Origin: Acidobacteriota bacterium | GTDB lineage: Bacteria; Acidobacteriota; Vicinamibacteria; Vicinamibacterales; 2-12-FULL-66-21 | Direction: 5' to 3' | DNA: 64,000 nt | Assembly (NCBI GenBank): GCA_046735335.1 | Contig: JBKPTE010000004.1 | Location: forward strand, 6,406-70,405 | Shown here: piece after piece, positions 1 through 64,000 of the stretch | Numbering within the stretch: position 1 is the first letter of the stretch | Layout: each line of letters opens with the position of its first letter | The notes under the pieces: model-generated | Database searches by the model: none | Told to the model about the DNA's origin: nothing | Seen by the model: the letters and a program-made list of their open reading frames with translations, nothing else | Made by a program: the position numbers and the translations under genes

Positions 1-545
1 TCCGAGCGCTCGACGTGGACGAGATAGCTCGGCGATCCGTCGGTGCCCTCAGAGCACTTTCTCTGGACGGCGGGGATCGCGGGCGTCGCCCGCGCGCCGC
101 CTCGCAGACGTTGGCGGTCGAACCGAAGTGGGCGCTGCCTTGAGAGGATCCACAAGTACGAATAAAGGAGCAACCGACGTACCGCGGCAAACGTGGACCA
201 TCTCCGCACGTCACGCGCAGTGCCCGCGCCGTACCTCTCGGTTTGCTGCCGTTTGCCGGCGGCTCGCTGCCGGAGATCCGGCAGTCCGGCTCACGCTCGC
301 AAAACGAGGCCGCGAGCTCATCCGTGAAAGTGCGCGCGACCCGGGGAAAACTCGCAATTCCTGCGGCTGTCTGCGTCCCCCACACAGCAGATCGCGATCA
401 GGCCGGGCACCTCTCTTGCGTGATCATCCAACGGTTTCCGCCTGCATATCGTGGTGCCAGTCCGCGCTCGACATAACGTCAAGAACAAGGGCGATGCGGC
501 GCTGCGTTGCCGGGACCGCGGGAGGCTGAGCACGTCAGGCGAGTG

Positions 546-1985
546 ATGAGCACGTCGCTACTAGAACCACGGCACGCCACGCGAAGCACGGGAGCGGCAG
601 TGCCCCGGCTCGCTGTTGTGGCGAAGTCACTCGGCGGCATTTTCTCCTGGTCGGCGCTGGCGTTGGGCACCGCCCGGTTCTATCGGGTCTCGAGCTCGAC
701 GCTCGGCCCGGGCGCGTTCATGCTGTCGATGCCCAAGATCGTCGGGGGCGCGTTGGCGCCGTTCTCGGCGCTGGCCGGAGCAGTGGGAGCCGCCTTCGGC
801 CTGTCGGCGCTCTGGCTGGAGCGCGGTAAGGTCCGTGGGACGACAACGACTCAACTGGGTGTGCTGGCAGGCTTGACCGCCGCCACCATGAACGCCGTCC
901 ACACGCGACAGCTCGCCGCGGCGAGCGGCAACTTCGCCGCAGCGTTCGGCGCCGACTGGCAGGACCAAATTCCGTCCCGGCTGAAGGACCGGATGCTGAC
1001 CCGCCGCTGGACGTGGCACCTCTCGGTTGCGCCGGGAACGCATGTCGCGCGCGACATCGTCTTCGCCACCGTGCCGGGAACCGATCGGAAGCTGCTGGCC
1101 GATGTCTGGTCCCCGCCCGACGGCATCGCGCCGTCCGGTCTGGGGTTCATCTATCTCCACGGCGGCGGCTACTCGGCGTTCGACAAAGGCGGGCCGACAG
1201 AAACCTGGTTCCGGCATCTGGCGACACAGGGGCACGTCGTGATGGACGTCTCCTACCGCCTAATCCCGGAGACTACCGTGCCGGGCATGCAAGGTGACGT
1301 CAAGCGGGCACTCGCGTGGCTCAAACGCAACGCCGACCGCTACGGTGTGAATCCGGACAAGATCGTCCTTGGAGGCGGCTCGGCTGGTTCGCACCTTGCG
1401 TTGCTCGCTGCTTATGCGCCCTATCATCCTCTCTTCACTCCCGAGGACGTGCGCGGCTCGGATCTCTCGGTGCGCGGGGTGATCGGCTACTACAATGCCG
1501 GCGACTATCGACTGGAAAGCAAGATCGCCGTCAAGTCGACTGCGTGGGAAGGGACGGTCGCCGGGCTGCTCACCAGCCTTCTCGGAACATGGTCCGGGTC
1601 GGAGATCGCCGTGGACGACACGGGCGCGTGGGACTCCAACGTGTTCCTCGGCGGCCGGCCGGACGAGTGGCCGGAGCTCTATCGGCAGATCTCACCGATC
1701 GTCCACGTCGGCCCCGATGCGCCGCCGACGCTGCAGTTCGTGGGCGAGGACGACGTTTATGTCTCGCGAATCGGATCTGTGCAGGCGCTGCACTGCAGGC
1801 TCCAGGAGGCGGGCGTTCCGTCCGTGTGTGTGGAGTTCCCGCGGACCGACCATGCCTTCGACCTTTTCCTGCCGAAAGTTTCGCCCGCCGCACAAGCCTC
1901 GATGTACGACGCCGACCGTTTCCTGGCGCTCATGGCGTCACCCGTCGACTGGAAGGCCGCGAGGCCCGTTGTCAGGGCGAAGTGA
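546..1985 (+). CDS. membrane-anchored alpha/beta hydrolase (esterase/lipase, fold-3/HSL-like)
   Basis: ORF 507..1985. The translation shows the oxyanion-hole motif HGGGY and the nucleophile elbow GGSAGSH (GxSxG), with hydrophobic N-terminal helices. The start is ambiguous (507 or ATG 546). Confidence 0.8.
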   Translation: MSTSLLEPRHATRSTGAAVPRLAVVAKSLGGIFSWSALALGTARFYRVSSSTLGPGAFMLSMPKIVGGALAPFSALAGAVGAAFGLSALWLERGKVRGTTTTQLGVLAGLTAATMNAVHTRQLAAASGNFAAAFGADWQDQIPSRLKDRMLTRRWTWHLSVAPGTHVARDIVFATVPGTDRKLLADVWSPPDGIAPSGLGFIYLHGGGYSAFDKGGPTETWFRHLATQGHVVMDVSYRLIPETTVPGMQGDVKRALAWLKRNADRYGVNPDKIVLGGGSAGSHLALLAAYAPYHPLFTPEDVRGSDLSVRGVIGYYNAGDYRLESKIAVKSTAWEGTVAGLLTSLLGTWSGSEIAVDDTGAWDSNVFLGGRPDEWPELYRQISPIVHVGPDAPPTLQFVGEDDVYVSRIGSVQALHCRLQEAGVPSVCVEFPRTDHAFDLFLPKVSPAAQASMYDADRFLALMASPVDWKAARPVVRAK

Positions 1986-2031
1986 ACATCGGCGGCAGTA
2001 TCGATAGCGACCTCAAGAAAGGAGTTGGAAG

Positions 2032-2577
2032 ATGCCGAACTCGTTGACGGCGGATGTCCACAGAGCGGCGATGTGGTCGATCGTGCTGAGCGTGCTGATG
2101 ATCGCGGCCGGCGTCTTGGCGATTGCCGCACCGGTGATGGCTGGAGTCGCCGTTACGGTCGTTGTCGGATGGCTGCTGATCTTCAGCGGCGTTCTTCATC
2201 TCGGCTTCGCGTGGCGGGCAGGCCGGGCAGGCGCTGTGATATGGGAGATTCTGCTCGGGGTTGTGTATGGAGGCATCGGGTTCTACCTGCTGGCGAGGCC
2301 GGTGGCCGGCCTGACGTCGCTAACGCTGGCAATCGCGATGTACCTGCTCATCGAAGGCGTGCTGGAATTGGTCCTGTCGTTTCAACTCCGCCCGGCGCCC
2401 GGGAGCGGCTGGTTGCTCGTCGACGGCATCATCACCCTTGTGCTCGCCGTGATGATCTGGAGCACCTGGCCGTCGAGCGCCGTGTGGGTGGTTGGCACGC
2501 TGGTCGGAATCAGCATGTTCTTCAGTGGCATGACGCGGTTGATGCTCTCGTTGACTGTGCGGCGGATTACGGCGTGA
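2032..2577 (+). CDS. HdeD/DUF308-family small membrane protein
   Basis: 181-aa ORF made of about six hydrophobic helices with the Gly-rich repeat pattern of HdeD-like proteins. An AGGAG-type RBS (aaaggagttggaag) lies just upstream of the ATG. Confidence 0.75.
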   Translation: MPNSLTADVHRAAMWSIVLSVLMIAAGVLAIAAPVMAGVAVTVVVGWLLIFSGVLHLGFAWRAGRAGAVIWEILLGVVYGGIGFYLLARPVAGLTSLTLAIAMYLLIEGVLELVLSFQLRPAPGSGWLLVDGIITLVLAVMIWSTWPSSAVWVVGTLVGISMFFSGMTRLMLSLTVRRITA

Positions 2578-2768
2578 TGCCGTGAGTTCCGCAAGAACGC
2601 TGCCGCGGCCCGGCCGGACAACCTGACAGCGCAGCCAACTGATTCGGGTCGGCGCAATTCGCCAGGTCATTCGGGATGACGTTGGCAGTCTGATCTGGGG
2701 GAGTTCTGATGCCAACGACGACGGGACCATCTGAATGACTGTGCCGACTTCCATTCGCGTACCTCAGG

Positions 2769-2948
2769 ATGCGAACGAACGGCCGCAGGGTCGCGGGCGT
2801 GAGTCCTGCATTCGTGTCCGTGGTCGGAGGACTGGCGGTATTCGGCGCGTCTGGCGTCATCCTCGGTCCACTCGCCGTCACGATTACCCTCGCACTGTTG
2901 GAGATCTCGCGAGTGAGAACGTCCAGACGTGCTCCTGGCGCGATATGA
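2769..2948 (+). pseudogene. C-terminal remnant of an AI-2E (PerM-like) family transporter
   Basis: 59-codon frame reading ...VSPAFVSVVGGLAVFGASGVILGPLAVTITLALLEISR..., which matches the conserved last transmembrane helix of AI-2E transporters. No upstream body of the gene is present. Confidence 0.4.
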
Positions 2949-3029
2949 ACCTCCAACGCGCTCGCGAATGGCAGGTGACGGACGCTCCAGTGCTCAGAAC
3001 TCCGATGAGTGCGTGCCCGGGAAGTACAA

Positions 3030-5546
3030 ATGCCGCCAATCGCTGAGGCGTCACGTCTCCTCCCGGAGCCGCTCCGGCGTCTGGAGGTCCTCGCGCTCGA
3101 CTTGCACTGGTCGTGGAACCACGCAGGCGATGCGATCTGGAAGCGACTCGACGAAGAATTGTGGGGGCGCACTCAGAATCCGTGGCTTCTGCTCCAACAT
3201 GTGCCGTTCGAGCGCCTTGAACGTCTGGCCAAGGACGCGAACTTCCTCAGCGATCTCGAGACCCTCGAGGAGTCTCGCGCCCGGTATCGCGCGACTCCGC
3301 CGTGGCGCCCGGCAGACGCTACGAACCTGCCGCGTGTCGCGTACTTCAGCATGGAGTTCGGCCTGCACGAGGCGCTTCCGCTGTACGCGGGCGGGCTCGG
3401 GGTTCTCGCGGGGGACTACTTGAAGACGGCGAGCGACCTCGACATCCCGGTCATTGGCGTCGGCATCTTGTGGCAGCAGGGGTACTTCCGCCAGGTGCTC
3501 GATGCAGCAGGATGGCAAACGGAGCTCTATCCGTTTAACGAACCCGCCAGTCTGCCCATACAACCCGTGGTGAGCGTGGGGGGAGAACGCCTTCGGATTC
3601 CCTTGACGTTCCCGGATCGAACGATTCTCCTCCGAGCGTGGCAGGTGACGGTTGGCCGCACGATGCTGTACCTGCTCGATAGCAACGATCCATTCAATGC
3701 TCCGGCCGACCGCGGCCTGACCAGCACGCTATACGGCGGGAGTTCCGAGGTCCGCTTGCTACAGGAAATCATCCTGGGGGTCGCCGGGTGGCGGCTCCTC
3801 GAGGCGCTCGACCTGAGGATTGAAGTCTGTCATCTCAACGAGGGCCACGCGGCGTTCGTGGTGATTGAGCGAACGCGAGGCTTCATGGAACAGCATCGCG
3901 TAACCTTTCGTGAAGGACTATGGGCCACGCGCGCGGGAAATGTGTTCACGACTCATACGGCGGTGCCGGCCGGCTTCGACCGCTTTCCGGCCGACGACAT
4001 CCACAAGTTTCGGCCCTACTTTGATGAATATGTCCGAGGGCTCGGACTCTCTTGGCCGGAGCTGTTGGCGCTCGGACGCCGCGATCCCCACAACGACAAT
4101 GAACCATTCAACATGGCCTGGCTGGCCATGCGCGGATGTTCATGGGTCAACGGCGTCAGCCAACTGCACGGTGCCGTGAGCCGCCGACTGTTCGCCGAGT
4201 TGTTTCCACGCTGGCCGGAACCGGAAGTTCCGGTCAGCTACGTGACGAACGGCGTGCACGTGCCGTCGTGGGATTCGCCCTGGACCGACGAATTGTGGAC
4301 GCGCGCGGCCGGCAAGGAGCGTTGGCGCGGTGACGTGTCGGCGCTGACCGCGAACATTCTCGAACTGTCGGACGAGGACTTCTGGATCCTGCTCACTCGC
4401 GAGCGCGAAGATCTCGTACGGTATGCGCGCGAGCGGCTATTCCGGAAGCTGGCGCGGCACGGAAGCATGGACGAGGCCGAGAGAATCGCACGAGGAGTGC
4501 TCGATCCCGATGCATTGACGTTGGGCTTTGCTCGACGGTTCGCCGCGTACAAACGACCCACCCTGCTACTCAGAGACTCGGCTCGCCTGCTGCGCCTACT
4601 CAATAGCCAACAGCGTCCCGTTCAGCTGGTCATTGCGGGCAAAGCGCATCCACGCGACGAAGAAGGCAAGCACCTGATCCAGCAATGGGCGCAGTTCGCC
4701 GCCCAGGCGGAGGCACGGGCTCGCGTCGTATTTCTCGACGACTATGACATGCGCCTGGCCACCGAGCTTGTCCAGGGCGTCGACGTCTGGATCAACACAC
4801 CGCGGCGACCGTGGGAGGCTAGCGGCACGAGCGGCATGAAGGTTCTCGTAAACGGCGGCCTCAACCTGTCGACCCTCGACGGCTGGTGGTCAGAAGCCTT
4901 CGCGGCAGACTACGGTTGGGCGCTCGGCGACAGGATCGAGAAGCCTGACGACGACGAGCAGGAGGCCGCGCAACTCTACTCACTGCTCGAAGAGGAGATC
5001 GTCCCCGCATTCTACGAGCGCGACGCCGAAGGCCTTCCGCGGCGATGGATCGCACGAATGCGCGCGAGCATGTCCGCGCTCGCGCCCCGGTTCAGTAGCG
5101 TGCGAATGCTGCAGGAATACGTCGAGACGGCGTACATGCCGAGCGCAACATCGTACAAACGGCGCACAGCCGAAGCGGCCGTCGTCGCTCAGACGATCGA
5201 GCGGTGGGCGCGACATCTCGAGCAGCACTGGACCGACATCCGTTTTGGAGAGATCACAGAGACCGAAGACAGCGGGCGCTTCATTCTGTCGGTGCCAGTG
5301 CTTCTCGGGAAGATCACGCCCGAAGACGTTCAAGTGGAACTGTATGCGGATCCGGAGAATGCGAACACTGCCTTCGTTCAGCAGATGCACCCCATCGCAT
5401 CGATCGCGGGTCACGTCAACGCGTTCATCTATAGCACGACGGTCGAGACCGTCCGGCCGGCTTGGAACTTCACGCCGAGGGTCGTCCCTTTTCATCCCGA
5501 TGCCCGGATCCCTATCGAATTGCCGCTCATCGCGTGGCAGCGCTGA
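3030..5546 (+). CDS. glgP: alpha-glucan phosphorylase (GT35, alpha-glucan family)
   Basis: ORF 3009..5546. The N-terminal block YFSMEFGLHEALPLYAGGLGVLAGDYLKTASDLDIPVIGVGILWQQGYF and the length (~840 aa) are typical of the family. The start is ATG 3030 or GTG 3009. Confidence 0.9.
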   Translation: MPPIAEASRLLPEPLRRLEVLALDLHWSWNHAGDAIWKRLDEELWGRTQNPWLLLQHVPFERLERLAKDANFLSDLETLEESRARYRATPPWRPADATNLPRVAYFSMEFGLHEALPLYAGGLGVLAGDYLKTASDLDIPVIGVGILWQQGYFRQVLDAAGWQTELYPFNEPASLPIQPVVSVGGERLRIPLTFPDRTILLRAWQVTVGRTMLYLLDSNDPFNAPADRGLTSTLYGGSSEVRLLQEIILGVAGWRLLEALDLRIEVCHLNEGHAAFVVIERTRGFMEQHRVTFREGLWATRAGNVFTTHTAVPAGFDRFPADDIHKFRPYFDEYVRGLGLSWPELLALGRRDPHNDNEPFNMAWLAMRGCSWVNGVSQLHGAVSRRLFAELFPRWPEPEVPVSYVTNGVHVPSWDSPWTDELWTRAAGKERWRGDVSALTANILELSDEDFWILLTREREDLVRYARERLFRKLARHGSMDEAERIARGVLDPDALTLGFARRFAAYKRPTLLLRDSARLLRLLNSQQRPVQLVIAGKAHPRDEEGKHLIQQWAQFAAQAEARARVVFLDDYDMRLATELVQGVDVWINTPRRPWEASGTSGMKVLVNGGLNLSTLDGWWSEAFAADYGWALGDRIEKPDDDEQEAAQLYSLLEEEIVPAFYERDAEGLPRRWIARMRASMSALAPRFSSVRMLQEYVETAYMPSATSYKRRTAEAAVVAQTIERWARHLEQHWTDIRFGEITETEDSGRFILSVPVLLGKITPEDVQVELYADPENANTAFVQQMHPIASIAGHVNAFIYSTTVETVRPAWNFTPRVVPFHPDARIPIELPLIAWQR

Positions 5547-5675
5547 CCGGTCACCAGCTCAGCGCATGCCGCGTCGCCGGGTCTCGGCGATCGCGTCGAG
5601 GACGGACGGATCGAAACGATCGTCGCGCGCGATGGTGCCGTCGTAGTCCAAGCCAGGACGGTGAGTGTCACCGTG

Positions 5676-6233
5676 TCACCGACCTTCGGCGAACTTCAGT
5701 TTCAGCCACTCGCCGACGAGGATGGCGGCCGGGTAGAGCACCTGTTCCTCCGTCTGAGCATGTGCGGTGAGGTCCTCGACGAAGCGGCGGACATCGGGGT
5801 GGTGTTCCGCAGCGGCGGCGCGTCCGAGTTCGTCGAGCGCCCGCACGATCGCCTTGTGCTCTTCCAACATGCGCGGCATCTCGGCCTTGAGTCGGTCGGT
5901 GAGCGCGACGACCGCCCGCATATCCGGCGTCACGCGGCCTTCGGCGATCGGTCCAAGCAGCGCCAGAGGCGGCATGGCGAATTCCTCCTCGCTCACGAAA
6001 TGTTCGTGCAGGGCCGCCGCCACACGTTTTGCCGCCTCCCCGGTCTTGCCGGCGAGTTTCGTGGCTGCGGACAGCTCCGCGTGCAGCTCTTCGTGTTCGG
6101 CCTTCAGCGCCGCCGGTATCTGCAGCATGGCTACGTGCTCCTTCGGGTCGGCGTCGTGTTGTGCCGCCGCAGACGCCGGCACGCCGACAATCGCCAGCAT
6201 CAAAGCGAGTGACCAGAATTTCCGATGTGTCAC
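5676..6233 (-). CDS. secreted hemerythrin-like (HHE cation-binding) helical protein
   Basis: 185-aa ORF with a signal peptide (LALMLAIVGVPASAAAQ) and repeated H..E / HxxxE helix motifs (AEHEELHAEL, ALHEHFVSEEE, LEEHKAIV, AHAQTEEQ). Confidence 0.55.
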   Translation of the reverse strand: MTHRKFWSLALMLAIVGVPASAAAQHDADPKEHVAMLQIPAALKAEHEELHAELSAATKLAGKTGEAAKRVAAALHEHFVSEEEFAMPPLALLGPIAEGRVTPDMRAVVALTDRLKAEMPRMLEEHKAIVRALDELGRAAAAEHHPDVRRFVEDLTAHAQTEEQVLYPAAILVGEWLKLKFAEGR

Positions 6234-6277
6234 GAATGGCCTCCTGTCAGTGACGCCGGCGTCGATGGGCGTCCCAA

Positions 6278-6718
6278 CTAGCCTGCGTTCTTGATCGTGA
6301 GAACGTCGACGACCTTCGCGGCCATCTCCTGGTCGACATTCAGAAGCACGCGCAATTCGTCGGCGAATCGCTGCTCGTTCGTCGTCAACCGCCCGTCCGA
6401 CAGCATCAGATCGACGGCAACCGCGAATGCTGTGGCTCGGAGCTCCGTCGGAACGGCGGTGGCGGCTGCGCTGACGACACCTTGGATGCCCTGCTGCTTG
6501 ATGCGCTCGGCGACGGTGGTGAAGATGCCGTGCCGCGCCTCGTAACTGGAGCCGCGGAAGAGCTTCATGGCGCCGACGACATGCTCGATCTGGTTTGCCT
6601 CATGTGGCGATACCGACCCGTCGGATCGGGCGCTGGCGAGGAGGAGGCACACGAACGCTTCAGGGGGCGAAAAAGCAATGGCGCCGGCCAGCTCGGCTGG
6701 TGCGGTCTGGTTGGTCAT
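6278..6718 (-). CDS. TerB-like (tellurite-resistance TerB fold) protein
   Basis: ORF 6278..6787. Start chosen at ATG 6718 behind GGAGG. The C-terminal pattern AFAVAVDLMLSDGRLTTNEQRFADEL is typical of TerB-type domains. Confidence 0.6.
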   Translation of the reverse strand: MTNQTAPAELAGAIAFSPPEAFVCLLLASARSDGSVSPHEANQIEHVVGAMKLFRGSSYEARHGIFTTVAERIKQQGIQGVVSAAATAVPTELRATAFAVAVDLMLSDGRLTTNEQRFADELRVLLNVDQEMAAKVVDVLTIKNAG

Positions 6719-7324
6719 GGCAACCTCCACTAGGAATGCGTTCAGCGACAGCGGTGACGCAGTGATCGTCGAAAATGCACGCGCCACGCCAGCGCCGCCT
6801 TAGCGAGTAACGCCGGAATGCGCGACCCTGTGTCCGCCGGCTGGGGCTCCGCCAGATTCACGACGAAAGACCATCTTTCAAACTGAAAGGCCTCGTGGCC
6901 TGGACGGCGCATCAATGCTGAACGGATCCAGCGGGCACCGGTCCTTCCCGGTGAAGGACTGCTGGGAACCCGTCAGGAGGCGGTGACTCGGCGGCGAAGT
7001 CCCGTGATTCCTGTCCCGGGAGTTCGGGTGCGGGAATTTTTCCCACACCGAACGGTGGGATACTGCGCGGAATCGGCGCAACCTATCGAGTGAGCTTCGA
7101 GCGTGTCCAGCGGAGCCGTTCGGGCCGCATCTTCGTAGACCCGACGGCGCAGCCGTGCCGCCACTTACGGCGTCTGGTTCGCTCGTTGCTTGACGACATT
7201 TCGAGCGCAGTCCCGCGTTTTGGGTTGCGAGCGACACGGCTTCGACGCTCACCCCGCACAGGTCCGCAGCGTTCCGCAGGCGCATCGCCAGCGGCGGTGT
7301 TGGACGGAAAGAGAGCGGAACATC

Positions 7325-8185
7325 ATGTCATTGCGAACGTATCAATGGCCCCGACTGGTCATCCTCAAACCCAGTGCCACCGTCTTCGAAGCGGCCCGGG
7401 CGCTCGACAACAACCAGGTCGGCGCCGTCGTGGTACAGCATCAAGGTCGAGCGATCGGGATCGTCACGGATCGCGATCTGACGGTGCGGGTCATCGGCCA
7501 GGGGCTCGATCCGCAGACCACGACGCTCGCCACGGTGATGTCCAACGAGGTAGTCACGTTACCGCTCGATGCGAGCCGGACCGAGGCGCTGCGCCTCATG
7601 CAGGATCGGCGCATCCGGCGGATTCCGCTCGTCGAAGACGGCGCGGTCGTCGGCGTCGTGACGCTGGACGACCTGCTGGCCGACGAAGCGGCGCCGCTGA
7701 CGGACTTCGCCGACGTCGTGCGAGCACAGATTGGCGAAGGCGGACCGATGGCGCCCACGAGACTCGAGATGCAAGCGGCGAAGCGGCGGGCCTCGCGGCT
7801 CGACGCCAGCTACCGGCGGTTGATGAACGAGTTCCGCACCGAGTCGGCGTTGTCATCGATTGAACAGGCCGACAGCGGGTTCCTCGTCATCCTCTCCGCC
7901 TTGGTGCGCCGCCTCACGGCAGACGAGGCGAAGGATTTGATCGCGCAGCTGCCGTTGCGAATCGGGGAACGGCTGCAATCGTTGCCTGCCGGTCCTGACA
8001 AGACGATCACCGAAGCGGCCATCGTGGCCGAGTTGGCCCGTCGTCTCGGCGTCACGCCTCCACGTGCGCGAGAGGTGCTCGACGCTGCGGTGCGGACGTT
8101 GGACGCGAACGTGAGCGCTGGGCAGATGCAGGACATCCGCCATCAGCTGCCGAAGGAGCTGAGAGCCGTATTCGCGCACGCGTAG
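7325..8185 (+). CDS. CBS-pair domain protein fused to a DUF2267-like C-terminal domain
   Basis: ORF 7190..8185, with the ATG at 7325. It has two CBS motifs (GIVTDRDL..., GVVTLDDLL) and then a helical domain ending in QLPKELRAVF, typical of DUF2267. Confidence 0.8.
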   Translation: MSLRTYQWPRLVILKPSATVFEAARALDNNQVGAVVVQHQGRAIGIVTDRDLTVRVIGQGLDPQTTTLATVMSNEVVTLPLDASRTEALRLMQDRRIRRIPLVEDGAVVGVVTLDDLLADEAAPLTDFADVVRAQIGEGGPMAPTRLEMQAAKRRASRLDASYRRLMNEFRTESALSSIEQADSGFLVILSALVRRLTADEAKDLIAQLPLRIGERLQSLPAGPDKTITEAAIVAELARRLGVTPPRAREVLDAAVRTLDANVSAGQMQDIRHQLPKELRAVFAHA

Positions 8186-8247
8186 GTCGCGAACACGCTG
8201 CATCTACTGACGCGTGCGATCGGGAAGCGTAGACCATCCCAAGGACG

Positions 8248-8664
8248 ATGACGATGGCAAGCAATGCGAAGCGCGTTCGTGCGAAACCTGGGAAGAAATT
8301 GGAGGTGGACGAGGCTCTGATTGCCCTGTTCATCGGGGCGATGAATGCGAACGGCCATGTCGCGCGCGAGGAACTTGCTCGCGCGCATCATCTGATCTGG
8401 TCCACGCGCCGGTTTCGCCGCGAGTCAGGCGAGACGGTGGGCCGTCTGATCGATCGCATGAAACGAGTGCTCGAAGGGCAGGACGCGCCGACAGTGATCG
8501 ACAGGGCCGCGAAGGCGGTGCCGGCGAGGTTGCGGCAGTCGGCCTTCGCCGTCGTCGCCGATCTGCTGAGGCCGCCGGTGCCCGTAAGTGATCGCGGCAC
8601 ATTAGGAGGTCTGACACAATTTCTGACACAATTCGGGTTTCCGGGCTCATCCACTCGCCCGTAA
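8248..8664 (+). CDS. TerB-like protein, apparently 3'-truncated and read through into foreign, AT-richer DNA
   Basis: It is similar to the 6278..6718 paralog up to ...SAFAVVADLL (about nt 8577). The tail RPPVPVSDRGTLGGLTQFLTQFGFPGSSTRP has no counterpart in the paralog. Confidence 0.5.
   Translation: MTMASNAKRVRAKPGKKLEVDEALIALFIGAMNANGHVAREELARAHHLIWSTRRFRRESGETVGRLIDRMKRVLEGQDAPTVIDRAAKAVPARLRQSAFAVVADLLRPPVPVSDRGTLGGLTQFLTQFGFPGSSTRP
8611..8634. repeat. tandem 12-bp duplication (ctgacacaattt / ctgacacaattc)
   Basis: Read directly from the sequence. It encodes LTQF-LTQF in the aberrant tail of the TerB-like ORF. Confidence 0.9.
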
Positions 8665-8684
8665 ACAATTGATTCGAAAGACAC

Positions 8685-8728
8685 GGAGAGATGTCCGAGT
8701 GGTTGAAGGAGCACGCTTGGAAAGCGCA
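8685..8728 (+). pseudogene. 5' half of a tRNA-Ser(GGA) gene (acceptor 5' strand, D-arm, anticodon stem-loop only)
   Basis: GGAGAGA-TG-TCC-GAGTGGTTGAA-GGA-G-CACGC-TTGGAAA-GCG matches the bacterial tRNA-Ser layout up to 3 nt past the anticodon loop. After that there is no variable arm, no T-arm (GGTTCGAATCC-like) and no TCTCTCC acceptor 3' strand. Confidence 0.6.
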
Positions 8729-8805
8729 GCTCTCGGAAGTCAGGCTGCTGCCCAGGCGAACTCCAAATCCAGATGGTTGTACGCCCCCGCAACCAAAATT
8801 TCGCG

Positions 8806-8838
8806 AAGGGCCACGGCTTTTGGTCGTGGCCCTTTTGC
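8806..8838 (+). terminator. rho-independent terminator hairpin
   Basis: GGGCCACG-gcttttggt-CGTGGCCC (8-bp GC stem) is followed by TTTTG. Confidence 0.6.
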
Positions 8839-8867
8839 CTTGTACGGCCGGCACGAGAAGGTGCGAC

Positions 8868-9317
8868 TTGGAAGACGAATCGCTCGTCGAGGCGTTCGAA
8901 CGGGCCGAGATCTCGGAGTATCAGTTCTCCCACGTCGAGCACGTGCGCGTCGCCTGGTGGTATCTGTCGCATCATCCCTTCGTCGAGGCCCGTGACCGCT
9001 TCAGCGAGGCGCTGCGGCGGTTCGCGGCGTCGAAGGGGAAGGCGGAGCGGTATCACGAGACAATCACGGTGGCGTACCTGCTGGTCATCGCGCACCGGAT
9101 CCAGCAGACACCCGCGTTGATCTGGTCCGTATTTGCGGACGCCCATGCGGACCTTCTCTCGCACACGCCGCCGATCCTCGCGCGCTACTATTCGGACGAA
9201 ACGCTGATATCGGAGCGGGCCACGAGGGAGTTCGTGCTGCCGGACCGCGCGGCGCTGCCGGTGTCCTCGGATGGTGGACCACCGGGGGCCTGCGGCACGG
9301 CTGTTGTGCCATGCTGA
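8868..9317 (+). CDS. hypothetical protein (about 149 aa)
   Basis: This is the in-frame part of ORF 8691..9317. The first plausible start is TTG 8868, behind GAGAAGG. The sequence is non-biased and protein-like (EISEYQFSHVEHVRVAWWYLSHHPF...YHETITVAYLLVIAH...), but I do not recognise a family. Confidence 0.5.
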   Translation: MEDESLVEAFERAEISEYQFSHVEHVRVAWWYLSHHPFVEARDRFSEALRRFAASKGKAERYHETITVAYLLVIAHRIQQTPALIWSVFADAHADLLSHTPPILARYYSDETLISERATREFVLPDRAALPVSSDGGPPGACGTAVVPC

Positions 9318-9349
9318 CTCGGTCTGGACCGAGTTGACGTGGGGCGTGC

Positions 9350-10478
9350 CTGCGACCGAAGGAGCGCACCGACACCGATGCCGCGAGTCGCAGCCGTCTC
9401 GAGTTCATGAGCGGTCTCGCCCGACGCGATGCGCGCCGCGGTTCCGACGGAGGCGTACTGCTGGCGAACGAGTTCGAGCGCCTTCGCCGACCAGGGCATC
9501 AATGCGCAATCGAGGCACACCCAATCGGCGTTGAAGTGCTCCCAGAATTCGGACCGATCCAGCGCGGTTCGAAAGGAAGCGACAGCTCGCGTCCGAGCGC
9601 TGCACTCTCAAAGAGACGTCCCCTTCGCGTGTAGCAGATGCCGTTTTCCGCCTCGAGGACTCCGAACCGCTGGCGAGGCGCCTCCTCGTTGCGGCAGACG
9701 ATGAGGATCGCGCGTGAGCCCATGTGCTTCTGCTCGACGACTACCTGGCTGACGCCGTTCGTGCGGCAGTACGAAAACGGCTCCGCCGGATGCTCCAGAA
9801 GCCCTTCGCGCTTGCTCGTCTCGCTCGGCGACATCGTCGGCGGCAGTTAGATCAGCCACTTTGGATTCACCGCAAAGCGGCTCATGACCTCGAGGGCCGC
9901 CGCGGCGTTCTCCTCTCGAATCGTGATGTTCCGGTGCAGTCGCGTTTCGACGAGACGCTTACCGCGCACGTCGTCGATGTCGAGCAGATCGTCCTTGGCC
10001 TGTTGCGCGCTCAGTGGCGCGACAGCAGGAGGTACAAGGAACAGGCGAGCCGGCTCCGCACACGTGGCCGGCGCCCGCATGGAGATCAGCTCCTTTTCGG
10101 GCCACCGCAAGGCCGTGAGGCGTCCGCCGAACACGCATCCGCTGTCGATGTTAATCGTGCGATTCAGCCACCCGGGTTCGGGGATTGGCGTGTGGCCATA
10201 CCCGACGGCGGCACCGCCACGATATTCGGATGCCCAGTTGTAGCGAACGGGCAGGCCGAATTCGTCCGTCTCGCGAGTCGTCTCGCCGAACAAGGCGAAG
10301 TCTCTGACCGTTGCGGAGCCCCCTGCATCTCCGCCTTCATGCCGGCATGCGCGACGACCAGCCGGCCGTCGTTGAAGACGTAGTGGCTGACGAGACGGTC
10401 GACGAAATCCCGGACGGCCGTGCGGAACTCCGGCGACTGGAGATCCAGTTCAACGAGCGTTCGAATCGCCCGAGTAAA
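9350..10478 (-). pseudogene. pnkp: internal fragment of polynucleotide kinase-phosphatase/ligase Pnkp (phosphatase C-half plus ligase N-half), truncated at both ends and disrupted
   Basis: Pieces in three frames carry Pnkp hallmarks: SPEFRTAVRDFVDRLVSHYVFNDGRLVVAHAGM; GYGHTPIPEPGWLNRTINIDSGCVFGG; VVVEQKHMGSRAILIV (ligase lysine motif); DWVCLDCALMPWSAKA. There is a frameshift at the C5 run 10319-10323, an in-frame TAA at 9847-9849 where WLI-Y-LPPTMSP is expected, and a second frameshift near 9575-9590. The kinase domain and the C-terminus are absent. Confidence 0.8.
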
Positions 10479-10831
10479 CTATGATCCGGCGTGCCCGAGA
10501 TCGAGCCTACGTGCGCTCCGCTGGACGTTGCGTCCTGAACGATTGACCTCACCCGATCCCGACCGGAGCCATCCAGTCGATGGCTATCGGCGGTCGCGTC
10601 CATCGGCCGCGGACGCGAGTTGCCCGGTATCCGTCAGGCGCGGCGAACGGTCGTCGGCGCATTGCGGCGAGGATCGAGATGCGGCGGTTCTCGCCATGAC
10701 GAACCGGACACACACGGAGACATCGCAGTACACATGACCGACAGAGCCCGCGTGCAATCCATCGACATCCCTGGCGAACTGCGGGCGGCCGTCGGCTCGT
10801 GCATCGACCCCGGGCAGCAGGTCGCCGACGC

Positions 10832-13800
10832 ATGAACCGGGCAGGGCTGACCGGCGCGCGGGCACTGGGAACAGGCGAAGGCCTGCTGAGCATCGAGTTG
10901 CTCGAGGAGCACGCCCGTCGGCTCGCCGCGCTGCTCTCGATCGCATCCGGCCGGCGCCGCAGCGGCAGCGGCCGCGCCCATTTGCGGCGCCTCAAGGGAC
11001 ACATGCGCGCACTGCGCGAGGTCTATGCGCAGCTGGCGGAGGACGGCCGCAACGAGAAGATGTCACCGGCGGCGGAATGGCTGGTCGACAACTTCCACAT
11101 CATCTCGGCCGCCGCGCGCGATATTCATCACGATCTGCCGTCGGCGTTCTTCCGGCGGCTCCCCCACGTCGCGACCGACGAGTTCGCCGGACTTCCTCGG
11201 ATCCATGCGCTGGCTCTCGAGCTCATCGGATCGAGCGCCGGTCGTCTCGACGCGCAGCGACTGCAGCGGTTCATCAGCGCCTTCCAGGCGGTGACCCCGC
11301 TCACCATCGGCGAGCTGTGGGCGTGGCCGAGCGCGTTGAAACTGGCGCTGCTCGATCATCTGCGCGCACGCGGCGACGTCCTCGCCGCCACTCGCGTCCA
11401 CCGTGTCGCGGCCGATCGCCTGGCGGCGGCCGTCGAAGTGACACCGGCGGGATCACGAGTGTGGCCGTCAGACATCCATCACGCGTTCGTCACCCGCCTG
11501 CTGCAGCGTACGCGCACGCTCGGGGTCCTCGCCTCGGGACTCCACCAGGAGCTCGAAGCGGCGCTGACCGCACGCGGACAGACCGTCGAAGACGCGATTC
11601 GTGCCGAAGGCCAGCACGAAGCCGTCGAACAGGCGGGAGTCGCCAATCTGATCGGCAGCCTCCGCCTGATCTCCACGTTCGACTGGAGCGAGTTCTTCGA
11701 GAGCGTGAGCCTCGTCGAACAGGTGCTGCAGCGCGATCCAGCGGGCGTGTACGGCCGCATGGACTTCCGCAGCCGCGATCGGTACCGCCACGCGGTCGAA
11801 GAGCTCGCGGTACCGACCGGTGAAGGCCAGTTGCTGCTCGCGCTGAAGAGCATCGAGCGCGCCCGACAGGCGCACACGCGCACTCCGGATGCGCGGGCAT
11901 CGCACGTCGGCTATCACCTGATCGGCGGCGGCCGGCGCGTGTTCGAGCGCAGCGTCGCCTGGCATCCGGATCTGCGACACCGCGTGCGCCGGTTGTTCTT
12001 CGCATGGGCCACGCCGGGGTACCTGGGTACGATTGCCGCGGGGACCGTGCTCCTCGCATCGCTCGCCGCTGCAGTCGCTTGGTGGCACGGCTGGCGTGGC
12101 GCGTCGCTCGTGTTCGTCGCCCTGCTGGCGGCGGTACCGGCCAGCGAACTGGTCATCCAACTCCTGCAGCGCGTGATCAGCGCGCTGATTCCGCCGCGGC
12201 GGTTGCCACGGTTCGACCTCACGACGGTGGGCCCGGCCGCGCGCACGATGGTCATCGTTCCGACGCTGCTCGACAGCGTCGCGCGGGTCGAGGATCTGCT
12301 CGCGCACCTCGAGGTGCAGGCGCTCGGCAATCTCGATCCGCACATCCATTTCGCGATTCTGAGCGACTTTCCGGACGCACCGACCGAGACGATGCCGAAC
12401 GACGCCGCGATCCTCGACGCTGTGCGCGCAGGGATCGCCGCGCTCAACGCACGGCACGCCGACGACTCCGCCGGAGGGTTCTTCCTTTTCCACCGGCTGC
12501 GACAGTGGAACGATCGCGAACGGTTGTGGATGGGGTGGGAACGCAAACGCGGAAAGATCGAGGAATTCAACCGGCTGCTGCGCGGCGCCACCGATACGAG
12601 CTTCGTCGTGTGGGAGGGGGACCTGAGCGTCCTGCCGCAGGTCAAGTACTGCATCACGCTCGACAGCGACACGCGCCTGCCGCGCGGTGTCGCGCGCGAG
12701 CTGATTGGCGTCATCTCGCACCCGCTCAACCGCCCCACGTTCGATCCACGGGTCGGTCGCGTCACCGAAGGCTACGGCGTCCTCCAGCCGCGCGTCAGCG
12801 TTACGTTCACGAGCGCTGCCAGCTCGCTCTTCGCGCGACTCTATTCGGGACACACCGGCGTCGATCCCTACACCACAGCGGTCTCCGACACGTATCAGGA
12901 CCTCTTCGCCGAAGGGATCTTCACCGGCAAAGGGCTGTACGACGTCGACGCGTTCATCACCGCGCTCCAGGGATCCGTTCCCGAGAATGCGCTGCTCTCG
13001 CATGACCTCTTCGAGGGGCTCTACGCGCGTGTGGCGCTCGTGTCCGACGTCGAGCTGGTCGACGAGTATCCGTCGAGCGTGCTGTCGCACGCGCGACGGC
13101 AGCACCGCTGGATCCGCGGGGACTGGCAGATCCTTTTCTGGCTGTTTCCGTTCGTCCCGTCACGGCACGGCATCGTCCGCAACCCGCTGCCGATCATCGG
13201 CCGCTGGAAGATTCTCGACAACCTGCGCCGCAGCCTGGTGGCGCCGATGCTCCTGCTGCTCCTGATTGCCGGATGGACGGTGCTGCCCGGTCCGCGCTGG
13301 ATCTGGACGCTGGCGGTGATCGGGGTGACCGCGTCCCAGCTCCTGCCCGTCGTCGCGCGCCTGCTGGTCGGCCCCGGTCGGGCGCAGTCGTTCCCGGTCT
13401 TCCTTCGCAACGTCCGTCGCGACGCGGCGACGGCGGTGGCGCAGATTCTCCTGAGCGTCACGTTCCTCGCCTTCAGTGCGTTCGAGACCGCGCATGCGGT
13501 TGGGGTCACCGTCGCACGGCTCGCGTTCACGCGCCGGCGGCTGTTGGAATGGGAGACGGCGGCCACGGTCGCCGCCCGTGCCGCGGGACTCGTCGGTCAG
13601 CGGCTGCGCCGGTTCGCGGCCGAAATGGTGGCCAGCCCGGTGATCGCCCTCGTTGTGGCCGCCGTCATCGTGGTGCACGATCGCGACGCGCTGGTGATCG
13701 CGGCGCCGTTCCTCGTCCTCTGGTCGATCGCGCCGGCGGTCGCCTACTGGCTCAGCGTCCCGGTCGGCGCTCGGGTGCGGCCGTTGAACGAACGCGAACG

Positions 13801-16800
13801 GAGAGTCCTGCGCACGACGGCGCGCAAGACCTGGCGCTATTTCGACACGTTCGTCACCGAGGCGGACGGATGGCTTGCGCCCGACAACTTCCAGGAATAC
13901 GGCGACGTCCCGCAGTTGGCGCGTCGCACATCGCCGACCAATATCGGCATGAGTCTGCTGGCGACACTCGCGGCGCACGATCTCGGCTATCTGACCACCA
14001 GTGAGTTGATCGAGCGATTGGGTGCAACGATCCGGACGCTCGAAGGTCTCGAGCGCTACGAGGGACACTTCCTGAACTGGTACGACACCGCGACCCGTGC
14101 CCCACTGAACCCCCGCTATGTCTCGACGGTGGACAGCGGCAATCTCGCCGGCGCGCTGATCGCCGTCGCCCAGGGCCTGCTCCAGATCGAGCACCAGCCG
14201 CAAACCATCGGGCAGCGGCTGGAGGGCCTCGCCGATACCGCGGACCTGCTCGCCGCGGTGTCGTCCACGACCGTCGATGCGGCGACTGGCCAGGCGCTCG
14301 GAGAGCTCAATCGTCTGGCTCGCTCGATCGCCGAGGCGGCGCGATCGAGTGAAGCACTCCACGCCGTTGCCGCGATCGAAGCGCTGGCGAAGCAGCTCGT
14401 TGCCGCCATCGCGGCGATCGAGCGGCGGGCGGCGCACCCGGAGCCCACCGTGGCGTATTGGTCGAGCGCGGTGCGGCACGCCGTGGAGCAATGGAGGAAC
14501 GAGCCGGCAGTGCCGATCGATTCGCTGCGGGCGCTGGCCAGCCGTGCCTCGGCACTTGCCGACGCGATGAAGTTCGAGTTCCTGTACGACCGGCGGCGCC
14601 GTATCTTCTCCATCGGGTATCGCCTTGCCGATCACAACGGCGCCGGTCGACTGGACGCATCGTTCTACGACCTGCTGGCGTCCGAGGCGCGCCTGGCGAG
14701 CTTCGTCGCCATCGCCAAGGGCGACGTCCCACAGCACCACTGGTTCCATCTCGGCCGGCTGGTCACCAACGTCGATGGGCGCGCCGCGCTGATGTCGTGG
14801 GGCGGCACGATGTTCGAGTACCTGATGCCGCAGCTACTGCTGCGGAACTTCCCCGGGACGCTGCTCGATCAGAGCTGCCGCGCCAGCGTCCGACGACAGA
14901 TCGAGTACGGGCGGCAGCGCCGCGTCCCGTGGGGGATTTCGGAGTGCGCTTACGCGTTTACCGATCGCGAGGGGCACTATCAGTACCGCGCATTCGGCGT
15001 GCCCGGCCTGGGACTGAAGCGCGGGCTGTCCACCGACCTGGTGATCGCGCCGTATGCGACCGCTCTGGCCAGCCTGGTCACGCCGCCGGCAGCCGTCAAG
15101 AATCTCGAACGGCTGGGCGAGCTCGGCCTCGACGGGCAGTTTGGTTTCCACGAGGCGATCGACTACACGCCGCGCAGCCGTGACGTCGACACGCCTGGCG
15201 ACGCCCCGGTGCGTCCCGTCATCGTCCGCGCCTATTTCGCGCATCACCAGGGCATGTCGATCGTGGCGTTGGCGAACGTGATCTGCCACGACATCTTCGT
15301 CGACCGCTTTCACGCAGACCCGCGGGTGCAGGCAACGGAACCGCTGCTCCAGGAGCGCGTACCGCGCGAGGCGATCCTCTCCGAGCCGAGGCCGGCGGAG
15401 AGCACGACGGCGCCGCCATCGCTCCCAGTCTTTGCCTCGCGACGTTTCCGCTCGCCACACACCACCAACGTGCACACGCACTTCCTGTCGAACGGACGCT
15501 ATACCACCGCGGTCACCAACACCGGTGGTGGGTTCACCAGCTGGCGGGATCTCGCGATCACGCGTCGGCGCGACGACCGCACGTCGGATGCCGATGGACT
15601 GCACATCTACTTGCGCGACCCGTGGTCGGGAACTGTCTGGTCAGCCACGTATCAACCGGTATGTCGCGAGCCGGATCGGTTCGAGGCCACCTTCGACCTC
15701 GACGCGATCAAGTTCCGGCGACGCGACAACGATATCGAGACGCAGCTCCAGATCTGTGTGTCGTCGGAAGACGACGTCGATGTGCGGCGCCTGACGATCA
15801 CCAACCACAGCGCCCACACCCGCGAGATCGAGGTGACCAGCTACGCCGAGATCGTGCTCGGGCGCCCCGAAGACGATCTCGCCCATCCCGCGTTTGGAAA
15901 GCTGTTCGTCGAAACGGAGTTCGATCGGCAGAGCGCCGGCCTGCTGTTCCGCCGGCGGCCGCGGTCGACCGGCGAATCGCCGCTCGTCGCGTTCCACGTG
16001 CTCGGCGTCGACGGGCCGCGCCTCGGTGGCGCCGTCGAATGGGAAACCGACCGCGCCCGTTTCATCGGCCGCGGGCGCACGGCCGCCGATCCGATCGTGC
16101 TCGATGGTCGCGCGCTGTCCGGTACCACCGGCGCCGTGCTCGATCCGATCGGCGCCCTTCGCGAGCGCATACGACTGGCACCCGGCGCCAGCGTCAGGGT
16201 GGCTTTTGCCACCGGCGTCGCCGAGGGTCGCGACGCCGCGCTCGCGCTGGCGCGGAAGTATCGCGACGGCAGCGCTGCCGCGCGCGCCTTCTCGATGGCC
16301 TTCACCCACGTGCACATCACGCTGCAGCAACTCGGCTTCAGCGACGAGCAGGCCATGCTCTATGATCGTCTGGCCTCGCGCGTGTTCGGATCCGACGCGT
16401 CGCGGAGCAGCCCGGTGGATCTCGCGCGCAACACGCTCGGGCAGCAGAACCTGTGGGGCCACGGCATCTCCGGCGATCTGCCGATCCTTCTGCTTCGTGT
16501 CGACGCCGTCGACGCGCTGCCGCTCGTGCGCCAGGTGCTGATGGCGCAGGAGTACTGGCGGGTCAAAGGGCTGCGCGGAGACGTGGTCATCGTCAACGAG
16601 CACGCGGCGGACTATCTGGACGAGATGCAGCAGTTGCTCGCGCGGCTGATCCAGGAGCCGCCGTGGGCCGGCTGGAGCGGCAAGCCTGGCGGCGTGTTCC
16701 TGTTGCGCACGGATGCGATGGCTGATGTCGACCGGCACCTGCTGTCGGCAGTCGCGCGTGTAGTGCTGCGCGGCGATTTCGGCGATCTCGTGTCGCAGCT

Positions 16801-19363
16801 CGAAGCGCCGGCGCCGTGGATCTACGATGCCACCGATGTTCCCCGGTCCGCCAACCTGCCTCGCCCCGCACCGTCGCAGACCGCACTCGACGTCCCCTCG
16901 CTGGTGATGGAGAACGGGCTGGGCGGTTTCAGCACGACCGGTCGCGAATACATCGTCGTGCTCGAGGGCGACCGTGACACGCCGCTGCCATGGTCGAACG
17001 TCCTCGCCAATCCGGAGTTCGGCACGATCGTCAGCAGTTCCGGCGCGTCGTTCACGTGGGCGATCAACAGCCGCGAGAATCGGCTGACACCCTTCGCGAA
17101 CGATCCGCTCAGCGACCCCACCGCCGAGGCGATCTACCTGCGCGACGACGACTCGGGTGCGGTCTGGAGCGCAACGCCCGGACCAGTCCCGCGACACGAC
17201 GGCGATGGTCGATGGATTGTGCGTTATGCCGCGGGTGTAACGCGGTTCGCGCGCGCGATCGACGGCCTCGAGCACGAGCTGGCGATCTATGTCGCTCCCG
17301 ACGATCCCGTCAAGATCGCGGTGCTCACGCTGACCAACACCGGAGCGACGAGCCGACTGATCAGCGTGTTCGGCTATGTCGAATGGTGTCTCGGTCCGCC
17401 GCGCGCCGGCGAGCAACGCTTTGTGGTCACCGAATTCGAGGAGCAGGCCGAGGCGCTGCTGGCGCACAATGCCTACAACACCGAGTTCGGGGCCCGGGTC
17501 GCCTTCTGGCGAGCAACCGCTCCCGTCCGATCGCAGACCGCCGATCGCACGGAATTCATCGGCCGCAACCGCACGCTGGCCGCGCCGGCCGCGCTGTTTC
17601 GAGACCGACTCGCCGGACGTACCGGTGCCGCGCTCGATCCGTGTGGCGCGCTGCACGTGGGCGGACCGCTCGCGCCGGGTGAATCGCGGCGCGTTGCCTT
17701 CGTGCTCGGCCAAGGCGAGGATCGCGCGGCAGCGCTCGAACTGGCAGCCCGCTACTCCACGCTGGCGAGTGTGGAAGCGACGCTCACGGCGGTCGAGCGC
17801 GCGTGGGACGACACCCTCGACGCGGTACAGGTGCACACCCCGGACGATTCGTTCGACCTGCTCGTCAACCGGTGGCTGCTGTACCAGACGCTGGCCTGCC
17901 GTATATGGGCACGTAGTGGTCCATATCAGCCTGGGGGCGCCTTCGGTTTCCGAGACCAGCTGCAGGATGTGCTCGCGCTGATGTACGCGCGACCGGATCT
18001 CTGTCGCGCGCATCTCCTGCACGCCGCATCACGGCAGTTCGTCGAGGGGGACGTACAGCACTGGTGGCATCCGCCGAGCGGACGAGGCACGAGAACGCGT
18101 TGTTCCGACGACCTGCTCTGGCTGCCGTACGTGATGGCGCGGTACGTGTCCGAGAGCGGCGACGACTCGGTGCTCGATGAAGTGGTGCCGTTTCTCGAAG
18201 CACCGCTCCTCGAACCTGATCAGGCCGAGACCTATCTGCTGCCACGCGTGTCGGCGACTTCCGCCACGCTGTTCGAGCACGCGATCCGCGCCATCCGCCA
18301 CGCCAGGAAGTACGGCGCGCACGGACTGCCGCTGATTGGGTCCGGCGATTGGAACGATGGAATGAACCGCGTCGGCGAGAGGGGCCGCGGCGAGAGCGTC
18401 TGGCTCGGCTGGTTCCTCGTGACGGTGCTCAACCAGTTCGCACCGCTCTGCGAGAGCCGCGGCGAACTCGCGCTGGCCCAGAGCTATCGCGACGACGCCG
18501 AGTGGCTCCGCGGAATGCTCGAACTGGCCTGGGACGGCGACTGGTATCGGCGCGCGTATTTCGATGACGGCACGCCGCTCGGGTCGGTCCAGAACGAGGA
18601 ATGCAAGCTCGATTCGCTCACGCAGTCATGGGCGGTGATCTCCGGGTCGGCGACGCCCCGCCGCGCTGAACGCGCCATGAACGCCGTCCGCGCACATCTC
18701 GTGCGGCGTGACGCGCAGATTGTGCTGCTGCTCACGCCGCCCTTCGATCTCATGGCGCACGACCCCGGCTACATCAAGGGATATATCCCGGGCGTCCGTG
18801 AAAACGGCGGACAGTACACGCACGCCGCCGGATGGGCGGTGGTCGCGCTGGCTCGCCTCGGGATGGGCGGCGAGGCGATGGAACTGTTCCACATGCTCAA
18901 CCCCGTCAACCATATGCGGCGCGTGGAGGACCCCGATCGGTATCGCGCCGAACCCTATGTCGTGGCCGCAGACGTCTATGCGCATCCGATGCACGTCGGG
19001 CGTGGCGGCTGGACGTGGTATACGGGGTCCGCCGGGTGGCTGTACCAAGCCGCCATTCAGTCGCTCCTCGGCATCCATCGACAGGGAACCACGTTCGCTG
19101 TGGATCCCTGCATTCCAGCCGTCTGGCCCGAGTATTCGCTGGAATGGACTGTCGGTCGCACGCGCTACCGCCTGACGGTCTCGAATCCGAATCATCGCTC
19201 GCACGGCGTCAGCTCGGCGGAACTCGATGGCGTTCCGGTTGATGCGCGCGCGATCCCGCTCCTGGACGATGGTCGGCAACACAACGTATCCATCGTGCTG
19301 GGAGACAATCCGCCGGTCAGCAAGCTCCCGACGGCGGTTGCACGGAACGACGATGACCGGTGA
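10832..19363 (+). CDS. ndvB: cyclic beta-1,2-glucan synthase-like giant glycosyltransferase/GH94 protein (NdvB/ChvB/Cgs type)
   Basis: Uninterrupted 2854-codon ORF 10799..19363. It has an N-terminal processive GT region with [10 protein letters not shown] and [12 protein letters not shown] (QxxRW-type), a multi-TM core, and a C-terminal glycoside-phosphorylase-like half. Size and layout match the Cgs family. The start is ATG 10832 or GTG 10799. Confidence 0.85.
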
Positions 19364-19710
19364 TCTGAAAGCGGAGAGATGGGGGAGCGGACTATCGGCA
19401 CTTTCTTCGAAGCGCAGCCTTCTCACTGAGGCTGCCGCTTAGCCGTGGTGATTACGGCGTAAGCTCGCGCAGACTGCGCAGGCCCGTACCACTAACCTTC
19501 TCGCATGTGGGACGCCCCCGCCCTTGACGTTCGGCACTCGATCCGCAGTTTGCGGCGGGCGCAAAGCCGCTGGCAGATCTCCCGACTCCGATTGACAAGT
19601 GAACGATGGTCGCCCGCATCGGGCGGCGCATCTCCCGTAGATTGCACCTCCGACGCCGACAACCAAAATTCTTCGTGTGTTACACTCCGGTTCGTCACCG
19701 CGGATGACGG

Positions 19711-20376
19711 CTATTCCCGCAAGACGACGGTCAATAGTGAGTTGTTGATCTTCAAACCTCCGTTGTACTCGATGAACCCGAGCTTCCTAAATTTATTCAT
19801 GAAGAAGTTGACGCGTGAACGCGTGGTGCCCACCATCTCAGCCAACGTTTCTTGAGAGACCTTGGGCAAGACGCGGTGCGCTGCGTCGGGCTCGCCGTAA
19901 CGCGCCAGCAGGAGCAGCGTGCGCGCGAGCCGCTTCTCGCTCGAGTTGAAGAGTTGATCGATGAGATCCTCCTCAATGCGGATGTTCCTGGTGAGCATGT
20001 GCTTCAGGAAACGGTCAGCGAAAGCGGGCTCCGCATGAAGGTGGCGCACCATATCGGTCTTCGCAATCGTTATGACCGTGCAGCGATTCATCGCGGCGGC
20101 CGTGGCCATCCGCTGCGCCTGGCCCGCAAGGCAACCCTCACCGAAAAAATGCCCGGACTCCAGCACCGCTATGACCGCTTCTTTGCCGGCGTGCGAGATA
20201 ACGGACAACCGCACCGCCCCCTTCTCGACGTACATGACGCTCGTCGCCGAATCGCCCTGCGCAAATATCGTCGTACCCGCGCCGTACTCGAGCCGCTGGG
20301 TCCCACCGCCGCCCCAGTCGATGGTGTCTCCCGGGTCGGCGGTGGGCACCGTCCGTGCCCTCTTCGATTTCGACAT
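19711..20376 (-). CDS. Crp/Fnr-family transcriptional regulator (cNMP-binding domain plus HTH)
   Basis: 221-aa ORF with a beta-roll (FFGEGCLAG) and a C-terminal HTH (SQETLAEMVGTTRSRVNFFMNKFRKLGFI). Confidence 0.85.
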   Translation of the reverse strand: MSKSKRARTVPTADPGDTIDWGGGGTQRLEYGAGTTIFAQGDSATSVMYVEKGAVRLSVISHAGKEAVIAVLESGHFFGEGCLAGQAQRMATAAAMNRCTVITIAKTDMVRHLHAEPAFADRFLKHMLTRNIRIEEDLIDQLFNSSEKRLARTLLLLARYGEPDAAHRVLPKVSQETLAEMVGTTRSRVNFFMNKFRKLGFIEYNGGLKINNSLLTVVLRE

Positions 20377-20941
20377 AGTTCATCGCCTTCATTCCGAGCG
20401 GTTCGTCTGCACGGGACAGGGCGACGGTGCAACCGTTCAGCAGAGACGAAGAGTGACCTTCACGATATTCGGTCGGGACGGAACCAGACCACCAATGGCG
20501 CCGGTCGGTTGAGCCTCCGCTAGCCGCCGCGCCGTCACGGCACGGACAGCACACATACGGGATAAGTGAACTCTCCAGCAGACCTGATTCGCGCCCCGTG
20601 ACCGACCCGACCCGTCGACCCCGGCGGCGTCCCAGGCGTGAACCAAGTCCTGTCATGAGCCAACGCGCCACTCCTTCAACTTGCGAGGGGACCCGCCACC
20701 GATCGCCGGAACGATCACTAATTCGAGATGCGTGACGGGCTGCGATCGCGGTCCGAATGGGGACTCGTCGCCCCGCGCCTTGTGCGTGCGTCCGTCGCGG
20801 TGTCCGGCTGCGCTACCGGTTCGAACCGCTGCGCGTCCCCCCTGTCATATGTGCAACGGTCAGAATTGCCAGCGTCCACGCTTCTAGATCGCTGCGGGAA
20901 CTGAGACGCACTCGGTCGAATGAGCCCCACGCGGCCGATTA

Positions 20942-22104
20942 TCAACGAGACGCGGGCGCTAGTGGCGCGATTGGGAGCCACGGCAAGAACGTTGACCCTT
21001 CGCCGGCTGTGCTCCGAACCGTGACGTCGCCCCCCATCAGCCGAGCCAGCCGCCTGCTGATGGGCAACCCGAGTCCCACACCTCGCTGGACCTCGGAAGG
21101 ATGGACCTGCTCGTACGAATCGAAGATCCGTTCGAGCCGGTCTCCGTCGATCCCGCGCCCCGTGTCCTCGATTCGTACGTAGACCCATGGTCCGGGATGG
21201 CTCAGCGCGCCGGCGGGATCACGATCCGCACGTCCCGCGCTAACGGTGACCCGGCCGCCGTTGCCCGTGAACTTCACAGCATTCGTGAGCAGGTTGACGA
21301 GAATCTGGCGCACTCGTGCCTCATCGCCCCAATAGGGAAGGTTGGCCTCAGAACTCGAGACGGCGCTCGTAAAGCCAATCCCATTCCGCGCCGCTGCATC
21401 CACGGTCTCGGCGACGGCAGCCTCGATCGCCGTGCCGATTCGAGCAGGCCCGAGTGCCACTCGCACGCGCCCGGCATCGAGTCGGGAGACGTCGAGTAGG
21501 TCGTTGAGAATTTCAAGCACATGCTGTCCGCTTCGTTGAATGCGAGCTATGTGCAACCGTTGCCGCTCGCGGCCGGCGCTCTCTCGCTCCAGCAGCTGCA
21601 GGTAGCCCATCATCGCATTCAACGGAGAACGCATCTCAGGACTGACGTGAGCAACGAACAAGTCCTTCAGGCGGTTCGATTCCTCCGCAGCGAGTTGAGC
21701 CTCGATAGCGGCGGCTGCCTTCGTCAGCGCGGCTTCAACTGATCGTCGCGGAGAGAGGTCGTGGATCACATTCGTGAACCCTTGGAGCTTCCCGCCGCTG
21801 TCGCGGGCGCAGTCAGCGTCACGTCCGCCGAGAAGGTCGATCCGTCGCTCCGCAGACGCTGACCTTCCCCCCGGGGTTCGCCCGCATCAGCCGCGATTTC
21901 AAGATGTGTTTCGGCCGTGCCGTCGTTGGAGCCGCCCTGTGGATAGAGGAGGCGCAGGTGCGCGCCGGTCGCCTGTTCCTTGGTCCACCCCTCCGTCAGC
22001 CGGGCGCCCTCGCCCCAGTACGGAGGACGCGATTGTTCTCCGCCAGATGGTCCGGTCTCGCTCTTGCGCATGGTGGTCCTCCGCCGATATTGCGCAGGAT
22101 GCAC
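20942..22104 (-). pseudogene. PAS-histidine kinase, frameshifted and lacking the canonical phospho-acceptor His
   Basis: The PAS part (ORF 21766..22104: ...RLRSDGSTFSADVTLTA) and the HisKA/HATPase part (ORF 20942..21769: (L)RDSGGKLQGFTNVIHDL...) lie in different frames, joined near the GGG run at 21805-21807. The H-box reads AHVSPEMRSPLN, with codon CCT at 21640-21638 where His of SHELRTPLN is expected. Confidence 0.7.
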
Positions 22105-22734
22105 CTATCTGGTGCGTGGACTGGATGCGGCATATACACTTTCGGCCGCGGGACTTGCGGGATCAGCCAGTGACGGGTGATTGGAAGCCTTGCGACCCGC
22201 TCGGCAGCTGCCCCAACCCCCTTCTCCGATGCGTCGAATCGATCGTTTCGGGATACGGTGTCAACATAACGAACTGGGCTGCCGCGGCCTCTGAGCGTCG
22301 GGTTCGCCACACCGAAGCATGAGCACCCGCTGAAGCCTCTTCATCAGCATGGATTACATGAATGACGTTCAGTCGACAACAATTCCTCGTTGAACTTCCA
22401 ACCGGATGCACTCGCGCAACGACCCGACGTTCCCGAAACGAGGCGAACGGCACGTGATGTCTCACGTTCGGCGGCGAGTTCCTCCATCAGCTCGATGAAG
22501 ATGCTCTGCACCGCCGCGCGCGTGCCTCCACTTCCTGACACGGGGGCGGAGACGAGCAGCCCACCCGACGGTCTCGTTCGCGGTGGCGATCCGTCGCATT
22601 GGTGTGACTGCATTTCGATTGCTGCGGGCGATGGGTTGTGGACGCGCACACGCGTCAGGGGTCGTGCGGTTATCGCACTGTGAGCGACGGTCCATTCATG
22701 GACGACTGCGAAGAGGTACGCGAGTTCGTGGCGT

Positions 22735-23202
22735 ATGTCCTCGCCACGGCTGGTTTCGTCGTGCGCACCCACCGGTCAGACGTTTGAGCAGGTGCCTAAC
22801 GGCCTCCTGCCGTCGATGAGCGTGCAGCGGTTTCTCAAGGAAACCGCGAAAGGGCCCTTCAGAGACATCATGGGCCGCTACGCTCAGGCCAATCTCCTGC
22901 AGATCATGCAGTGCACCGCGTGCAATGCGTTGCATGACGCCAAGGCACGCTGTTGCCGATGGTTGCTGCAGACACACGATCGCGTCGGACTGCAGGACTT
23001 CGTCTTGAAGCAAAAATTTCTGGCTATCATGCTCGGCGTCCAGCGGCCAACCGTCACCGTGGTGATGGGTGACCTTCAGCGTCGGGGCCTGATACGCAGC
23101 CGCTATGGACACATTCGTGTCTTGAAGCGGACCGGGCTCGAGCGCACGTCGTGCGAGTGCTACGCCGTGATCCGCGATCATTTCAAACGGCTCGGATTGT
23201 GA
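22735..23202 (+). CDS. Crp/Fnr-type regulator, C-terminal dimerisation helix plus HTH only (N-terminal cNMP domain missing)
   Basis: 155-aa ORF. RYAQANLLQIMQCTACNALHDAKARCCRWLLQTHDRV...FLAIMLGVQRPTVTVVMGDLQRRGLI...CECY matches the C-terminal two-thirds of rhizobial-type Crp/Fnr proteins. No beta-roll is encoded upstream. Confidence 0.55.
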   Translation: MSSPRLVSSCAPTGQTFEQVPNGLLPSMSVQRFLKETAKGPFRDIMGRYAQANLLQIMQCTACNALHDAKARCCRWLLQTHDRVGLQDFVLKQKFLAIMLGVQRPTVTVVMGDLQRRGLIRSRYGHIRVLKRTGLERTSCECYAVIRDHFKRLGL

Positions 23203-23640
23203 GATCTGGCGTCGGGCAGAGCAGCGGAACGCCGCAGTTGGTGCAAGTGCGTCCGCGGTGATTTGTAATCATTCGGGCATCTTCGATCGCATTCCGATGG
23301 AGCGACCGCAGCCGCATTGGTCGCTTCGAGGCTCGCCGATGCAATGATTCGCAATTGGAGCAGTCGGGATTTCCGCCGAATTGGCATGGAACGATGCGCC
23401 GCTCGAGATCGGCGGACACGCACTCCGTGGTTCGCGCGAAAGTACAGGGCGGCTTGGGCGGGATACTCTCGGCTGATATCAGGCGAACGGATCGGCATCC
23501 CCGCGCAGCGGGTTAGGGCCAAATTCAATGGCCCGGCCGCGATCGGTTATAATCAACGCTCCTGCTTTTCTGAGCCCTCGGCTGACTCCGGCCTTGCCCT
23601 CACCAAAGCTTTCTTGTGAGGGCTGCATGACCGCCGAAGT
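23183..23640 (-). pseudogene. decayed Cys-rich gene remnant (possibly a radical-SAM accessory C-terminal domain; tentative)
   Basis: Protein-like stretches are scattered over three frames (ALIITDRGRAIEFGPNPLRGDADPF; VPCQFGGNPDCSNC; IIASASLEATNAAAV). No single frame stays open. Confidence 0.25.
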
Positions 23641-23727
23641 GGATTCCCTTCCTGCGCGGGGCGTCGCCGCCTCCATGCCGAAAATCGAACGCGACATGCT
23701 CAGCCTCCATGAGCCCGGAGGACACTC

Positions 23728-23982
23728 GTGGCGGTAAGCGCATTCGACCTCACGCGTCAGCTCGAGGAACTCATTGCTGCTCTCGATCGCCGTGCGACTC
23801 GCGCCGAAGAAGCGAGTTCGGCTGCTATCGCCACGGACGCAGCGGCGCTGCGCGCCCGAGCCGTCGATCGGCTTACCGAGCTCGCGCAACACTCTCTGCG
23901 TCCACCACATCAACCATTAGCGCCGTGCGGCCAGAGCCGAGCGTCGCGTGACAAGAACTCCGTTTCCGGCTCGTCCCTCTGA
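23728..23982 (+). CDS. small hypothetical helical protein (84 aa)
   Basis: GTG start 5 nt after GGAGGA. The N-terminal part is coiled-coil-like (FDLTRQLEELIAALDRRATRAEE...). No family recognised. Confidence 0.4.
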   Translation: MAVSAFDLTRQLEELIAALDRRATRAEEASSAAIATDAAALRARAVDRLTELAQHSLRPPHQPLAPCGQSRASRDKNSVSGSSL

Positions 23983-24001
23983 CGTAGTGGGTTTGACCGT
24001 G

Positions 24002-24301
24002 ATGGAATTCACGCGCGAGCTCGAGTTACATGGACCGGTGTCGATCGACGCTGTGTGTCGGCGGTTTCTGGACGATACGAATCGAGCCCTTGTATGGTTC
24101 ATCCGATTCCGGGCATTGGCCTCGTGGTCCCAACGCAGCGACGTGATGGAGTGGCTGCGATCGGATGTCTCGCACACGCAACGGGCCTGCGAGCTTGCTG
24201 CGGCGTTCGCATTGAACGAGCATTGGGAATTCGATGCCGATCGTTTCCGTTCGGCCCTCGGCATGGGATGCGCGTCGCAGGCAGAGGGCGGCGGCGGGTG
24301 A
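24002..24301 (+). CDS. hypothetical protein (about 99 aa)
   Basis: This is the in-frame part of ORF 23948..24301 starting at ATG 24002. The sequence is non-biased. No family recognised. Confidence 0.35.
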   Translation: MEFTRELELHGPVSIDAVCRRFLDDTNRALVWFIRFRALASWSQRSDVMEWLRSDVSHTQRACELAAAFALNEHWEFDADRFRSALGMGCASQAEGGGG

Positions 24302-24478
24302 GAGGCAGCTCCGAACGTTCAGCGGGGACTGTCCCTTTCGGTTCACAGAGTACGCGTCGGTCATCAACGGCGGACTCCACGCCGCTGTCGACCACCACGA
24401 ATTGCCGGCCGCCGTGTATGCTGCTGCGAGACAGCCGATCGGCGGAATTACTACCCACTTAGCTATGAGGAGACACGT

Positions 24479-24664
24479 ATGGTTACTGTGAAGCAAACCG
24501 TCGATCAGGCCACACGGCTGTGCTCGTCATGTCATTTGCCACAGACGAAAATTCAACGTGTGCTCGGCGAGGGGAAGCTCGGGTCCATCAGTTACGTGTG
24601 CTCGCGTACCGCATGCTCGCTCGGTATCGATCTCTCGAAGCTGAAGACATGGGTGTCTGTATAG
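24479..24664 (+). CDS. small Cys4 zinc-ribbon-like protein (61 aa)
   Basis: ATG 6 nt after GAGGAG. Two Cys pairs are present (CSSC and CSRTAC). Third-position GC is lower than in neighbouring genes. Confidence 0.5.
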   Translation: MVTVKQTVDQATRLCSSCHLPQTKIQRVLGEGKLGSISYVCSRTACSLGIDLSKLKTWVSV

Positions 24665-24876
24665 GCGCACAACAGCAGCTCGGACGTCACGGCTGTGTCG
24701 GGGCGCGCCGCGGAGGGCTGTCGACCCCCGTCGCCACCCGTGGCTGGCTGACACTTCTGCGAGAAGCTCAAGACACCGTGTTGGCGAGCGGAAGGAGCGA
24801 TGGATGGCAGTGCAGTGGCAATGAACCCCAATGCGCGTTGTCCATAGCGCGAGCCACGCCACCTGGCGTGCTTTCT

Positions 24877-25068
24877 CTAGACTGCGTTCTCGCCGTCAGC
24901 GGTAGTGATGAGTCGATAGACGTAATCTGTCAATTCACGCAACCGCACCCCGGCCGCGTCCGGCACGCGCTCGCCGCGTGAGGGGATCACGGGAACCTCT
25001 ACCGCTCCACGAACGATCAAGGCCGCGGCGATGGTCGCCCGCGCCTGTGCTTCCGGTCCATTCATCAT
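24877..25068 (-). CDS. small hypothetical protein (about 63 aa)
   Basis: This is the C-terminal part of ORF 24877..25158 starting at ATG-ATG 25068. There is no family match and support is weak. Confidence 0.3.
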   Translation of the reverse strand: MMNGPEAQARATIAAALIVRGAVEVPVIPSRGERVPDAAGVRLRELTDYVYRLITTADGENAV

Positions 25069-25379
25069 GTGCTCCCATCGGCCCGCTGCTAGGCCCGATC
25101 TTTTGCTCTCCCGGATCTCAACCCGACGCGCCAGGCGTACCCGAATGTCGCATAGCATTCGCGCACGGCAAGGGCACGGCCCGGAGCCACAGGGGGGCGA
25201 CGGAGGACGCGCTCATAGTGAGCGCGGCCAACATGCGCCGCGAACCTGAACTTGAATTCGGCACGTACACCTTCTCGCGGATCAGCACCTGATATATGTG
25301 GACAAAACGGGCGCGAGCAGCCGGGTGCGCACTTTGGTGAGACTGGCGGCTGATGCTTGGGCCGGGAGACTCAGGAAAG

Positions 25380-25611
25380 GAACCGAGTCTATCATCCTCC
25401 GCGTCAGCTCCGACGTCAGGATTGCGGGTTGTTTCTCGCACGATGGAAAAGCACGCCGCGGCTGTTTGGTTGCAGTATTTCGTCTACAACTTGCTGAAGG
25501 ATTCGCCGTACGTTACGCGTGAGGGCGGCGATGTCAACCGGAGTGACCGCTCGTCTGTGGGAGGTTTCGGATCTCGTGGCGCTCGCTGCACGTGCGAGTG
25601 ATTCACTCTGA
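25380..25611 (+). mobile_element. degenerate C-terminal remnant of an IS transposase gene (family uncertain: IS1-like or IS1595-like tail)
   Basis: Two frames together read ...SRTMEKHAAAVWLQYFVYNLL / RTLRVRAAMSTGVTARLWEVSDLVAL-stop. This resembles the ...FSKKxENHxxAVALHFxYYNFxRxHxTLRVTPAMAAGVTDxLW(E/S)xxDLV tail I recall from transposases. No catalytic part and no inverted repeats were seen. Confidence 0.4.
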
Positions 25612-25780
25612 CGTCTTATCGCGATCCCTCGTGCTCATTGAGCGCAGCGAACACCTCGTAAACAGCGCGATCGATCGGAAACTCCAGTCGAGGAAACGCC
25701 TGCTGGACGCCGTTTGCGTTACTTTCGCGGCTCTCGTCTGACAGTGGATCGGTTCGTTCACGGCAAGGGGCGCGAGTACT

Positions 25781-26170
25781 TTACGCTTCTGGCGCCTGGT
25801 TACCCGGGGCCTGTTGAGCGTTGACCGACTGCTTCTGCGCGGCGAGTATCATCTCTGCGAGTCGGCTCTGCATCTTCTCGACGGTTGCCAGCATGTCCCG
25901 GCAGGTCGCACCCTGCACGCCCAACTGCTCAGTGAGCGTTCCAATTTCGTCCGTCAGGATGCTCAACGCATCGCCGCGTTGTCCGTTCGATAGCTCTGGC
26001 CCGACCCGATACTGCGCCCTGCGGAGTTTTTCAATTTGCCGCATCGTCTGACGCACGAGACGGAGCTGGGCTTCGATCTGCGCGATGAGATCGAGTTGTT
26101 CAGCGGCCAGCCATTCAGCGTCGGCCTCAAGGTCGTGGAGAATTTCTCGGCGGGAGAATTCGTCACCCAT
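25781..26170 (-). CDS. hypothetical coiled-coil protein (about 129 aa)
   Basis: ORF 25781..26206, with the start at ATG 26170. It has heptad-like helical sequence and a Q-rich tail. Confidence 0.5.
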   Translation of the reverse strand: MGDEFSRREILHDLEADAEWLAAEQLDLIAQIEAQLRLVRQTMRQIEKLRRAQYRVGPELSNGQRGDALSILTDEIGTLTEQLGVQGATCRDMLATVEKMQSRLAEMILAAQKQSVNAQQAPGNQAPEA

Positions 26171-26215
26171 GGTACCGTTGCGTAGCGCCTCCGTTGCAGA
26201 GCGCAAGCAGACGAA

Positions 26216-26443
26216 ATGCCAGCCGATACCGTCGAGAAGACCTTCACCGTCGTCAACATGAATCGCGTGACCGGCACGGCGCGCTTCGAGATCGGCGGGC
26301 GCATCCGGCGTCTCGCGGAGCGCGGGGACGTTCTCCGCACCTCACTCGTGGGGGTGCTCGCGGCGCGTGACGGCGTGCCGCCGCCGACGGGATTCTTCAG
26401 CGGCTCCGTGGTTGTCGCGGCGCCGGACCAAGCTCAACAATAG
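26216..26443 (+). CDS. small hypothetical protein (75 aa)
   Basis: Very high third-position GC across the whole ORF. It is divergent from the 25781..26170 gene with a 45-bp gap. Confidence 0.45.
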   Translation: MPADTVEKTFTVVNMNRVTGTARFEIGGRIRRLAERGDVLRTSLVGVLAARDGVPPPTGFFSGSVVVAAPDQAQQ

Positions 26444-26463
26444 CAACTCAGGGATAGCCACGG

Positions 26464-27126
26464 CTATGCCTGGCGCCGACGGCGTCGCACCGCAAACCCC
26501 GCGAGCCCCGAACCGAGCAGCAGCAGTGTGCCGGGTTCCGGTGTCTGAGCCGAGAACGTGTAGAAAAGCGTATCGGCGTCGGCGTTGCGCATGACAAAAC
26601 CCGGATGCGAGGTGACCTGTTCGTACCGCACGTGAAACTGTCCGTTGCCGATGAACTGGCGCGCGAACAGCTCCTCGCCTCCCTGGATGCCGCGAATGCT
26701 CGCCTCGAACGAGAAGGGAGCGGCGAATTCGAACTCCAGGGCGCCGTTGGAGGAGACACGCGTTGGGACGGCGTCGGCTCGCAGTGTCCCGACGAAGTCG
26801 ACGTTCGTGGCCGTCACGCCGCCGATCGTGGCGGTTCCTCTCCCCAGGAGCTGCTCACCCGCGCTGCGGAAGCTCCAGTCGGACAGAGAGCCCTCCGCTT
26901 CCTCGCAGAACGAGAACGGGGCGTTGCCGCACCGGGCGGGAAAGATATTGGTCGTGTAGATTCCGAACTCCGTGGTAGCGAGAGCGAAGCCGTTCCCGTT
27001 GAAGCTGAACGTGTCGCCTTCGATGTCGAAGAGAAACGCGCCGCTCGTAATCCGGAGCGGATCGGCAGAAGCCGGCTGGACGAACAAAGCGAACGGCAGC
27101 ACCAGAAACAGAATTCGTTTGCACAT
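26464..27126 (-). CDS. PEP-CTERM sorting-domain secreted protein
   Basis: ORF 26464..27261. The start at ATG 27126 gives a signal peptide (MCKRILFLVLPFALFVQPASA). The C-terminus TPEPGTLLLLGSGLAGFAVRRRRRQA is a textbook PEP-CTERM anchor. Confidence 0.8.
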   Translation of the reverse strand: MCKRILFLVLPFALFVQPASADPLRITSGAFLFDIEGDTFSFNGNGFALATTEFGIYTTNIFPARCGNAPFSFCEEAEGSLSDWSFRSAGEQLLGRGTATIGGVTATNVDFVGTLRADAVPTRVSSNGALEFEFAAPFSFEASIRGIQGGEELFARQFIGNGQFHVRYEQVTSHPGFVMRNADADTLFYTFSAQTPEPGTLLLLGSGLAGFAVRRRRRQA

Positions 27127-27238
27127 ACTGAGCAGACCTCGCCTTCCCGACGCCTCTCGTCGACTTGGGGCGCGCGAAAGATGCATACCGCATTCCCCGG
27201 CCTGAAATCGGCTCCGGGCACCAGCACGGCCGCGCCTA

Positions 27239-27718
27239 TCACAGCAGCAACGCGGCGACAAAGATCCCGACCATCACAAAGGCGAGCGCGGCCTTCACCG
27301 CGGTGCCAATCGCGAATCCTATCCACGCAGCGATCCCGGCGCGGCCGGCCTGTTTCCAGTCGCGGTGCACGGTCAACTCGCCGATGAGCGCGCCGACGAA
27401 CGGTCCGATGACGATCCCCGGCAGACCGAACACCAGGCCGGCGAGCGTCCCGAACGTGGCGCCGATCATGGCGCGCCGGCTCGCGCCCAGGCGCTTCACG
27501 CCGACAGCGGCCGCCATGAAATCAACGGCGTAGCTCGTCGCGCCGATGACGCCGATTACCGCGAGCGTCCACGGGCCTACACGCGTGAAGTGATCGGCCC
27601 AGGCCGCCAGCAGCAGGCCGGCGAAGATGAGGATGTGGCCGGGCAACGCCGGCATGACGATGCCGACGAAGCCGATGAGAACCAGAACGACGCCGAGCAT
27701 CCAGAGGAGAATCGTCAC
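27239..27718 (-). CDS. DUF456-family membrane protein
   Basis: 159-aa four-helix membrane protein with GLPGIVIGPFVGALIGE typical of DUF456. Confidence 0.75.
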   Translation of the reverse strand: MTILLWMLGVVLVLIGFVGIVMPALPGHILIFAGLLLAAWADHFTRVGPWTLAVIGVIGATSYAVDFMAAAVGVKRLGASRRAMIGATFGTLAGLVFGLPGIVIGPFVGALIGELTVHRDWKQAGRAGIAAWIGFAIGTAVKAALAFVMVGIFVAALLL

Positions 27719-27871
27719 ACTGTTGAAGCCTGCACAAGAGAACTACAGATCGCCGGCGATCGCGTTCCGCTGCCGATCGATGCGCCCGATCTGTGCGCGC
27801 GACTCCCAACAGTAACGCGGGAGCGCGCGTCGCAGGTATCGTCGTTCAGGGTCGTGATATACCTACGGGTC

Positions 27872-28567
27872 ATGACTCGGACAATTGCATGCCTGCTCGT
27901 TGCGCTCTTCTTTCAAACCGCTCCACCGAACGCCGGCACGTGGAAATCGCTCTTCGACGGCAAGGACATGAACGCGTGGCGCATCTTCAAGACCGATACG
28001 CCCCCGAAGATGTGCGACACGCCAGGCGCGAAGGACTGCTGGGAGATCGTCAATGGCGTGCTGCAGAAGGACGGCCACGCGAACGACATCGCCTCGAAGG
28101 AACAGTTCGGCGATTTCGAGCTCGAGCTCGAATGGAAGATCGGCAACGCCAGCAACAGCGGCGTGTTCTACCGCGGCACCGACGAATTCAACCAGATCTA
28201 CTGGAGCGCACCCGAATACCAGCTGCTCGACAACGTCAACGCCGCCGACAACAAGAAAGACAATCATCTGGCGGGATCGGCCTACGACCTCTTCGCCGCT
28301 CCAAAGGACGCGGCCAGGCCGGCCAACGAGTGGAACCAGACGCGCATCGTCGCCAAGGGGACGCACGTGGAGCACTGGCTGAACGGCAAGAAGGTCGTGT
28401 CGTACGACGTCGGCAGCGCTGAGTGGAATGCCGCCATCGCGGCCAGCAAGTTCACTCCGGACAAGTATCCGAACTTCGGAAAGGCGCCGAAAGGCTATCT
28501 CGGCATCCAGGGCGATCATCCCGGTACGCTGGCCCTGCGCAACATCAGAATTCGCGACCTCCGCTGA
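27872..28567 (+). CDS. DUF1080 (3-keto-disaccharide hydrolase-like) secreted protein
   Basis: This is the in-frame part of ORF 27365..28567 from ATG 27872. It has a signal peptide followed by WKSLFDGKDMNAWR...NSGVFYR...EYQLLDN...GYLGIQGDHPG...RNIRIRDL, all characteristic of DUF1080. Confidence 0.85.
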   Translation: MTRTIACLLVALFFQTAPPNAGTWKSLFDGKDMNAWRIFKTDTPPKMCDTPGAKDCWEIVNGVLQKDGHANDIASKEQFGDFELELEWKIGNASNSGVFYRGTDEFNQIYWSAPEYQLLDNVNAADNKKDNHLAGSAYDLFAAPKDAARPANEWNQTRIVAKGTHVEHWLNGKKVVSYDVGSAEWNAAIAASKFTPDKYPNFGKAPKGYLGIQGDHPGTLALRNIRIRDLR

Positions 28568-28574
28568 GACGAGC

Positions 28575-28603
28575 TTTACAATGCAAAGTCAATTGTGTAT
28601 GAT
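28575..28603 (+). promoter_or_regulatory. sigma-70-like promoter TTTACA-N17-TATGAT
   Basis: Read directly. The -10 element ends 15 nt before ATG 28619, with no Shine-Dalgarno sequence in between, so the leader would be very short. Confidence 0.45.
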
Positions 28604-28618
28604 GCCTGCGTCGTGGTC

Positions 28619-29212
28619 ATGCAACGTTTCATCCTTCTACTCGCGCTCGGCGGGGCGCTGCTCGCGGCCGGCGCCTGCGACGAGCAGCCCCCCGAGTCTC
28701 CTCTGATTCAGGCCGCCCGGGCTGGTTCACTCGACACGATCAAACTGCTCCTCGACGCGGGCGCCGACGTGAACCTGCCCGGACCCACGGGTGACGGCTG
28801 GGACGCCACGCCCCTGCAGCACGCAATCCTCGCCCGTCAGTCGGGCGCCGTCCGGCTTCTTCTGGATCGCGGCGCCGATCCGAATCGCGTCGCCGGCCCG
28901 AACGCCCCGGCGCCGCTGCTGCTGGCGGCGGGCGACACCGATCCTGTCTTCGTCAACCTGCTGCTCGCCCACGGAGCAGACCCCGCCATCGAAGGCGAAG
29001 GCGGCGTCACGCCGCTCTCTCGTGCGGTCTCCGCTGGCTCGATCAATGGACCGGACCGCCCGATGTTCGGCGGGTGCCGCGTCGAAACGGTGCGTGCGCT
29101 GCTCGCGCACGATCCCTCGCTTCGCCTGAAGCGCAATTCCGCCGGGAAGGACGCAATCCGGTGGGCGCGTTTCCAGAGGTGTCGCGACGTGCTCAGGTTG
29201 ATTGGCGAGTAG
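28619..29212 (+). CDS. ankyrin-repeat lipoprotein
   Basis: The lipobox-like sequence LLAAGAC is followed by repeated ankyrin motifs (TPLQHAILARQSGAVRLLLDRGADPN, LLLAHGADPA). Confidence 0.8.
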   Translation: MQRFILLLALGGALLAAGACDEQPPESPLIQAARAGSLDTIKLLLDAGADVNLPGPTGDGWDATPLQHAILARQSGAVRLLLDRGADPNRVAGPNAPAPLLLAAGDTDPVFVNLLLAHGADPAIEGEGGVTPLSRAVSAGSINGPDRPMFGGCRVETVRALLAHDPSLRLKRNSAGKDAIRWARFQRCRDVLRLIGE

Positions 29213-29295
29213 CCGACGACACCCCGCCTCCGTCCGCTCCAGACGGCGTTCGCACGCCTGAAGCGCCCCGGGCGAGCTCCGTGAAGTGGTCCGAC

Positions 29296-29739
29296 TCAAA
29301 GGGGTTCGTGACCGCCGCCGCCGCCGACGTGCTCGAGGGCACGACTCGCTTCGATCTGCACCTCCCGCACGTCGTCCTGCTCCTCGTACATCTGCCGGAT
29401 CTCGATCTCGCCCTCCCAGTTCGGCCAGTGAACGCGGTGCAGCTCCATGAACGTGCGGGCTTCCTCGAGCGCCTCTTCTCTGGAGGCGACGTTGAGGATC
29501 GAGAACCCGCCGATCACTTCCTTCGATTCGGTGAACGGGCCATCGATGGTGACGATCTTTCCGTTCGTGAGGCGCATCCGCGCGCCCGACGACGTGGGTT
29601 TGAGACCGCCGAACGACACCATCGTTCCCTTCCTGGCTGCTTCCGCGCCGAGCCTGTCGATCGCTTCCACCAGCGCGGCCGGCGGCGGTCCGGACGCGGC
29701 AAAGTTCTCTGAGCCTCTCACGATGATCATGTAGCGCAT
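29296..29739 (-). CDS. YciI-like (DGPF-domain) protein
   Basis: ORF 29296..29922. ATG 29739 lies behind GAGGAGAGG. The sequence reads MRYMIIV...TIDGPFTESKEVIGGFSIL. Confidence 0.8.
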   Translation of the reverse strand: MRYMIIVRGSENFAASGPPPAALVEAIDRLGAEAARKGTMVSFGGLKPTSSGARMRLTNGKIVTIDGPFTESKEVIGGFSILNVASREEALEEARTFMELHRVHWPNWEGEIEIRQMYEEQDDVREVQIEASRALEHVGGGGGHEPL

Positions 29740-29988
29740 TGTTGTCCTCTCCTCAGACGGTTGAAGATGTGAAGGTCGACGGTTTCGTATCGCCGTCGTT
29801 ACCCGTATGTCGAACGACGGCGACTGAAATCGACAGCCCGGAACCTCAGCATAGGGAACATGGGTCAGCGTGCCCGACCGGTGGCGGCAGGCTGCGATTA
29901 GAACCGAACACCGCAGTAACATTCAAACATCGTGTGTTCAACCACGATCTGTTCGGGCAGTATCCGGACGTTTGGGAGGAGGAGGCAG

Positions 29989-30933
29989 ATGCCGAAGTCC
30001 AAAGCCACACGAATCGAACGCCCCGACGTGAAGGCGATCGCAACCCGAGCCGAACGGGCGAGGCCTCGCGCGGCGGGCCTGGGCGCTCAGGAGAGGGCGG
30101 CCGAGACGAGGCGCCTGGCGGCCGACGAAAAACGACTTCGCACGTCGCTGGCGAACTCGATGGACGTAGCGGCGCTCGAGCGGTTCGCGCGCGAACGGGA
30201 GAAGTCCGATCTCCAGCGCGCAAAGGCGGCGCACCGCCGTGCGATAGCGGCATCCTCGGAGCGCGCGAAGTGGCTCGCGATGCAATCCGTCCCGGCGAAC
30301 GTGCTGGTGCCCGCCGATGGGGAGGACCAGTTCATCGTCGACACGGCGTTGTTCATGCGTGCATGGCCGAACACCGGAGCGTTGCGGGATTTCAGCACCG
30401 GTCCGGGCGACAACTGGGGGAAGTACCGGTTGGAGGTCGATGGCGACATCCTCGACACGCCGGACGAGGCCAAGCTGAGCTTCTACGCGCTCTGGCAGAA
30501 TCCACGCGATGTTCCCGTGACCGTGCGCACATCGACACGGATCAATGTCAACGCCCACGTGGCTGCACACGCAGACGCCCGCTATTTCATGGGATGGATG
30601 GTGGCTGGTGCCTCCGTCGATGCGACGCTGCGGACCCGGTTCACCGTGAGCCCGCTCTGGGAGGAGAATACGCAGCTCGTCGTCGCGGAAGCGGCGGTCG
30701 GCAGCGTCGCCGCCCGCGGAGGGTTCCTCGGCGGAGACGACGACACGACCATTTTCACCTCGGTGTCCCTTGACGGAACGATCACCTTCACCGTACCGGC
30801 GGGGAGATTCCTCATGTTCGAGACGTCATTCGTCACCGGATGGAAGATCGACTCGGGCAACCTCCGGGTCGACGCCGACAACGGCGCGCTCCGTGTCGAC
30901 GTCCCGTTCTGGATCGTGACCATGGTCTCCTGA
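29989..30933 (+). CDS. hypothetical protein: basic helical N-terminus plus beta-rich C-terminal domain (314 aa)
   Basis: ATG 29989 follows GGAGGAGG. The reading frame is clean with good third-position GC. No family recognised and no signal peptide. Confidence 0.6.
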   Translation: MPKSKATRIERPDVKAIATRAERARPRAAGLGAQERAAETRRLAADEKRLRTSLANSMDVAALERFAREREKSDLQRAKAAHRRAIAASSERAKWLAMQSVPANVLVPADGEDQFIVDTALFMRAWPNTGALRDFSTGPGDNWGKYRLEVDGDILDTPDEAKLSFYALWQNPRDVPVTVRTSTRINVNAHVAAHADARYFMGWMVAGASVDATLRTRFTVSPLWEENTQLVVAEAAVGSVAARGGFLGGDDDTTIFTSVSLDGTITFTVPAGRFLMFETSFVTGWKIDSGNLRVDADNGALRVDVPFWIVTMVS

Positions 30934-31139
30934 TCCGAAGGTTCGAGCCTGGCCTGGCTGCGTCGCCGCGCTGACGCGTCCGGTGTGAGCGCGTACTCCG
31001 CGGCATGCGGAGTACACCGCCAGCGGCAGCACGGATGACGCGCCAGCTTCGTCTCTCGGTAGACGGACGAATGACGCGAGTTTCATGCTGCCGCTTCGAT
31101 CACTGCAAGGTGTGACACCGATGTTGTGTACGCGTCACG

Positions 31140-31343
31140 CTAATTCGGAAGAGTAACGAATCCGGAGAGGAACGCCCGCGCCGACGCGGTATCGAGACGG
31201 TAGGCCTGGTACATTCCCTGGGTGGCCCTCACTCCGACGACTGCGACAAGCGTGTTCGATTGCCCAAAGAAGATGCCGCCGCCGGAGTCAGCGAAACTCG
31301 GCGTGCCGTAGCCCTTCGCTCTGTTCGTCGACAGGCGTAGCAA
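31140..31343 (-). pseudogene. C-terminal fragment of a trypsin-like serine protease
   Basis: 67-aa ORF containing ADSGGGIFF (GDSGGP-like catalytic-Ser motif). The upstream His/Asp part is absent. Confidence 0.4.
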
Positions 31344-31359
31344 GGCCGGTCCGAGCGCG

Positions 31360-32097
31360 TTGAGGCCGGACGTCGCGAATCGCCGGTTCAGATCGTCGAC
31401 CTCGTCGACCGATCCGTCTGGTTACACGATCTCATGGAAGCGCGCCGACGGTACAGGCGATGCTCAGGTGCTGGTTCACAGCCGGAGCCTGCTCAGACCC
31501 GGATCGTGGCATCCCACGAAGAAGCTGCTCGCGTATGTCGCGGCGAACCCGGCGACTGGAGAGGACGTGATGATCCTGCCGCTCGAGGGGGACGAGGCCC
31601 GCGGCTGGAAGGCAGGGCAGGCGACCGCGTTCGTGAGCAGCCCTGCCAGAGACCGATCGCCTGCTTTCTCTCCCGACGGCAGATGGCTCGCGTATTCCTC
31701 CAACGAGTCGGGCGCGGACCAGGTGTATGTGCGGCCATTTCCCGGACCTGGCGCTCGGGTGACGGTCTCGAGCGCCGGCGGGAACACCTCGTCCTGGTCG
31801 CGTACACGTCCCCAGATACTGTTCGTTGCACCCGCCGTCGATTACATGTTCCTGCCCATGGTCGCTCGATACCGGGTGGAGCATGGCTCGTTCCTGGTCG
31901 ACAAGCCGCGCCTCTGGGCAGAACGTGCGTCAATGGTCCGTGAACTTCTCGGTAGCCGCATGTACGCGCTGCATCCTGATGGACTGCGGCTCGCAATCGC
32001 ACCTCCTCCCGAAAGGGAGACTGGCCCGCGATCACACGTGGCGTTCGTACTGAATCTCTTCGACGAATTGCGGCGCATCGCACCGGCCACGCCATAA
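31360..32097 (+). pseudogene. C-terminal fragment of a PD40/TolB-like beta-propeller protein (tail typical of acidobacterial Ser/Thr kinase-propeller fusions)
   Basis: ...SPAFSPDGRWLAYSSNESGADQVYVRPFPGPGARVTVSS...VAFVLNLFDELRRI. Only the last ~230 aa are present. The apparent TTG start is an ORF-finder artefact. Confidence 0.6.
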
Positions 32098-32126
32098 TCG
32101 TCGAACGTCGGCGACGATTTTGAGAG

Positions 32127-32426
32127 ATGGTCCCCTTCGGACTCCCCGGCGATTTGACAGGTATACCGGGTCACGCGATGATCCGAAGCGATCCCAAGGG
32201 CGCACTCAACGACATCGCCCTGACGTGGGACGGCAAGCGCTTCGAGATCGACGAAATCGAAACCCACGACGGCAAGCGCACCGTCTGGCACGAGTACTGG
32301 ACGGACATCACACCTGCTTCATTCGTGCAGACCGGTGACGTCACACAGCCCGACGGGACTACCGTACGCTTCATGAACATCCGCGGAAGTCGCGTCAAGG
32401 CGCTGAAGAGTCTCGGCGGGATCTAG
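32127..32426 (+). CDS. small hypothetical protein or gene fragment (99 aa)
   Basis: Protein-like sequence (FEIDEIETHDGKRTVWHEYWTDITPASFVQTG). It may itself be a C-terminal fragment. Confidence 0.3.
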   Translation: MVPFGLPGDLTGIPGHAMIRSDPKGALNDIALTWDGKRFEIDEIETHDGKRTVWHEYWTDITPASFVQTGDVTQPDGTTVRFMNIRGSRVKALKSLGGI

Positions 32427-32462
32427 GGAATGTCCTGTGGGCACCCTGTCGTCAGCATCGAC

Positions 32463-33635
32463 TCAGCTGCATACGTCAGCGAAGAACGCGGCGACGTCGC
32501 GGGCGAGCAGCGCCGGTTCCTCGATCGGCGCGAAGTGACCGCCGCTGGGCATCAGCGTCCACCGGCGCACGTCGTATAGCCGTTCGGCCCACTCACGCGG
32601 AGGCGTCCCTTCATCCACAAAAGTGTTCGCGAAAACGGCAATGCCGGTTGGCACGTCGACGAAGTCCTGTGGTCCAAGCGTGACCCGGAAGCGCCTGTTG
32701 TCGTTGTCGAAGTAGTACCGCATCGAAGACGTGATCGTCTGCGTGACCCAATAGATCGTGACGGTCGTCAGGAGAAAATCGCGAGACAGGCGCCGCTCGA
32801 GATCTCCGCCGGAATCGGCCCACGAGCGCCACTTCTCCAGGATCCAGGCGGCGAGGCCGGCGGGCGAGTCGTTCAGACCGTATCCGAGCGTCTGTGGTTT
32901 GGTGGACTGGATCGCCTTGTAGCCGTATTCCTCCCTCCAGAACGCCTGATTGCGCTCGAGATACGCTCTCTCCGCCGCGGACAATGGCCGCGTGTCTGGT
33001 CCTGTATAGGGGCTAATCTCCAGATTACTGAGGTGGATGCCGATCATCGACGCGGGATCCGTCATCGCCATGAACGTGGCGATCCCTGCTCCGAAGTCTC
33101 CGCCCTGCGCTCCGTAGCGCGGGTAACCCAGCGCGCGCATGAGACGGTGCCAGAGTCCGGCGACGTATTGGTAGTTCACGCCCACCCGAGCGGGGCGCTC
33201 CGAGAATCCGTAGCCCGGCAAGGAAGGGATGACCACGTCAAACGCCGGGCCCTCGATGCCGTGCGCCTCCGGCTCGGTCAGGAACGGGACGAGCGGAAGC
33301 AGCTCGACGAACGTGCTCGGCCAGCCGTGGGTGAGGATCAGCGGGATGGCGTGTGCGTGCTTCGACCGTACATGAACGAAATGGATGCGGACGCCGTCGA
33401 GGTCCGCCTGGAACTGAGCGGTCGTGTTCAGCGCGCGCTCTTGCGCGCGCCAATCGAACTCGTCGCCCCAGTACGCAAGCAGGCGTCGCAGGTAATCGAG
33501 ATCCGTCCCCTGTTCCCACGCCGCGCCTGGCGCTGGGTCAGGCCAGCGCGTGTTGTGGATGCGCGTTCGAAGGTCCGAGAGTGTCCCTGCGTCGATATCG
33601 ATCGCAAACGGGGTGATCTCTGGGGGAATTTCCAT
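32463..33635 (-). CDS. epoxide hydrolase (N-terminal EHN domain plus alpha/beta hydrolase)
   Basis: 390-aa ORF. It shows ITPFAIDIDAGTLSDLRTRIHNTRWPD, RIHFVHVRS, and the HGWP oxyanion motif (LILTHGWPSTF). Confidence 0.85.
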   Translation of the reverse strand: MEIPPEITPFAIDIDAGTLSDLRTRIHNTRWPDPAPGAAWEQGTDLDYLRRLLAYWGDEFDWRAQERALNTTAQFQADLDGVRIHFVHVRSKHAHAIPLILTHGWPSTFVELLPLVPFLTEPEAHGIEGPAFDVVIPSLPGYGFSERPARVGVNYQYVAGLWHRLMRALGYPRYGAQGGDFGAGIATFMAMTDPASMIGIHLSNLEISPYTGPDTRPLSAAERAYLERNQAFWREEYGYKAIQSTKPQTLGYGLNDSPAGLAAWILEKWRSWADSGGDLERRLSRDFLLTTVTIYWVTQTITSSMRYYFDNDNRRFRVTLGPQDFVDVPTGIAVFANTFVDEGTPPREWAERLYDVRRWTLMPSGGHFAPIEEPALLARDVAAFFADVCS

Positions 33636-33706
33636 CGCGGATGTCGTGCTCCAATAGCGCCGCGGCTTAATGCCGGCCAGGCCACCGCCGATAATCAGGA
33701 CGAGCC

Positions 33707-34099
33707 ATGGCAGCCACTCTGACGATATACGACGAATCGGCGACAGGCGAGACGCTTTTCGGGCTGACGTTGAACGTCTCCGCCGAACGGATCACCGTTC
33801 GCGATCTGATCCGGCAACGCGTCTGCCAAGAGGTCGCGGTACAACCAGCGTAAGCCCGCCACGTTCCGAGGGCTCGTCCAACCAACCGATTCGGAGCGCA
33901 CGCCGAACGGCTACAGGCTGAAGGGTCGCGGACGATCGACGTCGATGCGCAACTCGCGAAAGCCTTGGGCGCGTTTGCGGGCAATCAGATCATCGTGCTG
34001 GTCGACGACCATCAGGTGGAATCGCTCGACGAGGAGATCGTCGTCCGGCCGGACACGCGCGTGAGCTTTCTGCGGCTCACACCGCTCGTCGGCGGATAG
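33707..34099 (+). pseudogene. Gly-Gly-tailed beta-grasp-like small protein, interrupted by two compensating frameshifts
   Basis: Segment 1 (33707-~33840) and segment 3 (~33925-34099) share one frame. The middle segment (YNQRKPATFRGLVQPTDSERTPNGYRLKG) reads in another frame, and a TAA at 33851-33853 stops the first frame. The reconstructed end is ...IIVLVDDHQVESLDEEIVVRPDTRVSFLRLTPLVGG-stop. Confidence 0.6.
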
Positions 34100-34106
34100 G
34101 CCGGCC

Positions 34107-35616
34107 GTGTCCGATCTCCTTCAAGCGTTCGTCGACGAAGTCTCGAAGGCGCGATCGCTGAAGGTCGACGCCGCAGCCTTCGAGAGCGGCCGGCGCATCC
34201 TCGCCCTCGCGCCTGAGCAGCAGATCCTGCTGCTCATAGAGCTCGTGAACCGGCAGGTGGCCGCCATCAATGCGGGAGGAACCGGCGAGTCGATTCAGCT
34301 GAAAGCGCTGGTGAGCACGCTTCTTCGAAGGAAGCTGCCTTTCGCCGGCGCGCAGCTCGAACAGCTGGTCGACTCGCTCTCGAATATCAGCCGCGCGGGA
34401 TGGTGGGAAGTCGTGGGAGCCGAATCGATTCTGCGCGGGATCGAAGGCATGGCGGCGGCCGGCGGCTTGCCGCCGTCGCTTCGCCAGGCGCTCGAACGCC
34501 TGGCGGCCGTCCTCGACCACCAGCAGCATGAAGCACGCGTCAGGAAGCTTTCGACGCGGGTCCGCACGCTGATCGAGAGCCACGCAGCCGCGGCGGAACA
34601 GCCGCGCCCACAGACGTTTGGGGCGGACGAAGCATGGACGCGTGCGATCGGCGCGGCGCTCGACGCGATGAGCGAATTGCCGCGGGCAGCGTGGGACGCG
34701 CTCCTCCTCCACTGCACGTTGGCCCGCGCCTCGAAGCCGTCCGCGAGATGGATCGCGGACGCGCGCACGATGCTCGAGGCAATCGGCGACGATCCCGCCG
34801 CGCACGTCCTCATCTCTGTCCTCGGGGAAATCGGGAAGCCCGGCAGACCGGCCCACGACCACGTCAACGCGCTCGGGTTCACGCCGGATCCGACGCAGAT
34901 CCACGAAGCGCACAGCGACATTCCGCGAGGACTTGGTGGTGCGGCGGGCTCGTCGAGCACGACCGCTGCCGTCGGCGCTCGGCAGCGCGGCCGATGCGTG
35001 CTTCAGCAAGCTTCCCGGCATCGGCCCTCGCGCGCCGAAGCGGCATTACGCACCGCGGCGTTTACGTATACCTCTCGACGGACCAGGTGCGCTTCCATCG
35101 CGCGGGCGATACCGTACCGGTGTCGCTCGCCGATGTTCCGCCGCTCGCGTTCTCCGAAGTGATGCGCGACGTCGATCTCTTCGTCGGTGTGGCCAGCGTG
35201 GGCAACGATCCGACCTGGACCGACAACGGCCTCTTCGGCCGCTATAGTGAGAGCTGGGACAGGTTCGCTTTCGGCGATCTCTTTCCGAGCGCCGTCACGC
35301 GCAGGGCCGTGCTCAAGCGGAACGTCCCGCGTCTCAAGATCGCCGGCCGTTGTTCGTTCGCCGGCCGCTTCCTGATCGTGAGAGGCGACATACACACGTA
35401 CAAGATTCACCTGGGCAGCAGCAACGTTCTCATGGAGCACGAAAATCAGTATCTGTGCATCGTTCCGGACCTGGGCGCCGGCTCGAAGCGCTCGGCGGCG
35501 TCTTCCTTCCGTTCGAAGGCGACACGACGCTCTCCATCATCGTCAGCAAGGCGCTGCTCCTCGCGGACGATCGCAGCATCGCCGATCCCGCCATCGTGTC
35601 GCAGATTCGGGCGTAG
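34107..35616 (+). pseudogene. DUF4132/MolR-like protein, with at least 3 frame disruptions
   Basis: The reading continues through ORFs 34107.., 34933.., 34634.. and 35350..35616. The conserved C-terminal module is legible: FSEVMRDVDLFVGVASVGNDPTW...RGDIHTYKIHLGSSNVLMEHENQYLCIVPD / ...GGVFLPFEGDTTLSIIVSKALLLADDRSIADPAIVSQIR. Confidence 0.65.
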
Positions 35617-35652
35617 CGATGCACCTGTCTCCGCCTGCCGTAGCATGGACCC

Positions 35653-37209
35653 GTGCGCCTTGCTGACGTTGTCGCCGCCTCGCGCGCCGTTGCCGGCACG
35701 TCCGGCCGTCTCGAGAAGATCGAACGGCTGGCGGACCTCCTGAAGCGCACGCCGCCCGACGAGATCGAAATCGTCGTCGCCTGCCTGACGGGGGAGCCGC
35801 GGCAGGGGAGGCTCGGGATGGGATGGGCGCAGCTGTCGGGCATGCGCGACGTCCCGCCGGCGCCGGCATCGTCGCTGGACCTCGGGACGGTGGATGCCAC
35901 CTTCGATCGGATGGCGGCTGCAGCCGGTGCGCGGTCGACGAGCGCGCGCGCGGGCGTGCTGCGCGAGCTGTTCGGGCACGCGACGCGCGACGAGCAGGAT
36001 TTCCTTCTGCGGCTGCTCCTCGGTGAACTGCGCCAGGGCGCACTCGAAGGGATTCTCCTCGAGGCGATTGCGAAAGCCTGCGGGATCTCCGCCGCGCGCG
36101 TGAGGCGCGCGACGATGCTCGCGGGCGACGTGGGCGTCGTGGCACGAACGGCGCTTACGGAGGGAGACGAGGCGCTCTCGCGCTTCATCCTGCAACCGTT
36201 CAAGCCCGTGCAGCCGATGCTCGCTGATTCGGCGGCGGACGTCGCCGATGCGCTCACCAGCCTCGGGGAAGCGTCGTTCGAGTACAAGCTCGATGGCGCA
36301 CGCATCCAGGTGCACAAGAGTGCGGACGAGGTTCGGGTCTTCTCGAGAAACCTGCGGGACGTGACGGTTGCAGTGCCTGAAGTCGTGAACGTCGTGCGTG
36401 CAATGCCGGCGGGGGAGCTGGTGATCGACGGAGAAGCGATCGTCCTGCGTCCGGACGGAACGCCGCAGCCGTTCCAGATCACGATGCGCCGGTTCGGCCG
36501 GAAACTGGACGTCGACCACCTGAAGGACGCGCTCCCGATTACGCCAGTCTTTTTCGATGCGTTGTACGTGGACGGCCAAGCGCTCGTCGACGAGCCGTTG
36601 ACCCGCCGGATCGAGACGCTGAATCGGATCGTCCTCACAGACAATCTGGTGCCGCGGATCGTGACATCGCGCCCGAGCGACGCGGAGGCGTTCGCGGCGG
36701 AAGCGCGAGCGTCAGGGCATGAAGGCGTCATGGCGAAAGCGCTCGGCGCGGGATATGCCGCGGGAAGACGAGGGTCGGCGTGGTTGAAAGTGAAGGAGGC
36801 GCGGACGCTGGACCTCGTGATCCTCGCCGTCGAGTGGGGAAGCGGCCGCCGCAAGGGGATGCTCAGCAATCTGCACCTCGGCGCGCGCGACACCCAGCGC
36901 GGCGGGTTCGTCATGCTGGGCAAGACCTTCAAAGGCTTGACGGACGCGATGCTCGCGTGGCAAACGAAGCGCTTTCTGGAAATCGAGATCGCCCGGGACG
37001 ACTACACGGTCTATCTCCGACCGGAAGTCGTTGCGGAGATTGCGTTCAACGACGTCCAGGCCAGCCCCCAATATCCCGGAGGCCTCGCGCTGCGCTTCGC
37101 GCGTGTGAAGCGATATCGGAGCGACAAGACCGCCGCCGAGGCGGACACGTTCGCGACCATCCAGACGATCTATCAGCAAACGACCGGCGAGCCTCCGCCG
37201 CCGCGCTGA
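35653..37209 (+). CDS. lig: ATP-dependent DNA ligase (Lig1/LigB type)
   Basis: 518-aa ORF. Adenylation motif I is EYKLDGARIQVH (KxDG), followed by an OB-fold C-terminus. Confidence 0.9.
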   Translation: MRLADVVAASRAVAGTSGRLEKIERLADLLKRTPPDEIEIVVACLTGEPRQGRLGMGWAQLSGMRDVPPAPASSLDLGTVDATFDRMAAAAGARSTSARAGVLRELFGHATRDEQDFLLRLLLGELRQGALEGILLEAIAKACGISAARVRRATMLAGDVGVVARTALTEGDEALSRFILQPFKPVQPMLADSAADVADALTSLGEASFEYKLDGARIQVHKSADEVRVFSRNLRDVTVAVPEVVNVVRAMPAGELVIDGEAIVLRPDGTPQPFQITMRRFGRKLDVDHLKDALPITPVFFDALYVDGQALVDEPLTRRIETLNRIVLTDNLVPRIVTSRPSDAEAFAAEARASGHEGVMAKALGAGYAAGRRGSAWLKVKEARTLDLVILAVEWGSGRRKGMLSNLHLGARDTQRGGFVMLGKTFKGLTDAMLAWQTKRFLEIEIARDDYTVYLRPEVVAEIAFNDVQASPQYPGGLALRFARVKRYRSDKTAAEADTFATIQTIYQQTTGEPPPPR

Positions 37210-37323
37210 TCTGCCGAACGTCTTCGCCCGTCCGTGACGTTTGCCGCCGCCGGGCGCTGCGGTGTGAAGTACACTACGGCGCCTCGTTCACGGGATAGCG
37301 GCCCGCTTGCTGAAAGGACTCGC

Positions 37324-38151
37324 ATGAGGACTCGATTGACATGGCTCACGCTCGCCCTGGCGCTGGTCACGACGACCACTCTGTGGGCTGCCGATCTTCC
37401 GTACTATCTGGCGCTCGGCGACTCCCTTGCCGTTGGCGTTCAACCCGACGTCAATGGTGATCTTCGTCCGACCTCTCAGGGGTACGCTGACGACCTTCAT
37501 TCCCTCTACCGGCGATTTCTACCGGATCTGCAGCTGGCCAAGCTCGGCTGCTCGGGCGAAACCACGACCTCGATGATCACGGGGCAGCAGTCCCCGTGTG
37601 CGTACCCGGCCGGCAGCCAGTTGCGACAGGCGATCGCGTTCCTGCAGGCCCACGCGAATCGGGTGCTGCTCATCACGATAGACATCGGCGGCGACAACCT
37701 GCTCGGGTGTCTGCGGCTCGACCGTCCCATCGATCCGGCCTGCGTGGTGAACGCCACGCAAACGGCCGCCACCGACCTGACGACGATCCTTGCCACGCTG
37801 CGCGCGTATGCGCCAGGGGTCCTGATCGTCGGGATGAACTACAACGATCCGCTCGTGGCAGCCGCCGTATTCGGTCAAGCGGGAAGGACGCTCGCAGCGG
37901 TGTCCCTCCAGGCGACCGCGGCGTTCAATCAGGCGCTGGAAGGCGTGTACGACGCGCTCCTCGTGCCCGTCGCGGATGTCGCCGCAGCGTTCCGCACGAA
38001 CACGACCACGGTGAACGTGGTGAACGTCGCGATCGCGCTGACGTGGACATGGATGGGCGCGCCGCCTCCCCGGGGGCCGGACGTCCATCCGAATGCCATC
38101 GGGTATCTCGCGATCACGTCGGCCTTCGTCAAAGCAATCGCGCATCCGTAA
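37324..38151 (+). CDS. secreted SGNH/GDSL hydrolase
   Basis: ORF 37234..38151 from ATG 37324. A signal peptide is followed by the block-I motif YLALGDSLAVG. Confidence 0.8.
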   Translation: MRTRLTWLTLALALVTTTTLWAADLPYYLALGDSLAVGVQPDVNGDLRPTSQGYADDLHSLYRRFLPDLQLAKLGCSGETTTSMITGQQSPCAYPAGSQLRQAIAFLQAHANRVLLITIDIGGDNLLGCLRLDRPIDPACVVNATQTAATDLTTILATLRAYAPGVLIVGMNYNDPLVAAAVFGQAGRTLAAVSLQATAAFNQALEGVYDALLVPVADVAAAFRTNTTTVNVVNVAIALTWTWMGAPPPRGPDVHPNAIGYLAITSAFVKAIAHP

Positions 38152-38284
38152 ACGTGATTTCCGGACGCCAGCAGGCACTCGCCGCCTGTTGGCGTCACTC
38201 GCATCATCGACGCGTCGTGACGAGTCTGCTGGCGCCGCACCGAAGCGCCAGATCGCCGCGACCGGCGTTACTATCTACCCGCCA

Positions 38285-39976
38285 ATGAGACTCCGATCCG
38301 CCGTTCTGTTCTCGGTCCTCCTCCTCTCCGGCTGCGCACGGCCGGCCGCGCAACAGCAATACGACATTCTGATCACCGGGGGCTCCGTACTGAACGGAGA
38401 GGGTACTCCCGCCGTCCGCGCGGACGTGGGGATTCGCGGAGGACGCATCGCGACGATCGGGGATCTCGGCCCCGCGGCGGCAACGCGCCGGATCGATGCG
38501 TCGGGCCTGACGGTCGCGCCCGGCTTCATCGACATCCACAACCACTCGGATTACACGATCCTCGTCGAGCCCAAGTCCGAGAGCATGATCCGGCAGGGCG
38601 TGACGACGATGGTGCTGGGCGAGTCGCGGTCCGCCGGGCCGATGAAACCCGGGGCTGAGGAAGCGCGCGCTCGAGCCGACGGCGTGACCGTCGACTGGGC
38701 GACCCTCGGCGAGTACTTCGCGAAGCTCGAACGGCAGCACATGTCCACGAACATCGCGTCGTACGTCGGCGAGGAACAGGTCTGGACGTATGTGAAAGGC
38801 TACGGCCAGTCCGCGGCAACACCGCAGGAGCTCGCGGAGATGAAGCGGCTCGTCGAGGAGGCGATGGAAGAGGGCGCGATGGGACTCTCGACCGCGCTGC
38901 TCGAGCCTCCTTCGAGCTTCGCCACGACGGCCAATCTGATCGATCTCGCGAGGACGGCGAAGCAGTACGGCGGGATCTACTCATCGCACATCCGCGATGA
39001 AGGCGAAGGGGTCTTCCGCGCGGTCGACGAAGCCATCCAGGTGGGCAAGGGCGCCGGGATTCCCGTCGACATCATCCACATGAAGATCGCGCACAAGAAG
39101 CTGTGGGGCCGCGCGAACGAGATCGTCGCGATGGTGCAGAAAGCGCGGGACGAGGGCTACGACATTCGCGCCAACGTGTATCCGTACACCGCGGGTCAAA
39201 ACAATCTGTCCTCTATCGTTCCGCCATGGGCGCACGACGGGGGCCGCGAGAAGATGCTGGAGCGGCTCAGGGATCCCGCGGCGCGGAAGCGGATGCGCGA
39301 GGAGGTCATGAACGGTCTGCCGGGCTGGTACAACCACTACCTCGCGACCGGCGACGGGTGGGCCGGGATGATCCTCGTGTCGCTCAGGAGCGAGCGCAAC
39401 AAACCGTTCCAGGGGAAGCGCATGAGCGATGTGATTGCCGCGCGCGGCGGCCATCCCGCCGACGTGCTGTTCGACCTGCTCCTCGAGGAAGGCGGCAGCG
39501 TGCCGACCGTGTTCTTCCATCATTCCGAGCCGGACATGCAGCTGATCCTGAAGCAGCCGTGGACGTCGATCGGCTCTGACGGGAGCGCCGTGAGCCCCGA
39601 CGGGCCAACGGGCCGCAGTCATCCGCACCCGCGGTATTACGGAACGTTTCCACGCGTGCTCGGACGCTACGCGCGCGAGTTGAAGGTGATCACGCTGCCC
39701 GAGGCGGTGAAGAAGATGACCAGCATGAACGCCGACAAGCTGGGCATCATGGATCGAGGGCGCTTGAAGGAGGGTTTCGCCGCCGACGTCACGATCTTCG
39801 ACCAGGATCGGGTGATCGATCGCGCCACGTTCGAGCAGCCGCACCAGTTCCCGGTCGGCATCAAGTACGTCATCGTCAACGGCGTCGTCACCGTCGACAA
39901 CGAGCGCCATACCGGCGCGCTGGCCGGGCAGGTCATCTACGGGCCAGGCAAGCGACGCGCCGGGGCTCACCGATGA
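38285..39976 (+). CDS. D-aminoacylase (N-acyl-D-amino-acid deacylase family amidohydrolase), lipoprotein-like leader
   Basis: ORF 38093..39976 from ATG 38285. It has the leader LLLSGCA, the metal motif FIDIHNHSD, and a family-typical length. Confidence 0.85.
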   Translation: MRLRSAVLFSVLLLSGCARPAAQQQYDILITGGSVLNGEGTPAVRADVGIRGGRIATIGDLGPAAATRRIDASGLTVAPGFIDIHNHSDYTILVEPKSESMIRQGVTTMVLGESRSAGPMKPGAEEARARADGVTVDWATLGEYFAKLERQHMSTNIASYVGEEQVWTYVKGYGQSAATPQELAEMKRLVEEAMEEGAMGLSTALLEPPSSFATTANLIDLARTAKQYGGIYSSHIRDEGEGVFRAVDEAIQVGKGAGIPVDIIHMKIAHKKLWGRANEIVAMVQKARDEGYDIRANVYPYTAGQNNLSSIVPPWAHDGGREKMLERLRDPAARKRMREEVMNGLPGWYNHYLATGDGWAGMILVSLRSERNKPFQGKRMSDVIAARGGHPADVLFDLLLEEGGSVPTVFFHHSEPDMQLILKQPWTSIGSDGSAVSPDGPTGRSHPHPRYYGTFPRVLGRYARELKVITLPEAVKKMTSMNADKLGIMDRGRLKEGFAADVTIFDQDRVIDRATFEQPHQFPVGIKYVIVNGVVTVDNERHTGALAGQVIYGPGKRRAGAHR

Positions 39977-39995
39977 GCGATCACCAGGAGATCGC

Positions 39996-42900
39996 ATGAG
40001 ACTCAACCGGCTCTGGCTGCAACGGGCGAGCAGTGTCTCGGTTATCAGATGCGTTCTGGCGGCGTCTGCAGCGACCATCATCGCGTGGACCGTCGTCTCG
40101 TCTGGTACCGAAACGTCCGCGGCTGCGGATCCCGTTCTCACGGTGCCGCCTGGTTTCGAGATTGAGAAGGTGGCCGGTCCGCCGCTCGTCAATCGGCCGA
40201 TCGTCGCGGATTTCGATGACGAGGGCCGGCTCTACGTCGCGGATTCGTCCGGGTCGAATGACAAGGTCGAGAAGCAGCTCGCCGAGAAGCCGCATCGCAT
40301 CGTGAGGCTCGAAGACAAGGACGGCGACGGCCGCTTCGATTCGAGCGTCGTCTTTGCCGACAGGATGATGTTCCCGGAAGGGACGATGTGGTTCGACAGC
40401 TCACTCTACGTCGCGGCGCCGCCGAGCATCTGGAAGCTGACGGACACGGACGGCGACGGTGTCGCCGATCGTCGCGAGGAGTGGTTCCAGGGCAAGACGC
40501 TCACCAGCTGCGCCAACGATCTCCACGGACCGTACCTTGGCCCTGACGGCTGGATCTACTGGACGAAAGGCGCATTCGCGGAGCAGACCTACGAACGGCC
40601 CGGGAAGGCGCCGCTCGTCACGCGCGCGTCGCACATCTTTCGCCGGAATCCAGTGGACGGCTCGATCGAGCCAGTGATGACCGGCGGGATGGACAACCCC
40701 GTCGACGTCGCATTCACGCCAACCGGCGAGCGGATACTCACCGCGACGTTCTTCGAGCATCCACAGCTCGGGCGGCGCGACGCGCTGATTCACGCGCTGT
40801 ACGGCGGCGTGTATGGGAAGCCGCACGCCGTCATCGACGGACACAAGCGGACCGGCGACTTGTTGCCCGCGTTGACGCAGTTTGGCCCCGCGGTGCCGTC
40901 CGGTCTCACGCGCTACGCGTCGCGCGTGTTCGGCGACGGGTATCGCGACAACTTCTTTGCCGCCCTCTTCAACATGCAGAAGGTCACCCGCCACGTGCTG
41001 GAGCCGAGCGGAGCGACCTTCACGAGCCATGATTCCGACTTCGTCGTGTCGACGAGCCGCGATTTCCATCCGACGGATGTACTCGAAGATGCGGATGGCA
41101 GCCTGCTCGTCGTGGACACGGGCGGCTGGTACAAGCTGTGTTGTCCCTCCTCGCAGCTGGCCGCGCCAGACGTGCTGGGGGCGATCTATCGCGTGAGGCG
41201 CAAGGGCGCGCCTCGGATTGCGGACGCGCGCGGCCGCACCCTCGCGTGGACGACGATGACTGCGGCGGATGCCGCGAAGCTGCTCGACGAGGAGCGGCCG
41301 GCCGTTCAGAGTCGTGCGATCGCGCAACTCGCGAAGGCCGGGGAGGGTGCGACACCCGTACTCAACGACGTCCTGAAGACCTCGCCGTCCGCCGATGCCA
41401 GGCGCAATGCCGTGTGGGCGCTCACGCGGATTCGGACGACCGGGGCGCGCGATGGCCTGCGATTCGCCTTGGACGACGCTGACCAGAGCGTCCGGCTCGC
41501 GGCCCTTCATTCGATCGGGCTGCTGCGCGATGCGGACGCACTGCCGCCGCTGCTGAACGCACTGAAGTCGGGCGTCCCCGCCGTGCAGCGAGCCGCCGCG
41601 GAGGCGCTGGGACGGTTGGGGGATGCGAAAGCAGTTCCCGATCTTCTCGCGACGGCCGCCTTGCCGCTCGATCGCACGCTGGAGCATTCGGTCAACTATG
41701 CGCTGATTGAGATTGACAATCCCGCCGCAACACGAGCCGCCGCGCAGGCGCCCTCGTCACGGACGCGGCGCGCGGCGTTGATCGCCCTCGATCAGATGGA
41801 CGGCGGCGACTTGACCCCGTCCGCCGTCGTGCCCTTGCTCGATTCGGCCGATCCGCTGCTGCGCGAGACGGCGTGGTGGATCGTTGGCCATCGTTCGGAG
41901 TGGGGCAATGCGCTCGCCGATTTCTTCCAGACGCATCTGGCGGCGAACGATCTCAGCTCCGCCGCCCGCGACGATTTGCAGCACAAGCTCGTCGAATTCG
42001 CGGACAACGCGGCGATTCAGGACCTGCTGGCCAGGATGGCGGAACGGCCGGCGACGAGGGCCGATCGCGAGGTCGCGCTCCGCGCGATGGCCAGGACGCG
42101 TGCGAAGGAGCTGCCGTCCTCGTGGATTCCGTCGTTGATAGAGGCGCTTTCCAGCCGCGATTTCGACGTGGCGCGCCTTGCGCTCTCGGTCGCTCGCGCC
42201 GCTCCTCCGTCGAAGGACGCGGTTCTCGCGGTGGAGACGACACTGCTGCGCGTGGCACGGAATGCCGCGTTGCCGCTCGACGTTCGCATCGACGCGCTCG
42301 GCACGGTGCACGGCGGCCTGGCGAGTGTCGATCCCGATGTCTTCGATCTGCTGCGGACCGGCCTCGAGCCCTCGCAGCCGGTCACCGTTCGCGCAGCCGC
42401 TGTCGCCGTTCTCGAGAAGGCACGCCTGGCGCCCGAGCAGCTGCTCGCCTTGACGCCCTCCCTCGAGCGCGCCGGTCCGCTGGAGCTGCCGCGCATTCTG
42501 CCCGCGTTCGATCGCGGGAGCGGCGAGGCGCTCGGGTTCGAGATGCTGGCCGCGCTCGAGCGATCGAAGGGACGATCGAGCCTTCGTGCCGACGTCCTTC
42601 GTCCTCGGCTGGCGAAGTACCCCGAGTCGGTGCGGAAGAGAGGGGAGATCCTCCTCGCCTCGCTGAATGTCGATTCCGAGAAGCAGGCGAAGCGGCTCGA
42701 TGACATTCTCGCGGCGAGCGGGGGAGGCGACATTCGCAGAGGGCAGGCGGTGTTCAACAGCCCGAAGGTGGCCTGCATCTCCTGCCACAGCATCGGGTAT
42801 CTGGGAGGGAAGATCGGACCAGACCTCACGCGAATCGGGCAGGTGCGCAGCGAGCGGGATCTCCTCGAGGCGATCCTCTTCCCGAGCGCCAGCTTCGCCC

Positions 42901-43169
42901 GCGGCTACGAGCCGGTCGTCGTCACGAAGCAATCGGGCGAGACGCTCACCGGCCTGCTGCGCAGCGAGCTGTCGGACACGATCGTGCTGGTCTCCGGCGC
43001 AGGCGCGGAGACTCGCATCCCGCGCGGCGACATCACCGACATGCAACCCGGCACGGTGTCGATCATGCCGGCGGGGCTTGCGGATCAATTGTCGCGGCAA
43101 GAGCTCGCGGATCTGCTCGCATTCCTGAAGGCGACGCAGCCGGGCGCGCTCCCGCCGCGACTGCCCTGA
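39996..43169 (+). CDS. PVC-type haem-binding protein: membrane-bound dehydrogenase-like beta-propeller, HEAT repeats and C-terminal cytochrome c
   Basis: 1057-aa ORF. It has an N-terminal FEIEKVAGPPLVNRPIVADFDDEGRLYVADS propeller, central HEAT-like repeats, and a C-terminal CISCH haem c motif. Confidence 0.85.
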   Translation: MRLNRLWLQRASSVSVIRCVLAASAATIIAWTVVSSGTETSAAADPVLTVPPGFEIEKVAGPPLVNRPIVADFDDEGRLYVADSSGSNDKVEKQLAEKPHRIVRLEDKDGDGRFDSSVVFADRMMFPEGTMWFDSSLYVAAPPSIWKLTDTDGDGVADRREEWFQGKTLTSCANDLHGPYLGPDGWIYWTKGAFAEQTYERPGKAPLVTRASHIFRRNPVDGSIEPVMTGGMDNPVDVAFTPTGERILTATFFEHPQLGRRDALIHALYGGVYGKPHAVIDGHKRTGDLLPALTQFGPAVPSGLTRYASRVFGDGYRDNFFAALFNMQKVTRHVLEPSGATFTSHDSDFVVSTSRDFHPTDVLEDADGSLLVVDTGGWYKLCCPSSQLAAPDVLGAIYRVRRKGAPRIADARGRTLAWTTMTAADAAKLLDEERPAVQSRAIAQLAKAGEGATPVLNDVLKTSPSADARRNAVWALTRIRTTGARDGLRFALDDADQSVRLAALHSIGLLRDADALPPLLNALKSGVPAVQRAAAEALGRLGDAKAVPDLLATAALPLDRTLEHSVNYALIEIDNPAATRAAAQAPSSRTRRAALIALDQMDGGDLTPSAVVPLLDSADPLLRETAWWIVGHRSEWGNALADFFQTHLAANDLSSAARDDLQHKLVEFADNAAIQDLLARMAERPATRADREVALRAMARTRAKELPSSWIPSLIEALSSRDFDVARLALSVARAAPPSKDAVLAVETTLLRVARNAALPLDVRIDALGTVHGGLASVDPDVFDLLRTGLEPSQPVTVRAAAVAVLEKARLAPEQLLALTPSLERAGPLELPRILPAFDRGSGEALGFEMLAALERSKGRSSLRADVLRPRLAKYPESVRKRGEILLASLNVDSEKQAKRLDDILAASGGGDIRRGQAVFNSPKVACISCHSIGYLGGKIGPDLTRIGQVRSERDLLEAILFPSASFARGYEPVVVTKQSGETLTGLLRSELSDTIVLVSGAGAETRIPRGDITDMQPGTVSIMPAGLADQLSRQELADLLAFLKATQPGALPPRLP

Positions 43170-43212
43170 GGATTTCCGCTCAATTCGGCTAGGATGGCTC
43201 GCGGAGGAATCG

Positions 43213-43764
43213 ATGCGTAGACGATCGAGAAGATACCTGGCAATCGTTCTCGCCTGCACCTTTGGCGTCCCGCTCGCCGCGCAGAAGGTCACCAATACCG
43301 GGAGCGGCGGTGGCGGCAGTCCGCATGTGAAAGCCGAATGGACGATCGACGGCGCCGCGATCGCGATCGAGTACGGCCGGCCATCTCTCAAGGGCCGTCC
43401 GGAGGCGCAGATGATGCCCGCCGGACAGCCGTGGCGCACCGGCGCCGATCAGGCGACGACCATCACGAGCAGCAAGCCGCTGACGTTCGGATCGATGAAG
43501 CTCGAGGCGAATACGCCGTACACCATCAACACGGTGCCCGGAGACACGCAGTGGCAGATCGTCTTCGGCAAGCTCGCGAAGCCCGGTCAATGGGGCATTC
43601 CATACCAGCCGGCGCTCGAGCTCGGTAAGGCGCCCATGACGGTCCGCACGACCGCCAAGCCGGCGGAGCAGTTGACGATTTCGATCGACGACACCGTTCC
43701 GGGCGCGACGTTGCGCATCGAGTGGGGCACCGTGAGCGCGAGCGCGCCGTTCACGGTTGGCTGA
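43213..43764 (+). CDS. DUF2911-family secreted protein
   Basis: A signal peptide is followed by SPHVKAEWTIDGAAIAIEYGRPSLKGR...WRTGADQATTIT, typical of DUF2911. Confidence 0.75.
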   Translation: MRRRSRRYLAIVLACTFGVPLAAQKVTNTGSGGGGSPHVKAEWTIDGAAIAIEYGRPSLKGRPEAQMMPAGQPWRTGADQATTITSSKPLTFGSMKLEANTPYTINTVPGDTQWQIVFGKLAKPGQWGIPYQPALELGKAPMTVRTTAKPAEQLTISIDDTVPGATLRIEWGTVSASAPFTVG

Positions 43765-43864
43765 ACGGATCGGGAATATTTTCGCGCGCTCCTTTGTTTA
43801 CCAATGCACGGCGGCGTGGCCGTAGAGCTGTGCCTCACCAGGGTGCACCAACACAGAGGAGCGC

Positions 43865-44263
43865 ATGCGGAGCTTTCGGTTGGCGATCGCGGCAACGGCA
43901 ACGCTGCTGATCGGAGCGTGTGGAGGAGATTCGCGGCCGACGTCGCCGACACCGGCACCCGCTCCAGGCAATGTCACGACCGCGAACGTGTACATCCTGC
44001 CGGGAGCCGTTGACCTCGGACCGAACGCATTCGGAGACGAAGCGATCGTGATTTACCAAGGTGAGCGCATGCGCTGGCGGAATGCGGACTCCCTCGCGCA
44101 CAACCTGGTCGCCGACACGGCCTCGCTGCCGGAATTCGCGACAACCGGGATACTCGACCCTGGAAGTGAGCGAACGTTCGCCATGCGGACGCGGGGAACG
44201 ACCACCATCCACTGCACGATCCATCCGCAGATGACAGGGACGCTGATCGTCCGGGGAAGATAA
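43865..44263 (+). CDS. cupredoxin (type-1 copper, plastocyanin/azurin-like) lipoprotein
   Basis: The lipobox LLIGAC is present. The ligand set is His in SLAHNLV plus C-x2-H-x2-M in HCTIHPQMTG. Confidence 0.75.
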   Translation: MRSFRLAIAATATLLIGACGGDSRPTSPTPAPAPGNVTTANVYILPGAVDLGPNAFGDEAIVIYQGERMRWRNADSLAHNLVADTASLPEFATTGILDPGSERTFAMRTRGTTTIHCTIHPQMTGTLIVRGR

Positions 44264-44268
44264 CGCAG

Positions 44269-47064
44269 TCAGCGGCTCGCAGCGGCGCGGCTCGAGGACA
44301 TCGATCGGAACGGAGCGCGTTCCCATGCTCGTCCTATTGGGCGCCGGCAGGGCGACTTTACCCTAATCCGCGCGTCAATGACGCGGCAGCCTCCGCCAGG
44401 CGTCAACGCAATCACCGGATTCAGATCGAGCTCCACGATCTCCGGCACACGTGTGGCGAGGCACGACATCCGCAGCAGAGCGTCGCGGAGTGCATCGACG
44501 TCGGCGGGCGGCCGTCCGCGATGGCCCGTGAGCAGCGGGTAGCCTCGAATCTCGCGGAGAAGATCGTCGGCGTCCCGGTCGGTCAGCGGGGCGACACGAA
44601 AACGTACGTCGCCGAGCAGTTCGACGTTGATCCCGCCGATGCCGAACGCGACCAGCGGACCGAACAGCGGATCGTGCGCGATGCCGAGCAGCGTTTCGAC
44701 ACCTCCGCAGATCATCGGTTGGATCAGCACGCCTTCGACCGCGTCCTCGCCGGCCGCCTCCGCCGCGCGGGCGACGATCTGAGTGAAGGCCGTTCGGACC
44801 TCGTCGGCGGACGCGAGATTCAGGCGAACGACACCCAACTCGGTCTTGTGCGCCACCTTTGCGGACGCGAGCTTCGCGGCGACGGGGAACCCAATCACCG
44901 ATGCGAAGGCGACCGCCTCGTCGGCCGTTCGCGCCAGCTTGTGAATGGCCACCGGGAAGCCGAATGCGCTCAGCACACCCCAGATGTCGTGATCGTTGAG
45001 CCACGTCTCGCCCCGCGCCAGCGCGCGTCGACAGATCGTGCGCGCATCGCCGGCGTGCTGACCGTCGAACGCCCACGACAGGCCGGCCGGCTGCGATTTC
45101 CACGCAGCGTAGGCCGCGACCTTCCCGAGCGTCCGCGCCGCGTTCTCGGGAAAGGCGTATGTCGGGATGGTTTCGCCCCAGACGCGCAGCGGCTGCGGGT
45201 CTGTCGAATCGGACATGAGGCATGCGAGCACCGGCTTGTCCAGCACGCCGCGGCTGCGCGCAGACGCGATGCCCGCGCGAATGCCGGCGACGATGTTTTC
45301 CGATGTCGACGCATCGATCGGCGTGAAGACGACGATCAGGGCGTCCACGCCCGGCGCCCTCAGCACGGTTTCGATCGCCTGGCGGTATTCCTCCGGTCCG
45401 GCCGACGCCACGAGATCGACGGGGTTCCCGACGCTCGCGGTTGCGGGCAACGCCGCCTGCAGCTCTGTCCTCACGTCGGGACCGAGGTCGGCAATCTGAA
45501 GCCCGGCGGCGTCGCAGGCGTCGACGGCGAGAATGCCGGGGCCGCCCGCGTTCGTCACGATGGCGACCCGCCGTCCGGCGGGCAACGGTTGCGCGTCGAG
45601 GCACACGGCGACATCGAACAGCTCGTCCATCGTGTCGGCGCGAATGACGCCGGTCTGCTGGAACAGCGCGTCGACTGCGGCGTCCCTCGCCGCCAGCGCG
45701 GCGGTGTGGCTTCCTGCTGCGCGCGATCCGGCCTGCGTGCGGCCGGCCTTCAACGCGACGATCGGCTTCTCCCGTCCGATGCGCCGCGCCAGCCGGGCGA
45801 AGCGCCGCGGATTTCCAAACGATTCGAGGTAGAGCAGGATCACGCGGGTCCGTGGATCCGATTCCCAGTATTCAAGGAGATCGTTGCTGGAGACGTCCGC
45901 CTTGTTGCCGACGCTGACGAACCCCGACAGCCCGATCTGACGATGGGCCGCGAGCCGGAGAATCGCGATCCCGAGTGCGCCGCTCTGCGATGACAACGCT
46001 ATCGATCCGGCGGGAGGAGAGAGCGGCGAGAACGACGCATTCATCCGGACGGCCGGGTCCATGTTGACGATCCCCATGCAGTTCGGACCGACCATGCGCA
46101 TGCCGTAGCCGCGCACGCGGTCGGTGAGCGCGGCCTGGAGCGCGACGCCGTCGGCGCCCGTCTCGGCAAATCCCGCGGTGATGACGACGAGCGATCGAAC
46201 GCCGGCCGCGGCGCAATCGTCCACGACCGTGAGTACCGACGCCGCGGGTACCGCGACGATAGCAAGGTCGACGGCGGACGGCAGATCGCGGGCTGAATGG
46301 ACCGCCGGCAGACCTGACAGCTCGCGGGCGTTCGGATGAACCGGGACGATCTGTCCGTTGTATCCGCCCGCCTGCAGCGCCCGCAGGACGCGCGAGCCGA
46401 TCTTCGACGGATTGCGCGAAGCGCCGATCACCGCGATGGACCGCGGTTCGAGCAGCGGCCGGATGGATTCGGCGGACGCGCGCCCGCAGCGCCGCTCGGC
46501 GGCGGGGATGCCTTCAGTGGAAGGCAACAGCGTGAGCTGAAGCTCGAGGACGCCCGCTCCGGTCGCAGAGCGGATCTCGAATCCCGCTTCGCGGAAGACC
46601 TCGCGAGCCCGGGAGTCACCGGAAGCCATCGACGCGTGCAGCGTGAGGAAGCCCGCCTGTGCCGCGAGGTTGGCAACGCGCTCGAGCAGCAGCGTTGCGA
46701 TCCCCGTACGCTCGAGACGCTCGTCAACCGCGACGACGACCTGCGCGGCCGCGCCGGTCAGCGCCAGGTACGACGCGACCCCGGCGATCTCATCCCCGCT
46801 GGCGAGAGAGCGGATCGCAACGAGCGTCTGAGTGTCGCGCGCGTTCACGGGCCGCGCCTCGCGATCGATCTGCGAGGGGCCTGAACCGTCCCCCGCAAGA
46901 AAGCGCCGGCATCGCGATTCGAGCGAGCGATCGCGGATGAAACGCGCAACGCCTGGCCCGTCCTTCGTCGTCGATGGTCTGATGGTGACGCGGCCGCCGT
47001 CGGGCAGAATCAGAGGCGACGAGTCCCGGGAGGTCACCGCCGGGGATTGGGGTACGGTGTGCAT
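44269..47064 (-). CDS. GNAT acetyltransferase fused to ADP-forming acyl-CoA synthetase (CoA-binding, ligase-CoA and ATP-grasp domains)
   Basis: ORF 44269..47568. The start at ATG 47064 is chosen because upstream codons overlap the divergent activator gene. It has an N-terminal GNAT fold, then IAVIGASRNPSKIG, MVGPNCMG, the catalytic-His loop AAGSHTAALA, and a C-terminal ATP-grasp. Confidence 0.85.
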   Translation of the reverse strand: MHTVPQSPAVTSRDSSPLILPDGGRVTIRPSTTKDGPGVARFIRDRSLESRCRRFLAGDGSGPSQIDREARPVNARDTQTLVAIRSLASGDEIAGVASYLALTGAAAQVVVAVDERLERTGIATLLLERVANLAAQAGFLTLHASMASGDSRAREVFREAGFEIRSATGAGVLELQLTLLPSTEGIPAAERRCGRASAESIRPLLEPRSIAVIGASRNPSKIGSRVLRALQAGGYNGQIVPVHPNARELSGLPAVHSARDLPSAVDLAIVAVPAASVLTVVDDCAAAGVRSLVVITAGFAETGADGVALQAALTDRVRGYGMRMVGPNCMGIVNMDPAVRMNASFSPLSPPAGSIALSSQSGALGIAILRLAAHRQIGLSGFVSVGNKADVSSNDLLEYWESDPRTRVILLYLESFGNPRRFARLARRIGREKPIVALKAGRTQAGSRAAGSHTAALAARDAAVDALFQQTGVIRADTMDELFDVAVCLDAQPLPAGRRVAIVTNAGGPGILAVDACDAAGLQIADLGPDVRTELQAALPATASVGNPVDLVASAGPEEYRQAIETVLRAPGVDALIVVFTPIDASTSENIVAGIRAGIASARSRGVLDKPVLACLMSDSTDPQPLRVWGETIPTYAFPENAARTLGKVAAYAAWKSQPAGLSWAFDGQHAGDARTICRRALARGETWLNDHDIWGVLSAFGFPVAIHKLARTADEAVAFASVIGFPVAAKLASAKVAHKTELGVVRLNLASADEVRTAFTQIVARAAEAAGEDAVEGVLIQPMICGGVETLLGIAHDPLFGPLVAFGIGGINVELLGDVRFRVAPLTDRDADDLLREIRGYPLLTGHRGRPPADVDALRDALLRMSCLATRVPEIVELDLNPVIALTPGGGCRVIDARIRVKSPCRRPIGRAWERAPFRSMSSSRAAASR

Positions 47065-47077
47065 GTATGGCGCGGTC

Positions 47078-47093
47078 AGCAGAAGACGTGCCA
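47078..47093 (-). promoter_or_regulatory. sigma-54 promoter match TGGCAC-gtctt-CTGCt
   Basis: Read on the minus strand. GG-N10-GC spacing is exact. The -12 GC lies 14 nt before ATG 47064. Confidence 0.55.
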
Positions 47094-47113
47094 CACCCCG
47101 CACGTACGGGTAT

Positions 47114-47153
47114 GCGGAAATCTTCGCGTCGCTGGGAACATTTCCGCGTCGCT
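47114..47153. promoter_or_regulatory. repeat-rich candidate enhancer (UAS) between divergent sigma-54 promoters
   Basis: Inverted repeat GCGGAAAT (47114-47121) / ATTTCCGC (47140-47147). Direct repeats TTCGCGTCGCT (47123-47133) and TCCGCGTCGCT (47143-47153) lie 20 bp apart. Confidence 0.35.
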
Positions 47154-47219
47154 CCGGACCTCCTGGCGGATCGACCGTCGAGATTCCGTGTGTTATGGCG
47201 GGAAACCGTCGGTCCCTCG

Positions 47220-47235
47220 TGGCACGCGGGTTGCC
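47220..47235 (+). promoter_or_regulatory. sigma-54 promoter match TGGCAC-gcggg-TTGCc
   Basis: Near-perfect consensus, 80 nt upstream of ATG 47314 of the sigma-54 activator gene. Confidence 0.65.
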
Positions 47236-47313
47236 CCTTCCCTGATAGCGATCCGTTCGGGATTCGGGGCGAGGCCGCTGACGCCATGCGGCGACACGTA
47301 ACCTGAGGACACC

Positions 47314-48365
<1,052 letters not shown>

Positions 48366-48369
<4 letters not shown>

Positions 48370-49292
48370 TCGTCGACCCGCGGGCGATCGCGGTCCCAGG
48401 ACTGCAGGACCGAGATATAAGCGTTGCGATCGAATCGAGTCCGGTCCCCGCCCAGAGCTGCACAGCCTTTGATGCCGGCAAGCGACTGGCAGCCGTGCGC
48501 CTCGCACCAGTGTTCGAGCTGCGTCCGCAGGTACGTCAGCCGCGACGGACCGTGGCGGAGCAGCGTCGAGGCGACCTGGACGGCGTCCGCGCCAGCCATC
48601 ACGGCCTTGACGACATCAATCGGTTCGTGCACGCCGCCGCTCAGCGCCAGCCACATGCGGACGCGGCCGGAGAGGATGGCGATTGCATGAAGGCGGAGCA
48701 GGAGATCGGACGAATTCGACAACTGCACCCGGACGGTCGTGCCGCGGATCTCGGGATCGATGTCCGCCTGATAGAAGCGATTGAAGACGACGAGGCCGTT
48801 GACGCCCATGCGCTCGAGCCGCATCGCCAGGTTCGGCACCGACGAATAGAACGGCGAGAGCTTGACCGCGACCGGAATCGAGACCGATTCCTTCACGACC
48901 GCCACGATGTCGATCAGGCGCTGTTCGATGGCCTGTCCGCTCTCCGTCGGGCTGGTGGCGACGTGGTAGAAGTTCAGCTCGAGCGCGTTCGCGCCGGCGC
49001 GCTCGAGCGCGCGTGCGTACTGCAGCCAGCCTTCAGGCGTCGTCCCGTTGAGAGACGCGATAATCGGCACTCCGACGTGTCGCTTGACCCGAAGGAGATG
49101 CTCGACGTACTGGCCCGGAGACGGGGCCGCGCTCCGGAGAATCTGCTCTTCGAACAACGAGTGCATCACGATCGCGGCGGCGCCGGCATCCTCGAGCCTC
49201 TGGACCATGTCCAGGTCGGCGCTCATGGGCGACGCGCCGCAGACGATCGGATGCGCCAACTCGAGACCGAGATACGTTGTCTGGAGGTCCAT
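48366..49292 (-). CDS. dihydroorotate dehydrogenase-like FMN TIM-barrel protein
   Basis: ORF 48366..50036 from ATG 49292 (308 aa). It shows [15 protein letters not shown] and [26 protein letters not shown], typical of the class-1 DHOD/DPD fold. Confidence 0.8.
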
Positions 49293-49294
49293 GT

Positions 49295-49915
49295 TCACCT
49301 GACGGTCGGCGTCACCGGACGATCTTCGAAGAGATAACCCAGCCGCACTCCGACACTCGTGATGGAATCGGTGGACCCGTTGCGGTGCACGAGCACGACG
49401 GAGGCTTCGGGGCGGATGCTGATGTTCCGATGCCTGATCAGATCGACGCCCGCGCTGAACCGCCACGCCGGATCGGTGAACGTCCGCATGCTGGTGGCTC
49501 CTCCTGCCGGTTCGAGCATGCGCATGCGGTAGAAGTCGGATACGTGCGCCGTCCGCGTGTCGATGCTCGCGCGATACAGGCCGAACGCCGCGCCGACGTA
49601 GGGCGTCGTCCGACGCCTGGCGATTACGTTGACGAGCGCGCCGACGTCGGCGCCGACGCCGTTCGTGTTGCTGCCGCGCGCGAACCAGCCGCCGCGGGCT
49701 TCGAGCGTCACCCATCGGGTAATGCTCCATCCCGCCATGCCGGCGACCACCGGAGCGGTTTCCGACGATGCGAAGGCGGTACCGATTGAGCCGCCCAGTT
49801 CCGTTCCGCGTGCCGCGAAATTCGATTGGTCTGGCGTCTGCGCGACGAGCGGCGCGGCCGTCAGGCCCGTCATCAGCGCGACGGATGCGATGCGACGACC
49901 GAGACCATTGTTCAT
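49295..49915 (-). CDS. small outer-membrane beta-barrel protein
   Basis: A signal peptide is followed by alternating-hydrophobicity strands and a C-terminal ...VGVRLGYLF barrel-like motif. It sits 2 nt upstream of the DHOD-like gene, so the two are a likely operon. Confidence 0.7.
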   Translation of the reverse strand: MNNGLGRRIASVALMTGLTAAPLVAQTPDQSNFAARGTELGGSIGTAFASSETAPVVAGMAGWSITRWVTLEARGGWFARGSNTNGVGADVGALVNVIARRRTTPYVGAAFGLYRASIDTRTAHVSDFYRMRMLEPAGGATSMRTFTDPAWRFSAGVDLIRHRNISIRPEASVVLVHRNGSTDSITSVGVRLGYLFEDRPVTPTVR

Positions 49916-49936
49916 AGGGCCCTCCGCCGTTCACGC

Positions 49937-49952
49937 AGCAGACCCCGTACCA
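49937..49952 (-). promoter_or_regulatory. sigma-54 promoter match TGGTAC-ggggt-CTGCt
   Basis: Read on the minus strand. GG-N10-GC spacing is exact. It lies 22 nt before ATG 49915, with GGAGGG in between. Confidence 0.5.
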
Positions 49953-50003
49953 ACGGCGCAGGGCAGATCCGTCTCGGGTCGCGCGACGTATCAGCGGCGA
50001 TCG

Positions 50004-50015
50004 CCGGATTTCCGG
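50004..50015. promoter_or_regulatory. palindrome CCGGA-TT-TCCGG between divergent sigma-54 promoters (candidate UAS)
   Basis: Read directly. It is flanked by the palindrome GGCGATCGCC (49996-50005). Confidence 0.3.
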
Positions 50016-50044
50016 CAGCGGCGCCTCGCAAAGCAAGGCACGCG

Positions 50045-50060
50045 TGGCACGCTCCGTGCT
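50045..50060 (+). promoter_or_regulatory. sigma-54 promoter match TGGCAC-gctcc-GTGCt
   Basis: GG-N10-GC spacing is exact. It lies about 110 nt upstream of ATG 50172. Confidence 0.5.
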
Positions 50061-50171
50061 CGGCTACATCACGAAGACTCCCAAGACAAGGCTGTGCGCC
50101 GGCTCGACTCGCGTGGAGGGCGTTGCGGAGCGCGTTCTGGCCGTCCACGTCGGGCAAGATAGTGAGAGGGA

Positions 50172-51044
50172 ATGCCCATGCTTCAGCCGCCGGCCGCGCT
50201 CGCGCCTGAACAGGACGCGGGACCCCGCAGCATTGCGCCCGCAGTCGTCTTCGACAAGGTGTCGTTCGCCTTCGACGATCACGTCGTCCTGTCGGATGTC
50301 AGCTTTGCGATTCCTGATGGCAGCATGAAGGTCCTCCTCGGCGCCAGCGGCGCAGGGAAGTCGATCGTTCTCAAGCTGATTCTCGGGCTGCTGCGGCCGG
50401 ACAACGGAGCGATTTGGGTGAAAGGGCAGAGAATCGACACGCTGCCCGAGCGCGATCTCATTCGGGCGAGAGCCGACATCGGAATGCTGTTCCAGGGGAG
50501 CGCGTTGTTCGACTCGCTCACGGTCGCGGAGAACGTCGGCTACAGACTGTACGAGGAAACGAGGATGCCGGCGGACCAGGTGCGCCGACGCGTCGAAGAG
50601 GTGCTGGCGTTCGTCGGGCTGAGCGAGCACATCGACCGAATGCCCGCTGAGCTGTCCGGAGGCCAACGGCGGCGGGTCGCGATTGCGCGCGCGATGATCG
50701 GCAGACCCAGCCTGCTGCTGTTCGACGACCCGACCACCGGACTCGATCCGATTATCGCGACCACCGTGAACAACGAAATCGTCAAGCTGCGCGACCTGGA
50801 ACACGCCACGTCGATCGTCGTCACTCACCAGATCCGCGACGCCTACTACGTGGCCACGCACGAGGCCGTGCGGCACAACGGCACCGTGATCATTCGTCCG
50901 ATTGGCGAGGAACGCGCACGGCAGGTGGGCTTCATGGTCCTGCACGACGCGCGCATCTACTTCGAAGGAACAGCGGGAGAACTTCTTGCGTCCAGCGACA
51001 GCTACTTGCGCCGTTTCCTCTTCAGGACGCTGCCGCCCTGGTAG
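50172..51044 (+). CDS. ABC transporter ATP-binding protein (MlaF-like), with no permease gene adjacent
   Basis: Walker A GASGAGKS, signature LSGGQRRR and Walker B LLLFDDPTTGLD are present. The 3' end overlaps the convergent PFOR gene by 23 nt. Confidence 0.85.
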   Translation: MPMLQPPAALAPEQDAGPRSIAPAVVFDKVSFAFDDHVVLSDVSFAIPDGSMKVLLGASGAGKSIVLKLILGLLRPDNGAIWVKGQRIDTLPERDLIRARADIGMLFQGSALFDSLTVAENVGYRLYEETRMPADQVRRRVEEVLAFVGLSEHIDRMPAELSGGQRRRVAIARAMIGRPSLLLFDDPTTGLDPIIATTVNNEIVKLRDLEHATSIVVTHQIRDAYYVATHEAVRHNGTVIIRPIGEERARQVGFMVLHDARIYFEGTAGELLASSDSYLRRFLFRTLPPW

Positions 51045-54000
51045 GGGCCAGGAGATTCTCTCCCTGACGCGTAACGGGCGAGCCGCTCGCACAGCCCCCG
51101 GTCCGACCTTCGCCGCGCGAAGGTCCCGGCCAACGTTCACTCATGTTCTTGTAGAGGGACCATCGCTGATGAATGTCCTGCTGCGCGAGCGCGAGCAGCC
51201 GCCGCGCGTCTTCGGGCCTGGTCTGCGCGAGCATCCTGTAACGGGTCTCGTTGTAGGCGTAAGCCTCCAGCGGAATGCTCGGCGCCTGCGAATCCAGGAC
51301 GAACTCGGGAAGCTGCCGACCCGCTGCGGCGGGTCTGTACCGGTAGAGCGGCCAGTGCCCGCAATCGGCCGCGAGCTTCTGCTGGCGCATGCCCAGACGC
51401 ATGTCGATCCCGTGGGCGATGCAATGGCCGTAGGCGATGATCAGTGAAGGTCCGTCGTACGCCTCGGCCTCGACGAACGCATCCAGTGTCTGCTGGGCCG
51501 ACGCGCCCATCGCGATCTGGGCCACGTATACGTTCCCGTACGCGATGGCCATCAAACCCAGATCCTTCTTGCGGCTCTGCTTGCCGGCAGCCGCAAACTT
51601 CGCGACGCCCGCGCGCGGCGTGGCTTTCGACGCCTGGCCCCCGGTGTTCGAGTAGACCTCGGTGTCGAGCACCAGGATGTTGACGTTCCGTCCGGAGGCG
51701 ATCACGTGGTCGAGGCCGCCGTACCCGATGTCGTACGCCCAGCCGTCGCCGCCAACAATCCAGACGCTCTTGCGTACGAAGTGCGACGCAAGCGTGCGGA
51801 GCCGGCGGGCGCGGGGATCGTCGATTCCGTCGAGGGCGCGTTCGAGTGCCGTCACCCGCGTGCGTTGCGCATCCACCTCGTCGCTCGTCGCCTGCGATGC
51901 GTCAATGATCTCCGCGGCGAGGCCTGGCTCGAGATCGGGCGCAAGATCGCGAAGGAGCCGGTCGGCCTCTTCGCGATGGGCGTCCAGCGAGAGTCGGTAA
52001 CCCAGACCGAACTCTGCATTGTCCTCGAACAGAGAATTGGCCCATGCGGGTCCGCGCCCCTCCGCATTGATCGACCACGGCGTCGTCGGCAGGTTGCCGC
52101 CATAGATCGAGGAACAGCCGGTCGCATTCGCGACCAGCAGGCGGTCGCCGAAGAGTTGCGTGAGGAGGCGCAGGTACGGCGTCTCGCCGCAGCCGGCACA
52201 CGCTCCCGAGTACTCGAACAGCGGCGTGAGGTATTGAACTCCCCGCACGAGCGTTGCGTCGACGCGACCCGGCGCGCTGGCCGGCAGCGTCTCGAAAAAG
52301 GCAAGATTGCGGCGCTCGCGCTCCAGCAATGGCGACTTCGCTTCCATCTCGATTGCGCGGGCGGCTTCCGGTTCGCCGCTCCGGACCGGGCATACCTCCA
52401 CACAGAGCTCGCAGCCGGTGCAGTCTTCGACGGCGACCTGCAACGTGAACCGGCGATTGGGAAATCCTCGACCAACCAACGGCGCCGATGCGAACCCGTG
52501 GGGTGAGCGGGCCAGGAACGAGTCCTCGTACTGGCGAGCACGAATCGCCGCGTGCGGACACACCATCACGCAGTTGCCACACTGGATGCAGATCTCGGGT
52601 CTCCACACCGGCACCGTATCCGAGATGTTCCGCTTCTCCCAGCGCGAAGTGCCGGATGGGTACGTTCCGTCTGCCGGCAGGGCACTGACGGGAAGATCGT
52701 CGCCGCGCCCGGCGGCCATCACCGCAGTGACCTCCTTGACGAACGCGGGTGCGTCTTCGGAGACCAGGGCGGCGGCTTCGCGCGTGCTGCTCACCGCTGC
52801 GCCGAGTTGAACGGCGTGCAGGTTCTCGAGCGCACGATCGATGGCGGCAAAGTTCTTGTCGACGAGGTCGCCGCCCTTCCGGCCGTACGTCGCGACGACC
52901 GCTTCCTTGATTCGCGTGATCGCGTCGGCCCGAGGCAGCACGCCCGAAATGGCAAAGAAGCAGGTCTGCATGACCGTGTTGATCCGCCCCGGCATGCCGG
53001 CCTCGAGCGCCACACGGTCGGCATCGATGGCATACAGGCGTATGTGCTTGCGGATCAGCGTGTCCTGAACGGAAGCGGGCAGCTCGTCCCAGATCTCGTC
53101 GGGCCCGAACACGGTGTTGAGCAGGAACACCGCGCCATCGACAGCCTCCCGCAGCATGTCGATCCGATCGACGAATTGAAACTGATGGCACGCGATGAAT
53201 TGCGCGCGCTGGACCAGGTATGTGGACCGAATCGGGCGCGGCCCGAAGCGCAAGTGCGACGTCGTTCGCGACCCGGATTTCTTGGAGTCGTAGACGAAGA
53301 AGCCCTGGGCGTACGCGGCCGTGTCCTCGCCGATGATCTTGATTGAGTTCTTGTTGGCTCCTACCGTCCCGTCCGACCCGAGGCCGTAGAAAATGCAGCC
53401 CACGACGTCCGGGCTCTCGATCACGAACTCCGGGTCGTACTCGAGGCTGGTGTGCGACAGATCATCACGGATGCCGACGGTGAAGTGGTTGGCCGGCGCT
53501 GGCGACGCCAGGTTGTCGAAGACGGCCTTGACCATGGCGGGCGTGAATTCCTTCGACCCGAGGCCGTATCGGCCGCCGACGATGCGGGGCAGCGCCGGGC
53601 GGCGGTTCGCGGCGACGGCCTCGGCGAAGGCTGCCACGACATCCAGGTACAGCGGCTCGCCGGACGCGCCCGGCTCCTTCGTTCGATCGAGCACCGCGAT
53701 CGTATTCGCCGTCGGCGGAATGGCGTCGACCAAATCAGCGGCCGAGAAAGGCCTGAACAGGTGCACCTGCACGAGACCGACCTTCTCGCCGCGCTCGTTC
53801 AGGTACGCGACGGTTTCGCGGGCGGTTTCGACGCCCGAGCCCATGAGCACGACCACGCGCTCCGCGTCAGGCGCGCCCGCGTAATCGAACAATTTGTACT
53901 GACGGCCGGTCAGCCCCGCGAAGCGGTCCATCGTCCGCTGCAGCTCCGCCGGCACCGCCGCATAGAACGTGTTCACCGTCTCGCGCGCCTGGAAGTACAC

Positions 54001-54672
54001 GTCCGGGTTCTGCGCCACGCCGCGGACGAACGGATGCTCCGGGTCCAGCGCGCGCCGGCGGTGCGCGAACACCAGCTCGTCATCGATCATCGCCTTCACC
54101 GCGTCGTCGGCGAGGATCTCTATCTTGCTGACTTCGTGAGACGTCCTGAACCCGTCGAAGAAGTGAACGAATGGAATGCGGGACGCGAGTGTCGCGCTGT
54201 GGGCGACGAGGGCCAGGTCGTGCGCCTCCTGCACCGAGCTCGAACAGAGCATGCCCCATCCGGTCATCCGCGCGGCCATCACGTCCGAGTGATCTCCGAA
54301 GATCGAAAGCGCCTGCGTAGCAAGGGCGCGCGCGGCCACATGGAAGACCGTCGGCGTGAGCTCCCCGGCGATCTTGAACATGTTCGGGATCATGAGGAGC
54401 AGGCCCTGCGATGCTGTGAACGTCGTCGTCAGCGCGCCGGTCTGCAGCGCGCCATGGATCGCGCCAGCGGCCCCTCCTTCGCTCTGCATCTCGACGACGT
54501 GCGGCACGCTGCCCCAGATGTTCTTGCGTCCTTCGGCCGCCCATTGGTCCGCCAGCTCGCCCATCGTGGAGGAGGGGGTGATCGGGTAGATCGCGCAGAT
54601 CTCATTCACGCGGTATGCGATCGAGGCTGCCGCCTCATTGCCGTCGAGCGTCTTGACGTGCGCGGGTGCCAT
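51022..54672 (-). CDS. nifJ: pyruvate:ferredoxin (flavodoxin) oxidoreductase, single-polypeptide type
   Basis: ORF 51022..55056 from ATG 54672 (1216 aa). It starts MAPAHVKTLDGNEAAASIAYRVNEICAIYPITPSS, carries ferredoxin motifs CIQCGNCVMVCP and CTGCELCVEVCP, and has the TPP motif GGDGWAYDIG. Confidence 0.9.
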   Translation of the reverse strand: MAPAHVKTLDGNEAAASIAYRVNEICAIYPITPSSTMGELADQWAAEGRKNIWGSVPHVVEMQSEGGAAGAIHGALQTGALTTTFTASQGLLLMIPNMFKIAGELTPTVFHVAARALATQALSIFGDHSDVMAARMTGWGMLCSSSVQEAHDLALVAHSATLASRIPFVHFFDGFRTSHEVSKIEILADDAVKAMIDDELVFAHRRRALDPEHPFVRGVAQNPDVYFQARETVNTFYAAVPAELQRTMDRFAGLTGRQYKLFDYAGAPDAERVVVLMGSGVETARETVAYLNERGEKVGLVQVHLFRPFSAADLVDAIPPTANTIAVLDRTKEPGASGEPLYLDVVAAFAEAVAANRRPALPRIVGGRYGLGSKEFTPAMVKAVFDNLASPAPANHFTVGIRDDLSHTSLEYDPEFVIESPDVVGCIFYGLGSDGTVGANKNSIKIIGEDTAAYAQGFFVYDSKKSGSRTTSHLRFGPRPIRSTYLVQRAQFIACHQFQFVDRIDMLREAVDGAVFLLNTVFGPDEIWDELPASVQDTLIRKHIRLYAIDADRVALEAGMPGRINTVMQTCFFAISGVLPRADAITRIKEAVVATYGRKGGDLVDKNFAAIDRALENLHAVQLGAAVSSTREAAALVSEDAPAFVKEVTAVMAAGRGDDLPVSALPADGTYPSGTSRWEKRNISDTVPVWRPEICIQCGNCVMVCPHAAIRARQYEDSFLARSPHGFASAPLVGRGFPNRRFTLQVAVEDCTGCELCVEVCPVRSGEPEAARAIEMEAKSPLLERERRNLAFFETLPASAPGRVDATLVRGVQYLTPLFEYSGACAGCGETPYLRLLTQLFGDRLLVANATGCSSIYGGNLPTTPWSINAEGRGPAWANSLFEDNAEFGLGYRLSLDAHREEADRLLRDLAPDLEPGLAAEIIDASQATSDEVDAQRTRVTALERALDGIDDPRARRLRTLASHFVRKSVWIVGGDGWAYDIGYGGLDHVIASGRNVNILVLDTEVYSNTGGQASKATPRAGVAKFAAAGKQSRKKDLGLMAIAYGNVYVAQIAMGASAQQTLDAFVEAEAYDGPSLIIAYGHCIAHGIDMRLGMRQQKLAADCGHWPLYRYRPAAAGRQLPEFVLDSQAPSIPLEAYAYNETRYRMLAQTRPEDARRLLALAQQDIHQRWSLYKNMSERWPGPSRGEGRTGGCASGSPVTRQGENLLAPTRAAAS

Positions 54673-54683
54673 GTGAGTGCCTG

Positions 54684-56270
54684 CTATGTCGCTGCGACGT
54701 CGACCGGTTCGGGCATCATCGCGATCGCACCGCACGGGCACTGGTCGAAGCAGATCGCGCAGCCCGTACACCTCGTCAAGTCGTACTCGTAGCGGAGACC
54801 GGGCCCGAGCTTCAGCACCGCGTGCTCGGGACACGCCGAGTAACAGCCGTCGCATTCGAAACAGTTTCCGCACGAGAGACAGCGCTGTGCTTCGAACCGC
54901 GCCGCCTCGGGATCGAGCCCATCGACCACTTCGTCGAACGTCCGCCGCCGTCGCGGCAGGTCGATGGTCCCTTGTGCGCGCCTCTTGGCGTCCGCCTGAT
55001 ACCAGAGGCGAAGCGTCTCGAAGGATGCGATCTCGTGCTTGCCGGCCCGTACCCATGCCCGATCGCGGAGGAACGCGTCGATGAATCGGGCGGCCTTCTT
55101 CCCGTGTCCGATCGCCGTCGTAACCGTGCGCTCGTACGGCACCATGTCGCCGCCCGCGAAGACCCCACGGCAGCCCGTCTGCATGTCGGGCCCCACGACC
55201 ACCGTCCCGTCCTTCTTGAATTGCAGTCCGGGGACCTGTCTCAGAAATGCGGTGTCCGTATCCTGCCCCAACGCGAGGATGAGAGAGTCGACCTCGAGCT
55301 CTTCGAATTCGCCGGTCGGCTGCGGATACCGGTTCTCGTCGAGCCGCATGATCTCGACGCGCACGCGCGAGCCGGTGATGTTCTTGATCGTGCGGAGCCA
55401 GTGAATCTTCACGCCTTCGTCGAGCGCGTCATCCGCTTCGAAGGCATGCGCCGGCATCTCGGCGCGGGTGCGCCGGTAGATGATGACGGGTTCGGCCCCG
55501 AGGCGTCGTGCCGTCCGCGCAGCATCCATCGCCGTGTTGCCGCCGCCATAGATGGCGACGCGCCGGCCGATTCGCGGCGATTCGGTTCCGCGCTCCACTT
55601 GTTCCAGGAACTGAAGTGCGTCGAAGATCTTCCCCGCATCCTGTGCGGGAATCTCCTGGCGCCTGCTGAGATGCGCGCCGACCGCCAGAAACACCGCGTC
55701 GAATCGGCCATCGGCCTTCTCTCGAGCGAGATCGGTCACCTTGTGATTCAGCTCGAACCGCACCCCCGTCGCCTTGATGCGGTCGATTTCGCGATCGAGC
55801 ACCTCTCGCGGAAGTCGATATTTCGGAATCCCGAAATGCATCATGCCGCCGGCTACGGGCCCGGCGTCGCGAACGACGACCTCGTGGCCGCGCAACGTGA
55901 GATGCCAGGCGGCCGAAAGACCGCTCGGGCCCGCGCCGACGACGAGAACCCGCCTGCCTGACGGAGGCGCGCTGCACTCAATCGTCCAGCCGTGCGCCAG
56001 GGCCAAATCGCCGAGGAAGCGTTCGACCGCATGGATTCCGACGGCATCGTCGACTTTGGTGCGATTGCAGGCGTCTTCGCACGGGTGATAACAGACGCGG
56101 CCGTGCACGGCTGGCAGAGGGTTGTCACGAACGATGACTTCCCACGCCTGGCGGTATCGTCCGCCCTGCGCTTCCGCCAGCCATGCCTGCACGTTTTCGC
56201 CCGCAGGGCAGGCGTCGTTGCACGGAGGCAGGCGATCGATGTACAGCGGGCGCAGCGTGCGGACTGGCAT
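54684..56270 (-). CDS. GltD-like NAD(P)H:FAD oxidoreductase with C-terminal 2x[4Fe-4S] ferredoxin domain
   Basis: It has an N-terminal Cys cluster (CNDACPAGE...CYHPCEDACNR), Rossmann motifs VVGAGPSGLSAA and IYGGGNTAMDAA, and the C-terminal motifs CLSCGNCFECDGCYSACP and CTGCAICFDQCPCGAI. It sits 11 nt upstream of PFOR. Confidence 0.85.
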   Translation of the reverse strand: MPVRTLRPLYIDRLPPCNDACPAGENVQAWLAEAQGGRYRQAWEVIVRDNPLPAVHGRVCYHPCEDACNRTKVDDAVGIHAVERFLGDLALAHGWTIECSAPPSGRRVLVVGAGPSGLSAAWHLTLRGHEVVVRDAGPVAGGMMHFGIPKYRLPREVLDREIDRIKATGVRFELNHKVTDLAREKADGRFDAVFLAVGAHLSRRQEIPAQDAGKIFDALQFLEQVERGTESPRIGRRVAIYGGGNTAMDAARTARRLGAEPVIIYRRTRAEMPAHAFEADDALDEGVKIHWLRTIKNITGSRVRVEIMRLDENRYPQPTGEFEELEVDSLILALGQDTDTAFLRQVPGLQFKKDGTVVVGPDMQTGCRGVFAGGDMVPYERTVTTAIGHGKKAARFIDAFLRDRAWVRAGKHEIASFETLRLWYQADAKRRAQGTIDLPRRRRTFDEVVDGLDPEAARFEAQRCLSCGNCFECDGCYSACPEHAVLKLGPGLRYEYDLTRCTGCAICFDQCPCGAIAMMPEPVDVAAT

Positions 56271-56299
56271 GCGAATGCTCGTTCGACCGGAGAAGGTGG

Positions 56300-56315
56300 A
56301 GCAACGAGCACGCCA
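56300..56315 (-). promoter_or_regulatory. sigma-54 promoter match TGGCGT-gctcg-TTGCt
   Basis: Read on the minus strand. GG-N10-GC spacing is exact. It lies 30 nt before ATG 56270. Confidence 0.55.
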
Positions 56316-56398
56316 GCACGGCAGCTTTCAAAGCGCGCCAGAAACACTCTGAACGTCAGGCGCGGCGCCGCCGTCAGCGGGTTATTTTGCGCGGTGAT

Positions 56399-56412
56399 GC
56401 GGAAAAATCCGC
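56399..56412. promoter_or_regulatory. palindrome GCGGA-AAAA-TCCGC about 90 bp upstream of the 56315 sigma-54 promoter (candidate UAS)
   Basis: Read directly. It shares the GCGGAAA half-site with 47114-47120. Confidence 0.35.
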
Positions 56413-56541
56413 TGCCCTCCACTACCGAGCGCAGACGGCCGACCGGCACTGCCGGGAATTCGCCGCTCGTCGACTGCGTGCGCCGCTCTCGAGTTGGTAT
56501 CGCCATTGCGCGCGCGTCCGTGTTCCTCGAAGGAGGCTGTG

Positions 56542-56758
56542 ATGTCCCGCATCCTCACGCTCCACGACTTCCTGCGCGACGCTCACGTTCCGTACGCAGT
56601 CGTGCCCCGCCGTCCGGCGTTCACAGCGCAGCAGGAAGCCGCCGCGACCCACATTCCGGCCCGCGGTGCCCGAACCCCCATCCCTTCTCCTCCTGGGCTC
56701 CGCGATCAGTTCCCTCGCGCTGGCGCGGCTTCGGCGCACGGGCGGCCGTGCGTCATGA
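56542..56758 (+). pseudogene. chimeric remnant: YbaK/aminoacyl-tRNA-editing-like N-terminus joined out of frame to a PEP-CTERM tail
   Basis: ATG 56542 follows AGGAGG and encodes MSRILTLHDFLRDAHVPYAVVPRRPAFTAQQEAAATHIPARG. From 56666 the +1 frame reads VPEPPSLLLLGSAISSLALARLRRTGGRAS-stop, a PEP-CTERM anchor. Confidence 0.5.
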
Positions 56759-57973
56759 GGCCTTCCTCTCGGTCGATGCACGACGGCGCGACTGGAGAGA
56801 GGAGTACAACGCGTTCCTCAGCGCGACATCCCGCGGATCGCCTGTGAGGCTCGTGCCCATCTGGCTCGTCACGTACGCGTAACCGAGTCTGGCGCTCGGA
56901 TCGGCGAAGCCGAGCGATCCGCCGGCTCCTGGCGATCCGAACGAGCTGGGGCTGCCGAACGGCCACGCTGTGCTCGGTTTCATGAACCCGAGCGAGAACT
57001 GCACGTCCCCGTGCAGGCATTCGTCGTAGAACCCGCGCGTCGGTGCGATGGCCGGCGCGGACAGCAGATCGAGCGTCTCCCGACGCAGCCTCAGCTCGCG
57101 GCCGCCGGTCGCAAACACGCTGTAGGCGTGCGCGATGGCTTCGGCCGTGCCGACGGCGCCGCCTGACGGCACTTCGAAGTTGCGCGCGTAGACACGCTCT
57201 GCGTCGTGCGGCAGCTCCGACCCGCGGAGCGAGCGGGCGATATTGGAGCGCTTGTTCATGATTTCCAAGGTGAAACGAAGGGGGAAGCCGAACAACATGT
57301 CGATCGGGCGCGGCCGGGCGATTGTCGCGAGGCGTGCGTCGGGGACGGTCTCCGGCAGTCTGATGTAGAGGTCGAGTCCGAGCGGCGTTGCGATCTCGTT
57401 CTGGAAGAATTGGCCGAGACTGCGATGCTGCGGATCGATGCGGCGCAGCAGCTCGCTCTCGTAATAGCCGAGCGTGATGCCGTGATACGCCTGCCGTGTT
57501 CCCGGTTCCCATGCCGGCTTCTGACGGGCCAGCACGACGGCCAGCCGATCCAGATCCGCGACGACACTCCGATCGACGGGCACGTCGAGCGCGAAGAGGC
57601 CAGCCTGATGCGCGAGCAGTTGCCGGACGGTGATGCGTTCTTTCCCCTGCTGCGCGAACTCCGGCCAATACGTGCAGACGGGCTCCTCGTAGTCGAGCCA
57701 CCCGCGAGAATGCGCGAGCGCGAGCGTCATCGCCGCGAGGCCCTTCGTCGCCGAGTGGACGATCACCATGGTGTCCTGTTCCCACGGATCGCCGGTCGCC
57801 TTGTTGCGCACACCGCCCCAGAGGTCGACGATCTTCTCGCCTTCGTGATAGGCACAGCAGGCGCCACCCAGCTCGGCGCGGCGGCGGAAGTTGTCGGCAA
57901 ACTCTTCACGAACGCGCTCGAATCCGGGACCGACGTGTCCCTCGAAGATGCAGCCCGATTTCAGCGTGCCCAT
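56753..57973 (-). CDS. serine hydrolase of the beta-lactamase/class-C esterase family
   Basis: ORF 56753..58480 from ATG 57973 behind GGAGG (406 aa). The SxxK motif (HSATKG) is present. Confidence 0.85.
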   Translation of the reverse strand: MGTLKSGCIFEGHVGPGFERVREEFADNFRRRAELGGACCAYHEGEKIVDLWGGVRNKATGDPWEQDTMVIVHSATKGLAAMTLALAHSRGWLDYEEPVCTYWPEFAQQGKERITVRQLLAHQAGLFALDVPVDRSVVADLDRLAVVLARQKPAWEPGTRQAYHGITLGYYESELLRRIDPQHRSLGQFFQNEIATPLGLDLYIRLPETVPDARLATIARPRPIDMLFGFPLRFTLEIMNKRSNIARSLRGSELPHDAERVYARNFEVPSGGAVGTAEAIAHAYSVFATGGRELRLRRETLDLLSAPAIAPTRGFYDECLHGDVQFSLGFMKPSTAWPFGSPSSFGSPGAGGSLGFADPSARLGYAYVTSQMGTSLTGDPRDVALRNALYSSLQSRRRASTERKAS

Positions 57974-58157
57974 GATGCCTCCTCGCGCACGCTCGTGCGA
58001 TGCGTTTTGTGTTGCCGTTCTCGTTGACGAAGCAGCAAACGCTGTTGCACGATACGGGCCGGTCACACCGCCATCGGATTTGTGCGATGCCGTTCGAAGT
58101 GATCTGGCGCTGCCGGGATTCCGCCGCGGCGCCGCCGTCTTCAGATTGCAGCGAACC

Positions 58158-59750
58158 ATGGCGCCATCCCTCGTGCTTCTCAACGGCCGGATCTGGACCG
58201 GCGACCCCGCCCGGCCCGAGGCGGAGGCACTCGCGATCGAAGGCAGCCGCATCGCCGCGGTCGGCTCGACGGCGAACCTCAAGGCGGGTGCGGGGAACGC
58301 CGCCGTCGTCGACCTCCGCGGCCAGTTCGTGACGCCAGGGTTCGTCGACGCGCACGTGCACTTCATCGACGGAGGTTTCCGGCTCACGTCAGTCCAGCTG
58401 CGCGACGCGAGGACGCCGGAGGAGTTCACGCGCCGCATCGAGGCGTTCGCGGCGACGGTGCCTCGCGGCACCTGGATCATCGGTGGAGATTGGGATCACA
58501 CCCTGTGGGGAGGCGAGTTGCCGCGGCGCGGCTGGATCGACGCGGCCACGCCCGATCATCCGGTGTGGGTCAGTCGGCTCGACGGCCACATGGCGCTCGC
58601 GAATGGCGCCGCGTTGAACGCCGCGGGGATCCGACAGGACGTCGAGGACGTTGCCGGCGGCGAGATCGTGCGCGACGCCAGCGGCGCGCTCACGGGCCTC
58701 CTGAAGGACAACGCGATGCCGCTCGTCGAGGGCAAGGCGCCTCCGCCGACCGACGAGATGAAGGATCGCGCGCTCGATGCGGCCATGCGTTACGTCAACG
58801 CGCAGGGGGTCACCACGGTCCACAACATGGGGACATGGGACGACCTCGCCGTCTTCGCGCGTGCCTGGCGCGCACATCGTCTGACGACGCGCGTATACGC
58901 CGTCGTGCCGCTGAATACGTGGGAGCAACTGTGGCGGACGGTCGAGGCACGAACGTACGGACCGGAGGGCCGCGGCGACGAATGGCTCCGGATTGGTGGA
59001 CTGAAAGGGTTCGTCGACGGTTCGCTCGGGTCACACACGGCGGCGTTCCACGATCCGTTCGCGGATGCCCCGAACGATCGCGGCCTGTTCGTGAACACAC
59101 CCGAGGATCTCTACGAGTGGATCTCGAACGCGGACGAGCATCATCTTCAGGTGATGGTGCACGCCATCGGAGATCGGGCGATCGGAACGCTGCTCGACAT
59201 CTACGAGCGCGTGGGTGCGGAAGAGGGGGCACGCGATCGCCGGTTCCGAGTCGAGCACGCGCAGCATCTCGCCCCCGCCGACATCCCGCGATTTCACAGG
59301 CTTGGCGTGATCGCCAGCATGCAGCCGTATCACGCCATCGACGACGGCCGGTGGGCGGAGCGGGCGATCGGCCCCGAGCGCATCAAGACGACGTACGCGT
59401 TTCGCGCGCTGCTCGACGCGGACGCGGCGCTCGCATTCGGGAGCGACTGGTTCGTGGCGCCGCCGACCCCCATCGAAGGAATCCATGCGGCGGTAACGCG
59501 CCGGACGCTCGACGGCAGGAACCCCGGAGGGTGGGTTCCGGCACAGAAGATCACGATCGACCAGGCTCTGCGCGCCTACACGCGCGGGGGCGCCTACGCT
59601 TCCTTCGACGAACACCAGAAGGGCACCATCACCCCAGGCATGATCGCAGACCTCGTCGTGATCGATCGCGACCTGCGCACGATCCCGCCGGAAGAAATTC
59701 GAGACGCAAAGGTCGTGCGGACGATCGTGGGCGGAAAGGTCGTCTACTGA
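58158..59750 (+). CDS. metal-dependent amidohydrolase (amidohydrolase-3 family)
   Basis: ORF 57891..59750 from ATG 58158. It shows LLNGRIWTGD...GFVDAHVHFIDGG (HxH metal motif). Confidence 0.85.
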   Translation: MAPSLVLLNGRIWTGDPARPEAEALAIEGSRIAAVGSTANLKAGAGNAAVVDLRGQFVTPGFVDAHVHFIDGGFRLTSVQLRDARTPEEFTRRIEAFAATVPRGTWIIGGDWDHTLWGGELPRRGWIDAATPDHPVWVSRLDGHMALANGAALNAAGIRQDVEDVAGGEIVRDASGALTGLLKDNAMPLVEGKAPPPTDEMKDRALDAAMRYVNAQGVTTVHNMGTWDDLAVFARAWRAHRLTTRVYAVVPLNTWEQLWRTVEARTYGPEGRGDEWLRIGGLKGFVDGSLGSHTAAFHDPFADAPNDRGLFVNTPEDLYEWISNADEHHLQVMVHAIGDRAIGTLLDIYERVGAEEGARDRRFRVEHAQHLAPADIPRFHRLGVIASMQPYHAIDDGRWAERAIGPERIKTTYAFRALLDADAALAFGSDWFVAPPTPIEGIHAAVTRRTLDGRNPGGWVPAQKITIDQALRAYTRGGAYASFDEHQKGTITPGMIADLVVIDRDLRTIPPEEIRDAKVVRTIVGGKVVY

Positions 59751-60406
59751 GCCGGCGAGGCGACAGTCTTGCCCTGGAGCGAGACCGTCAAGAGCGTGAG
59801 CGCCGCGAGGATCGGCGCTGCGATGGGACGGACGATGAACAATGCCGCGCCGCACAATCCGCCGGCAAGAAAGCCGATCACACGCGCTGCGAACCGCGCC
59901 GCCTGCCCCGGCCTGAACTCCCGCCGCCTCGATGGCATGACGGACCGGATCATTTCCGTTGCGAGGTCGGTCATGGGTCCCGTGAGATGCGTCGTGTGTG
60001 TGCCCCGCATGCCCGGGTGAGTGAGGGCGGCGTTCTGGAGTCCCATGGAGCCGGAAAGAAGGAGCAGCACGAAAAAGCGCCCATGGGCCGATGGGCTCCC
60101 GGCGACGATGGTCAGGAGCGCGAACGCCGCCAGCAGTGCGGATTCGATCCGCAAGGCCCGCGAGACCTGATCCACATCGTGCGCCGAATCGACGAGCGCC
60201 GCGCCGCAGAGCGCCCCTGCGAAGAACACGAGAATGACCAGGGCGCGGTCGAGAACCTGGTCGTACCGGTGCTGCAGAACGGCAATCGCGAGAAGTCCGG
60301 TGTTGCCCGTCATGTGCGTGATGAACACCTGCCCGAGCGTCAGGTAGCCAAACGTGTCGATTTCGCCGGCGACCCACGCGAGCGCGCCAATTCGCCAGGT
60401 ACTCAT
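59744..60406 (-). CDS. YoaK/DUF1275-family membrane protein
   Basis: ORF 59744..60472 from ATG 60406. It shows GEIDTFGYLTLGQVFITHMTGN and THLTG, typical of DUF1275. Confidence 0.8.
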   Translation of the reverse strand: MSTWRIGALAWVAGEIDTFGYLTLGQVFITHMTGNTGLLAIAVLQHRYDQVLDRALVILVFFAGALCGAALVDSAHDVDQVSRALRIESALLAAFALLTIVAGSPSAHGRFFVLLLLSGSMGLQNAALTHPGMRGTHTTHLTGPMTDLATEMIRSVMPSRRREFRPGQAARFAARVIGFLAGGLCGAALFIVRPIAAPILAALTLLTVSLQGKTVASPAQ

Positions 60407-60634
60407 CGGTAGCGCCGACAGGCGCGGCGGGAAGATCGAGCGGATGTGCAGCTCACACCTTCGGAACTGCAATCAGTGATCCCGCCCGCCGGAGCGCCGG
60501 GAGCACGAGCGGCGGGACTGCCGGAATTCCGACGCGCGAACGCACCGTCCGCGTGATCGGCTGGGAAAGTGCGCGATTTCGGGTCCGCGCTTCGTGGCCG
60601 GTTGCTTGCTGTTGGGTTATGCGGCAGGTGCATC

Positions 60635-61819
60635 ATGCATGCGAGGGTCTTCGTCTGTGCAGCGCTCGCCGCGCTCGTGTCCGTCACGCTCATGAGCTGC
60701 AACGGGCGCTCGCCCACGGAACCCACGAACTGCTCCTACACGATTTCTCCCGCCACGCTCACGATCGACAGCGAGGGTGGAACCGGTACGGTCAACGTGA
60801 CCGCGCCCGCCGGCTGTTCCTGGACGGCCGCGGCGAGCGCGTCCTGGATCAGCATCACCGCCGGCGGGACGGGCAGCGGGCCGGGCACGGTCACGTATTC
60901 CGTCGGGCCGAACGCGGACCCATCGTCGCGGACTGCAACGGTCACCGTCGCCGGGCAAGGGCACGCGGTGACGCAGCACGGTCGATCGCCTGCGGTATGC
61001 ACGTACGACCTCTCGCCCGGAAGCGCAGAGTTCAACAAGGACGGCGGCTCGGGAAGCTTCACCGTCACCGCGCCCGCCGAGTGTGTATGGACGGCGCGCA
61101 GCGACGCGTCATGGATCGTGGTCGGCGGCGACGGCCAGGGCACCGGGACGAGCACGGTGTCCTATGGCGTATCGCGCCACGCCGACATTCCCGAACGGAC
61201 CGCCACCATTGCGGTTGGCGAGCGACGCTTCACGGTCCGGCAGTCCGGGGATGTGGGCTTGTGCCAGTATTCGGTCTCTCCGGTCTTCCTGAGCCCGTGC
61301 ATGGCAGGAACGACCGTCACCGCGTCAATCACGACGCCGGTGGCGACTTGCCCCTGGACCGCGACGGCTGGCGCGGCGTGGCTCAGCGTCGGCAGATCAT
61401 CCGGAGCGGGCTCGGCAACGCTCTCGATCAGCATGCCGGACAACTATGATGCGCCGCGCGAGGGGATCGTCATGATCCGATGGCCGACGGCGACGGCGGG
61501 GCAGAACATTCGGGTCGCGCAGGCGGGATGCCGATATGCCGTGAGCCGCACCGCCATCAGCCTCGCCGCGGGCGGCGGCACGGCGACGTTCGACGTCATT
61601 CAGCAAAGCGACCCGACGCAGTGCGGCGGAGCGACGCAGGACAGGTGCCTGTGGACGGCGCGATCGGACGTGCCGTGGATAACGATCACCAGCAGCATGC
61701 CCCGCGCTGGCGACCAGCCGGTCGCATTCAACGTCGCGGCGAACGACAGCACAGCGGCGCGAACGGGGAGGATCACCGTGCGCGACAAGGTCGTGACGGT
61801 CACCCAGTCGGGGAAGTGA
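60635..61819 (+). CDS. lipoprotein with four tandem BACON-like all-beta repeats
   Basis: The lipobox LMSC is followed by four ~95-aa repeats of the pattern C-x-Y-x-(I/L/V)-SP...C-x-WTA-x-S...W(I/L)...G-x-G...R-x-(A/G)-x-I-x-V...V-x-Q-x-G. Confidence 0.75.
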   Translation: MHARVFVCAALAALVSVTLMSCNGRSPTEPTNCSYTISPATLTIDSEGGTGTVNVTAPAGCSWTAAASASWISITAGGTGSGPGTVTYSVGPNADPSSRTATVTVAGQGHAVTQHGRSPAVCTYDLSPGSAEFNKDGGSGSFTVTAPAECVWTARSDASWIVVGGDGQGTGTSTVSYGVSRHADIPERTATIAVGERRFTVRQSGDVGLCQYSVSPVFLSPCMAGTTVTASITTPVATCPWTATAGAAWLSVGRSSGAGSATLSISMPDNYDAPREGIVMIRWPTATAGQNIRVAQAGCRYAVSRTAISLAAGGGTATFDVIQQSDPTQCGGATQDRCLWTARSDVPWITITSSMPRAGDQPVAFNVAANDSTAARTGRITVRDKVVTVTQSGK

Positions 61820-61853
61820 AGACGTACGGGACCCGTCGCGTTAGAGTAGCGGG

Positions 61854-62438
61854 ATGGACGCGGCGCTCCCAGACGACCTTCAACAGCTGCAGGACGGCTT
61901 GGACGCGGCGGAGCGCGACGCGCGCGCGCTCATGGACGGTTTGACGGAGCGGCTCGGAGCCTGGCGGGCGCATTCTGGAGCGTGGAGCGTCGCGGAGTGT
62001 CTCGACCACATCGCGACGGCAAATCGCGTCTACCTCGCGCCAATGGAACCGTCCGCGGTCCGGGCGCGCGCCAGCGGCAGTCGCAGGCGCGGCGTTGCGC
62101 GTCCGGGCCTCGTCGGCGGCTGGTTCGTGCGCTATCTCGAGCCGCCGGTGAAGCTGAAGGGCAAGGCCCCGCGGAAGATCAGGCCGCGATCCGCGCCCGC
62201 GCTCGACGACGCGTACACCAGCTTTCTGGCGATGCAGGACGAGGTGCGCGCGTTCATCCGGAACTACGCGGAGATCGATCTCGCACGCGTCGCCTTTCCA
62301 AATCCATTCATCCGCGGCGTTCGCTTCAGCCTCGCGACGGGCCTGCACGTCATTGCAGCGCACGAACGGCGGCATCTCTGGCAGGCGTGGAGAGTCCGTC
62401 GAGCGGCGGAGCAATCGGCTGGAACGCAGCCGCTCTGA
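61854..62438 (+). CDS. DinB-family (DinB_2) protein
   Basis: Four-helix pattern WSVAECLDHIATANRVY ... HVIAAHERRHLWQA with His-containing metal-site motifs. Confidence 0.8.
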   Translation: MDAALPDDLQQLQDGLDAAERDARALMDGLTERLGAWRAHSGAWSVAECLDHIATANRVYLAPMEPSAVRARASGSRRRGVARPGLVGGWFVRYLEPPVKLKGKAPRKIRPRSAPALDDAYTSFLAMQDEVRAFIRNYAEIDLARVAFPNPFIRGVRFSLATGLHVIAAHERRHLWQAWRVRRAAEQSAGTQPL

Positions 62439-62526
62439 CGAGCAGCCACGGTCCGAGCGGAACCTCGAACGCGAGGATGGGCATCCAGACCGCCTGAGCG
62501 GCGCGTTGACGGCGGGCGTCATCGTA

Positions 62527-62815
62527 CTACTCCGATCGAAGCGCCTGCAGCACGTCGACGCGCGAGGCGCGAGCCGCCGGCAGCAACGAGGCAACAGCCG
62601 CGGCGGCCATGAGGATCGCGGTCCGCGAGCAGGTTCCTGGGCGCAGATCCGACCGCCAGGAGAATCCCGAACTCACGCGTCCGGGCGCTCACGGAGAACG
62701 CGAGCACGCCCGCAACGCCAACGACGGCGATGAGCAGCGCGATCCCGGCCAACCCGGAGAACACGAAAGCGTTCAGTCGCTCCGGCGACAGCACCTCGTC
62801 GCGGATCGAAGAACC
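62527..62815 (-). pseudogene. C-terminal fragment of an FtsX/MacB-like (ADOP-type) ABC permease, frameshifted
   Basis: ERLNAFVFSGLAGIALLIAVVGVAGVLAFSVSARTREFGILLAVGSAPRNLL then shifts frame to ...RTAILMAAAAVASLLPAARASRVDVLQALRSE-stop (stop at 62527-62529). Everything upstream of the last transmembrane bundle is missing. Confidence 0.65.
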
Positions 62816-62824
62816 AACCGCCGA

Positions 62825-62981
62825 CCGTAGAACGTCTACGGCTTTGTTCCGAATGGGGGAACGCCGGGTCTGAGAGACCCGGCCTACAGCAGCTGTAGGG
62901 CGGGCCTCTCAGGCCCGCCACAGAGGCCGGGTCTAAGAGACCCGGCCTACGGAGAGACCCGGCCTACGGAGAGACCCGGCC
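62825..62981. repeat. cluster of GC-rich palindromic (REP-like) units plus a 17-bp tandem repeat
   Basis: Hairpins are CCGTAGA-acg-TCTACGG (62825-41), GCCGGGTCT-gag-AGACCCGGC (62863-83), CTACAGC-a-GCTGTAG (62884-98), GGCGGGCC-tctca-GGCCCGCC (62899-919) and GGCCGGGTCT-aag-AGACCCGGCC (62925-47). These are followed by tacggagagacccggcc x2 (62948-62981). Confidence 0.85.
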
Positions 62982-63002
62982 TGCACATACAATGAACAGT
63001 TC

Positions 63003-64000
63003 ATGGACACGCGTGACGCGCCGCTGGCGATCGATCCGGCGGCTTTCCGTACTGTCGGCCACCGGCTCGTCGACAGGCTGGCGGACTTTCTCGACTCCCT
63101 TCCCCGGCGTCCGGTCACCCGCAACGAATCGCCGTCGGAGGTGAGGGCGGCGCTCGGCCTCGGCGGCGGGTTGCCCGACGCCGGAACGGACCCCGCTGTG
63201 CTGCTGGAAGAGACGGCGTCGCTGCTGTTCGATCATTCGCTCTTCAACGGACATCCGCGATTTTTCGGATACATCACCTCGTCGCCGGCGCCGATTGGCA
63301 TCCTCGCCGAGTTCCTCGCCGCTGCCGTGAACCCGAACGTCGGCGCCTGGATGCTCTCGCCCGCAGCGACGGAAATCGAGTCACAGACGGTGCGCTGGAT
63401 CGCATCGTTCATCGGGTATCCCGAAGACTGCGGTGGTCTGCTCGTGAGCGGCGGCAACATGGCCAACATGGTCTGCTTCATGGCCGCGAGGGCCGCCAAA
63501 GCGGGCTGGAACGTGCGCGAGCAGGGGATGGGAGGCACGGGACGAGCGCTTCGCGTCTACGGATCCGCCGAAACGCACACCTGGATCCAGAAGGCGGCAG
63601 ACCTGAGCGGGCTCGGATCCGCGTCGATTCGCTGGATTCGAACGGCGGAAGATCTGCGCATGGACGTCGACGCGCTGCGGCGCGCGATCGAAGCGGACAT
63701 CGCGGCCGGCGAGACGCCCTGCATGGTCGTCGGTACCGCCGGGTCCGTCGGGACCGCCGCGATCGATCCCTTGCCGGCGATCGCGGCGATGTGCAAGGAG
63801 TACGGCCTATGGTTTCACGTCGACGGCGCGTACGGCGGGTTCGCCGCCGCCGTGCCGGACGCGCCGGACGACCTGCGCGCGCTGCGCGAAGCGGATTCGA
63901 TTGCGGTCGATCCGCACAAGTGGCTGTACGCGCCGCTCGAGGCAGGATGCGCGCTCGTGCGCGATCCCGACGCGCTCCGGAACGCGTTCGCCTATCACCC
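63003..64000 (+). CDS. pyridoxal-phosphate-dependent group II decarboxylase (aromatic-L-amino-acid/glutamate decarboxylase family), 3'-partial
   Basis: Open frame from ATG 63003 to the window end (not in the ORF track because it has no stop). It shows HPRFFGYITSSPAP, GGNMANM, HVDGAYGG and the PLP-lysine motif DPHKW. Confidence 0.85.
   Translation, partial: MDTRDAPLAIDPAAFRTVGHRLVDRLADFLDSLPRRPVTRNESPSEVRAALGLGGGLPDAGTDPAVLLEETASLLFDHSLFNGHPRFFGYITSSPAPIGILAEFLAAAVNPNVGAWMLSPAATEIESQTVRWIASFIGYPEDCGGLLVSGGNMANMVCFMAARAAKAGWNVREQGMGGTGRALRVYGSAETHTWIQKAADLSGLGSASIRWIRTAEDLRMDVDALRRAIEADIAAGETPCMVVGTAGSVGTAAIDPLPAIAAMCKEYGLWFHVDGAYGGFAAAVPDAPDDLRALREADSIAVDPHKWLYAPLEAGCALVRDPDALRNAFAYH

Follow-up and report, generated by a model that had tools for sequence, protein, structure and literature searches.

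A hairpin array upstream of a decarboxylase gene as a probable cluster of GTAG-tagged REPs from a family dispersed in Vicinamibacterales

Genes and hairpins at the locus

The window (the whole 64-kb stretch of DNA that was analyzed) ends within a gene for a PLP-dependent decarboxylase of the aromatic-L-amino-acid type, the 5' part of which occupies 63003–64000 on the plus strand (Pfam Pyridoxal_deC, E = 3.4e-50). The gene runs past the end of the window, and its full 495-aa product is P0001 (100% identical). To the left, on the minus strand, lies the 3' remnant of a pseudogene for an FtsX/MacB-type (ADOP-like) permease (62527–62806; Pfam FtsX, E = 1.8e-7). What survives of the permease amounts to roughly its final 140 codons, with an internal loss of 46–48 codons, a gap that is seen by tblastn against the intact homologs L167, L009, and L186. 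Between the pseudogene and the decarboxylase gene lie the junction of a deletion, a conserved intergenic segment, and an array of hairpins.

A sequence-only reading of this interval had described five perfect hairpins with stems of 7–10 bp, a 17-bp tandem repeat, a TACAAT box at 62988–62993, and a start codon at 63003. The repeat, the box, and the ATG are all present. The five hairpins were also confirmed, but the longest stem is 11 bp rather than 10 bp. They are hairpin 1 (62825–62841, CCGTAGA-acg-TCTACGG, 7 bp), hairpin 2 (62863–62883, GCCGGGTCT-gag-AGACCCGGC, 9 bp), hairpin 3 (62883–62899, CCTACAGC-a-GCTGTAGG, 8 bp), hairpin 4 (62899–62919, GGCGGGCCT-ctc-AGGCCCGCC, 9 bp), and hairpin 5 (62924–62948, AGGCCGGGTCT-aag-AGACCCGGCCT, 11 bp). 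The window has some 17 distinct perfect hairpins whose stems reach 8 bp or more, and four of them fall within 90 nt.

The array proper (62863–62985) resolves into three complete 25-nt units, in the orientation −, +, −, followed by two truncated ones. All three complete units carry GTAG, which is joined to a perfect, G+C-rich 9-bp stem with a 3-nt loop. REP1 (62863–62887, minus strand; GTAG + GCCGGGTCT-ctc-AGACCCGGC in the minus-strand reading) and REP2 (62895–62919, plus strand; GTAG + GGCGGGCCT-ctc-AGGCCCGCC, a GGC-type stem variant) are separated by 7 nt. This palindromic spacer, AGCAGCT (62888–62894, read from the sequence), sits between the inward-facing GTAG heads of the two units, and hairpin 3 is simply these heads facing each other across it. 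An inverted repeat, I1, with 26-nt arms that are 88% complementary, was also recorded here. A 6-nt spacer (ACAGAG) leads to REP3 (62926–62950, minus strand; GTAG + GCCGGGTCT-ctt-AGACCCGGC in the minus-strand reading), which forms with REP2 a GTAG-outside heterodimer, the commonest type of dimer in the family. The two truncated units (62951–62984, minus strand; 17 nt each) consist of GTAG or GCAG, the 5' arm, and the loop, without the 3' arm. Together with REP3, they make up the 17-nt tandem repeat (62936–62982, 2.8 copies, 100% matches by Tandem Repeats Finder).

A covariance model, R1, was built from 73 units of the REP family. It recognized REP1 (41.3 bits, E = 1.2e-9), REP2 (42.3 bits, E = 6.3e-10), and REP3 (41.4 bits, E = 1.2e-9), and the next-best match in the window had an E value of only 0.028. 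The hairpin pattern matched the window twice, against 0.06 matches expected, and the 17-mer, with up to three mismatches allowed, matched five times against 0.24 expected, always inside 62873–62986. No further REP copy was found in the 64-kb window by pattern search, hairpin census, or R1; the ~74 kb of the source genome that was covered (the window and ~10 kb from L181) contains one REP cluster. A CRISPR reading of the array was dismissed, given the 17-nt period and the lack of spacers.

A dispersed family of 25-nt units in related genomes

The pattern GTAGGSCGGGYCTNNNAGRCCCGSC matched at least 99 stretches of 8 kb in at least ~34 assemblies, and 92 of 99 among the matches listed are labeled Acidobacteriota or Vicinamibacterales. 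The unit is not unique in relatives, a point that the sequence-only reading had singled out for checking: single MAGs hold at least 9–16 REP-bearing 8-kb stretches. The exact 25-mer of REP2 occurs four times in the fetched loci. What recurs is the 25-nt unit alone (consensus GTAGGSCGGRYCT-YTY-AGRYCCGSC); spacers and flanks vary from site to site. GTAG is the 4-mer immediately 5' of 150 of the 466 perfect 9-bp hairpins in the REP loci, and the runner-up 4-mer precedes eight; 105 of the 150 are owed to selection by the search pattern, and at least 45 are independent of it.

Two stem pairs were left free by the pattern, which let the two sides of each vary independently. These pairs are complementary in 99/105 and 103/105 cases (Fisher p ~1e-22 and 1e-21, respectively). 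The same count on alignment A1 is circular, because its units were picked as hairpins. The REP family keeps its hairpin through compensatory changes.

Of 118 classifiable clusters, 102 lie outside called genes and 16 inside, although 84% of the DNA was called coding (the calls are those of a rough home-made gene caller). Convergent gaps are over-represented, taking 27% of the 102 intergenic clusters as against 16.5% of gaps. The genes that adjoin family units include rpoC, sdhB, and one for a sigma factor. In the loci, dimers with GTAG outside (27) outnumber those with GTAG inside (13), and trimers are also present. Most doublets are heterodimers: their arms disagree at roughly 5 positions in 25, and they fold as two hairpins. 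The layout that pairs a GCC-type with a GGC-type unit recurs in other genomes.

The GTAG tag, the many dispersed copies in relatives, their extragenic placement, and the inverted dimers bear out the resemblance to REP/BIME elements that was first noted from the sequence alone. We therefore consider it probable (roughly 0.85) that 62863–62985 is a cluster of GTAG-tagged REPs whose family is dispersed through the genomes of Vicinamibacterales (Acidobacteriota). The array falls into an established class of selfish or neutral DNA rather than being a new system, and it leaves the general picture of REP biology unchanged. A GTAG-type, REP/BIME-like family has apparently not been described so far for Vicinamibacterales.

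RAYT genes are normally present in a single copy per genome. A phmmer search with the E. coli RayT (MG1655), accepting E values up to 10, gave no match among 5383 six-frame ORFs from the 99 loci and the window, and a scan of the same loci for the motif HUH...Y..NP found nothing plausible. The ten genes that have REPs on either side all proved to be ordinary. These searches covered the window and 0.75 Mb of REP-bearing 8-kb blocks, and a single-copy RAYT could lie outside them. No RAYT/Y1 gene was seen in this sample, and the mobilization step is argued by analogy. If the REP/RAYT systems of E. coli and Stenotrophomonas are a guide, each unit would fold into a hairpin on single-stranded DNA, where a Y1 (HUH) transposase associated with REPs and working in trans would read the hairpin and GTAG, then cut and join at nearby CT dinucleotides and so spread the units. 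For cleavage and strand transfer on single-stranded REP DNA, the analogy extends to E. coli, S. maltophilia, and Marinomonas (PMC8266576). Single-stranded GTAGGCCGGGTCTCTTAGACCCGGC would be the substrate for a candidate RAYT to bind or cleave, and we infer that the units are mobilized in this way. Once several copies were adjacent, replication slippage or unequal recombination between their arms might expand or contract the cluster, as in those systems. In Acidobacteria, a 2013 survey found long terminal inverted repeats instead of REPs on the flanks of tyrosine transposases (PMC3733652).

Allelic states, neighboring deletion, and promoter context

Orthologous loci were obtained by protein search and exact look-ups. 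In the sister allele, L205, the decarboxylase is 95.7% identical, the PadR-permease operon is intact, and there is one REP only (L205 2659–2685), with which REP1 aligns as its ortholog. The counterpart of REP1 is perfect in L202 and degenerate in L196. Relative to L205, the window has ~97 extra nt bounded by a 17-nt direct repeat, GAGAGACCCGGCCT(A/G)CA, that is itself REP sequence (3' arm and head). From the alignment, the difference would fit expansion in the window lineage or collapse in the sister lineage alike, and the two cannot be strictly told apart. We know of no instance in which Y1-type transposition leaves a flanking direct repeat; recombination between the arms of REPs, or template switching there, accounts for the repeat better than a new transposition would.

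Relatives with the same decarboxylase and −10 box have no REP (L186, L187, L194, and L195), one REP (L198–L205), a degenerate REP (L196), or a different dimer (L193). The array is therefore dispensable. A decarboxylase scan of metagenomes returned 80 homologous loci at 66%–79% identity, without conserved synteny and without the window's REP family; the one 96%-identical metagenome contig ends 64 nt inside the decarboxylase gene. In several metagenome contigs, the assembly breaks off within the array or within the paralogous permease gene beside it.

The deletion is about 2.6 kb long and is located by alignment with L205. Window 62794–62806 corresponds to L205 1–13, homology then stops, and it resumes at 62826 (L205 2623), with 19 nt of filler unrelated to REPs at the junction (62807–62824). 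PadR, ~741 permease codons, and one upstream palindrome were removed; the intact PadR-permease layout is found in L186, L198–L203, and L205. Some 37 nt between the junction and the array have their orthologous counterpart, in relatives, in the intergenic region that separates PadR from the decarboxylase. The array had been thought to begin where permease homology ends and possibly to mark the deletion breakpoint. The first proposal does not hold and the second is not supported in that form, as minus-strand homology stops at 62806, 57 nt before REP1, conserved DNA intervenes between junction and array, and the sister allele with the intact operon has REP1. The REP cluster does not represent a scar left by the PadR-permease deletion, whose junction lies 37–56 nt to the left. 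A scheme in which REP insertion killed the PadR-permease promoter and deletion followed was rejected; L196 and L198–L205 keep the operon with a REP.

An array less than 60 nt from the junction of a 2.6-kb deletion, with both changes specific to the same recent lineage, could instead be a MITE or insertion-sequence remnant whose insertion or excision caused the deletion. The different deletion of the PadR-permease operon in L193, which ends exactly at a REP, and the direct repeat that flanks the ~97 extra nt are in keeping with such an event. That repeat is REP sequence, however, and not a target duplication. The MITE-like character suggested from the sequence alone was not upheld: terminal inverted repeats are missing, both at MITE size and otherwise outside the REP hairpins, as are a transposase fragment and any 100–400-nt unit that recurs whole. 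The conserved DNA to the left of the array, the unrelated filler, and the coexistence of REP1 with an intact operon (L198–L205 and L196) also speak against this explanation, which we regard as highly improbable.

Hairpin 1 opens a conserved intergenic segment (62825–62851) in which the palindrome CCGTAGAacgTCTACGG is followed by CTTTGTTCCG. Although it had been counted as part of the repeat array, it is not a REP and does not match R1. Its orthologs adjoin the PadR start codon (L186, L187, L194–L196, L198–L203, and L205), and the segment may serve PadR as an operator or be a promoter element. A weak tblastn extension would place hairpin 1 inside the permease coding remnant; this was rejected after alignment with L186, L196, and L205, which makes it intergenic. 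Hairpin 1, which is followed by CTTTGTT, was the sole terminator-like match in a consensus scan, and no gene converges on it. No T-run was found 3' of the REP hairpins and none of them was called as a terminator, so the suggested terminator function is unsupported for the REPs.

The −10-like box TACAAT (62988–62993, plus strand) lies 9 nt 5' of the decarboxylase ATG, and the REP cluster supplies all the sequence immediately 5' of it. TA(C/G)AAT + 9 nt + ATG is kept in the window, L198–L205, L196, L193, L186, L187, L194, and L195, and the sequence upstream of the box is unalignable. The box is absent from 77 more distant decarboxylase homologs. No sigma-70-type promoter was called by scan, and the box was passed over because there is no −35. 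It is conservation, within the close clade only, that suggests a −10 element. The distance from box to ATG would imply a leaderless or nearly leaderless mRNA. A role for the array as promoter context, one of the functions first proposed for it, is plausible from its position directly 5' of the conserved box. The default expectation is that the REP cluster is a neutral or mildly modulatory passenger as to expression.

The same position would suit a locus-specific regulatory structure (operator, attenuator, terminator, or insulator) evolved in place, with a supposed role in controlling the decarboxylase or stopping read-through from the upstream DinB-family gene. The 136-nt block folds very stably (z = −6.4 as DNA; z = −6.2 and −80 kcal/mol as RNA), and elsewhere REPs are known to act on upstream transcripts by stabilizing or terminating them. 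Hairpin 1 is a genuine conserved local palindrome and is the part that a structure of this kind fits best. A locus-specific structure sits poorly with a 25-nt unit found at no fewer than 99 unrelated extragenic sites beside ordinary genes, and with relatives that have the same box and gene next to 0, 1, degenerate, or different-dimer REPs. The REP hairpins lack a T-run, and Rfam 15 gave no gathering-score match (the best had 29.6 bits where 55 are required, and every one was to an unrelated eukaryotic or sRNA family). An origin as local regulatory DNA is, in our judgment, improbable.

The 17-mer varies in number among eight contigs that are at least 99.9% identical elsewhere: two copies in L184 and L197, three in the window, L181, L182, L185, and L204, and five in L183. 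Aligned with the window over 1–4.7 kb, the contigs with another copy number show 1–5 substitutions and a single indel, which is the difference in 17-mer copy number. This is the behavior of a classic variable tandem repeat and, with one palindrome in the sister allele, invites the explanation that a single palindrome arose by chance and was duplicated by purely local slippage, without any involvement of a mobile element. Slippage explains the tail of the array but not the whole cluster, since the unit is dispersed, and other genomes contain both the REP2 25-mer in its exact form and the GCC-type/GGC-type layout. Moreover, the stem of REP2 (GGCGGGCCT) differs and its orientation is opposite, so it did not originate by tandem duplication of REP1. 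We give slippage as the full account very little credence.

Head-side truncated copies (GTAG, 5' arm, and loop) are also found elsewhere, accompanying about 10 of 191 units in other genomes (~5%; L018, L028, L037, L048, L057, L060, L090, and L093), with a repeat distance of 14–22 nt; a tail-side copy accompanies only one. Most truncated units stop just after the CT that closes the 5' arm, with the junction ...CT|CC-GTAG in the window, L037, and L093. Half-units that end in this way would be expected if a RAYT-like Y1 enzyme repeatedly cleaved at CT and then transferred strands. Because the array adjoins the decarboxylase −10 box and has two, three, or five copies, it could also tune expression of the gene. 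That the truncated units are more than slippage debris, whether as footprints of REP copying or as part of a contingency locus tuning the decarboxylase, seems unlikely to us. If the footprint part were true, half-unit arrays would provide naturally occurring records of how REPs replicate.

REPs are best known in Proteobacteria. The present family documents a clear GTAG-type REP in Vicinamibacterales, which are abundant but little-studied soil Acidobacteriota, and it is relevant to the annotation and assembly of their MAGs. At one promoter there is an allele series of no REP, one, a dimer, a trimer, and a tail of two, three, or five copies; REP clusters turn over within ~4% sequence divergence and even among strains that are at least 99.9% identical. 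If a cognate RAYT exists in REP-bearing genomes, the head-side truncated copies might help in studying how REPs are copied.

Comparison with known REP systems

As in the REP/BIME elements of E. coli, units alternate in orientation within clusters, and two unit types are combined in a dimer (compare the Y and Z REPs). The E. coli REP consensus presumably shares the head and foot of its stem with the window family (GTAGGCCGG...). Unlike E. coli BIMEs, the family is without linkers bearing IHF sites. E. coli REPs are ~35 nt long with a bulged, imperfect stem that is required by TnpA_REP (PMC8266576), whereas the window units are 25 nt and perfect. Like the REPIN-RAYT system (Bertels & Rainey 2011, PMC3116915; PMC5581495), the family is lineage-restricted and multi-copy, and inverted doublets are its commonest compound form; its doublets, unlike REPINs, are mostly heterodimers that form two hairpins and not one long one.

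The nearest relatives are in the GTAG super-family (Di Nocera, De Gregorio & Rocco 2013, PMC3733652), namely the short perfect-stem families SMAG/GTAG-6 to -9 of S. maltophilia, which are substrates of group-3 TnpA_REP (PMC8266576). The window family differs from these in its own stem and loop sequences, in the lack of a cognate RAYT among the loci searched, in its host (an order without a REP family reported in the literature searched), and in its frequent head-side truncated copies in short tandem arrays, which are undescribed in that literature. Its shared features are an unpaired GTAG at one end, a loop of 3–4 nt, a short, perfect, G+C-rich palindromic stem (9 bp here, 8 bp in S. maltophilia), and sub-families that differ by complementary stem changes. 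Both are extragenic and biased to the 3' sides of genes. Both occur as singletons, as heterodimers of two stem types, and in the GTAG-outside and GTAG-inside dimers and trimers described for GTAG REPs (PMC3733652). The closest structural analog of the window unit is the S. maltophilia REP, which measures 23 nt, combines GTAG with a perfect stem of 8 bp and a loop of 3 nt, and is cleaved at CT by its TnpA_REP (PMC8266576).

Structure of the array

As the sequence-only reading described, window positions 62825–62985 contain five perfect hairpins (62825–62841, 7 bp; 62863–62883, 9 bp; 62883–62899, 8 bp; 62899–62919, 9 bp; 62924–62948, 11 bp, against at most 10 in that reading) and a 17-nt tandem repeat (62936–62982, 2.8 copies, 100% matches, Tandem Repeats Finder). 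The array is not explained by chance. For the hairpin pattern that is shared, the window has two matches where 0.06 would be expected; the 17-mer, with up to three mismatches, has five against 0.24, always within 62873–62986. The 136-nt block folds much better than its shuffled versions (z = -6.4 for DNA, -6.2 for RNA). Pattern, hairpin and covariance-model searches found no second array-like structure in the rest of the 64-kb window.

Read on the appropriate strand, GTAG precedes each of three hairpins. The 25-nt units are REP1 (62863–62887, minus strand, GTAG-GCCGGGTCT-ctc-AGACCCGGC), REP2 (62895–62919, plus strand, GTAG-GGCGGGCCT-ctc-AGGCCCGCC) and REP3 (62926–62950, minus strand, GTAG-GCCGGGTCT-ctt-AGACCCGGC). 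The hairpin at 62883–62899 is only a product of two heads, CCTAC/GTAGG, that point toward each other with the palindromic spacer AGCAGCT between them. On the minus strand, the 17-nt repeat is GTAG, the 5' arm and the loop without the 3' arm; two copies of this truncated unit lie upstream of the complete third unit, the outermost with GCAG instead of GTAG. The GTAG super-family of repetitive extragenic palindromes (REPs) is defined by a short palindrome, rich in G+C, with a terminal GTAG beside it (PMC3733652). Judged at the sequence level, the array has the features of a GTAG-type REP cluster with BIME/REPIN-like organisation, dispersal of the unit being seen in related genomes.

A dispersed family of related units

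A pattern scan with GTAGGSCGGGYCTNNNAGRCCCGSC, using one genome per species, returned at least 99 8-kb stretches. By record titles, the matches listed come from about 34 assemblies; 92 of the 99 listed stretches carry Acidobacteriota or Vicinamibacterales labels, and single MAGs account for 9–16 stretches each among the matches listed. These 99 loci hold 105 exact pattern matches, and a looser finder (GTAG plus hairpin) recovered 247 units from them. The pattern let two stem pairs vary, each side independent of the other; they are complementary in 99 and 103 of the 105 copies. The sub-families have therefore kept the hairpin, a conclusion qualified by the copies' shared descent; a pair count on alignment A1 is circular and was not relied on. 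With a covariance model built from 73 units, the three window units reach E ~1e-9, and the rest of the window yields no convincing hit.

The remaining seven listed matches (L008, L068, L072, L076, L078, L084 and L099) are labelled Chthoniobacterales, Bifidobacteriaceae, Opitutaceae, Acidimicrobiaceae or Anaerolineales. The Bifidobacteriaceae-labelled contigs are probably mis-binned because they have 67–69% G+C; the seven reflect either contaminated binning or a family, or look-alike, that reaches beyond Acidobacteriota. A 5.9-kb soil contig with a decarboxylase homologue (L123, Ga0163163_10023053) carries a different GTAG-tagged palindrome, GTAGGCGCGGTCTGTGACCGCGC, four times (486, 2543, 3282 and 5340), probably a second, unrelated REP family.

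The REP-bearing loci comprise 112 singletons, 27 GTAG-outside dimers, 13 GTAG-inside dimers and some tandem and larger groups. The usual dimer pairs a GCC-type stem with a GGC-type stem, as do REP2 and REP3. By a rough gene caller based on codon usage, 84% of the DNA is coding, yet 102 of the 118 clusters that could be classified are extragenic. They occupy co-directional (61), convergent (28) and divergent (13) gaps, with enrichment in convergent ones. Genes with units on both sides are ordinary (rpoC, sdhB-like, sigma factor, dehydrogenases). The GTAG-tagged hairpins, dispersed extragenic family and inverted dimers bear out the earlier proposal of a REP/BIME-type element. Its suggestion of a terminator found no support, the array not being an intrinsic terminator; identification as a MITE or a known RNA family was also rejected.

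Head-side partial copies lie 14–25 nt upstream of about 10 of 191 units in other genomes (L018 986–1010, L028 552–578, L037 5700–5724, L048 7382–7408, L057, L060, L090, L093 481–559). They consist of GTAG plus the 5' arm and form short tandem arrays (14–25-nt period) on the upstream side of full REPs. Partial copies on the tail side are about ten times rarer, with one clear case. Truncated units recur as a trait of the family. The junction ...CT|CC-GTAG is found in the window, L037 and L093.

Natural alleles of the decarboxylase locus

The PLP-dependent decarboxylase gene lies right of the array, from 63003 (Pfam 3.4e-50). On the array's left side, the minus strand carries the 3' remnant of an FtsX-type permease with an internal loss of 46–48 codons relative to L167, L009 and L186. 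A protein search with the decarboxylase fragment returned a 495-aa protein that is identical, along with relatives at graded distances. At about 79% nucleotide identity to the window's decarboxylase gene, L186, L187–L192, L194 and L195 carry no REP; their PadR gene and intact permease (878 aa) diverge from the decarboxylase. L196 (82%) has PadR and one degenerate REP; the -10-like box (GGCCTACAAT) takes its first half from that REP's CTAC. L193 (79%) has a DinB gene directly upstream, without PadR or permease, and a GTAG-inside dimer. The 95.7% alleles (L198–L203 and L205) retain PadR, permease and one REP (...GCCGAGGTCTGAGAGACCCGGCCTGCACATACAAT; perfect in L202). The window, L181–L185, L197 and L204 (at least 99.9%) share the permease remnant, three REPs and a variable tail. 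In L204, otherwise window-identical, a 2-nt gap (41–377 versus window 62106–62440) splits the DinB-family gene call, which could reflect either faulty assembly or a genuine frameshift.

Alignment with the sister allele L205 mapped the deletion. Window 62794–62806 corresponds to permease codons at L205 1–13, and homology resumes at window 62826 (L205 2623). Lost with the ~2.6 kb (L205 14–2622) were PadR, a palindrome and ~741 codons of the permease. Between the aligned blocks, 19 nt (CGAAGAACCAACCGCCGAC; annotated as 62807–62824, up to the palindrome) are unrelated filler. The next 26 nt are the palindrome CCGTAGAacgTCTACGG plus CTTTGTTCCG, which form the first hairpin. In all relatives, orthologous DNA adjoins the start codon of PadR. 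Relatives have two GTAGAC...GTCTAC palindromes immediately before that codon (L186 9897–9950; L187 634–690; L205 2598–2650); the window keeps only the second (62825–62851), followed by the conserved CTTTGTTCC. This hairpin is a conserved local element rather than a REP, and may serve as a PadR operator or promoter element. Four of the five hairpins originally grouped together do form one array; the first does not belong. Since the junction is followed by 26 nt of conserved PadR-adjacent DNA, the array, although less than 60 nt away, does not mark the breakpoint in the window, which the earlier reading had put forward as a possibility. L193 lost the PadR-permease operon independently, with a right end coincident with a REP; its first REP (765–789) covers the final 11 nt of the DinB-family gene that precedes it (194–775).

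Window 62826–62888 aligns with L205 2623–2685 and window 62969–63010 with L205 2669–2710; these overlapping alignments leave ~97 extra nt in the window. The extra segment (spacer, REP2, spacer, REP3 and half-unit) is bounded by a 17-nt direct repeat of REP arm and head. Either a single REP expanded or the sister allele collapsed through first/last-arm recombination, and the outgroups (one REP in L196, two in L193) are compatible with both directions. Deletion and array change both postdate the split from the sister allele. Eight independent metagenome contigs, with 0–5 substitutions relative to the window over 1–4.7 kb, carry the AGAGACCCGGCC unit twice (L184, L197), three times (L181, L182, L185, L204, as in the window) or five times (L183). 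These differences are taken as real because the repeats (34–85 nt) are shorter than typical reads; the array appears to have grown or shrunk recently and to be still unstable. Metagenome contigs often stop inside the REP array or at one point inside the paralogous permease gene (L185 position 1; L187–L192 position 1–3; left ends of L198–L205; L101): the repeats fragment these genomes in short-read assemblies.

TA(C/G)AAT, 9 nt and ATG are conserved in every close-clade lineage (window 62985–63005; L186 9985–10003; L193 836–855; L196 621–640), with everything further upstream differing; the motif is absent from 77 more distant decarboxylase homologues. This suggests a -10 element of a clade-specific promoter, which would yield leaderless or nearly leaderless mRNA. 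For lack of a -35, a consensus scan called no sigma-70 promoter. The would-be -35 region in the window is REP-derived, and the variable repeat displaces whatever lies farther upstream in 17-nt steps.

Relation to known REP systems

The window and 0.75 Mb of REP-bearing loci yielded no RAYT gene, a gene usually present in single copy (PMC5581495). In a 2013 survey, the tyrosine transposases of several Acidobacteria reportedly had long inverted repeats on either side, not REPs (PMC3733652). Because of these two observations, how the family is mobilised can be surmised only by analogy with better-studied systems. Characterised REP transposases cut at CT beside the REP and choose the site via GTAG (PMC8266576), so the truncated copies might be footprints of a similar enzyme. 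Such an origin seems unlikely, and hairpin-stalled slippage is the simpler alternative. We met no account of REPs in Vicinamibacterales in the literature that could be searched, and therefore count the family as new, of an already known kind. Its arrangement categories are identical to those of published GTAG families, and the short perfect-stem REPs of Stenotrophomonas are closest in form to the window's array.
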